Part shown: one piece after another, positions 1 through 32,150 of the stretch
How positions within the stretch are numbered: position 1 is the first letter of the stretch
How the letters are laid out: the number at the start of each line of letters is the position of its first letter
IMG/VR virus record: IMGVR_UViG_3300027672_000002
Coordinates: 1-32,150 of that record
Length of the DNA: 32,150 bases
Reading direction: 5' to 3' (one strand)
Origin: a virus
Lineage: Duplodnaviria > Caudoviricetes
Translations under genes and position numbers: made by a program
The notes under the pieces: generated by a model
What the model was told of the DNA's origin: nothing
Database searches by the model: none
Seen by the model: only the letters and a program-made list of their open reading frames with translations

Positions 1-127
1 ACGAATTAACTAATAAACCAAATAATATGACTGATGATTTCGGAATGAATGATAGCTTTGCTGACTTCGTTAATGACCTAACAACAAGTGAAAAAAATGA
101 CAATGCTTGTTCTATTGATAATCCAGA
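1..127. repeat. Terminal direct repeat, left copy (circular assembly overlap)
   Basis: Identical to 32024-32150; 127 is a common assembler k-mer length. Confidence 0.95.
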
Positions 128-149
128 TTGCGAAGGCTGTGGATCATAA
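27..149 (+). CDS. 40-aa acidic peptide ending ACSIDNPDCEGCGS, resembling the ribonucleotide reductase alpha C-terminal tail (not in ORF track)
   Basis: ATG at 27 after A-rich leader, TAA at 147-149; MTDDFGMNDSFADFVNDLTTSEKNDNACSIDNPDCEGCGS. Confidence 0.75.
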   Translation: MTDDFGMNDSFADFVNDLTTSEKNDNACSIDNPDCEGCGS

Positions 150-162
150 CGCAGATCTTATT

Positions 163-207
163 ATATTATTTTGATATTCTTTATATGATATTATTTTGAT
201 ATTCTTT
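163..207. repeat. 20-bp direct repeat ATATTATTTTGATATTCTTT x2 in an AT-rich intergenic region
   Basis: Copies at 163-182 and 188-207. Confidence 0.85.
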
Positions 208-278
208 TAATCTTGTTATCTTGGATTTATTAAAAAATTGAAAGTTATTACAAATTTTTCAAGAAAAAAAGTCTAAAT

Positions 279-506
279 ATGAAATACTCCAAAAAAAAAG
301 TAGACAAGACCTATAGCTGCAAATTATTATCTAGTAAAGAAAAAGTACACAGGTTGTTAGAAATTGATGCTACACAATATACTAATCTAGGAATAGACTC
401 AACAATAGAAGAAAAGCAAGAAGTCAAAAAAAATAGCATTTATCTATATGAGATCATACAAAAACTAGATTCCAGATTAGGAAAAACACTACTACATAAT
501 GGCTAA
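279..506 (+). CDS. Hypothetical protein
   Basis: 75-aa ORF overlapping the start of the next gene. Confidence 0.7.
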   Translation: MKYSKKKVDKTYSCKLLSSKEKVHRLLEIDATQYTNLGIDSTIEEKQEVKKNSIYLYEIIQKLDSRLGKTLLHNG

Positions 507-888
507 AAAACTTACAAGGACTAAATTGGTTAAAAAGCTAGATACAATATTTAGCCAATATATTAGGCAAAAAAATGCTGTTGATGAAATAGCCACTTGC
601 TTTACTTGTGGTAAACAAGACCATTGGAAAAAGCTACAAAATGGACACTTTCAAAGTAGAAGGCATTACTCAACAAGGTGGGATGAAATGAACTGTCAAG
701 TACAATGCTCAGGCTGTAATGTTTTTAAATTTGGTGAGCAGTTCTTATTTGGTCAAAATCTAGACAATAAATTTGGACAAGGAACTTCAAGAAGATTACA
801 CATTAAAGCACAACAAACAATTAAACTGGCAGACTTTGAATTGGAGGATATGATAATAAATTACAAAAATTTTGTAGATAGGATGTAA
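499..888 (+). CDS. ninG: NinG/Rap-like recombination endonuclease (HNH/Zn type)
   Basis: LDTIFSQYIR, CFTCG, NGHFQSRRHYSTRWDEMNCQVQCSGCN motifs. Confidence 0.85.
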   Translation: MAKKLTRTKLVKKLDTIFSQYIRQKNAVDEIATCFTCGKQDHWKKLQNGHFQSRRHYSTRWDEMNCQVQCSGCNVFKFGEQFLFGQNLDNKFGQGTSRRLHIKAQQTIKLADFELEDMIINYKNFVDRM

Positions 889-901
889 ATTCATACATTT
901 G
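871..901 (+). promoter_or_regulatory. Consensus Bacteroidota housekeeping-sigma promoter
   Basis: TTTG (871-874), 19-nt spacer, TACATTTG (894-901). Confidence 0.8.
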
Positions 902-904
902 ATT

Positions 905-959
905 GTTCTGTTTTTATTACTAGAGAAGGGGTTGATGTTAAAATCGCCCCTTTTTTTTT
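905..959 (+). ncRNA. Candidate small antisense RNA (~55 nt)
   Basis: Lies between a consensus promoter and an intrinsic terminator with no credible ORF; 5' end complementary to leaders at 4401-4413 and 10816-10828. Confidence 0.55.
926..959 (+). terminator. Intrinsic terminator
   Basis: AAGGGGTTGAT...ATCGCCCC hairpin followed by T9. Confidence 0.85.
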
Positions 960-973
960 GATTAAAAACACTA

Positions 974-1000
974 AGTTGTTAACTTTTTTGTTTATATTCG
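974..1000 (+). promoter_or_regulatory. Early promoter/operator A
   Basis: AGTTGTTAAC-N6-GTTTATATTC, overlapping the TATATTCG -7 variant; same layout as 4348 and 10767. Confidence 0.6.
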
Positions 1001-1030
1001 TATAAGTAAGAACCTAAAAGACAGACACTA

Positions 1031-1255
1031 ATGGAATTAAATTGGAAAGATGGTACTACAACCAAGATTGTAGACGGAGAAATTCTAACAGTAAATAATC
1101 CAAGGGATTTGACACAAGATAAAAAGCTAAGGCAAGAGATTAAACAGCTAGAAGAGCAGTTACTCTGGGCTACAAAAAATTCTAACGGATTTAAACAAAT
1201 GGCTATTTATCAGGAAATAGACAAAAGAAAATCTATCTTAATAAATATTAAATGA
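1031..1255 (+). CDS. Hypothetical protein
   Basis: 74-aa ORF after promoter A. Confidence 0.7.
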   Translation: MELNWKDGTTTKIVDGEILTVNNPRDLTQDKKLRQEIKQLEEQLLWATKNSNGFKQMAIYQEIDKRKSILINIK

Positions 1256-1461
1256 TGGGGGATATCTACCGTACTCACGAATACAAGAACGAAAGAATTA
1301 GAGCTTTAATGAAAAGAGTAGAACAGCTAGAAGATGGACAACAGGTGAAAGACCTTGTGGCTCATTGTGAGTTCTTAGAAGCTCAAGTTCTGGTCTTACA
1401 CCAAGACATTGCTAATATTCACTTTAATCAAACAGTAGGATGGACAGAGACAAACTCGTAG
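1252..1461 (+). CDS. Hypothetical coiled-coil protein
   Basis: ATGA overlap with upstream gene. Confidence 0.65.
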   Translation: MMGDIYRTHEYKNERIRALMKRVEQLEDGQQVKDLVAHCEFLEAQVLVLHQDIANIHFNQTVGWTETNS

Positions 1462-1826
1462 AGTTGTACAAGAAGTACGACTTACAATCTTCAGATGTAT
1501 TTAAACATCAACATTTTGTAATTATTACTCGCAGTGGTATTGATAAAATACAAGCCATTGAAAATATAGACATTAATTATGAGGTAATCAGGTGCGAACC
1601 TAACTATGCGGTTTTTAAAGCCAATGCAGAAAAAGAGGGTGCAAAAATACAAACCTTTGGATCTGCTTTAAAAGGTGATACTTTTAAGGATGGAAATTGC
1701 AATAGCTGGTACGTTGCTGAAATGGCTGAAAAAAGAGCTATGAGCAGAGCTGTTTTAAAGCTCACAGGATTTTATGAGTTAGGCGTTTTTGGAGAGGACG
1801 AATCCGATAGTTTTAAAAAACAATAA
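1440..1826 (+). CDS. Putative single-strand annealing protein (Rad52/Sak/RecT-like)
   Basis: AEMAEKRAMSRAVLK...GVFGEDE C-terminal motif; directly upstream of SSB. Confidence 0.55.
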   Translation: MDRDKLVELYKKYDLQSSDVFKHQHFVIITRSGIDKIQAIENIDINYEVIRCEPNYAVFKANAEKEGAKIQTFGSALKGDTFKDGNCNSWYVAEMAEKRAMSRAVLKLTGFYELGVFGEDESDSFKKQ

Positions 1827-1846
1827 TTAAATAAACACAATCAATT

Positions 1847-2173
1847 ATGGGAGCAATTATCAATGCATCAATTAATGTAACAAAGTTACCAAAGGAAAAA
1901 TTTATCGCGGGAAAAGATGGCGCGGTCTGGTATAATTTTACCATCTCAATCAATGATGACACAAGATTTGGGAACAACGTAGGTCTGCAAGATGCAAGAA
2001 CCAAAGAAGAAAGAGAGGCAGGAGTAGCTAATCACTATTTTGGAAACGGCAAGGTGGTCTGGATTAAAGACGCTCAAGGTAACAAAGGTCAGATTACACT
2101 AGCCGAAAGAGAAGAGAAGGCAGAAGATGCTAGAGCAGCAGTTTCAAGAGATGATTCGGATTTGCCATTTTAG
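1847..2173 (+). CDS. Putative single-stranded DNA-binding protein
   Basis: Beta-rich body with acidic tail DDSDLPF. Confidence 0.75.
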   Translation: MGAIINASINVTKLPKEKFIAGKDGAVWYNFTISINDDTRFGNNVGLQDARTKEEREAGVANHYFGNGKVVWIKDAQGNKGQITLAEREEKAEDARAAVSRDDSDLPF

Positions 2174-2197
2174 TAAATCTACTTTATTTAACAAAGG

Positions 2198-2235
2198 AAA
2201 AGCTATGGGTTGTTGTGATTCATAGCTTTTTTTTT
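2198..2235 (+). terminator. Intrinsic terminator
   Basis: AAAAGCTATG...CATAGCTTTT stem followed by a T-run. Confidence 0.85.
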
Positions 2236-2246
2236 AAATTGATCCA

Positions 2247-3080
2247 ATGACAAAGAAACAAACAGAACACAATAACAGAATGCAATTAATTGAAAACGAT
2301 TGCTTAGTAAATACCAAAGAAAAAATTGACTACCCTCCAGTAGCATTATCGTTTGGTGAGAAATTGATTAAAAACCCAAAGGGGGATTCGTTATTACCAA
2401 TACCAATAGGTACATATGGAAACCTTAGCTGTGTTAGCGCACCACCTAAAACCAAGAAAACATTTTTCATATCTTTACTTGCATCGGTGTATTTAAGTGG
2501 AAGCAACATATATGGTGGTGATATATTAGGACATAGAGATAAGGGAAACCTAATACATTTTGACACCGAACAAGGACTTTGGCATTGTCAGCGAGTATTT
2601 AAAAGGGTCTACGATATGGATTCTAAAATAGACACGGATATTTATCACACGTTTGGCCTTCGTGCGGTGGGTTATAAGGAACGATTAGAGTTCATTGAGT
2701 ATTATCTATCGGAAAAAATAAATACTCCCTCTCTGGTCATTATTGATGGAATTGCCGATCTTGTGTCGGATGTCAACAGTTTAGAAGAGTCCAATGCTGT
2801 AGTTCAAAAGCTAATGCTATGGTCAGCTAAATTTAATTGCCACATTATAAATGTGATCCATCAAAACTATGGAACCGCTAAAATGACAGGACACCTAGGC
2901 TCTTTTTTGGAGAAGAAATGCGAGACACACATTGAATTAGAGGCTAATACTGCTAACAAAGAATGGGTAACAGTAAAATGCAAGAGAAGCAGAGGATATG
3001 CTTTTGAAACGTTTAGTTTTAAAGTTAATGAATTGGGGTTGCCTGTTATTGTGCAAAATATTTATGATCCACTAAAGTAA
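2247..3080 (+). CDS. RecA-fold (SF4/RepA, AAA_25-like) replicative helicase
   Basis: Variant Walker A APPKTKKT, FDTEQG, Walker B VIIDGIAD, IHQN, GHLGS. Confidence 0.8.
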   Translation: MTKKQTEHNNRMQLIENDCLVNTKEKIDYPPVALSFGEKLIKNPKGDSLLPIPIGTYGNLSCVSAPPKTKKTFFISLLASVYLSGSNIYGGDILGHRDKGNLIHFDTEQGLWHCQRVFKRVYDMDSKIDTDIYHTFGLRAVGYKERLEFIEYYLSEKINTPSLVIIDGIADLVSDVNSLEESNAVVQKLMLWSAKFNCHIINVIHQNYGTAKMTGHLGSFLEKKCETHIELEANTANKEWVTVKCKRSRGYAFETFSFKVNELGLPVIVQNIYDPLK

Positions 3081-3081
3081 A

Positions 3082-3579
3082 ATGAAAAAAGACGTAATTA
3101 GTTTAATAGCTGAAAAACACAATACTTGGGTTGACATTGTTTCAACCTTTGGATGTACCAAGAGAATAGCTGAAGACATTACGCAGGAAATGTACATTAA
3201 GATACATTTTCAATTAGAAAAAGAGGACAATAACATAATGTACAATAACGAGATAAATTACTACTATATATTTAAAACCTTAAAAACCTTATTTCTTGAC
3301 CTTAAAAGAAAACATAAAAATATTAGTATTATTTACCTAGACGATTATGTAAGGGATCACGGAGAAACTCATTACTCACCTAGTGATGTAAATTACGAAG
3401 ATGCATATGCTGTCATTGAAAAAAAACTAAACACAATGTATTGGTACGACAGGAAAGTGTTTGAAATAATAAATGGAGGAGAAAGCATTGCAGAATTTTC
3501 CAGAAAGTCAAAAATCAAATATTACTCACTTTATTTTACTTATAAAAAAGTCGAAGAAAAATTAAAAAAATTATTATGA
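3082..3579 (+). CDS. Phage sigma-70 family (ECF-like) RNA polymerase sigma factor
   Basis: Region 2 AEDITQEMYIKI...YIFKTLKTLFLD; region 4 HTH (YDRKVF...SIAEFSRKSKIKYYSLY). Confidence 0.8.
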   Translation: MKKDVISLIAEKHNTWVDIVSTFGCTKRIAEDITQEMYIKIHFQLEKEDNNIMYNNEINYYYIFKTLKTLFLDLKRKHKNISIIYLDDYVRDHGETHYSPSDVNYEDAYAVIEKKLNTMYWYDRKVFEIINGGESIAEFSRKSKIKYYSLYFTYKKVEEKLKKLL

Positions 3580-3722
3580 AGCTAGGTAACATTATTTTTT
3601 ATATCACTAAATATACAGGCATAAAATTGCTGGTTGAAACCTACCATTCTTTTAGAGGAACAAAATGCAATTGTGATAAAAGAAGAAAAAACCTTAACGA
3701 CTTAAAGATAAAAAGATGGTGA
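3576..3722 (+). CDS. 48-aa Cys-containing protein (CNCDKRR), not in ORF track
   Basis: ATGA overlap with sigma gene; MKLGNIIFYITKYTGIK...CNCDKRRKNLN. Confidence 0.7.
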   Translation: MKLGNIIFYITKYTGIKLLVETYHSFRGTKCNCDKRRKNLNDLKIKRW

Positions 3723-3940
3723 AATTCAATGAAACAGACTATAAAGATTGGGAGCAGTTTAGATTGGGAGAAAACAAGGACGTTATCAGCCCAAGAGAGT
3801 TTGAATTGGTTTGTAACCTACACTCGCGATATTTCAAGCATACCTATTATAAGCCGTGTACTTGTAGCCCGAAAACAATAAATAAATGGATTAAAGATTT
3901 AAACCTAGTTTGGACTTATACAAGAAATGGGGATAAATAA
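3716..3940 (+). CDS. Small protein with PCTCSP motif
   Basis: 74-aa ORF overlapping both neighbours. Confidence 0.7.
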   Translation: MVKFNETDYKDWEQFRLGENKDVISPREFELVCNLHSRYFKHTYYKPCTCSPKTINKWIKDLNLVWTYTRNGDK

Positions 3941-4349
3941 AGTTCATCAGTGGGAACAGGCCATTGTCTTACTTTTAAATTCTGAGGGTTGGGATTTAAA
4001 ATGGTCAGGTGAAGGCTTTTCTCGTTACGATGCCGTTGGAAAGACTCCAAAGGGATTTGATTGCGTAATAGAAATGAAATTTCGCAATAAGCACTACGAT
4101 ACTAAAATGCTTGAAAAAGACAAGTATGATGCTTTGATGAGGCTCGACAAGGATATTATAAAAATATTTTACGTCTTTGATCCTAAAGGGAATTTTTTGT
4201 ACTACCTCAACACGTTAAAGCTACCTAAGCCAGTAAAAAAATATTGTCCAGACACTACGATGTGGACTAAAAAAAAGGTGTTAAAAGAGGTTTACTTGCT
4301 AGAAGAAAACGGTGCTGTGGTTATTAATCTAAATTTTCACAAAGAATAG
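3927..4349 (+). CDS. PD-(D/E)xK family nuclease
   Basis: E..., YDA..., VIEMKFR motifs. Confidence 0.7.
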   Translation: MGINKVHQWEQAIVLLLNSEGWDLKWSGEGFSRYDAVGKTPKGFDCVIEMKFRNKHYDTKMLEKDKYDALMRLDKDIIKIFYVFDPKGNFLYYLNTLKLPKPVKKYCPDTTMWTKKKVLKEVYLLEENGAVVINLNFHKE

Positions 4350-4409
4350 TTGTGAACTATTTTGTTTATAACTTTTAATGTTGTATCTTTAAGTATAATC
4401 AAAAACAGA
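4348..4409 (+). promoter_or_regulatory. Early promoter/operator B plus leader
   Basis: TTTG-N19-TATCTTTA; inverted pair AGTTGTGAAC-N6-GTTTATAACT; 44/49 identical to 10767-10815. Confidence 0.8.
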
Positions 4410-4413
4410 ACAA

Positions 4414-4563
4414 ATGACAAATAAAGACGCATTCACATATGGTGAAATTATTGGTGAGCTAATGGGTTTAGAAACTTTATACCTTAAGGGTGATGAAGAA
4501 AAACAAATGCTACAAGCCACTATCAGCAAAATGGAATCACTTTTTAATAGTTTAAATAAATAA
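4414..4563 (+). CDS. 49-aa hypothetical protein (not in ORF track)
   Basis: First ATG after promoter B; MTNKDAFTYGEIIGELMGL... Confidence 0.7.
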   Translation: MTNKDAFTYGEIIGELMGLETLYLKGDEEKQMLQATISKMESLFNSLNK

Positions 4564-4566
4564 GAA

Positions 4567-4770
4567 ATGGAATACAGAACGCAAGAACAAGCCATTGAGA
4601 TTTACAAAGAAACCTACGATGGTAATTGGAAAGCAGCAAAAGTAAAGCTAAACGGATATGGATTCCATTACTGGGAATTTATAGATAAAATTGATAGCTA
4701 TCATCAGGAAATGGGGGTTTCAGAAAAATACCGACTTGAAATACTAAGGACATTATCTCATTTGATATGA
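4567..4770 (+). CDS. Hypothetical protein
   Basis: Tightly packed + strand ORF. Confidence 0.65.
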   Translation: MEYRTQEQAIEIYKETYDGNWKAAKVKLNGYGFHYWEFIDKIDSYHQEMGVSEKYRLEILRTLSHLI

Positions 4771-4922
4771 GATTAAGCCGTGAATCCCTTTTATACATAA
4801 GGGAGCAAATAGAATTACACACCGAGATTGACCCAAGCCTTACAGATGTGATTATCACATACCAAATACAAGACACTGGTAAGCCAAAAAAATTTTTACA
4901 TTTATCCATAAAACTAACATAG
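4767..4922 (+). CDS. 51-aa hypothetical protein (not in ORF track)
   Basis: ATGA overlap; MRLSRESLLYIREQIEL...LSIKLT; fills the gap exactly. Confidence 0.65.
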   Translation: MRLSRESLLYIREQIELHTEIDPSLTDVIITYQIQDTGKPKKFLHLSIKLT

Positions 4923-4923
4923 T

Positions 4924-5238
4924 ATGAGTCTAGTAGACGATTTAACAGCAGAATTAATTCGCTTAGAACATCAGTTACAACAATCTGAATATCAATTAGA
5001 ACAGGTTAAACAAGAGTTAATCGAATCCAAGAGACATACCTATGTTGGACAGACTCACGGTTTATACGCTAGTGATGGTGAGCTTACAATAGAATATGGA
5101 GACAACCAATTTGTAGTAATGGCGACTGACCAATTATTTCAAGATTTGCCTGGAATTGTCAACCTATGTTTGACAGAACAAAGTAAAATGCAAGAAGAAA
5201 CATTGCAAAGAATTAAAAATGAGCTAGGAGAATTATGA
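4924..5238 (+). CDS. Hypothetical protein with N-terminal coiled coil
   Basis: 104-aa ORF with ATGA overlap to the exonuclease. Confidence 0.7.
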   Translation: MSLVDDLTAELIRLEHQLQQSEYQLEQVKQELIESKRHTYVGQTHGLYASDGELTIEYGDNQFVVMATDQLFQDLPGIVNLCLTEQSKMQEETLQRIKNELGEL

Positions 5239-5948
5239 TACTTCTGGTAGATGCTGACAGTTTAATATTTGCGAGTTGCTATCAAAAAAGGGAAACACCT
5301 GAAGATGACCCATATCACTCAGACATATCAAAAGCACGTAACAAATTTGATGAGCAGTTTATGAGAATTGTAAATCACTTAGAGGATATGTATTCAATTG
5401 ATAAGGTCATTACGTTTAGCGGATCTAGAGGAAACTTTAGAAAGTTAATATCAAAAAAATACAAAGCAAACAGAAGTTATTCTAATTTACCTCCTTTATT
5501 GAATGAGATGCACGAGTACGTTAAAAAACAATACGATAGCATCTATGGATATGGAGTAGAAACTGACGATATGGTGGCTAGGTATTGGTATAACATCGCT
5601 AAAGACATAGGACGTGACGAGGTTATGATTGTAAGCATAGACAAGGACTACAAACAGTTTCCTTGTCTGATGTACAATTACCACTATAAACACAAAGAGG
5701 TTTACGATATAAGCGAGGAACAGGCTTTGTATAACTTCTACGAGCAGATGATAGCAGGAGACACCGCTGATAATGTGAATTACTTTAAAGGTAAGGGCAA
5801 GAGGTTTGCAGAAAAATATTTTGCTGAATGCCAAACTAAATATCAGTATACTAGAAAGCTATATGAATTGTTTAAAGAAAAATACAAATCAAAAGCAAAA
5901 GAAAAGTATAGCGAATGCTATCACCAATTGAAATTAAGGATTGACTAA
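5235..5948 (+). CDS. 5'-3' exonuclease (FEN/PIN fold, T7 gp6/T4 RNase H-like)
   Basis: LVDADSL, NFRK...YKANR, ETDD, SIDKDYKQ, GDTADNV...GKG. Confidence 0.9.
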   Translation: MILLVDADSLIFASCYQKRETPEDDPYHSDISKARNKFDEQFMRIVNHLEDMYSIDKVITFSGSRGNFRKLISKKYKANRSYSNLPPLLNEMHEYVKKQYDSIYGYGVETDDMVARYWYNIAKDIGRDEVMIVSIDKDYKQFPCLMYNYHYKHKEVYDISEEQALYNFYEQMIAGDTADNVNYFKGKGKRFAEKYFAECQTKYQYTRKLYELFKEKYKSKAKEKYSECYHQLKLRID

Positions 5949-6430
5949 TGAAGAAAAAGAACCCTACACCATTAGAGATAGCTAAGGCTGCTTCTGATGT
6001 TTTTAACATAGATATATTCGATAACCAAAGAGGACATTTTCACGTATATGCAAGAGCTTTGGTATGTTGGATTATGAGAGACAAGTTACAAATGAGATGG
6101 ACATACATTGCGGAATGGTTTCAAGAAAACGGAAAACATATGAATCACTCCACAGCAATGCATCTGGTTAAGATGTACCCCAGCTATAGACAAAAGAATA
6201 TTAAAATACGTAAATTAGAAAAAAGATTCTATTTTACTGAAAACGTGAATTTTGATGAAATTGACAAAATTGAATATCTAGAAAAAAAATACTTTAAACT
6301 AGAGTCAGATTATTTAGAACTAAATAAAAAACTAAAAAATCCTCTGGTAAACTTAGTGCTAGATGTGCCAACAAATAAATCATCAGAAATGAAAAACAGA
6401 ATTAAAATGATAAAAAGTGCTTGGAGCTAA
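5948..6430 (+). CDS. DnaA domain IV-like HTH DNA-binding protein with C-terminal coiled coil
   Basis: VYARALVCWIMRD...IAEWF...NHSTAMH resembles the DnaA_C signature (AR.iam...l...IG..F..RDHTTV.H). Confidence 0.7.
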   Translation: MKKKNPTPLEIAKAASDVFNIDIFDNQRGHFHVYARALVCWIMRDKLQMRWTYIAEWFQENGKHMNHSTAMHLVKMYPSYRQKNIKIRKLEKRFYFTENVNFDEIDKIEYLEKKYFKLESDYLELNKKLKNPLVNLVLDVPTNKSSEMKNRIKMIKSAWS

Positions 6431-6436
6431 ATGCAC

Positions 6437-6591
6437 TATATATGAGGGGAGCGCGGAAAGTTTTTGTGCTAGGAGTAGGCAAGGATTTAAATGTTCCCCT
6501 TATACATAAAGAAAAGAGAGGGGCAGTTTACTATAAATTAATCCTTTGAAGGGAAACACTTTTGGTTAAATACAAGCTGACCCCTCTTTTT
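6437..6591 (+). ncRNA. Two tandem large-loop hairpins (candidate structured RNA)
   Basis: Stems 6437-6453/6492-6508 and 6513-6529/6574-6591 with G-U pairs on the + strand. Confidence 0.45.
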
Positions 6592-6603
6592 AATATTTAC
6601 AAT

Positions 6604-6729
6604 ATGAAATTTATACCATACGAGTACGATTTAAAAAAGGAATACTTTGAAAAACTCAAAGAGCAACGCAAGGAAAAAAAAGCAAATAAGCTAAGAGCAT
6701 TTGGCACACCTAAGAAAAAAAAGAAATGA
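6604..6729 (+). CDS. 41-aa basic peptide (not in ORF track)
   Basis: MKFIPYEYDLKKEYF...PKKKKK; ATGA overlap with next gene. Confidence 0.55.
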   Translation: MKFIPYEYDLKKEYFEKLKEQRKEKKANKLRAFGTPKKKKK

Positions 6730-7193
6730 TACTAACAACAATTCAAGCGTTCATCTTTATTATTTACATTGCGTTTCTGTATTACAGATTTCGCAAACCA
6801 TTACCGTCAATTTCACAGTCTTGGTATGATTTACCAAAGCCAGTTAACAAACTATTCACTTTGTTCTGTTGGAGCATTGGTATAGCTATGATATTTCAAG
6901 GGGGGAATGCTTGGTTTTTTATGTCGGGTTCTGGTTTGTGCTTTGTAGGGGCTGCAACGTCCTTTCTATCTAAAGGAGCAAAGACAAACATCGTTCATTA
7001 TTTAGGAGCAGCGGTAGGTATTAGCTGCGCCTTGTTTGGTTTATGTTTTCAATATAGTATCTACCTTCCTATGTGGATATTTATATTAGGAACTTCCATA
7101 ATAATCCTATTACCTAAAGTGATTAACAAAATTTGGTTCATTGAGATATTAGCCTTTATTGTTATTGTGATAGGTTTATTTTTAAGACCATAA
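6726..7193 (+). CDS. Multi-pass membrane protein
   Basis: About 5-6 hydrophobic segments; PSISQSWY loop. Confidence 0.75.
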   Translation: MILTTIQAFIFIIYIAFLYYRFRKPLPSISQSWYDLPKPVNKLFTLFCWSIGIAMIFQGGNAWFFMSGSGLCFVGAATSFLSKGAKTNIVHYLGAAVGISCALFGLCFQYSIYLPMWIFILGTSIIILLPKVINKIWFIEILAFIVIVIGLFLRP

Positions 7194-7220
7194 AAACAAA
7201 AAAATTAAATACGTTATATA
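7191..7220 (+). promoter_or_regulatory. Late promoter 1 (putatively read by the phage sigma factor)
   Basis: TAAAAA-N13-TACGTTATATA, 3 nt before ATG 7224. Confidence 0.8.
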
Positions 7221-7223
7221 ATT

Positions 7224-7817
7224 ATGATACAAAAAGTTAAGATTACCGAGATTTTCTCAAATTCCACTAATCCTAGGACGATACAAAAGGATAAGTTTAA
7301 AAAATTATGCAATAGCATAAAAGAATTTCCAGAGATGCTAAAGCTAAGACCAATTGTGGTTAATAGTGAAATGGGTATACTTGGCGGAAATATGAGGTAC
7401 AAGGCTTGTCAAGAAATTGGACTCAAAGAGGTTTACATAATTAAAGCTGAAAACTTTACTGATGATCAGATACAAGAGTTTATAATAAAAGACAATGTCG
7501 GGTTCGGAGAATGGGACTGGGACATTTTAGCAAACACTTGGGATGTTGAAAAGCTAAATGAATGGGGACTTGAAGTTCCAAGCATTGAGGATTTTACTGG
7601 TGTTGAAGAGCAAGAAATAGAATTTAGCGAGTATCTAGACGAAGCTCACAACTATGTTGTTTTACTATTTGACTCAGACGTTGATTGGTTAAGTGCTCAA
7701 ACTCATTTTAACATAAAGTCCGTTCATTCTATGAGAGCAAACGGAAAGCCTTGGTCTAAGGGCATAGGAAGGGTGCTGGATGGTGCTGAATACTTAAAGG
7801 GTATAAAGGATGTCTAA
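7224..7817 (+). CDS. ParB/Srx-like N-terminal domain protein with distinct C-terminal domain
   Basis: NPRTI...LRPIVV...ILGGNMRYKAC...IKDNVGFGEWD. Confidence 0.85.
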   Translation: MIQKVKITEIFSNSTNPRTIQKDKFKKLCNSIKEFPEMLKLRPIVVNSEMGILGGNMRYKACQEIGLKEVYIIKAENFTDDQIQEFIIKDNVGFGEWDWDILANTWDVEKLNEWGLEVPSIEDFTGVEEQEIEFSEYLDEAHNYVVLLFDSDVDWLSAQTHFNIKSVHSMRANGKPWSKGIGRVLDGAEYLKGIKDV

Positions 7818-8526
7818 CATATACATACCCTCTTACAATCGTTCTGAATCTGTCAAGACTTATGAATATTTTGGATGTGGTCAAATCATAGTGCCGAAAA
7901 GTCAAGAAAAGGAATACAAGAAAAGATATGGCAATGCTGTAAAAAGCATACCTGATAGCAGAGACGGCTCTGTTTCTAAAAAAAGAAATGCAATACTAGA
8001 TCTGATAGAAGAAGAACAAGAGGATGGTTATGGATGGATCATAGATGATGACTTAGTAAAAATAAAGAGAAAAAAAGAAGCTAATTACTTAGAGCAAGAA
8101 GAGTCACTAGAGTTATTAGATAAAATACATCTAATGGCAAAAGATATGAAAGCTACTTACGCAGGTGTTGATTATTCACTTGATAATAAAAAAAGAATGG
8201 ACTTTGAACCATTTTCTCTTAAAAAACCAATTTTTGGAGCAACATTAATCTATGCTAAAGATGGGTTAAAATACGACGAGAGATTTAAGATAAACGAAGA
8301 CGTGGAGTTCTGGATACAAAAGCTAAACCTCAACAGAAGGATTTTAAAAGACAACCAATATGCAATGGTGTTCTTTGGTGAAGATGGCGGAAAAGATAGC
8401 GTAATCGGTTACAGCAATGATGACAGAAGGGTATATGCTACTATGCTAAACAATAAATGGGGAAAGAAGATAATGAACTGGAAAAAGACAGGATTTCAAT
8501 TTGACAATCCAATTAAGGGGGTATGA
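7810..8526 (+). CDS. GT-A fold glycosyltransferase 1 (GREB1/TET-associated GT-like)
   Basis: IYIPSYNR, KRNAILD, IIDDD, YDERFKINEDVEFWIQ, GG motifs. Confidence 0.75.
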   Translation: MSNIYIPSYNRSESVKTYEYFGCGQIIVPKSQEKEYKKRYGNAVKSIPDSRDGSVSKKRNAILDLIEEEQEDGYGWIIDDDLVKIKRKKEANYLEQEESLELLDKIHLMAKDMKATYAGVDYSLDNKKRMDFEPFSLKKPIFGATLIYAKDGLKYDERFKINEDVEFWIQKLNLNRRILKDNQYAMVFFGEDGGKDSVIGYSNDDRRVYATMLNNKWGKKIMNWKKTGFQFDNPIKGV

Positions 8527-9266
8527 AAATATATGCACCAAGTTTTAAGAGAGCTAACGGAGTAAAGACTCACAAAATTATTCCAGAAGTAATTTATTGC
8601 GTACACGAATTTGAAGCTGAAGAATACAAAAAACTCGGTTACAATATTCAGGTTATGCCAGATAGCGTAAAAGGTAATATAGCAAGAGTAAGAAATTACA
8701 TACTTGAAAACTACACAAAACAAAAGTGCTTAATTATAGATGATGATATCGAGGCTATTAAAAGGTGGAACTTAAAAGATGGAAAACCTAAGCAAGAAAA
8801 AATAGAAAACATACACGAATGGATTGAGCAATGCTTTAATATGGCTGAAGAAAGTCAAGCAAGACTATGGGGGGTTAATATACTAGGTGACAAAGGAAGC
8901 TATAGAGAATACTCACCAATCAGTTTTACAAATACTGTTTCAGCTTCTTTTATGGGATTTTTAAATAATCAACTTAGATTTGATGAAAGGTTGCCTTTAA
9001 AAGATGATTATGACTATTGCCTACAAAACCTTGACAGATATAGAAAAATACTAAGATTCAACTATGCTTGTCTGGTTAAGAAAGATCACGGAAACTTAGG
9101 GGGGTGTGCTGATTACAGAACAATGAGCAGAGAAAAGGATCAATTAAATTTACTACAAAAGAAATGGGGCAAGAAAATTGTGAAAATAGATACTACTCAA
9201 AGAGGTAAGAAAACAAAAAACTTTGATCTTAACCCCATTATAAAAGCTCCAATAAAAGGAATCTAA
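8523..9266 (+). CDS. GT-A fold glycosyltransferase 2 (GREB1/TET-associated GT-like)
   Basis: IYAPSFKR, VRNYILE, IIDDD, FDERLPLKDDYDYCLQ, GGC..YR, KKWG. Confidence 0.8.
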   Translation: MKIYAPSFKRANGVKTHKIIPEVIYCVHEFEAEEYKKLGYNIQVMPDSVKGNIARVRNYILENYTKQKCLIIDDDIEAIKRWNLKDGKPKQEKIENIHEWIEQCFNMAEESQARLWGVNILGDKGSYREYSPISFTNTVSASFMGFLNNQLRFDERLPLKDDYDYCLQNLDRYRKILRFNYACLVKKDHGNLGGCADYRTMSREKDQLNLLQKKWGKKIVKIDTTQRGKKTKNFDLNPIIKAPIKGI

Positions 9267-9267
9267 T

Positions 9268-9624
9268 ATGAACAAAACCGAACAACATAAAAAAGGAATG
9301 CTCGAAGCGTTAGAGAAATCGCTAGGAGTAGTTACTACTGCTTGTAAGAAGATGGGCGTAGGAAGAACACAGTTTTACCATTGGTTAAAAGAAGATCAGG
9401 AATTTAGGGAACAAGTTGAAGAAATAGAGAACATCGCTTTAGATTTTGCAGAGTCTCAATTGCATAAACAAATTGGAGACGGAAGTACAAGTGCTACTAT
9501 ATTTTACCTAAAAACAAAAGGCAAGAACAGAGGATACATTGAGCGTCAAGAAATAACAGGAGCAGATGGAATGCCTACTAACTTTCAAATAGAAATCATT
9601 GATTCCATTAAAAATAAAGACTAA
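9268..9624 (+). CDS. terS: Terminase small subunit
   Basis: HTH (GVVTTACKKMGVGRTQFYHW), ATIFYLKTKGKNRGY, EITGADG; upstream of TerL. Confidence 0.8.
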   Translation: MNKTEQHKKGMLEALEKSLGVVTTACKKMGVGRTQFYHWLKEDQEFREQVEEIENIALDFAESQLHKQIGDGSTSATIFYLKTKGKNRGYIERQEITGADGMPTNFQIEIIDSIKNKD

Positions 9625-10762
9625 TGTCGTATACAAGCATTTAGTTGAGAACCAAAAAAAGATTGTAGTTGAGCAAGGCGGTACAAGGTCTGGAAAAACC
9701 TATAACATTATACTTTGGATTATATTCGAGTATTGCACAAGGAATAACAATAAGATTATTACGATATGCCGAAAAACCTTTCCTAGTTTAAGAGCTACCG
9801 TATTGCGTGATTTTATGTCTATACTGCAAGGCAATAAAATATATAACGAAAAATACCATAACAAGTCTAATTCGGAATACCACTTATTCGGAAACCTTGT
9901 TGAGTTCATATCCTTAGATCAACCCCAAAAAATTAGAGGACGTAAAAGAGATTTACTATTTGTAAATGAAGCTAACGAACTATATTTTGAGGATTGGCAA
10001 CAATTGCTATTTAGGACTCAAGAAAAAATAATAATAGATTTTAACCCATCTGACGAATACCATTGGATTTATGATAGGGTGATTCCCAGAGAGGACTGTG
10101 CTTTTTTTAAGACGACATACCTTGACAATCCATTTGTTGAGGATTCTATAATACAGGAAATTGAAAGGCTTAGAGATACAGACGATCAATATTGGCAAGT
10201 TTATGGACTTGGCGAAAGGGCGGCTAGTCGTAGTACTATTTTTAAATACTTTGAGGTAAACAGAATACCTGAACAAGCAAATCTTATTGCTTATGGTATG
10301 GATTTTGGATACACTAATGATCCTACTACTTTTGTTGCTGTATACACAGAGGGATACAATTTATATGTGCAAGAGCATCTTTATAGAACTCAGATGACAA
10401 CTCAAGACATTAACGTGTTTTTGAGAGAACAGAATTTATCTAGCAATCCTATTTACGCCGATAGTGCAGAGCCTAGATTAATTAGTGAATTGAGAAGAAT
10501 GGGACATAACATATTGCCTAGTATAAAGGGACGAGACTCTGTTAATGCTGGAATCGATTTACTTAAACGGTACAAGATTCACATAGTTAGTTCTTCAACA
10601 AATGCTATAGCAGAGTTCAGGGCTTACAAATGGAAAGAAGACAAAGCAGGTATGCTGGTAAATATTCCAGAGGATAAAAACAATCATATTATTGACCCTT
10701 GTCGATATGCTACTTATTCTATATTGTCTAGACCCAATTTTGGTAAGTACACTCTGCATTAA
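9599..10762 (+). CDS. terL: Terminase large subunit (PBSX/Terminase_3 type); TTG start
   Basis: QGGTRSGKT, NEANE, DFNP, GMDFGY..DP, ADSAEP, NHIIDP.RYA. Confidence 0.95.
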   Translation: MIPLKIKTNVVYKHLVENQKKIVVEQGGTRSGKTYNIILWIIFEYCTRNNNKIITICRKTFPSLRATVLRDFMSILQGNKIYNEKYHNKSNSEYHLFGNLVEFISLDQPQKIRGRKRDLLFVNEANELYFEDWQQLLFRTQEKIIIDFNPSDEYHWIYDRVIPREDCAFFKTTYLDNPFVEDSIIQEIERLRDTDDQYWQVYGLGERAASRSTIFKYFEVNRIPEQANLIAYGMDFGYTNDPTTFVAVYTEGYNLYVQEHLYRTQMTTQDINVFLREQNLSSNPIYADSAEPRLISELRRMGHNILPSIKGRDSVNAGIDLLKRYKIHIVSSSTNAIAEFRAYKWKEDKAGMLVNIPEDKNNHIIDPCRYATYSILSRPNFGKYTLH

Positions 10763-10766
10763 AATA

Positions 10767-10828
10767 AGTTGTGAACGATTTTGTTTATAACTTTAAAAGG
10801 TGTATATTTAAGTATTAATAAAAACAGA
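10767..10828 (+). promoter_or_regulatory. Early promoter/operator C plus leader
   Basis: Near-copy of promoter B; TTTG-N19-TATATTTA. Confidence 0.8.
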
Positions 10829-10831
10829 CAT

Positions 10832-11017
10832 ATGAAAACATTTAAAAAGTACAGTCAAAACTTAAAGAGGGTTGGCAATGAAATTAAAAGTTACAATACA
10901 ATTGTCGCGAGGATCGAAGGCAATGACTTACTTCAGTTAGGTTATTGGTCACAGACCACACAAAAGCACATTAATTATGTAGCTGATGAGTTAGACCTAA
11001 TTTTAATCAAAGAATAA
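10832..11017 (+). CDS. Hypothetical protein (61 aa; start corrected to ATG 10832)
   Basis: The track's TTG start lies inside the promoter; SYNTIVA...WSQTTQKHIN motif. Confidence 0.75.
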   Translation: MKTFKKYSQNLKRVGNEIKSYNTIVARIEGNDLLQLGYWSQTTQKHINYVADELDLILIKE

Positions 11018-11018
11018 T

Positions 11019-11099
11019 ATGGAGACTGAAAAGCCCTCAAAACCACTATCCTCTTACGTGGCCTCAATCAATAATAACCTAATGCAAATAATTAAGTAA
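11019..11099 (+). CDS. Possible 26-aa peptide
   Basis: Fills the gap; TAATG coupling to 11099. Confidence 0.4.
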   Translation: METEKPSKPLSSYVASINNNLMQIIK

Positions 11100-11329
11100 T
11101 GGAGTTTGAATTTATATACGGAAGCGAAACAGTTGAGGTCATTGGTACAATTGGTTATTCTGGAGACGAAGGTAATTATGATACTCCTGCCTACTATGAG
11201 GCTATCTATGACCCTAATGACTTAGAGATTACAGTAAGTGGGGAATACGATTCATACTCAGTTCAATGGGAAAGATTAGCAGAAGACTTAAAGTTTAAGA
11301 TTGTTAAAGAGATAGAGGAAAGGATTTAA
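11099..11329 (+). CDS. Small strongly acidic protein
   Basis: 19 D/E versus 5 K/R in 76 aa. Confidence 0.7.
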   Translation: MEFEFIYGSETVEVIGTIGYSGDEGNYDTPAYYEAIYDPNDLEITVSGEYDSYSVQWERLAEDLKFKIVKEIEERI

Positions 11330-11353
11330 GTGCACGACATATGAGTAGATTAT

Positions 11354-11383
11354 AAAGGCGGTCAGAAATGGCTGCCTTTTTTT
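11354..11383 (+). terminator. Intrinsic terminator
   Basis: AAAGGCGGTCA-GAAA-TGGCTGCCTTT followed by a T-run. Confidence 0.9.
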
Positions 11384-11398
11384 ATTTAGATTTACTAC

Positions 11399-11428
11399 TA
11401 TAAAAATAAACATAAATTACGTTATATA
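11399..11428 (+). promoter_or_regulatory. Late promoter 2
   Basis: TATAAA-N13-TACGTTATATA, 3 nt before ATG 11432. Confidence 0.8.
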
Positions 11429-11431
11429 CAT

Positions 11432-12082
11432 ATGGCAATTAAAATTGAAATACCAACATCGTTAAAAGATATAACCCTTAGACAATACAAAAAATTTCTA
11501 AAGGCTGAACAAATGGAAAAAGAGGAAAGGCTTTTAAATGCAAAGCTAATCCAGATCTTTTGCAATGTTGAGATAAAGGACGTAATGCTATTACAGGTTA
11601 ATGATGCAGAAGACATAGCAAAAATGATATCCGACATATTTGATCAAAAACCTAAATTAGTAACAAGGTTTAAATTAAACAATATTGACTATGGATTTCA
11701 ACCTCAATTAGACGATTTAACATTAGGTGAGTATATAGACCTAGACACCTTCATAGGTGATTGGGAAAATATGGAAAAGGCAATGAACGTTCTATACAGA
11801 CCAGTTATTGTAAAGATGAAAGAAAAATACTCTATTGACAAGTACGTTATTGAAAACGATGATTTACTTCTGGATATGCCTATGGATGCAGTGATGTCCT
11901 CAATTTTTTTTTTGTGGAATTTAGGGCTAGACTTAGCGAGAACTATGACGAACTCTTTGGACAATCAGGAAAAGATAGCTTTGACTCAGCATCTCAATTC
12001 TCAGCAAAGTGGGGTTGGTATCAATCAATTTACGGACTCGCTCAAGGCGATGTTACAAGATTTGAAAATATCACTGAATTGA
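11432..12082 (+). CDS. Putative tail assembly chaperone (0-frame product)
   Basis: Contains a T10 slippery run at 11904-11913; DLTLGEYIDLD motif; heads the tail operon. Confidence 0.6.
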   Translation: MAIKIEIPTSLKDITLRQYKKFLKAEQMEKEERLLNAKLIQIFCNVEIKDVMLLQVNDAEDIAKMISDIFDQKPKLVTRFKLNNIDYGFQPQLDDLTLGEYIDLDTFIGDWENMEKAMNVLYRPVIVKMKEKYSIDKYVIENDDLLLDMPMDAVMSSIFFLWNLGLDLARTMTNSLDNQEKIALTQHLNSQQSGVGINQFTDSLKAMLQDLKISLN

Positions 12083-12168
12083 ATCTACACACCTGTCTTA
12101 TGATGTTGGCCTTTATGAAAGAAAAAAACGAGTTAGAAGCAAAACAAATTAAAAAGAATTTCAAATGA
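11904..12168 (+). CDS. -1 frameshift extension of 11432 ORF (gpGT-like)
   Basis: T-TTT-TTT heptamer; -1 frame open to 12168 (FVEFRARL...KWGWYQSIY); ATGA-coupled to next gene. Confidence 0.7.
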
Positions 12169-12635
12169 GCAACCAAGGCGTAAGGGGTTTTTACCAATTA
12201 ACTGAAACAATAAAGACTGAGCTTCTACAAGATCAGAATATAAACACGGTTACTACAGGTGACATTACTGATGTTAATTTAAACAAACAGGACATATTCC
12301 CCCTTGGACATATTATAATCAATAACGTGGTAGATGAGGAGCAGACACTAACGTTTAATATAACTATTCTAGCCTGTGATATTGTTAACCAATCCAAAGA
12401 ACCAACTGCTGACAGGTTTAGGGGAAACAACGATGTGCAGGATATATTGAACACTCAACTCGCTGTGCTTAATAGATTGACTCAAAGGCTAAGAATGGGT
12501 ACTCTACATACAGATATGTATCAACTAAATGGAAACCCTAACCTCACTCCATTTTATGATAGGTTTGAGAATCAACTAGCAGGATGGTCAGTTACTATGG
12601 ATGTGATGATTTACAATGATATATACATCTGCTAA
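12165..12635 (+). CDS. Putative tail terminator/completion protein
   Basis: Size, IFPLGHI and LAGWSVTMDV pattern, position. Confidence 0.55.
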   Translation: MSNQGVRGFYQLTETIKTELLQDQNINTVTTGDITDVNLNKQDIFPLGHIIINNVVDEEQTLTFNITILACDIVNQSKEPTADRFRGNNDVQDILNTQLAVLNRLTQRLRMGTLHTDMYQLNGNPNLTPFYDRFENQLAGWSVTMDVMIYNDIYIC

Positions 12636-13168
12636 TGAACTTTCAAAACCTTGACGATATACTAGAAAAGTATGCTAAATACGTAGTGCAACAATCTAGA
12701 TCAAATCTTACTAAAGACAACAAAGGAGCTGGGCCATTGTATAACTCAGTTTCTTATGATATTGAAATAGAGGCGAAAAATTTCTTGGTAAACTTCTTAA
12801 TGGAGGACTATGGGGCTTTTGTAGATAAAGGTGTAAAAGGAAAGACATCTACTTACCCACAAACTTCTGCTGCTTTATCCCAGTTTCAATACGGAAGTGG
12901 AACAGGGCCAAGAGGAGGATTAACTGCTGGTATTAACAAATGGCTTAGACAAAAGCAATTTCAATGGAAAGACAAAAAGACTGGCCGTTTTTTATCGTAT
13001 CAGTCTATGAGCTATTTAATATCGAGAAGCATATATAACAAAGGGTTAAAAGCCAATCTATTTTTTAGTAAGCCATTTGAGGCTGGATTAAATAGACTAC
13101 CTACTGAAATGCTTGAAGCTTTTAGCCTTGACATAGAAAACGCAATAATACTAGGAACAAACAATTAA
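12635..13168 (+). CDS. Putative neck/tail completion protein (HK97 gp10-like)
   Basis: G.LYNSV, YGAFVDKG, KGLKANLFFSKPF. Confidence 0.55.
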   Translation: MNFQNLDDILEKYAKYVVQQSRSNLTKDNKGAGPLYNSVSYDIEIEAKNFLVNFLMEDYGAFVDKGVKGKTSTYPQTSAALSQFQYGSGTGPRGGLTAGINKWLRQKQFQWKDKKTGRFLSYQSMSYLISRSIYNKGLKANLFFSKPFEAGLNRLPTEMLEAFSLDIENAIILGTNN

Positions 13169-13171
13169 ATT

Positions 13172-14212
13172 ATGCCAACTAATTACGGTTTAAGAAGCCC
13201 ACTATATTCCCAAGCAACTACGGGAAACAGTTTAATAAAATCTGCAAAGCTATCATTGAATATTAGTGGTACATTGATTTATGCTATCGTAAAAGATGTG
13301 ACAACTGGTGTGCCAGTAACCTTTGAAATTGCTGAACTGCTTAGAGACTATTTGCAGGTAACATTTAGTGAAACCTTTGCGACTCCTGTACCACAGAAAA
13401 TCACATTTACATCAACCATAACTTTTTACTCAGCGATAAACGCGGGAGGCAGCGCCGTGGGTTCTCCTGTGACTACATTGGGCGGTGATGGATACGAGGG
13501 TTATAGCCTTTTTATTGATGGGACAAACTCATCTATTCCATATCGTAACAGGTCTGCGAGTGCGGCTACTTGGTTACTGGCAGAAAAGACACCTGCAACA
13601 GCGGCTACAAACGATGACTTCGTGATATTTGTTCCTGAAGGTTTTTCAGGTTTTGCAGGTTTTATGGCTGCGAATGGGGTCATCAGTTATCAGGCTTACA
13701 GCACAACAGACACAACCAAAACAGTTGACAGCATACTCTTAACTATCAATAGAATAAGTTGCACAAAATACGGTGCTGGAACGAAGGTCACTTTTGTAAA
13801 CAGATTCGGGGTGTTACAGGATTTATGGTTTTTCCTTAAAGAAGTCAAGACAATGGCTAAAACAAAAGAAAACTATAAGGCTAATACTTTAGCTTATGCG
13901 GCTGATGTGGCTGCACCTACTTACTCACAGTCAGACCCAACGGTTAAAATACTAAACACACAGGCCAAACAGAGTCATATTCATTCAAGTGGTTACTATC
14001 CTGAGTTTGCAAATAAATACTTTGAGGAGCTATTATTAAGCGAGAACGTATGGATAACTAGGGAAAGAATCCAACAACCAAACACGCCTGAGATTATTCC
14101 TGTTGTGGTTAAAAATTCCACTATGACATACAAGACCTCAGTAAATGATAGGTTAATAGAATACACTATTGAGTTTGAAGATGCCTTTGACTATATAAAT
14201 AACGTAAGATAG
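13172..14212 (+). CDS. Structural tail/baseplate protein (distal-tail-like)
   Basis: Beta-rich; FVNRFGVLQDLWF, ELLLSENVW; upstream of tail-tip gene. Confidence 0.55.
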   Translation: MPTNYGLRSPLYSQATTGNSLIKSAKLSLNISGTLIYAIVKDVTTGVPVTFEIAELLRDYLQVTFSETFATPVPQKITFTSTITFYSAINAGGSAVGSPVTTLGGDGYEGYSLFIDGTNSSIPYRNRSASAATWLLAEKTPATAATNDDFVIFVPEGFSGFAGFMAANGVISYQAYSTTDTTKTVDSILLTINRISCTKYGAGTKVTFVNRFGVLQDLWFFLKEVKTMAKTKENYKANTLAYAADVAAPTYSQSDPTVKILNTQAKQSHIHSSGYYPEFANKYFEELLLSENVWITRERIQQPNTPEIIPVVVKNSTMTYKTSVNDRLIEYTIEFEDAFDYINNVR

Positions 14213-16336
14213 ATGCAGCAGTTACAGCTATATATTGAGAGCGATAGGCTCGATTTGTTTAAGGACGAAACGGTTTCACTTACCCAGACCATTCAAAATG
14301 TCAAGGATGTGGCTAAGGTATTCACAACTTTTTCAAAGACCTTCTCTGTACCTGCTAGTAAAACAAACAACAAGATATTCAAGCACTATTACAATTTTAA
14401 TATTGTAAACGGCTACGATGCACGTAAGAAAAAAGTAGGTAGAATAGAACTAAACACTTTACCGTTTCAAAGCGGCCTTATTAAGCTGGAGGGGGTTACT
14501 TTAAAAAACAACTTAGCACACACTTACAAGATTACCTTCTTTGGAAATACGGTTGAATTGCCTGACATTATAGGTGACGATGGGCTGGGTTCTTTAGCTT
14601 TTAGTAATGCTAAATATGATTTGACTTATAACGCTTCAGGTATATTGGCTAAATTACAACAAGCATCAGGTTCAGGGGCTTATATTATCACGCCATTGAT
14701 AACACATACTGACCAGCTATATTTTAAGCAAGGTGAAGACATAGCAGATAGTGATAATTTATGGCCAGGCGGTAGTGCAGTAAAGGGTGTGGATTTTAAT
14801 CAGCTAAAGTATGCGCTAAGGCTTTATGAAATCATAGAAGAGATTGAATTAAAATATACCGTTGCAAATGGCTATGCGAATAACATAGTTTTTTCACGGG
14901 ATTTTTTCAATACAGGAAATCCAGTCTTTTATAATCTCTATATGTGGCTACACCGTAAAAGTGGAGCAGTAGAACCACCAACACAGGTAACTACATTTGA
15001 GACAGGAGTAGTTGGGTGGACTGGTTCGCCTAGTCAAATTATAATGGGATATTCCACTATTACAATTCCATCTATTCTCGTAACAGGTTCAAACAAAATA
15101 TTATTAAGTAACATTACTGCAACACCAAACACCAGTTCAGCTGCAATACCTTATATCTTAATTTTAAATTTAAACGGAACGCCAGTATTTACTTCAACAG
15201 AAGCAGCAGGTACAAGAACTTTTGTTACTCCTTTCTTAGTTTCAAACGGTGTTTACAGTGTAACTATAAGACACCAAGTAGGTCTATTTTTTACTTCTGT
15301 TTCTTGGAACATAACAGGTGAAATAGGTGGTACGTCTTATAATGATACAGTAGTAAAAAACAACTTGTCTGCTGCAGCAACATTTGATTTTCAAGTTCCA
15401 AGTCAAATACCTGACATTTCGATTATGTCGTTTCTTACTGGACTTTTCAATATGTTTAGCTTAGTGGCTTATGTTAATGACTCAGGCACAATTGTAGTAA
15501 GGCCATTAGAGGCTCCTACTGTTGACTTTAGTTACTATCTTGAAGAGGACATAGATGGCGAAGAAGGCCCTATAAACTATAACATCTCAGAATACACAGA
15601 CACGACTCAAAGCGAGGTAAACATAGCTTTACCCTACAAAGAGATTATATACGCTTACGAAGGCACTGGGACGTATCTAGCGAAACAACACAATCAATTA
15701 TTCGGTAGTGAATGGGGCGCTTTGAAATATATTGGTGGCACTGATAGAGATGGCCAAGGCGGAGTAAACTTAAACGCATCAACAGAAACATATAAAGTCA
15801 TAGTACCTTTTGAACATATGAAATTCGAGAGGTTGATAAATGTTGGTACATCCGCAAATAATCCTACAACTATTCAATGGGGGTACTCAGTAAATGAGAA
15901 CCAAGAACCATACATAGGTAAGCCACTTATATTTTATGGCATAAGACAATCAGGCGGGTTTAACCTTAGTTTTCAAAACAGTCTTAGTTCAAGAACCATT
16001 ACCAATAGCTATTGGATTCCATCTAATGCTTTATTTCAAGCATCATCGAGCGGTAAACAAAACATCAATTTTAATAATGAGTTAAACGAATATCAATTTG
16101 GCTCTGATCAATTTACATCTACGCTTTTTGCTGTGTATCATAGTGAGTATATTATCGATGTATTTAACCAAAGCCGAAGGATTACACAGGTAACATCATT
16201 TTTACCTCTAAGGATTACATATAATCTTAAACTTAACGACACCTTTACAATCAACTCAAAAATTTATAGAATCAACTCCATTACTACTGACCTACAAAGT
16301 GGCAAGAGTAAAATGGAATTACTAAATAAGGTATGA
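14213..16336 (+). CDS. Tail tip/baseplate hub-like structural protein
   Basis: LDLFKDE...FSKTFSVPAS..NN N-terminus; YRINSITTDL C-terminus. Confidence 0.6.
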   Translation: MQQLQLYIESDRLDLFKDETVSLTQTIQNVKDVAKVFTTFSKTFSVPASKTNNKIFKHYYNFNIVNGYDARKKKVGRIELNTLPFQSGLIKLEGVTLKNNLAHTYKITFFGNTVELPDIIGDDGLGSLAFSNAKYDLTYNASGILAKLQQASGSGAYIITPLITHTDQLYFKQGEDIADSDNLWPGGSAVKGVDFNQLKYALRLYEIIEEIELKYTVANGYANNIVFSRDFFNTGNPVFYNLYMWLHRKSGAVEPPTQVTTFETGVVGWTGSPSQIIMGYSTITIPSILVTGSNKILLSNITATPNTSSAAIPYILILNLNGTPVFTSTEAAGTRTFVTPFLVSNGVYSVTIRHQVGLFFTSVSWNITGEIGGTSYNDTVVKNNLSAAATFDFQVPSQIPDISIMSFLTGLFNMFSLVAYVNDSGTIVVRPLEAPTVDFSYYLEEDIDGEEGPINYNISEYTDTTQSEVNIALPYKEIIYAYEGTGTYLAKQHNQLFGSEWGALKYIGGTDRDGQGGVNLNASTETYKVIVPFEHMKFERLINVGTSANNPTTIQWGYSVNENQEPYIGKPLIFYGIRQSGGFNLSFQNSLSSRTITNSYWIPSNALFQASSSGKQNINFNNELNEYQFGSDQFTSTLFAVYHSEYIIDVFNQSRRITQVTSFLPLRITYNLKLNDTFTINSKIYRINSITTDLQSGKSKMELLNKV

Positions 16337-16473
16337 TAAAGAACATAATTGATTTACTCCAGATTGCAGATGGAGAAACGGAAAACATAAGAATTGCACA
16401 AGGAAAGAACGCTTTGCCTAAAGACTTGAAGGGTGCTTATAAAATTATTAAAAACACGATAAAATGGCAGTAG
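16333..16473 (+). CDS. 46-aa protein (not in ORF track)
   Basis: ATGA overlap; MIKNIIDLLQ...IRIAQGKNALPK. Confidence 0.65.
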   Translation: MIKNIIDLLQIADGETENIRIAQGKNALPKDLKGAYKIIKNTIKWQ

Positions 16474-18557
16474 TAAAAGAATTTACCTTAAACATATCCA
16501 CTGCGGAAGCCCAAGCTAATGTAGAGGAATTGAATGCTTCTTTTCGTGCTCAAGAAAGTTTAATAGAGGGGTTAAAATCTGAACTAGAATCTTTTGAAAA
16601 AGAACTCAGTCAAACCACTAAAACAGAATTTGCAAGGAGAAAGTCTTTAAACAATCAAATAAATGAAACAAAAACAAAATTAGTCGAAGAGGTTGATGGC
16701 TTAAAAAATGTAACCAAAGAAAGAAAGAAAGCTAATGAAACTCTAAAAGAATCGGAAGAAAACGCGGCTGATTATGGTGGGGTTCTTGGAATGATTGATG
16801 CTAAAACTGGTGGTCTTATTTCTGGATTAGGCGGAATGAAAACATCAATAATGGCTGCCACAAAAGGGTTTAACCTGATGAAAGTTGCTATTATAGGGAC
16901 GGGTATTGGCGCTTTATTAATTGGTATACTGGCTATCGGAAAAGCCTTTACAAGTTCAGAAAAAGGACAGAATCAGTTTAATAAGTTGATGGCAGTGATG
17001 GGCTCTATCGTAGATGTGTTTACAGATAGACTAGCATCTTTAGGTAGCTTTTTAATTGATTTATTTACAAGCCCTTTAGAAACCTTAAAAAACTTCGGAA
17101 AAGGGATACAGGATTTTGTAATGGACAAAGTAGACCTAGCAATAGAGAGTCTGGGTTTTATGGGTTCTGCTATTTCTAAACTTTTTAGCGGAGATTTTAG
17201 TGGGGCATTAGTAGATGCTGGAACGGGAATTGTCGGACTAAATAAGGCTCTGAATCCTGCTGTAATTTTAACAGATGCTTTAGTAAATTCTACAAAAAAC
17301 TTAATCAATGAATTATCTGAAGAGTCGAGAATAATTGCCAAAGTATCTGACCAAAGAGCAGAAGCAGATAAGCTAGATAGGCAAATTATTTTAGATAGAG
17401 CAAAAGCAAATAGAGACAGAGCAGACTTGCTAAACAAAGCAGTTGATAAAGAAACTTTTACTCTAGAACAACGTATTGGTTTTTTACAAGAAGCTGGAAG
17501 GTTAGAAGATGAAATAACAGGAAAGGAAATTGCTGCTGCTCAATTAAGATTAGATGCTAGAATAGCTGAAAATTCATTAGGTGAAACAACTAAAGACCAA
17601 GCTGATGAAGAGGTTAGATTAAAGGCTGAACTGATAAATCTGGAAACAGCTAAATTACAAAAAGATAGAGAGGTCACGGCACAGGTAATTGCATTAAAAG
17701 CTGAAGAGGCTGCGGCAATAGTAGCAGCAGATAACCTTGTTGCTGCAAATAAAAAAGAAATAGAGGATGCTGAAAAGGTAAGGATACAAGAATTAGATAA
17801 TCTCAAAAAAACAATACGAGATGAAACAGCACTTTTTGAAAGTGAAAGAAGAGCTTTAGAGCTAGTTAAAATACAAGAACATTACGATGCTTTATTAGCC
17901 CAAGCCATAGCGGCAAAAGAAATAACTGAAGTTGAGCTGGGAGAAATTGCTGCAGCAGGATTAAAAGCAATAGCAGACAAAAAAGCACAGTTTGATGCCA
18001 TAGATGTAAAAAGAACTAAAGATGTAGAAAACGCAAAACTTATAGAAAAACAACAGGCTCAAGCTCAGGGAATTGCTTTAATAGGTGAGTTAGGTGGAAC
18101 CTTACAGGCAATAGCTGGAGACAATAAAAAACTAGCCATTGCTGGAGTTATTGCAACTCAAGCTGGAGCAGTAGCTCAAATAATATCAGCAACAGGTATA
18201 GCAAATGCTAAAGCAGCAGCAATTTCTCCTGCAACTGGTGGTATGCCTTTTGTAGCTATGAACTCTATTTCCGCAGGTCTTGGCATCGTTAGGTCTGTAT
18301 CTAGTGCTAGGACAGCTATTGCAAATATTAAAGCAGGGGCATCACCATCGCCAGGCTCAACTAATGCAAGAGTACCAACACCAGCAGCTCCTGCGACACC
18401 ACCTGATTTTAATGTAGTTGGTGCAAGTAACACAAATCAACTAGCAGATGCAATAGGTTCACAAACCAATCAACCTGTTAAAGCCTTTGTAGTAGCCAGT
18501 GATGTAACAACAGCTCAAAGTCTGGAAAGAAACATAATCACAGGTGCAACAATTTAA
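16464..18557 (+). CDS. Tape measure protein
   Basis: 697 aa, Ala-rich helical/coiled coil with hydrophobic segments (IIGTGIGALLIGI). Confidence 0.8.
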   Translation: MAVVKEFTLNISTAEAQANVEELNASFRAQESLIEGLKSELESFEKELSQTTKTEFARRKSLNNQINETKTKLVEEVDGLKNVTKERKKANETLKESEENAADYGGVLGMIDAKTGGLISGLGGMKTSIMAATKGFNLMKVAIIGTGIGALLIGILAIGKAFTSSEKGQNQFNKLMAVMGSIVDVFTDRLASLGSFLIDLFTSPLETLKNFGKGIQDFVMDKVDLAIESLGFMGSAISKLFSGDFSGALVDAGTGIVGLNKALNPAVILTDALVNSTKNLINELSEESRIIAKVSDQRAEADKLDRQIILDRAKANRDRADLLNKAVDKETFTLEQRIGFLQEAGRLEDEITGKEIAAAQLRLDARIAENSLGETTKDQADEEVRLKAELINLETAKLQKDREVTAQVIALKAEEAAAIVAADNLVAANKKEIEDAEKVRIQELDNLKKTIRDETALFESERRALELVKIQEHYDALLAQAIAAKEITEVELGEIAAAGLKAIADKKAQFDAIDVKRTKDVENAKLIEKQQAQAQGIALIGELGGTLQAIAGDNKKLAIAGVIATQAGAVAQIISATGIANAKAAAISPATGGMPFVAMNSISAGLGIVRSVSSARTAIANIKAGASPSPGSTNARVPTPAAPATPPDFNVVGASNTNQLADAIGSQTNQPVKAFVVASDVTTAQSLERNIITGATI

Positions 18558-18561
18558 TAAA

Positions 18562-18591
18562 TACAAAAAATCAATTTAATTACGTTATATA
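18562..18591 (+). promoter_or_regulatory. Late promoter 3
   Basis: TACAAA-N13-TACGTTATATA, 3 nt before ATG 18595. Confidence 0.85.
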
Positions 18592-18594
18592 GAT

Positions 18595-19203
18595 ATGAGA
18601 ATAGTTGAACTAATACTAGACGAGGAGCAAGAAGAAAGTGGCATTGAGGCTATTTCCATTGTTGAAAGCCCTGCAATAGAATCTGATTTTGTCGCCCTAA
18701 GTGCTGAAGAAATTAAACTGGCTGAGGTTGATAAGGAAAAAAAGATACTGCTTGGTGCTTTGTTGATACCTAACAAACCCATCTACAGAAATGGTGATGA
18801 AGGCGAGTACTATATTTTCTTTTCAAAAGACACCATAGTTAAGGCATCACAGATGTACTTAAAAAATGGTTATCAAAATAAATCAACCTTAGAACACGAC
18901 CAAGCACTTAACGGCCTAACCCTAGTTGAAAGTTGGATCGTTGAAGACGAGGTAATGGACAAGTCAAGAAAATACGGACTTAATGTGCCAGTGGGTACGT
19001 GGATGGGTGCTGTAAAAGTTAACAACGATGAAATATGGCAAGAGTATGTTAAAACAAATAAGGTTAAAGGCTTCTCAATTGAGGGTTACTTTGCTGACAA
19101 AATGGGAAAACCTAAAGAAGAGGCTAAAGAGGACTTATCAAAAGATGAAAAGCTACTTAATGAAATAGTAAACATTTTAATTTCAGAAAATGAGACAAAA
19201 TAA
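18595..19203 (+). CDS. XkdF-like putative prohead (serine) protease
   Basis: AISIVESPAIE, LEH, VESW, GTW, VKGFSIEG. Confidence 0.75.
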   Translation: MRIVELILDEEQEESGIEAISIVESPAIESDFVALSAEEIKLAEVDKEKKILLGALLIPNKPIYRNGDEGEYYIFFSKDTIVKASQMYLKNGYQNKSTLEHDQALNGLTLVESWIVEDEVMDKSRKYGLNVPVGTWMGAVKVNNDEIWQEYVKTNKVKGFSIEGYFADKMGKPKEEAKEDLSKDEKLLNEIVNILISENETK

Positions 19204-19354
19204 CAGCGCAAATGATAAAAACTTTATAGGCAGTAGAACCTCACCTAAAGGCAGCGGCAGGGCCTGTCTATGTTGGGATAGCAATACCTACTCTATATCG
19301 TGTTGTGACGGGTCTATGAGGGCTCAGGGGATAGGTGTTATCACTAGAATCTAA
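19190..19354 (+). CDS. 54-aa Cys-rich protein (not in ORF track)
   Basis: SRTSPKGSGRACLCWDSNTYSISCCDGSMRAQGIG. Confidence 0.7.
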   Translation: MRQNNSANDKNFIGSRTSPKGSGRACLCWDSNTYSISCCDGSMRAQGIGVITRI

Positions 19355-19361
19355 ATGAAAA

Positions 19362-19391
19362 TACAAAATTGAACTTTAATTACGTTATATA
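19362..19391 (+). promoter_or_regulatory. Late promoter 4
   Basis: TACAAA-N13-TACGTTATATA, 3 nt before ATG 19395. Confidence 0.85.
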
Positions 19392-19394
19392 TAT

Positions 19395-20009
19395 ATGAAA
19401 TCAACTGAAATGATCAACCAAATCAAAACGCTCTTAAACATTGAGGTAAAACTTATGGATATGAAGCTAGAAAATGGCACAGTAGTTAGTGCTGAATCCT
19501 TTGAAAAAGGCAAAGAGATTTTTATCGTTACAGACGATGAGAAAGTAGCAATGCCTGTTGGCGAGTATATGCTCGAAGATGGAAAATTGCTTGTTGTAAC
19601 TGAAGAGGGAATGATTGCAGATGTCAGAGAGGTAGCCGACGAGGTTCCTGCTAAAGAAACTGAAGAAGGTGAAGAGATTACTTCTGACTTGGAAAAAGAT
19701 GGCAAAAAAGAAAGCTATGCTGAAGAAGATGAAATGATGCGAGATATGATGGGTCGCATCCAAAATCTGGAAGATGCAATTGCTGACTTAAAAGGCGATA
19801 AGGAATCCAAAATGGAGGAAACAGAAGAAGAGATGTCTGTTGAAAAACCATTAAAGTCTCGTACTATTAAAGAAGAATTTGCAGAAGCATCTGCTGCTCC
19901 AATCAAACATAACCCTGAAGGTGAAACTGCTAAGAAAAAAGTAGAATTTGCTAAAGGCAGAATGGGAGCAACAGCAATGGACAGAGTATTAAGTAAATTA
20001 AATAAATAA
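19395..20009 (+). CDS. Putative capsid scaffolding protein
   Basis: Acidic with coiled coil; PVGEYMLEDG; between protease and MCP. Confidence 0.65.
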   Translation: MKSTEMINQIKTLLNIEVKLMDMKLENGTVVSAESFEKGKEIFIVTDDEKVAMPVGEYMLEDGKLLVVTEEGMIADVREVADEVPAKETEEGEEITSDLEKDGKKESYAEEDEMMRDMMGRIQNLEDAIADLKGDKESKMEETEEEMSVEKPLKSRTIKEEFAEASAAPIKHNPEGETAKKKVEFAKGRMGATAMDRVLSKLNK

Positions 20010-20017
20010 AAAAATCA

Positions 20018-20437
20018 ATGGGAACTTTTAATTATACATCAAACGATGTTGAGTACAACCAAGTAGGTCAATCTTACTACACAGCAACAGGAGACATTTC
20101 TGAAGGCGATATAGGAAACGACCACAACGTAGGAACTGATGGTTTGACTATCGGTATTCCAAAAATTACAACAGGGAATTTAGGATGCACAATATTCTTT
20201 AGAAATTCAGGTGCAGCAGGAAACAACAAAGTAGTTATTTCGCCTGATGATTCAAACAAAATTGTAGGTGCTGTTACTTTAGCAGGTTCAGTAGTTGTAG
20301 CTAGTGGTGTTCTTGGAAAAGACTGGGAAAATACTAAGGCAACATCTATTCAAGGTGACTGGTGTGCTTTAAGAGCAGTGTCTCTTACTGAGTGGTACAT
20401 CATAGGCTGTCAGGGAATTTGGGCATCAGAAGGATAA
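20018..20437 (+). CDS. Putative head decoration/fibre protein
   Basis: Gly/Thr-rich beta protein between scaffold and MCP. Confidence 0.45.
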   Translation: MGTFNYTSNDVEYNQVGQSYYTATGDISEGDIGNDHNVGTDGLTIGIPKITTGNLGCTIFFRNSGAAGNNKVVISPDDSNKIVGAVTLAGSVVVASGVLGKDWENTKATSIQGDWCALRAVSLTEWYIIGCQGIWASEG

Positions 20438-20464
20438 GCATTAATTAAATAAATTAAAACGAAT

Positions 20465-21439
20465 ATGAGTAATTTAAAAAATGTAGCATTGGCTACAACA
20501 ACAAATATCACTACTAGCTATGCTGGTGAGTTTGCTGGTGAGTACATCGCAGCAGCTCTACTAAGTGCATCTACTATTGATGATGGCGGACTGACTGTAA
20601 AAGCTAACATCTCTTTCAAAGAGGTAATTAAGAAATTGGCAACTGGTAATCTGGTAAGCCCTGCATCTTGTGATTTTGCACCAAACAGTTCTGTAACTCT
20701 TACAGAGCGTATCATTCAGCCAGTTGAGCTACAAGTTAACTTGCAATTATGTAAGTACGATTTTGTAAATGATTGGGAAAGTCAATCAATGGGCTATGGA
20801 TTGGGTCAGGCTTTGCCACCTAAATTCTCTGACTTTATGATTGCTCACGTAGCAAGTGAAGTAGCTCAGAACACGGAGTTTTGTATTTGGCAAGGCGATA
20901 CGACTGCGGCAAGTAATAACTCGTTTGACGGTTTTGAAAAGATAATTGCAACAGCAGCAGCAGCAGGAGATATTCCAGCAGCTCAACAAGTAACGGCAGC
21001 AACTCTTTCAGCAGCAAATATCATTGCTCAAATGAGTTTAGTAGTTGATGCAATTCCAGCAGCACTTTACGGTAAAGAAGATTTATTCCTTTACGTTGGT
21101 TCAGCAGCAGCTAAATTCTATGTTCAAGCTCTTGGTGGTTTTGCCGCTCAAGGATTGGGAGCAAATGGTGTTTCAAATATGGGTACTCAATGGTGGAACA
21201 ACGGAAGTTTGACTATCAACGGTGTTAAAGTATTTGTATGCCCAGGAATGAAGGCTAACAAAATGTATGTTGCTCAACGCTCTAACTTGTATTTCGGTAC
21301 TGGTTTATTGAATGACACTAATGCTGTGAAGGTTTTAGATATGAGTGATCTTGATGCTTCTAACAACGTGAGAATGGTAATGCGCTTTACAAGCGCTGTT
21401 CAATTTGGTGTTGCTTCTGACATCGTTGAATACGCTTAA
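20465..21439 (+). CDS. Major capsid protein
   Basis: 324 aa; TSYAGEFAGEYI, CIWQGD, NLYFGTGLL; follows protease and scaffold, precedes a terminator. Confidence 0.85.
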   Translation: MSNLKNVALATTTNITTSYAGEFAGEYIAAALLSASTIDDGGLTVKANISFKEVIKKLATGNLVSPASCDFAPNSSVTLTERIIQPVELQVNLQLCKYDFVNDWESQSMGYGLGQALPPKFSDFMIAHVASEVAQNTEFCIWQGDTTAASNNSFDGFEKIIATAAAAGDIPAAQQVTAATLSAANIIAQMSLVVDAIPAALYGKEDLFLYVGSAAAKFYVQALGGFAAQGLGANGVSNMGTQWWNNGSLTINGVKVFVCPGMKANKMYVAQRSNLYFGTGLLNDTNAVKVLDMSDLDASNNVRMVMRFTSAVQFGVASDIVEYA

Positions 21440-21458
21440 TTCATTAATTAATATTTAG

Positions 21459-21498
21459 AAAGGGGTGGGTGGTATTAATCCGCTCACCCTTTTTTTTT
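21459..21498 (+). terminator. Intrinsic terminator/attenuator after MCP
   Basis: GGGTGGGTGG...CCGCTCACCC followed by T9. Confidence 0.85.
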
Positions 21499-21520
21499 AA
21501 ACCTATAAAAAAATAAAATT

Positions 21521-22072
21521 ATGGCTTGTGTATTATCAAAAGGGAGAAAGCTACCCTGTAAGTCCGCTTTTGGCGGCATAAAAGCTGTGTATTTTGCTGA
21601 CTTCGGTGAGATAACCGCTATCACAATCACTGAAAATACTGGAGAAATTGCATTGACAGCTTCTGGTATTGAATGGTACAAGTATGATGTTAAGGGAAAT
21701 AGCAGCTTAGAAACAACAGTAACGTCTTCACGTGAAAATGGCACTACCTTTTACACTCAGACTGTAAATCTTACCCTTACATTCTTAGATGCATTGACTC
21801 AAGCGCAATTACAAAAAGTAGCTGTTGCTCGTCCTTATGTTGCTGTGGAAGACTATTACGGAAACACATTTCTTTGTGGATACGAAAATGGAATGGAGTT
21901 TACTGGAGGAACTGTCGTTACAGGAGCGGCTGCTGGTGACCTTAGTGGTTTTACTTTGACTATGGAAGGTATGGAAGATCGTGCACCTTATTTCATTACT
22001 GCTGGGATAGCTACTGCTGACCAAGGAGCTCAAATTGATCCTACTCTAGCAGCTCCACCTGATCCAGAGTAA
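21521..22072 (+). CDS. Major tail tube protein
   Basis: MAC.L..GR.LPCK...GGIKAVYF; SRENGTTFY; GFTLTMEGME. Confidence 0.7.
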   Translation: MACVLSKGRKLPCKSAFGGIKAVYFADFGEITAITITENTGEIALTASGIEWYKYDVKGNSSLETTVTSSRENGTTFYTQTVNLTLTFLDALTQAQLQKVAVARPYVAVEDYYGNTFLCGYENGMEFTGGTVVTGAAAGDLSGFTLTMEGMEDRAPYFITAGIATADQGAQIDPTLAAPPDPE

Positions 22073-22094
22073 TTTGATTTTAAATTAAAAAATT

Positions 22095-22124
22095 AAGCCT
22101 CCATAATTGGGGGCTTTTTTTTTT
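22095..22124 (+). terminator. Intrinsic terminator
   Basis: AAGCCTCCA-TAAT-TGGGGGCTT followed by a T-run. Confidence 0.9.
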
Positions 22125-22137
22125 GATAAAATGATTC

Positions 22138-22167
22138 TACAAATAAACCTTTTTTTTACGTTATATA
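22138..22167 (+). promoter_or_regulatory. Late promoter 5
   Basis: TACAAA-N13-TACGTTATATA, 4 nt before ATG 22172. Confidence 0.85.
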
Positions 22168-22171
22168 GAGG

Positions 22172-22606
22172 ATGATTATATTAACTACCTCCACAGCGGC
22201 ACAAACGATATCGGTAATACCTAGACAGTATGATGATAGCGACTTTTCAATGTCTATACGTGACGATAGCACAAATGTCACAGTACTATATCAAAATAAG
22301 ACAGGAACAACAGTAGGTAACTATCTACAATTTGCTCAGGCATTTTTTCCTGTATTAGTTGAGGCTCATTTCTATGACCTATATTTATACGTTGACTATA
22401 ATTTCTGGAATACAAATAACAGCTTTTGGAATTTGTATGACATTCTTTGGCAGATTGACTCTGATTACAAAGAGGATATTTTTAGAGATAGAATATTTTG
22501 TACAGACCAAGACATCGATCAGCTAAATGATAATGACCATTACCAATTGAACAAAGGTCAATACACTTCCTACAAAGGATTTGATAATACTTATACAGTA
22601 CGATGA
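22172..22606 (+). CDS. Virion structural protein (pre-portal)
   Basis: Late promoter; ATGA-coupled to portal. Confidence 0.55.
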   Translation: MIILTTSTAAQTISVIPRQYDDSDFSMSIRDDSTNVTVLYQNKTGTTVGNYLQFAQAFFPVLVEAHFYDLYLYVDYNFWNTNNSFWNLYDILWQIDSDYKEDIFRDRIFCTDQDIDQLNDNDHYQLNKGQYTSYKGFDNTYTVR

Positions 22607-24696
22607 AAAACACACAATTGAGAAACGACAAAGGGCAGTTTAAAAAGGCATCAAAAGTATCAGAGTTTGGCTTTGTAAACCTTAGCACGTATACAAGCCC
22701 TCAGATTAAAGAAGTCAATGGCGAAGATTACATTGAGTACGGAGCTGACAATAACTATTTTCAATATCTCATAGACAGATACAATGGTAGTCCAACTAAC
22801 AATGCGGCTATTAACGGAATTAGTCAAGCTATTTACGGAAAAGGGTTAAATGCTACAAATTCAAATCGTAAGCCTAATGAGTATGCTCAGATGGTTTCCT
22901 TATTTAAAAAGGATGTGGTAAGAAAATTATGTTACGACCTAAAATTAATGGGGCAATGTGCTGTTCAAGTTATCTATTCTAAAGACAGAAAAAAGATTGC
23001 TCAAATAGAGCATATGCCTATTGAAACTTTGAGAGCTGCTAAAGCAAACGAAGATGGTGATATACCTGCTTACTATTATTTTAAGGATTGGGTAAACATA
23101 AAAAGGAGCGATGAACCTCTAAGAATACCAGCTTATGGTATGTCAAAAGAGAACATCGAGATAATGTACATCAAACCTTACAAATCTGGATTTTATTACT
23201 ATAGCCCTGTTGATTACCAAGGGGGTTTACAATATGCGGAACTAGAAGAAGAGGTTTCAAATTATCACCTCAACAATATAATGAATGGATTAGCTCCTAG
23301 TATGCTAATTAATTTTAATAACGGTACTCCAAACCAAGAGGAACGTCAATTAATTGAATCAAAAATTGCTCAGAAGTTTTCAGGCACTAGCAACGCAGGT
23401 AAGTTTATACTAGCCTTTAATGATAACAAGGAAAGTCAAGCAGAAATTACTCCTGTTCAATTGAGCGATGCTCATAACCAATACCAGTTCTTATCAGAGG
23501 AGGCTACTAAAAAAATAATGGTTGCTCACCGTATTGTTTCGCCTATGCTTTTAGGTATTAAAGACTCTAGTGGATTAGGAAACAATGCTGAAGAGATTAA
23601 GACTGCATCACTATTGATGGACAACACAGTTATTAGACCGTTTCAGGAGCTTTTAATAGATTCCTTTGATAGTCTATTGGCGTTCAATGATATCTCTTTA
23701 AAACTATACTTTACGACCTTACAGCCGCTAGAATTTACAGAGGTTGATAGTGACATACAAGACAAAGAAACTATTGAAGAGGAAACAGGTGTAGAAATGC
23801 AAAAATTTTCTCTTAAGACAATAGATGGAAAACAAGCATATAAAACAAAAGAAGAGGCAATAGCAAAAGCTGAAGCCGATGGTTGTGGTGGGTATCACGA
23901 ACACGAAGTTGAGGGCGTTGTTTATTTTATGCCTTGTGAGAATCACGATATAGCTCTAAAGGAACCTTGTTGGGATGGTTATGAGCAGTATGGTACTAAA
24001 ATGAAAAATGGAAAAGAAGTGCCTAATTGCATTCCTTTATCTACTGAACTGTCTAGTGACAATACAGAGGTCTTGTTGGGATCTTTGGGCAAGTCGGGAA
24101 CTCAAATGGGCGACGAGTGGGTTGTAGTTGATGAATTAGACGAGGATTCTGAATATAGCAACGAAGATTGGGCTGCTTATTTGATAAATGAAAAAGCAGA
24201 AACAACACTATCAAAGATAAAAACTCTCGTAGGTCTTAAAGATTTTGTTACGTCTAAAAATGATGGATCTGCTTATAGCGATTTAGATTCCAAAAATGGC
24301 TTATACAAAATAAGATACAAGTATGAAAAAGGGATGTCGCAATCTGGAGAATCTAGGGATTTCTGTCAAAATATGATGGCGATGAGCAGCTCTGGAACCG
24401 TATGGCGTATCGAGGATATTGACAAGGCTAGCAATTTTGAGGATGTTAATGTACAGTTCAGACACAAACCTAGTATGCGTTATAACATCTTTGAATTAAA
24501 AGGTGGCATTTATTGCAAACATAAATGGGTTAGAGTTTTATACAGGCTAGAAAGCAAAACTGAGGTATCTAAAAACCTCAAGAACTATAAAAAAACAAAG
24601 ACTATACCTGCATACGCTTTAAGAAATCCAAAAGGATCAAAAAAAGCTGGAATAGCAACGGACAAACAATCAGGCAGAGGAGCTTACCCAAAATAA
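22603..24696 (+). CDS. Portal protein with long C-terminal extension (MuF-like motifs)
   Basis: YGADNNY, SPTNNA, FSGTSNAGK, AHRIVSPMLLGI, VIRPFQ; SRDFC...KGGIYCKHKW. Confidence 0.85.
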   Translation: MKNTQLRNDKGQFKKASKVSEFGFVNLSTYTSPQIKEVNGEDYIEYGADNNYFQYLIDRYNGSPTNNAAINGISQAIYGKGLNATNSNRKPNEYAQMVSLFKKDVVRKLCYDLKLMGQCAVQVIYSKDRKKIAQIEHMPIETLRAAKANEDGDIPAYYYFKDWVNIKRSDEPLRIPAYGMSKENIEIMYIKPYKSGFYYYSPVDYQGGLQYAELEEEVSNYHLNNIMNGLAPSMLINFNNGTPNQEERQLIESKIAQKFSGTSNAGKFILAFNDNKESQAEITPVQLSDAHNQYQFLSEEATKKIMVAHRIVSPMLLGIKDSSGLGNNAEEIKTASLLMDNTVIRPFQELLIDSFDSLLAFNDISLKLYFTTLQPLEFTEVDSDIQDKETIEEETGVEMQKFSLKTIDGKQAYKTKEEAIAKAEADGCGGYHEHEVEGVVYFMPCENHDIALKEPCWDGYEQYGTKMKNGKEVPNCIPLSTELSSDNTEVLLGSLGKSGTQMGDEWVVVDELDEDSEYSNEDWAAYLINEKAETTLSKIKTLVGLKDFVTSKNDGSAYSDLDSKNGLYKIRYKYEKGMSQSGESRDFCQNMMAMSSSGTVWRIEDIDKASNFEDVNVQFRHKPSMRYNIFELKGGIYCKHKWVRVLYRLESKTEVSKNLKNYKKTKTIPAYALRNPKGSKKAGIATDKQSGRGAYPK

Positions 24697-24703
24697 TTAA
24701 ACA

Positions 24704-25213
24704 ATGGCAACAATATTATTCATAGATAGAACTGACCTAGTTCGCAACTCTATACTTGATGGGAATGTGGACACGGACAAGTTCATTTTTTTTATAAAGA
24801 CGGCACAGGAAATTCACATACAGAACTACTTAGGCACTAAGATGTATGAAGGCTTAACGGCTGCAATAAAAGCGGGAATTGATTTAGCTGTTAACGCACG
24901 TTGGAAAACATTACTAGATGAATATGTTGTACCAATGCACATTTGGTTTACTCAGGTAGATTATTTACCATTTGCTAGTTATCAGCTACGCAACGGAGGT
25001 ATGTATAAACACCGCTCAGAGAATGCTGAAACAGTTTCAAAAGAAGAGGTCGACTATTTGGTAGAAAAAGCTAGAACTAATGCAGAGTGGTATTCCAGAA
25101 GGTTTATTGACTTTATGTCTTTTAACCAAACTTTATATCCTGAGTATACCAGCAATAATAATGATGACATATACCCGTCATACGACGCGACATTCAACGG
25201 ATGGGTTCTGTAA
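24704..25213 (+). CDS. Putative head-tail adaptor
   Basis: Helical; IKTAQEIHIQNYLGT; follows portal. Confidence 0.55.
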   Translation: MATILFIDRTDLVRNSILDGNVDTDKFIFFIKTAQEIHIQNYLGTKMYEGLTAAIKAGIDLAVNARWKTLLDEYVVPMHIWFTQVDYLPFASYQLRNGGMYKHRSENAETVSKEEVDYLVEKARTNAEWYSRRFIDFMSFNQTLYPEYTSNNNDDIYPSYDATFNGWVL

Positions 25214-25314
25214 AGTACAAGATAAAAAAGATCAACATTAAAAAGCTCAAGGTCTTTCTAAAGAAGACCGAAATTAATAAAACAAAAAAATCAACGAATG
25301 GCAACTCTATTTAA
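25201..25314 (+). CDS. Possible 37-aa basic peptide
   Basis: MGSVKYKIKKINIKKLKVFLKK...; bridges adaptor and fibre genes. Confidence 0.4.
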   Translation: MGSVKYKIKKINIKKLKVFLKKTEINKTKKSTNGNSI

Positions 25315-28300
25315 TACCAAAATTTCCGCAACGTATACTGGCCTTTTTAAGACTATTGACAACGCTGTTCTTTCAGCTTCTTTAAAAGAGCTTACGGATG
25401 GTTCTGGTAATCAATCAGGACTATTCCTAAACACGGCAGGTGACTTTAAGGTTACAAGCGTACTAGAATGGGGTTCGTTAAAAGACACAGGAACAGGGGT
25501 GACAATTACCCAGTTTGTAACGGCGGCAAATGGCATTGAGAATTTTAATAATGACACCACGTTACCGACCAGCGCAGCGGTTAAATTGTATGTTGATACT
25601 AAATTTTCTCAGACCGATACCTTGACTGAGGTCTTGGGCTTTGGAAACACTACAAGCGGAAAGGATATTGCGGTAAGTGCAGGAGATGACATTACGTTTA
25701 CTGATACTTCTAAAATCTTAATGGGTGCAGGAAGTGATTTACAAATATTTCACGATGGCTCAAATTCATTTATACAGGATTTAGGCACAGGTAATTTAAA
25801 AATCCAAACAAATGGATTAGGAATAGACCTAACAAAAGGAAGTACTGAATTTTTAGCCAAATTTATTATTGATGGTGGTAATGAATTATACTTTAATAAT
25901 GTAAAGAAATTTGAAACCACTTTATTAGGCAGTACAGTTACGGGAGATTTACTTGTGACAGGAACCATAAGTGGCTCAGGAGGCTCATTCTTGCCACTTG
26001 CAGGAGGCACAATGACAGGCAACACTATCCACAACGATAATGTAAAATCGTTATATGGTACAAGCTCAGACCTTCAAATATTTCACGATGGTTCTAACTC
26101 ATTTATTAATGAAACAGGTACTGGAAATTTATTTATACAAGCTGATACTCAAATTAGGTTAGGTAGTATATCTGGAGAAAAATATGCAAGATTTAACCTA
26201 AATGGTAATGTAGAACTTTTTTACGATAATGCTATAAAGTTAGCAACTACAAACACAGGAGTATCCGTAACAGGTGCTTTATCTACTACAACAAATGTAT
26301 CAGTAGGGGCAAATGCAACTTTTGTAGATAGTGGAAAAGCCATATTTGGTGCAGGGTCTGACTTACAGATTTATCACGATGGCTCAAATAGTTTTATAAC
26401 AAATACAGGTGGTTCTTTAATTGTAAGGGCAACTAATTTTGCAGTACAAAGTGCTGACGGAACAGACGATTTTATAACAACAGTTCAAAATGCACAAATA
26501 AATTTATTTTATAATAGTTCTAAAAAGTTTGAAACACTTACAGACGGTGCAAAGGTTACAGGAAACCTCGAGGTGACTGGCACGATAACTGGCGCAGGTG
26601 GTTCTTTCCTCCCATTGATTGGCGGAACAATGACTGGCAACACTATCCACAACGATAATGTTAAAAGCATATACGGAACGGCTTCTGATGGTCTTGAGAT
26701 ATTTCACGATGGTTCAAATTCGTTTATTAAAGATACAGGAACAGGTTTTTTAGTAATTAAAACAGGAACAACAGGGTTTTTACTTCAAAATAATATAGGG
26801 GCAAATGTTATACAAACAGGTGGAAATACAGTTTTTTTACGTTATGGTGAAAGCACAAAGTTTGAAACTACAAACACAGGTATCTCAGTAACAGGAAACG
26901 GAGCATTTACAGGAAGTGTTTCAATACCTGATGCAGGTCAATTACAATTAGGAACAGGAAATGGACTGAAAGTTTTTCATAATTCTGCTAGTGGATTTTT
27001 ACAAAATAGTATTGGAGATTTATTTATAGACCAAGCAACCGTAACTCAAGCAATAAAATTTAGAGTATCAAACTCATCAGCACTGGATACTACGGCTTTA
27101 ACTATAAACCGAGAAGGTGATTTAATTACTGGAGCAGATGTAACGATTGCGGGAGACCTTACAGTAAATGGTACAACAACAACTGTCAACTCACAAACGC
27201 TTTCAGTAGTTGACCCATTAATCAGTCTAGCCACAGCGAACACCGCTAACAGCTTAGATATTGGTTTTTATGGTAAGTATAATGATTCAACCAATCGTTA
27301 CTTAGGACTCTTTAATGATGCCTCAGACAGCAATAAATTCAAGTTGTTTAGAGGTACAACCGTAGAACCAACAACAACGGTCAATGTTGCAGGTGCTGGA
27401 TATGTAGCAGCAGATTTAGTTATAGCAGGTTTAGAAGCAACAACAGGAGTTTTTAGTACAAGTGTAACAGTAGCAGCGGCATCGCCATTATTTAGATTAA
27501 CAGATACTGACAATAACACTAATATTGATTTACTTTCTATTGGTGGTGCGTTTATTCTTAATTCAACTTCTGACCAAATTTATCAAATAGGTGGAACTGA
27601 AAAATTTAGAATTGCATCTTCTACATCAACTTTTGCAGGAAATGTTACTGCTGCAAGAGGATTTTTTAATGCAGGAGCAGCTAATGTTGTAGCAACTTTT
27701 ACAAGTACAGATGCAACCTCAACTTTACAATGTATTGATATTGGAGGAAATGTAGAATTTGGAGCAAGTGGAAATAATTTTGTAGTACAACCAGCAGGTG
27801 GAGTTGCTCAATTAACAGTAGGAGCTAGTACATCAACTTTTGCAGGAGATATTAAGATTAACAACACAACACCTTATTTATTAAATAATGATGATGAAAT
27901 ATTAACAGGTTCAGATGCAGGGGGTTATTACTTTGGACTTGTTTCAAGTGCTAATTCATCAAAAAGTATACAAATTGGAGACCATAATTCTTTTATAAGA
28001 TTTGATACTGATGGTGGAGAAAGAATGCGTATTGATGCTTCGGGCAACGTCGGGATTGGAACAACGACACCTAATAGAAGGCTAGAAGTTTCTGAAGCCT
28101 CAAATGGCAATATTGCATTATTTACTAATACAGTAGATGCTGATTTGAATATTAACCTTACAAGTGGTGTTACTTTACTTGCGCCATCAACTGGAATTTT
28201 AGCGTTTGGTAGAGCTAGTACCGAAACAATGCGTATTGCTGCTAATTCCAACGTAGGTATTGGGACAATTAGTCCTACTGAAAAACTAAACGTAGCTGGA

Positions 28301-30223
28301 AATGTAAAAATAGGAACTGCAACAACTGGAACACCTGCCACACAAGCAGATGATTTAGTTATTGATAAAGGTGCAAGTGAATCAGGAATAACTTTAATTT
28401 CAACTGCTGCTTCTTCTATAAGATTTGGGGATGCTGCAAATACTTCAATAGGTTCTATAGAATATAATCATAATAGTAATTATTTAAGATTTAGCACTAA
28501 CAATGCCGAAAGGATGCGCATTGACTCGAATGGGAAGGTTGGAATTGGTGCTCCATCTATTGACGGAAATAGTACACTACAAGTACAAAACGATTCAGGA
28601 AATTGTTTGATTAGAGTGAGAGGTGGTTCGTCAAGCATTGCGGGAATAGATTTTGGCGATTCAGGCGACATTGATATTGCGGGAATTAGATACCACAATT
28701 CAAGTAATTTTATGCAATTTAATGTCAACGCATCAGAAAGAATGCGTATTGATGCTTCAGGGCAAACCACATTAAGCAATGTTGCAGGAAATACTTTAAC
28801 ATTAACAAAATCAAATGGAGCATCTTTAAACTTTAATGATAGTACAGGAATTAGAGCAGGAATACACGCTTTAAATGGTGCAGATGGAATGGCGTTTTTA
28901 ACTGGTTCTGCACAAACAGAGAGAATGCGTATAGACAGTTCTGGAAACGTAGGTATTGGGACAGCTAGTCCTACTGAAAAACTATCAGTAGACGGAAATT
29001 TAAAAATATTTGGAACTGATACCGCAGCTCTTCAATTTGAAAATGCGGTAAATGGAACAAGATTTCATTATTTAATCCCGCATTATAGTGCTAGTGATAG
29101 TAGCTTAAATTCTTTAGAGTTTAAAGTTTCATCATCAACCGCAGGTAATGAAGTATCTGTTATGACTCTTAACGGAGCTGGAAACACAACTTTTGCAGGA
29201 ACAATAAATTCAGTAGCCAATACAAATTCAGGGTTTTTAAGTGAATTTAAAAATATTAGTACTGGTGCTTCTGCGTATTCAGGTTTTAGAATAAGAAATA
29301 GTGACGGTGGTTTTGCAGAATTTTGGAGAAATAGTACAGCCAAATCAGGAACAGGAAACGCAGCGTTATCATTAAATATTTATAATAGTGCAGATGTAAA
29401 CTTATGGTCAGGCGAAACACACACGATGGCTTTAGTAGGAAATAATGTAGGTATTGGAGATTTAACCCCAAGTTATCCACTTGTAGTTTCTAAATCCTCA
29501 TCCTCTACATCAAATGGAGATGATTCTTCGGTAAGGTTAATGTTAACTAACACAAATACAACTGTTAATAATTACTCTTTAATAAGTTTTAACGATGCAA
29601 CAAATCAGGGGTCTAGTGGTGCACTAGGATTACAATATACTGACCACACTAATAATTATGGCGATTTATGTTTTATAACTAGAGGTGCAGGAGGTTATGG
29701 AGAAAGAATGCGTATAACATCTTCGGGGATATTTATAATAAATCAAACAACACCAAATAGTGATGGAGATGGTTTTGGTGTTTATCCAGTTGGGTCAAGT
29801 GGTGGAACTTTGGTTAATTGTTATAATGGTGATGATGGAGCTGCTTTGAGAGTAGGGAAAAATTCAAATGGCATTCTTGTTAATTTTGTGCGTGGCACTA
29901 CAACTGTTGGTTCAATATCAGTTACCCAAAGTACAACTGCCTACAATACATCATCAGATTATAGATTAAAAGAAGATTTACAAGACTTTACAGGTTTAGA
30001 TATGGTTTCTAAAATATCTGTATACGACCACAAATGGAAAGTAGATGAAAGCAGGTCTTATGGTGTTATGGCTCACGAACTTCAAGAGGTATTACCACAA
30101 GCTGTAACAGGCGAAAAAGATGCTGAAGAATATCAAGCGGTTGACTATTCTAAAATTGTTCCAGTATTGGTTAAAGCAATCCAAGAACTAGAGGCTAAAA
30201 TAAAGGTTTTAGAACAAAAATAA
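25298..30223 (+). CDS. Long tail fibre with C-terminal peptidase S74 intramolecular chaperone
   Basis: HDGSNSFI x4, (E)RMRI...GNVGIGT-type repeats x6, TSSDYRLKE...GVMAHELQEV.P...VDYSKIVPVLVKAIQEL. Confidence 0.9.
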   Translation: MATLFNTKISATYTGLFKTIDNAVLSASLKELTDGSGNQSGLFLNTAGDFKVTSVLEWGSLKDTGTGVTITQFVTAANGIENFNNDTTLPTSAAVKLYVDTKFSQTDTLTEVLGFGNTTSGKDIAVSAGDDITFTDTSKILMGAGSDLQIFHDGSNSFIQDLGTGNLKIQTNGLGIDLTKGSTEFLAKFIIDGGNELYFNNVKKFETTLLGSTVTGDLLVTGTISGSGGSFLPLAGGTMTGNTIHNDNVKSLYGTSSDLQIFHDGSNSFINETGTGNLFIQADTQIRLGSISGEKYARFNLNGNVELFYDNAIKLATTNTGVSVTGALSTTTNVSVGANATFVDSGKAIFGAGSDLQIYHDGSNSFITNTGGSLIVRATNFAVQSADGTDDFITTVQNAQINLFYNSSKKFETLTDGAKVTGNLEVTGTITGAGGSFLPLIGGTMTGNTIHNDNVKSIYGTASDGLEIFHDGSNSFIKDTGTGFLVIKTGTTGFLLQNNIGANVIQTGGNTVFLRYGESTKFETTNTGISVTGNGAFTGSVSIPDAGQLQLGTGNGLKVFHNSASGFLQNSIGDLFIDQATVTQAIKFRVSNSSALDTTALTINREGDLITGADVTIAGDLTVNGTTTTVNSQTLSVVDPLISLATANTANSLDIGFYGKYNDSTNRYLGLFNDASDSNKFKLFRGTTVEPTTTVNVAGAGYVAADLVIAGLEATTGVFSTSVTVAAASPLFRLTDTDNNTNIDLLSIGGAFILNSTSDQIYQIGGTEKFRIASSTSTFAGNVTAARGFFNAGAANVVATFTSTDATSTLQCIDIGGNVEFGASGNNFVVQPAGGVAQLTVGASTSTFAGDIKINNTTPYLLNNDDEILTGSDAGGYYFGLVSSANSSKSIQIGDHNSFIRFDTDGGERMRIDASGNVGIGTTTPNRRLEVSEASNGNIALFTNTVDADLNINLTSGVTLLAPSTGILAFGRASTETMRIAANSNVGIGTISPTEKLNVAGNVKIGTATTGTPATQADDLVIDKGASESGITLISTAASSIRFGDAANTSIGSIEYNHNSNYLRFSTNNAERMRIDSNGKVGIGAPSIDGNSTLQVQNDSGNCLIRVRGGSSSIAGIDFGDSGDIDIAGIRYHNSSNFMQFNVNASERMRIDASGQTTLSNVAGNTLTLTKSNGASLNFNDSTGIRAGIHALNGADGMAFLTGSAQTERMRIDSSGNVGIGTASPTEKLSVDGNLKIFGTDTAALQFENAVNGTRFHYLIPHYSASDSSLNSLEFKVSSSTAGNEVSVMTLNGAGNTTFAGTINSVANTNSGFLSEFKNISTGASAYSGFRIRNSDGGFAEFWRNSTAKSGTGNAALSLNIYNSADVNLWSGETHTMALVGNNVGIGDLTPSYPLVVSKSSSSTSNGDDSSVRLMLTNTNTTVNNYSLISFNDATNQGSSGALGLQYTDHTNNYGDLCFITRGAGGYGERMRITSSGIFIINQTTPNSDGDGFGVYPVGSSGGTLVNCYNGDDGAALRVGKNSNGILVNFVRGTTTVGSISVTQSTTAYNTSSDYRLKEDLQDFTGLDMVSKISVYDHKWKVDESRSYGVMAHELQEVLPQAVTGEKDAEEYQAVDYSKIVPVLVKAIQELEAKIKVLEQK

Positions 30224-30230
30224 AATTCAT

Positions 30231-30238
30231 TATCTTTG
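30231..30238 (+). promoter_or_regulatory. Bacteroidota -7 element TATCTTTG upstream of lysis region
   Basis: Consensus TAnnTTTG in the intergenic gap; -33 imperfect. Confidence 0.55.
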
Positions 30239-30263
30239 AATCTAATCTTAAAAAACAATTAAA

Positions 30264-30503
30264 ATGTCAAAAATCACAGAAGCAGAATTGAAAGGCTTAC
30301 AAGAACAAGAGCAGAAAAAAGGTGCAATCCTGCACGACCTTGGCTTGTTACAAACTCAGATTCACAGTTTGAATCATATGTACGTTCAGCTAATGGTTGA
30401 GCAAGATGGCACAAAAAAAGAACTAGAAGAGGCTTATGGTAAAGTCAACATTGACTTGAAAGATGGCTCTTTTGAAGTTATCAAAGATGAAGAGACTAAG
30501 TAA
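30264..30503 (+). CDS. Small coiled-coil protein
   Basis: LEEAYGKVNIDLKDG C-terminus. Confidence 0.7.
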   Translation: MSKITEAELKGLQEQEQKKGAILHDLGLLQTQIHSLNHMYVQLMVEQDGTKKELEEAYGKVNIDLKDGSFEVIKDEETK

Positions 30504-30948
30504 ACACATAAGCTACAAAGAGGCCACCCATTCCGATACGGCAAAAAAATACAAAATAGCTAACAAACCAAGTTCTGAGGATATCGAGAATATGGAGTTA
30601 CTAGCTGAGAAGGTATTTGAGCCACTTAGGGAGTGGGTGGGGGAACCTATACGCGTCAATAGTATGTTTAGGTCACTTAAATTAAATACTGTCTTAAACG
30701 GAGCCCCACAGTCTTCACATATGAAAGGTCAGGCTTTTGATATTACTTCAATGGGTGGTAAAACTAATTTAGAAATGTTTTACTACATAAAAGACAACTT
30801 AGAATTTGACCAGCTTATTTGGGAATATGGAAACGAACCTGCTTGGTTACACGTTTCATATGTAAATGAAAAGGAAAATAGAAACCAAGTTCTGGTTATC
30901 AGAAAAAAAGGAATCTATCACGAATGGAGTAAATGTAAAACTTGCTAA
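30487..30948 (+). CDS. Endolysin, peptidase M15A family
   Basis: VFEPLRE, NSMFRS..LN, SSHMKGQAFDI, FDQLIWE, WLHVSY; likely start at ATG 30487. Confidence 0.9.
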   Translation: MKRLSKHISYKEATHSDTAKKYKIANKPSSEDIENMELLAEKVFEPLREWVGEPIRVNSMFRSLKLNTVLNGAPQSSHMKGQAFDITSMGGKTNLEMFYYIKDNLEFDQLIWEYGNEPAWLHVSYVNEKENRNQVLVIRKKGIYHEWSKCKTC

Positions 30949-30951
30949 AAA

Positions 30952-31416
30952 ATGCCCATACCTAATAAAAAAACTGGAGAAAAGCAAGGAGCTTATATGA
31001 TTCGATGTGTACCACAGCTTATGCAGTATCACGATAGATCTCAGGCTATAGCTATTTGCTACCGTTCTTTTCAGGGAAAGATGATGAACTTAGAAACTTA
31101 TAGCGACTATCCTCAAAGTGTTTCAAACAATGCTAAAAAGGTATTAAGGTGGCGTGATAAATATGGTGACGAAGTAAAGGGTATGACAAGAGTCGGATGG
31201 ACAAGAGCTAACCAATTGGCAAAGAGAGAAAATATAAGCCGTGAAACCATAGCTAGAATGTCAGCTTTCAGAAGACATCAAAAAAATGCTGAGGTAAGCG
31301 CAGAATTTAAAGACACCCCTTGGAAAGACAAAGGCTACGTAGCTTGGTTAGGTTGGGGTGGAACAAGTGGAATTAATTGGGCATCAAAGAAACTAGAACA
31401 AATTGACAAGAAATGA
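30952..31416 (+). CDS. Conserved-looking phage protein (MPIP..RC..QAIAIC module plus RANQLA...WGG domain)
   Basis: 154-aa ORF with two visible modules. Confidence 0.65.
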   Translation: MPIPNKKTGEKQGAYMIRCVPQLMQYHDRSQAIAICYRSFQGKMMNLETYSDYPQSVSNNAKKVLRWRDKYGDEVKGMTRVGWTRANQLAKRENISRETIARMSAFRRHQKNAEVSAEFKDTPWKDKGYVAWLGWGGTSGINWASKKLEQIDKK

Positions 31417-31562
31417 AACACGACTATCAAACCCTAGCAATAAACGCAGGTAGCTTTGGAATTTCAATGAGTAACATAGATGTAGCATTAAAGGTTATTC
31501 TACTGTCAATTACTATTTTGTATACCCTGCAGAAATGGTATCTGCTTAACAAGAAGAAATAA
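31413..31562 (+). CDS. 49-aa membrane peptide (holin/antiholin-like; not in ORF track)
   Basis: Coupled on both sides; hydrophobic VALKVILLSITILYTL followed by KKK. Confidence 0.65.
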   Translation: MKHDYQTLAINAGSFGISMSNIDVALKVILLSITILYTLQKWYLLNKKK

Positions 31563-31981
31563 TGCAAAAAAAAAAATTTGCAGAAACCAAAGCAGGTAAA
31601 TTTCTAAAAAAAGCATCACCAAAAATATTAGACTTACTTGGCGATTTAATTCCAGATGCTGGTATTTTTAATCTTGTTAAGGAGCTTATAATAAAAGACG
31701 ATGTAATCCCCCCAAAAGATAAAGAAACCGCATTACAGTTGATTAAAATGGACTTAATCGAGATGCAGGAGGTAACAAAGAGATGGGCTTCAGATATGAA
31801 ATCAGACTCTTGGCTATCGAAGAATGTAAGACCATTAACTTTAGTATTCTTTTCTTTGTCATATGTTACCGGATGGTTCTTGGAATATCCACTTGACAAT
31901 ATTACTGGTCTTTTATCTTTAATTGTAGCAGCTTATTTTGGATCTAGAGGGATTGAGAAATTTAAAGCCATAGGTAAATAG
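31562..31981 (+). CDS. Holin (GTA 3TM-holin-like)
   Basis: RWASDM.SDSWLSKNVRPL, two TM segments, AYFGSRGIEK. Confidence 0.75.
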   Translation: MQKKKFAETKAGKFLKKASPKILDLLGDLIPDAGIFNLVKELIIKDDVIPPKDKETALQLIKMDLIEMQEVTKRWASDMKSDSWLSKNVRPLTLVFFSLSYVTGWFLEYPLDNITGLLSLIVAAYFGSRGIEKFKAIGK

Positions 31982-32023
31982 TGCTTAAACACAAAAACTC
32001 TCAGATATTTCTATACTGAGATG

Positions 32024-32150
32024 ACGAATTAACTAATAAACCAAATAATATGACTGATGATTTCGGAATGAATGATAGCTTTGCTGACTTCGTTAATGAC
32101 CTAACAACAAGTGAAAAAAATGACAATGCTTGTTCTATTGATAATCCAGA
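32024..32150. repeat. Terminal direct repeat, right copy
   Basis: Identical to 1-127. Confidence 0.95.

Follow-up and report, generated by a model that had tools for sequence, protein, structure and literature searches.

The C4 RNAs of phages P1 and P7 (RF01695) and the CI RNA of phage P4 repress genes of their own phage via short complementary sites; both are processed out of the operon they regulate and function during lysogeny, and P1 and P7 differ by matching changes in the C4 RNA and its target. The sar RNA of P22 and the OOP RNA of lambda are encoded opposite their targets. Full repression of ant requires C4 (PMC8198154), and P4 CI, which pairs with seqA and seqC, stops transcription of the replication genes (PMC4825925). 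Together with aQ, which likewise lies opposite its target, sar and OOP repress regulatory genes of temperate phages, each acting on a single target and sar by blocking translation initiation (PMC12197685). In the parts of that review considered here, every phage sRNA has either a single phage gene or host genes as its target (PMC12197685). StxS, like the lambda 6S RNA (PR'-tR'), is a trans-acting sRNA from a promoter-terminator unit at an operon boundary; it targets stx1AB and host rpoS and arises as a by-product of antitermination (PMC7547250). Among host RNAs, GibS (RF04182) of Bacteroides thetaiotaomicron is about 145 nt long, has a single-stranded 5' seed and a 3' terminator, and represses metabolic targets by pairing of the seed with starts that lack a Shine-Dalgarno sequence (PMC7366714). 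Cluster K mycobacteriophages carry start-associated sequences (SAS) in one orientation a few bases 5' of non-structural starts; they contain a Shine-Dalgarno core, an RNA or protein partner was left open, and the portion of the paper considered describes no matching RNA (PMC3203893). For phage phi38:1, six unnamed putative ncRNAs were reported (PMC5335546).

The locus described here lies in a phage genome of 32,150 bases, the whole of which was analysed and is referred to as the window. Because the contig carries a 127-nt terminal repeat, it is likely a complete circular assembly, and its + strand holds every called gene. Scans of 44 and 26 proteins against PHROG and Pfam, respectively, named genes for NinG, an AAA_25 helicase-like protein, an exonuclease, terminase, portal, tail fibre, endolysin and holin. 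The same scans, which can overlook divergent proteins, gave no match to an integrase, a partition ATPase or a repressor in the complete window (a ParB_N domain at 7224 only), in line with the lack of an obvious CI-type repressor noted in an earlier sequence-only reading. The closest cultured matches are Flavobacteriia phages with 24–40% identity, which together with the promoter type points to a host among the Bacteroidota.

Immediately 3' of the ninG/rap endonuclease gene (499..888; PHROG 5034, PF05766), its constant neighbour by synteny, we found a promoter-seed-terminator unit on the + strand. The predicted promoter fits the consensus with -33 and -7 elements (PMC6847099): as claimed before, it reads TTTG-N19-TACATTTG, with the -33 element TTTG at 871..874 within the end of ninG, the -7 element TACATTTG at 894..901 and 19 nt between them. 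Because transcription starts 4–5 nt behind the -7 box in this promoter type (PMC6847099), the predicted RNA would begin at about 906–907; with a putative start at 905–907, it would be a small RNA of about 54 nt (906..959). The fold of 905–960 consists of an unpaired 17-nt 5' part and a single hairpin at 922–956 (-16.4 kcal/mol; z -3.86; 2 of 200 shuffles equally stable), giving a single-stranded 5' seed (906..921) and an intrinsic-terminator-like hairpin with U-tract (922..959). The earlier description as some 55 nt with a hairpin, nine T and no credible ORF thus held, as the single hairpin is followed by nine U and no conserved ORF was found on either strand. The hairpin is the first terminator-like site 3' of ninG and would end the lysis-ninG transcript as well. 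A variant -7 box (TATATTCG; 993..1000) of the first early operon follows directly 3' of this terminator. Scanning both strands revealed one such unit in the window and four promoter-led starts, including that of a 33-codon minus-strand ORF without pairing.

Like C4 and CI, this unit appears to specify a phage small RNA with short complementary sites among the phage's own genes, but it is stand-alone, and its matches lie at the starts of three to four distant operons, in a genome without an integrase or repressor match. In contrast to sar, OOP and aQ, it lies opposite none of its targets, and unlike in the case of StxS, a promoter of its own serves the next operon, and the predicted targets are phage early starts. 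It shares with GibS the 5' single-stranded seed, the 3' terminator and, by prediction, pairing and repression at starts without Shine-Dalgarno sequences, and several features that mark GibS-type trans-acting sRNAs were found, namely a predicted promoter and terminator of its own, no conserved ORF, a seed complementary to distant initiation regions and compensatory seed-target changes, the latter being weaker with loosely chosen pairs. Compared to the SAS tags, a complementary unit exists here and varies with the tag. Rfam gave no match at gathering thresholds in the window; C4 was absent from 17 weak matches for 850–1040, and the GibS model RF04182 scored 14.1 bits against a cut-off of 115. 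In the literature searched, which covered few subscription papers, we found neither a description of the unit nor one of a phage sRNA that governs several operons of its own genome. Six short seed motifs did not occur in the six supplementary files of PMC10690425 that were compared.

Two exact 13-nt complements reported in the sequence-only reading were confirmed. Bases 907–919 are the reverse complement of 10816..10828, which is followed by CAT and the ATG at 10832 of a 61-aa gene (PHROG 4264); this gene belongs to a third early unit behind the terminase gene with a Bacteroidota-type promoter at 10780..10810. Bases 903–915 are the reverse complement of 4401..4413, directly abutting the ATG at 4414 of a 49-aa gene in the second early operon (Bacteroidota-type promoter at 4361..4391). 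As suspected, this match would lie partly upstream of the predicted transcription start, and with an RNA start at about 906–907 it shrinks to 9–10 nt. The two 13-mers are the longest + strand complements of 902–960, the next ones, apart from the U-tract, being 10-mers. Among 20000 dinucleotide-shuffled seeds, a single one attained 13 nt with two of the three promoter-led leaders, and none of 20000 sets of shuffled leaders did so. A third predicted target, imperfect and pairing at -9.4 kcal/mol, is located at 1017..1028 in the leader of gene 1031–1255 and contains the ACAGA (1021–1025) ascribed to the third early leader. Most pairing energies were calculated with a seed from 904, and cutting it to 906 or 907 preserved the family results given below; with the seed so cut, the promoter-led starts at 10832, 4414 and 1031 took ranks 1–3 of 50 called starts, and the start at 1440 took rank 4. 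Further ACAGA pentamers had been pointed out near the starts at 1440, 2247/2280 and 4567. We rejected the pentamers as evidence, as 8 of 50 starts have one within 25 nt, compared to 8.1% per scanned interval by chance; by pairing, the start at 1440 stood at its rank 4, that at 2247/2280 was borne out in relatives, and that at 4567 found no support with an energy of only -6.7.

To follow the unit in relatives, which form a family of uncultured marine phages, we collected 291 loci from five protein scans of viral contigs, one scan of genome contigs and the window, which were merged to 237 records; 30 loci found by pattern alone were excluded. A script located the unit 3' of ninG in 160 of the 173 ninG-bearing records. 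One of the other 13 is truncated, six contain a variant recognised by eye, and six distant ones lack the unit. In L314, L315 and L317–L320, ninG runs straight into a DnaA-HTH-like gene (with a PF08299 match in L317) and the unit is absent. The NinG proteins of the relatives are 36–84% identical to that of the window, and the records share kinship, with a quick tree being poorly resolved (25 of 73 forks open). The -7 box begins at or past the ninG stop codon in all 160 records, its T, A, T and T being invariant in 28 aligned sequences, and TTTG, TTGG or TTCG is present at the matching position in 90 of 97 records. Among 108 distinct relatives, the predicted RNA has a median length of 55 nt, 103 show a mean unpaired probability of at least 0.7 over the first 14 nt, and 59 contain no ATG. 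The sequence of the stem varies while its pairing is kept: across 22 selected sequences, both sides have changed in 4 of the 11 consensus pairs. We recorded 77 distinct seeds, of which 60 keep the core TCTGTT. An inverted leader of an antisense ORF was considered and rejected, since a minus-strand ORF of at least 30 aa occurs in 1 of 108 cases. The -7 box directly 3' of the terminator is conserved in 88 distinct first promoters. A later metagenome scan added five loci, of which L325 is the same genome, L328 has a variant unit by eye, L329 starts 3' of the unit, and L326 and L327 gave no unit by script.

Some further observations were made on the relatives. Their DNA-modification genes vary (L288, L297, L314, L024, L030, L284 and L111) and include a 7-deazaguanine pathway (QueC, a QueD-like protein, FolE and QueF), Mom, methylases, and a Tet/JBP oxygenase with a glycosyltransferase. 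L172 is a 2.5-kb family contig with the unit in a MAG labelled Thermoplasmata and is likely misbinned.

We then compared the pairing of each seed with the gene starts of its own record, using genes called with a simple ATG-only script and starts classed blind to the seed. After removal of duplicates of seed and site, a duplex of -10 kcal/mol or better was found for 86 of 132 distal promoter-led leaders, a class which includes some miscalled starts, and for 62 of 99 leaders adjacent to the unit. The corresponding counts were 390 of 3197 internal starts, 4 of 64 promoter-led genes upstream of the unit, 5 of 13 helicase leaders, and none of 20 late leaders. In the first 97 records, distal leaders paired at a mean of -11.8, compared to -5.9 with shuffled seeds and -5.7 with shuffled leaders. 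The complementarity is thus commoner at promoter-led starts than in shuffles, as the earlier proposal required. The genes behind the distal leaders are short and variable, and comparisons of leaders and gene families agree that late and lysis-region genes are not targets. Several counts speak against such targeting: for 18 of 57 seeds, no distal leader pairs at -10 or better, pairing is weak in 37 of 99 adjacent leaders, and an internal gene is the top-ranked start in 38 of 63 records.

The strongest target across the family, which had not been recognised as such before, is the first codons of the AAA_25 helicase-like gene at the head of the helicase-sigma operon. In the window, this gene (2247–3080) follows a terminator-like hairpin (2199..2235) closing the first early operon, and a 10-nt complement covers its codons 5–8 (2260..2269); the predicted targets of the window are therewith 0.1, 1.4, 3.5 and 9.9 kb away from the unit. 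In the window itself, an RNA beginning at 906 would pair only weakly here, the site falling outside the top six matches in 5' coding regions, and the case for 2247/2280 comes from the relatives. Among 33 gene families with at least 25 members, the helicase shows the strongest pairing in the first 40 coding bases, with a median of -13.2 and 78% of 98 genes at -10 or better, compared to 22.5% of 3421 genes. Its synonymous codons favour pairing in 82 of 94 cases, which is the largest shift of 25 families (-2.06, followed by -1.75), and each of 11 seed classes prefers its own helicase site. A codon test on Thr-Glu at the helicase gave no significant difference (34 of 46 vs. 99 of 152; p 0.29), and loosely chosen nearest pairs gave 20 of 34 (p 0.30). 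In 58 of 88 cases the -7 box ends 2–6 nt 5' of the helicase ATG, so the mRNA is likely leaderless there. The gene directly 3' of the helicase (3082..3579) resembles sigma-70/ECF-like factors by Atlas look-alikes named sigma-70 family, with no match in Pfam or PHROG. It likely drives the late promoters. The motif CGTTAT, read as TACGTTATA, is present a few bases 5' of five packaging or structural starts (7212, 11420, 18583, 19383 and 22159) out of 12 sites in the window, and these TACGTTATA sites may be the late promoters served by this factor.

The seed is not only kept in the relatives but varies together with the leaders. Own pairs of 57 seeds and 132 distal leaders have a mean of -10.3 compared to -8.2 for foreign pairs, with none of 20000 permutations reaching the residual, and 47 of 57 seeds prefer their own leaders. 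When the seeds were collapsed to 5, 7, 13 or 17 classes, the own-seed fit was reached in 322, 197, 0 and 0 of 20000 permutations, respectively, whereas promoter-led leaders outside the target classes served as a control and showed no own-seed effect (4786 of 20000). Disjoint nearest pairs by NinG with clearly different seeds, which are not strict independent contrasts, had the better fit with their own partners in 26 of 28 cases, and in 19 of 27 under a looser rule (islands). Different pairs of seed and tag occur in separate branches (L312, L255, L238, L268, L033 and the L031/L037 group), and L328 shows by eye another seed with a matching leader. We considered L283 as a counter-example and rejected it: its seed pairs with the helicase leader (-16.1) and a second short stretch with one of its four other leaders (-15.4). 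Within 0–160 nt past its -7 box, L283 has two tandem hairpin units, possibly a split into two RNAs. A planned contrast based on G-U wobble pairs went in the wrong direction (C-to-T 23 of 149, G-to-A 25 of 85). One core position favours G-U (10 T and no other base, compared to 5 T and 6 A in internal starts), and these cases may share ancestry. Random internal genes also show a slight own-seed bias (160 of 10000), so lineage composition contributes to the effect. Taken as they stand, the anatomy of the cassette, its conservation, the position of the targets and the seed-target co-variation make it very probable that the RNA pairs with these starts.

The alternative that survives best accepts the same pairing and interprets the RNA as an immunity factor, which would hold the phage in a carrier or pseudolysogenic state or silence related phages arriving later, comparable to P4 CI and P1 C4. 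Because the operon encoding helicase and late sigma is among the targets, a single RNA could suppress the entire cascade; the seeds differ between lineages, and no CI-type repressor was matched. The common core TCTGTT would make most seeds cross-react with kin, which would also suit such a function, while seed conservation is high for immunity types. Against it stands a complete genome without a match to an integrase, a partition ATPase or a repressor. Among 231 of 242 cluster representatives of at least 90 aa, taken from the partial records of relatives, a single integrase was found in L313, which has no unit. Finally, the scan of genome contigs, which reaches close relatives only, gave no prophage and the 2.5-kb MAG contig as its sole match. 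We therefore consider an immunity factor unlikely and, since no genes for lysogeny were found, prefer a brake or timer in lytic growth.

Far less probable is an explanation in which a protein, e.g., one with a DnaA-like helix-turn-helix, binds the shared motif as DNA, and a copy of this motif stands reversed 3' of the ninG promoter without any RNA pairing. The failure of the planned wobble test to favour RNA pairing leaves room for this, and the phage does encode a candidate DNA-binding protein: the product of 5948..6430 weakly resembles the DnaA C-terminal helix-turn-helix (PF08299, E 6e-4, below the cut-off; 27% PF08299 in its Atlas cluster) and may regulate early promoters at the DNA level. 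Phage Harreka also has a gene annotated as DnaA C-terminal HTH. The motif, however, follows the start codon and not the promoter: the end of the duplex keeps its distance to the start codon (interquartile range -3 to +2, n=117), shifts, if measured from the promoter, as leader length changes (rho 0.67), and moves into the coding sequence where the mRNA is leaderless. It is present in sense orientation in 73 of 121 leaders and reversed in none, a count biased by the A-rich leaders, and swaps of the whole motif among lineages keep the complementarity. Moreover, a separate DnaA-box-like motif exists, which in the window lies 5' of the early promoters (976–990, 4350–4375 and 10768–10795). Scored as a 9-mer by a relaxed pattern on what we take to be the consensus, it occurs at 67 of 128 distal (island) promoters and 17 of 88 adjacent promoters, compared to 2 of 111 sRNA promoters.

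We give equally little credence to the unit being nothing but a terminator or attenuator of the lysis-ninG transcript, whose U/G-rich 5' part matches the leaders by composition or pairs in cis in read-through RNA. Its hairpin is indeed the first terminator-like site behind ninG, A-rich leaders are usual in the phylum, non-cognate pairs already reach -8.2, and antitermination is known to yield short leader RNAs as by-products (PMC7547250). This explanation fits poorly with a -7 box that is near-invariant in non-coding DNA and with a next operon that has its own promoter. Moreover, A-rich late and upstream leaders do not pair, the specificity reaches leaders 3–12 kb away, and shuffled sequences fail to reproduce the match. 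That the RNA pairs but activates or stabilises mRNAs, as known for the phage sRNAs StxS (PMC7547250) and PreS (PMC12197685), or chiefly targets similar starts of host mRNAs, is likewise very improbable, because the three leaders of the window are almost unstructured (-3.1, -0.4 and -0.2 kcal/mol), so there is nothing to open and repression is favoured over activation, the pairing covers the initiation region, and the co-variation is with the phage's own genes.

Candidates beyond the family were sought in cultured phages and by a pattern scan. Flavobacterium phage 11b has a candidate analogous promoter-seed-terminator unit 5' of its Erf/SSB operon (L321:30333-30400), and 8 of its 65 annotated starts show a complement of at least 10 nt (shuffled-seed mean 2.0; 23 of 2000 reach 8). 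Because this unit is the best of four in the genome, from four phages examined, and the matched starts include some in the structural region, we regard it as a lead only. A unit after the holin gene of Nonlabens phage P12024S (L322:10181-10245) was rejected with only 2 of 42 exact matches near starts; one 12-nt match lies 5' of gene 16313 and the rest are weak. Inspection of P12002S and Harreka by eye revealed no convincing unit. A seed-blind pattern scan of viral contigs yielded 31 loci, four of them family members. We rejected 24 as an unrelated class in which the pattern coincides with the end of a gene (a 304-aa ORF in the case of L146) and no starts match, and L150 and L151 gave no clear target. 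L170, a phage whose proteins gave no match to those of the window, has the same layout on its minus strand (~9930–10055); the one target complementary to its seed spans the start codon of the following gene (-13.9).

We thus favour the reading that the unit specifies a trans-acting sRNA, probably a translational repressor of the first gene in each host-sigma operon, which would serve as a brake or timer in lytic infection. The original proposal of a single RNA aimed at the first genes of several early operons is thereby partly supported, through the enrichment at starts over shuffles and the seed-leader co-variation in relatives, and a timing or lysis-delay switch is a plausible form of it. 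On infection, host RNA polymerase would use one promoter type for both the sRNA and the early mRNAs, and the stable sRNA would accumulate and pair in trans with the starts of the first genes. Upstream adenines promote initiation, and A-rich leaders are normal in Bacteroidota (PMC6847099); the sRNA would cover this A-rich stretch 5' of the start codon used by Bacteroidota ribosomes and block initiation, similar to GibS, whose 5' seed represses at starts without Shine-Dalgarno sequences (PMC7366714). On the mostly leaderless helicase mRNA, it would cover the first codons instead. The variable island genes would then be expressed in a pulse and the helicase-sigma operon above a threshold, and the late genes would escape by their different promoter motif. 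A second shut-off of the island promoters at the DNA level by the DnaA-HTH-like protein is a guess; because the sRNA promoter lacks the DnaA-box-like motif, it would stay on in this case.

If this reading is correct, new island genes would gain control simply by landing behind a tagged leader, and the multi-operon regulon of one RNA in its own genome would add an RNA layer to phage early control. The natural seed-target pairs across dozens of lineages would also be available for studying translation without Shine-Dalgarno sequences in Bacteroidota, and the unit suggests a possible purpose for the start-associated tags of other phages. More speculatively, and with considerable doubt on our part, one RNA of about 55 nt may replace a protein repressor as the master control of the lytic cascade in widespread marine Bacteroidota phages, with co-evolving tags on every host-sigma operon, the leaderless helicase-late-sigma operon among them, and with an RNA pool that would set a lysis/carrier threshold or exclude superinfecting kin, and the same may apply to phage 11b.

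Follow-up and report, generated by a model that had tools for sequence, protein, structure and literature searches.

A ParB-like gene and two glycosyltransferase genes sit directly before the terminase genes of a marine phage, and the three are predicted to be a variant of the ParB-linked DNA-modification loci in which a glycosyltransferase is docked by a ParB tail of its own and TET is absent. Our best reading, which we hold tentatively and at just under an even chance, is that ParB tethers the second glycosyltransferase (GT2) to late-stage phage DNA, that GT2 glycosylates an unmodified base, and that the first (GT1) adds a second sugar. That phage DNA is the target of the pair we consider probable. 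Below, the window is the whole stretch of DNA that was analyzed (32,150 nucleotides).

RESULTS

The genes at 7224..10762 all lie on the + strand in the order ParB–GT1–GT2–TerS–TerL:

7224-7817, + strand: ParB gene, overlapping GT1 by 8 nt
7810-8526, + strand: GT1, TAGT-family GT-A glycosyltransferase (Pfam PF20691, 52.9 bits), optional paralogue and putative second-sugar transferase
8523-9266, + strand: GT2, TAGT-family GT-A glycosyltransferase (PF20691, 59.2 bits), constant partner of the ParB tail and putative priming transferase
9268-9624, + strand: small terminase subunit TerS (PHROG 309, E 2e-8), after a 1-nt gap from GT2
9599-10762, + strand: large terminase subunit TerL (Pfam Terminase_3 and Terminase_3C)

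GT1 and GT2 overlap in an ATGA, and TerL overlaps TerS by 26 nt, given a TTG start for TerL. The genome is complete at 32 kb, with a 127-bp terminal repeat and a CheckV value of 100. Contigs from two other studies match 7224-9393 and 7852-9520 with zero differences, and thus the locus is not an assembly artifact. The first-pass annotation had described overlapping or abutting genes in this order in a complete genome, and we confirm that the observation is real.

Both glycosyltransferases exceed the curated cutoff of 27.5 bits for the TAGT profile, and TAGT is the only glycosyltransferase family that they match in Pfam. They are 28% identical over 224 columns, and each carries the R...DDD...EDY/F catalytic motif of TAGT (R11, D79-D81, and E163-D164 in GT1; R10, D73-D75, and K160-D-D-Y-D164 in GT2). 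The catalytic motifs of GT2 are invariant across 90 aligned rows, 65 of which read KEDYD and 8 KDDYD, the variant of the window. Thus, the earlier description of diverged TAGT-type paralogues with intact DDD and ED/DD motifs holds, and by profile both belong to TAGT, not to the surface-polysaccharide enzymes of the GT2 type. On a FastTree phylogeny, the two branch among TAGTs linked to TET and thymidylate synthase (TS) (support, 0.956), and their grouping as sisters is weak (0.674). The modeled GT2 (pLDDT, 88.6) adopts a GT-A (GT2-like) fold; its best VIA match scores Z 12.8 (rmsd 4.2, 204 aligned), and all of its matches are GT-A. The top Foldseek match, the nucleoside glycosyltransferase AvpGT (E 2e-5, TM 0.52), is tied with many GT2 folds, and the matches include the teichoic acid glycosyltransferases TarS and TarP. 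As judged from the model, these are generic GT2-like folds that do not indicate the acceptor. A sequence search of the PDB with GT2 returned nothing below E 0.19 and thus no solved relative by sequence.

No enzyme that would make an acceptor was found. Searches of 45 window open reading frames with Pfam and PHROGs, and of 25 with NCBIfam, gave no TET, thymidylate synthase, polymerase, or sugar-nucleotide enzyme, and a TET profile built from relatives found nothing in the six frames of the window (best E, 1.6). Neither Pfam nor a local profile detected a C5 methylase in the window, and no GT-B enzyme was present among the 45 frames. The "methyltransferase" labels given by PHROGs belong to the ParB head and to the head protease. 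Among related cassette records, TET was found in 0 of 39 (15 of them at least 90% complete; controls detected, 4 of 4) and thymidylate synthase (PF00303) in none of the 15 to 16 near-complete records, again with controls detected. At the related locus L002, the glycosyltransferases flank a C5-methylase-like gene. The absences claimed on first pass, of TET, methylase, thymidylate-synthase-type and sugar-nucleotide enzymes, and polymerase, were thus reproduced by profile searches, and a computational search for a cryptic hydroxylase or methylase traveling with the cassette found none. Because no gene for a premodified base was found, the glycosyltransferases would have to act on ordinary DNA.

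The pair could instead act on phage DNA at a conventional hydroxylated base, supplied by an unrecognized phage or host oxidase, a radical-SAM enzyme, or a coinfecting TET phage. The closest TAGT relatives of GT1 and GT2 are indeed TET and TS linked, and about 10 small open reading frames of the window have no annotation. Moreover, excerpts of PMC13229309 report thousands of 5mYOX-like contigs missed by Pfam TET/JBP, and excerpts of PMC13390438 describe glucosyl-hmC in Krischvirus SAP with the genes for it not identified. We nonetheless judge such a hidden base unlikely, as no third gene is common to 18 carrier genomes, the window has no radical-SAM match in Pfam, and no TET exceeded the cutoff in 23 host genomes or metagenome-assembled genomes from several phyla (completeness not given).

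Expression of the cassette appears to be late:

7210..7218, + strand: TACGTTATA, conserved box of a predicted phage late promoter, 5 nt upstream of the ParB start codon
3082..3579, + strand: ECF-like sigma factor (NCBIfam hits to SigM, E 2e-4, and to GFO_1088-family ECF sigma, E 6e-4, both weak and far below cutoff)

Five exact copies of the box occur in the window, at 7210 and before four late or structural genes, where 0.37 would be expected and 0 of 100 shuffles reached five. Upstream of ParB, ACGTTAT is found in 52 of 113 deduplicated related loci, a set that covers all cassette types. A sigma-70 promoter scan of the window showed no excess (18 found versus 20 expected), and the ECF-like sigma factor is a candidate reader of the late promoter. 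The late operon proposed on first pass is supported by the repeated motif, from which we infer the timing.

The ParB protein has two parts:

7224..7568, + strand: N-terminal nucleotide-binding domain of ParB (PF02195), about residues 1-115, with no HTH
7614..7814, + strand: C-terminal domain (tail) of ParB, residues 131-197 (67 residues), unnamed, predicted dimer docking GT2

The Pfam ParB_N match spans residues 2-92, and the head resembles ParB/Noc by Foldseek (E 6e-6). Conserved head positions include G55 (82 of 82 rows), N16 (78), N91 (77), and R58 (70). Features of a partitioning ParABS system are lacking, as only ParB_N was matched, with no HTH domain and no ParA among the 45 frames. The tail had no match in Pfam, and a search of the ESM Atlas with it returned only unnamed viral clusters. 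When grouped at 50% identity, tail sequences make up 783 clusters. Relative to the window protein, mean identity is 56% in the tail versus 29% in the head.

The tail is predicted to bind GT2 as a dimer. Poorly folded when modeled as a monomer, it gave a complex prediction score of 0.88 as a dimer with GT2, versus 0.00 for the best of three controls; for reference, 116 of 157 solved complexes attained the mark for this score, as did 2 of 215 mismatched pairs, and both counts apply only roughly to the tail–GT2 job. Runs agreed in at least 89% of contacts, with a partner pLDDT of at least 85. Conservation was 0.64 at the predicted interface on GT2 and 0.61 in the remaining protein, and the interface thus does not stand out.

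The cassette occupies a slot that other enzymes can fill. Among 80 TerL relatives, TET lies between ParB and TerS at 22 loci, and the other occupants are Mom, ABC-GNAT, N6/N4 methylase fusions, PAPS reductase, PTPS/FolE, and other TAGTs. The tails of 123 ParB proteins form 16 clusters that track the partner enzyme. The largest goes with GT1/GT2 (44 of 45 tails) and the second largest with TET (17 of 21), and further clusters accompany ABC-GNAT (8 of 8), Mom (7 of 7 and 2 of 2), and IbrA-like proteins (6 of 6 and 3 of 3); methylases are fused. Since the same head occurs with different tails, each tied to a different enzyme, the slot holds swappable DNA-modification cassettes. The survey of loci with and without TET or methylase that had been suggested thus found both kinds in one slot, with different tail types. 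Neither the glycosyltransferase-specific tail nor the swappable slot figured in the first-pass annotation.

GT2 is the constant member of the pair. It is present in 79 of 82 cassette units, the remaining 3 being cut short, and GT1, as assigned by a class rule, is present in 39; intact GT1 was never seen without GT2, but GT1 was not a collection query and GT1-only loci may be undersampled. A small SAM methyltransferase replaces GT1 in 4 of the 82 units, and a UDP-glucose-dehydrogenase-like gene occurs at locus L370, both of which would suit the building of a glycan. Terminase linkage of the units was read from maps and Pfam; terminase profiles derived from the window detected only 48 of 82 because many terminases are of other types. 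In 18 carrier genomes, ParB and GT alone are common to all, and in 9 unrelated carrier phages no other gene family occurs in more than 3; thus, neither a third gene nor a shared virion protein accompanies the cassette. DNA, in contrast to virion proteins, is common to all carrier phages. One carrier, Clostridium phage CS266P4, is in culture. Chromosomal copies L365, L366, and L368 lie outside obvious prophages.

DISCUSSION

We propose that a ParB-like dimer would load on DNA as a clamp and that its C-terminal domain, as predicted, would hold GT2 on newly made phage DNA. GT2 would use a host nucleotide-sugar to glycosylate an unmodified base directly, perhaps at a base nitrogen and most plausibly at the exocyclic amine of A or C in the major groove. 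GT1 would then add a second sugar, and the decoration may protect packaged DNA from host nucleases. A constant GT2 and an optional GT1 match the order reported for TET clusters, in which the downstream glycosyltransferase transfers the first sugar, and the comparison favors the sequential two-sugar transfer suggested on first pass. Also retained from that reading are an uncharacterized modification without an acceptor-making enzyme and late timing; virion glycosylation, its other option, fared less well. A broader proposal, that GT2 needs no premodified base and that ParB serves in general to load modification enzymes onto DNA, with interchangeable tails for different ones, we hold at somewhat less than an even chance. 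Against direct glycosylation, the acceptor in every TAGT-type phage reaction of the literature excerpts examined is a hydroxyl (on hmC or on a sugar that it already bears), and the literature gave no precedent for direct base glycosylation by the family. Moreover, the glycosyltransferases are less basic than TET-linked TAGTs (median net basicity per 100 residues, +1.2 for the GT1 family, +2.4 for the GT2 family, and +5.4 for the TET-linked enzymes), and the predicted interface is not extra-conserved.

Their only moderate basicity would also suit a protein acceptor, be it virion subunits, the terminase, ParB itself, or a host protein, with GT2 priming and GT1 extending. The operon is late, the relative GREB1 is reported to be a protein O-GlcNAc transferase, and capsid and tail proteins of mycobacteriophages are glycosylated via clusters of glycosyltransferases and O-methyltransferases (excerpts of PMC12363180 and PMC4351075). 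The virion systems of Che8 and Corndog likewise combine several glycosyltransferases with an O-methyltransferase, those of Corndog among the head genes (Freeman et al. 2023, via excerpts of PMC12363180). None of their six glycosyltransferases matches PF20691, however (Che8 gp108-110 and Corndog gp36-38 match GT2/GT25 or nothing), and no ParB is adjacent. Since no virion protein family is common to the nine unrelated carriers, the terminases and portals of carrier phages are of unrelated types, and whatever else can be recognized in the slot is either a DNA-modification family or an enzyme accessory to one, we regard protein as an improbable target.

GT2-fold enzymes also use phosphate acceptors, and the acceptor might be DNA but not a base, namely, the 3'-OH or 5'-phosphate of terminase-cut ends or nicks, or a backbone phosphate. 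Tight coupling to the terminase genes and the match to a nucleoside glycosyltransferase, AvpGT, would fit. That match is weak, however, and methylase, TET, and Mom cassettes also adjoin the terminase, so position does not single out DNA ends; a clamp-like ParB would moreover fit internal sites. We think such acceptors quite improbable. Least likely of all is another molecule (tRNA, a small metabolite, or a cell surface polymer) or a nonworking remnant of a TET cassette, as TarS/TarP similarity and chromosomal copies might suggest: proven phage DNA glycosyltransferases also have TarP as their best PDB match, the catalytic motifs are invariant, hundreds of tail clusters exist, and a tail type distinct from TET-type tails means that the cassette is not a TET deletion.

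TAGT was reportedly defined by Iyer et al. in 2013, whose paper may describe TET-less ParB-TAGT loci. Our literature search found no paper on a TET-less ParB-TAGT cassette or on the ParB tail, although the supplements of PMC13229309 and of the preprint of Pyle et al. (bioRxiv 10.1101/2023.12.21.572611) may list such loci; neither ParB nor TAGT occurs in PMC13326640, and excerpts of PMC12704722, PMC7468147, and PMC12373910 do not describe the cassette. The comparisons that follow also draw on excerpts of the papers cited.

The preferred reading, ParB-tethered glycosylation of an unmodified base, has its nearest parallel in 5mYOX176/ParB176 (O'Toole et al. 2026, PMC13229309), in which thymine dioxygenases of phages become active on double-stranded DNA through a similarly built ParB that prefers its cognate partner. 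There, too, an orphan ParB has a nucleotide-binding head, a linker, and a C-terminal domain with no HTH, is paired with a cognate DNA-modifying enzyme, and has glycosyltransferases and terminase as frequent neighbors; such a dioxygenase cassette occupies the same slot in relatives of the window phage. The window, however, has no dioxygenase, and its ParB tail belongs to another cluster and is predicted to bind the glycosyltransferase itself. Against the preferred reading, the TET system gave no stable ParB-enzyme complex in vitro, and NTP-site mutations had no effect (PMC13229309). The 5mYOX-associated subclass I glycosyltransferases of Pyle et al. share the GT-A fold, the catalytic motif, and two enzymes in succession with the downstream one priming, as we infer here. 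Their systems depend on a C5 methylase plus TET for 5hmC, and among the enzymes in first position two are GT8-like; the window makes no hmC, and both of its enzymes are TAGT paralogues. The T2/T6 beta-glucosyl-HMC-alpha-glucosyltransferase is of the same family (TAGT, PF20691, PHROG 842) and adds a second sugar, the role we assign tentatively to GT1 (PMC13216743, PMC13390438). T-even phages, however, make hmC before replication and prime it with a GT-B enzyme; the window lacks that enzyme, a thymidylate-synthase-family enzyme, and a polymerase of its own.

Why so many phage glycosyltransferases lack an obvious substrate is a wider question. About 65% of phage GT contigs have no TET or thymidylate synthase partner (Pyle et al.), and solitary TAGTs occur in 288 of 753 GT-bearing phage genomes, for which novel transferases are suspected (PMC13216743). 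The locus reduces the question of solitary targets to a two- or three-gene experiment, in which a glycosyltransferase expressed alone might fail because it likely needs its cognate ParB tail. Pairing of tail and enzyme would offer a structural explanation for the cognate specificity reported of ParB-dependent dioxygenases. If direct glycosylation is true, there would be a new class of glycosylated nucleoside, and two genes would be enough for genome hypermodification across hosts from many phyla; a canonical base as acceptor would mean new DNA chemistry, a new antirestriction route, and possibly a DNA-labeling tool.

Restriction site counts point neither way on modification. The window avoids restriction-like sites (CATG, 0 versus 93 expected; CCGG, 1 versus 18; GAATTC, 0), but TET carriers avoid CATG equally, and we therefore dropped avoidance as an argument against modification. 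GATC was retained in 27 of 33 GT1+GT2 phages of a first TerL tree set (FastTree), versus 0 of 16 TET and 0 of 9 methylase carriers; after loci had been added and classes corrected, the core family gave 7 of 11 versus 29 of 91 (Fisher p 0.049, unadjusted). The signal was absent from the 3 independent pairs on an exonuclease tree (p 1), and the top 4-mers did not include GATC; both comparisons used earlier merged class labels, a few of them wrong. Retention as a sign of DNA protection was thus lost on correction for kinship, and host differences can explain the pattern.

Finally, Microbacterium cluster EC phages (Gina gp88-90, excerpts of PMC7302621) carry a ParB–GT–UDP-glucose dehydrogenase array with one glycosyltransferase at the site and a donor enzyme of its own. 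The Gina glycosyltransferase is 27% identical to GT2, its ParB tail weakly matches the window tail profile (12.5 bits), and the array is a distant homologue of the cassette.

A ParB-glycosyltransferase cassette in the late region

The ParB-GT cassette, which in the window has ParB and two glycosyltransferases (GT1 and GT2) upstream of TerS-TerL, is real and widespread. The window is a complete tailed-phage genome (32,150 bp; terminal repeat of 127 bp; CheckV 100) whose recognised genes are all on the + strand. The phage occurs in marine metagenomes, and its low GC, with a weak match to ECF sigma factors, suggests that its host may be a member of the Bacteroidota. As the first-pass annotation described, ParB, GT1, GT2, TerS, and TerL successively overlap or abut, and contigs of two other studies agree with the cassette sequence with 0 differences.

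Features of the cassette and its putative promoter
7224-7817, +, ParB, overlaps or abuts the next cassette gene
7810-8526, +, GT1, TAGT over the family cut-off
8523-9266, +, GT2, TAGT over the family cut-off
7210, 11418, 18581, 19381, and 22157, TACGTTATA with an A-rich run, shortly ahead of late-gene start codons
3082-3579, ECF-like sigma factor, candidate reader of the TACGTTATA late promoter

The sequence TACGTTATA is found 5 nt upstream of the ParB start codon and ahead of four other late genes (5 copies versus 0.37 expected). Together with the A-rich run, it probably forms a late promoter that the phage's own ECF-like sigma factor would recognise. A hydrophobic 155-aa ORF upstream (6726-7193) is outside the cassette; it is absent from 17/17 other carrier genomes, and one contig of run X3 omits it. 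In the tail region, two overlapping ORFs (11432-12168; 216 and 84 aa) resemble in layout a frameshifted tail-chaperone pair.

GT1 and GT2 are members of the TAGT family and, as had been proposed, diverged paralogues with intact motifs: they are 28% identical, and both retain the R...DDD...ED motifs given by Pyle et al. as typical of DNA GT-A enzymes. GT2 was confidently modelled with a GT-A fold. In a FastTree phylogeny of the 69 of 171 TAGT sequences left after redundancy removal, GT1 (support 0.997) and GT2-like enzymes (0.924) formed clades that were weakly joined (0.674) within a clade containing TET- and TS-linked enzymes (0.956). Separately, TAGTs of Aeh1 (L199:5695-6894) and Vibrio phage 1.076.O (L200:6534-7703), ~54% identical to a solo TAGT of the window's phage family, are longer at the N-terminus by ~100 residues, which may be a fused partner domain.

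The ParB tail and its partner

The C-terminal domain of ParB (the tail) has 67 residues, no Pfam match, and homologues in 783 clusters at 50% identity. It is ~2-fold more conserved than the N-terminal head (56% versus 29%). All 116 tail-type loci, duplicates included, have a TAGT, and 0/116 have TET. After de-duplication, the 82 cassette units comprised 39 with GT1 and GT2, 36 with GT2, 4 with a small SAM-methyltransferase and GT2, and 3 that were incomplete. In bacterial genomes, GT2 was beside the tail in 21/24 loci; two of the others were at contig ends and one was a fragment.

The tail dimer is predicted to dock GT2. The modelled complex scored 0.88 (best control, 0.00), and the mark for such scores is reached by 116/157 solved complexes and 2/215 mismatched pairs, rates that are approximate for tail-GT2. 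At least 89% of contacts agreed between runs, with partner pLDDT of at least 85. The modelled interface joins invariant tail residues to GT2 segments 99-111, 123-136, 167-175, 213-217, and 242-247, and is no more conserved in GT2 than the rest of that protein. GT1 may dock on the opposite face of the dimer, as it keeps 16/47 interface residues versus 3-7 in TET-linked TAGTs, GT1 being closer kin of GT2 anyway.

Between ParB and TerS lies a swappable slot. Of the 80 loci closest in TerL, 22 had TET there, with or without GTs; elsewhere the slot held Mom, ABC-GNAT, N6/N4-methylase fusions, PAPS reductase, 7-deazaguanine-pathway genes, or other TAGTs, or was empty. The tails of 123 ParBs fell into 16 clusters that track the partner enzyme, the head being similar throughout, and in methylase cassettes the methylase is fused to ParB in place of the tail. 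One record (G008; L212:55-2121 and L213:10258-11573) has two cassette alleles with 88% identical head regions, 95% identical TerS, and different tails and GTs, which may reflect a crossover in the ParB linker or chimeric assembly. The simplest reading is that all slot cassettes share one target, phage DNA late in infection. O'Toole et al. (PMC13229309) showed that a ParB of this type stimulates the cognate thymine dioxygenase acting on dsDNA, with head and tail both required, and that no stable ParB-dioxygenase complex was seen in vitro.

Further slots contained a TAGT with UDP-galactopyranose mutase (L119:4364-6293), an SDR, cupin, PAPS reductase, and second ParB (L054:3529-6662), or an ABC ATPase, GNAT, and formyltransferase (L103:2826-4600). 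Tandem cassettes occur at L367:2327-5894, where tail-ParB and GT2 directly precede another ParB with two Mom genes. In Roseibacillus (L358:4581-7981), a TerS-like gene comes after the ParB-tail and GT2 pair, as does a gene for a protein with a GmrSD N-terminal domain. Victivallaceae contigs (L365, L366, and L368; ~4500-5990) have a divergent ParB head, and their ParB-tail and GT2 sit amid non-phage genes (AraC regulator, ADP-ribosylglycohydrolase, and enolase). A short UDP-glucose-dehydrogenase-like gene follows ParB and GT in cluster EC Microbacterium phage Gina (gp88-90; L195:5162-7361) and in a Bacteroidia MAG (L370:4593-7534), and hints that some variants use a uronic-acid donor.

No recognisable acceptor-making enzyme

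The first-pass annotation recognised no enzyme that makes a hydroxylated acceptor base, no sugar-nucleotide enzyme, and no polymerase in the complete genome, and our searches agree. Pfam, PHROGs, and NCBIfam found no TET, methylase, thymidylate synthase, polymerase, or sugar-nucleotide enzyme in the window, and profiles built from relatives' TET, Mom, ABC-GNAT, methylase, and PAPS-reductase genes matched only the ParB head in its six frames. TET was found in 0/39 related cassette records, of which 15 are at least 90% complete, and in 4/4 TET controls. Thymidylate synthase was found in 0/16 near-complete records, and TET exceeded cut-off in 0/23 tail-carrying bacterial genomes or MAGs of unstated completeness, one having a weak, stop-interrupted match. 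Only ParB and GT were common to all 18 carrier genomes compared (15 near-complete records, the window itself, and stretches of ~36 kb from Javan291 and from CS266P4). Any other family reached at most 3/9 unrelated phages by BLAST at E 1e-5, a method that a third gene might be too divergent to satisfy.

The cassette resembles TET-GT and ParB-dioxygenase cassettes in its working, yet it belongs to neither because the oxidase is missing. Pyle et al. noted ParB and terminase as GT neighbours, and solitary TAGTs are noted as unexplained in PMC13216743. Our literature search returned no description of a TET-less ParB-TAGT cassette or its tail; Iyer et al. 2013 and supplementary lists, outside its coverage, may list such loci. 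New here are the predicted docking tail, the pairing of tails with enzymes throughout a phage family, the pattern of constant GT2 and optional GT1, and the search of whole genomes for a third gene. Cultured carriers include Clostridium phages CS266P2 and CS266P4, Streptococcus prophage Javan291, and, distantly, Microbacterium EC phages.

A proposed route and its target

How the cassette might act can be outlined. The late promoter would switch on ParB, the GTs, and terminase jointly, and ParB dimers, given their fold, would load on replicated DNA. GT2, the constant member, predicted to be held by the tail, would glycosylate an unmodified base with sugar from a host nucleotide-sugar. The acceptor could be the exocyclic amine of A or C, and the sugar would then project into the major groove, where methyl and Mom marks also lie. 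Gene patterns suggest that GT1 adds a second sugar or that the small methyltransferase caps the first; in two-GT TET clusters, the downstream GT primes (Pyle et al.). Against this route, the TAGT-type reactions in the published work examined use hydroxyl acceptors throughout, and GT1 and GT2 are less basic than TET-linked TAGTs. We consider phage DNA the probable target, the full route somewhat short of an even prospect, and a new DNA chemistry slightly more doubtful still. Alternatively, the GTs might glycosylate protein, as GREB1 reportedly does (PMC7968844). Mycobacteriophages do glycosylate their virions (PMC12363180, PMC4351075), but the mycobacteriophage virion GTs are not TAGTs.

Also counting against the route, the window still avoids CATG, CCGG, and GAATTC, although TET-cassette carriers avoid CATG as well. 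It has 0 CATG (93 expected) and 1 CCGG (18 expected), lacks GAATTC, ACTAGT, and GGWCC, has few CCWGG and AAGCTT, and has GATC at 45% of expectation. In GT1+GT2 phages, GATC avoidance at first seemed to be relaxed, but the difference shrank to 7/11 versus 29/91 and disappeared in kinship-corrected pairs. Among core-family loci, methylase-cassette phages keep CATG in 6/7 and GATC in 0/7, and TET-cassette phages keep GATC in 0/16, a pattern for which the specificity of the methylases or the clades of the hosts may account.
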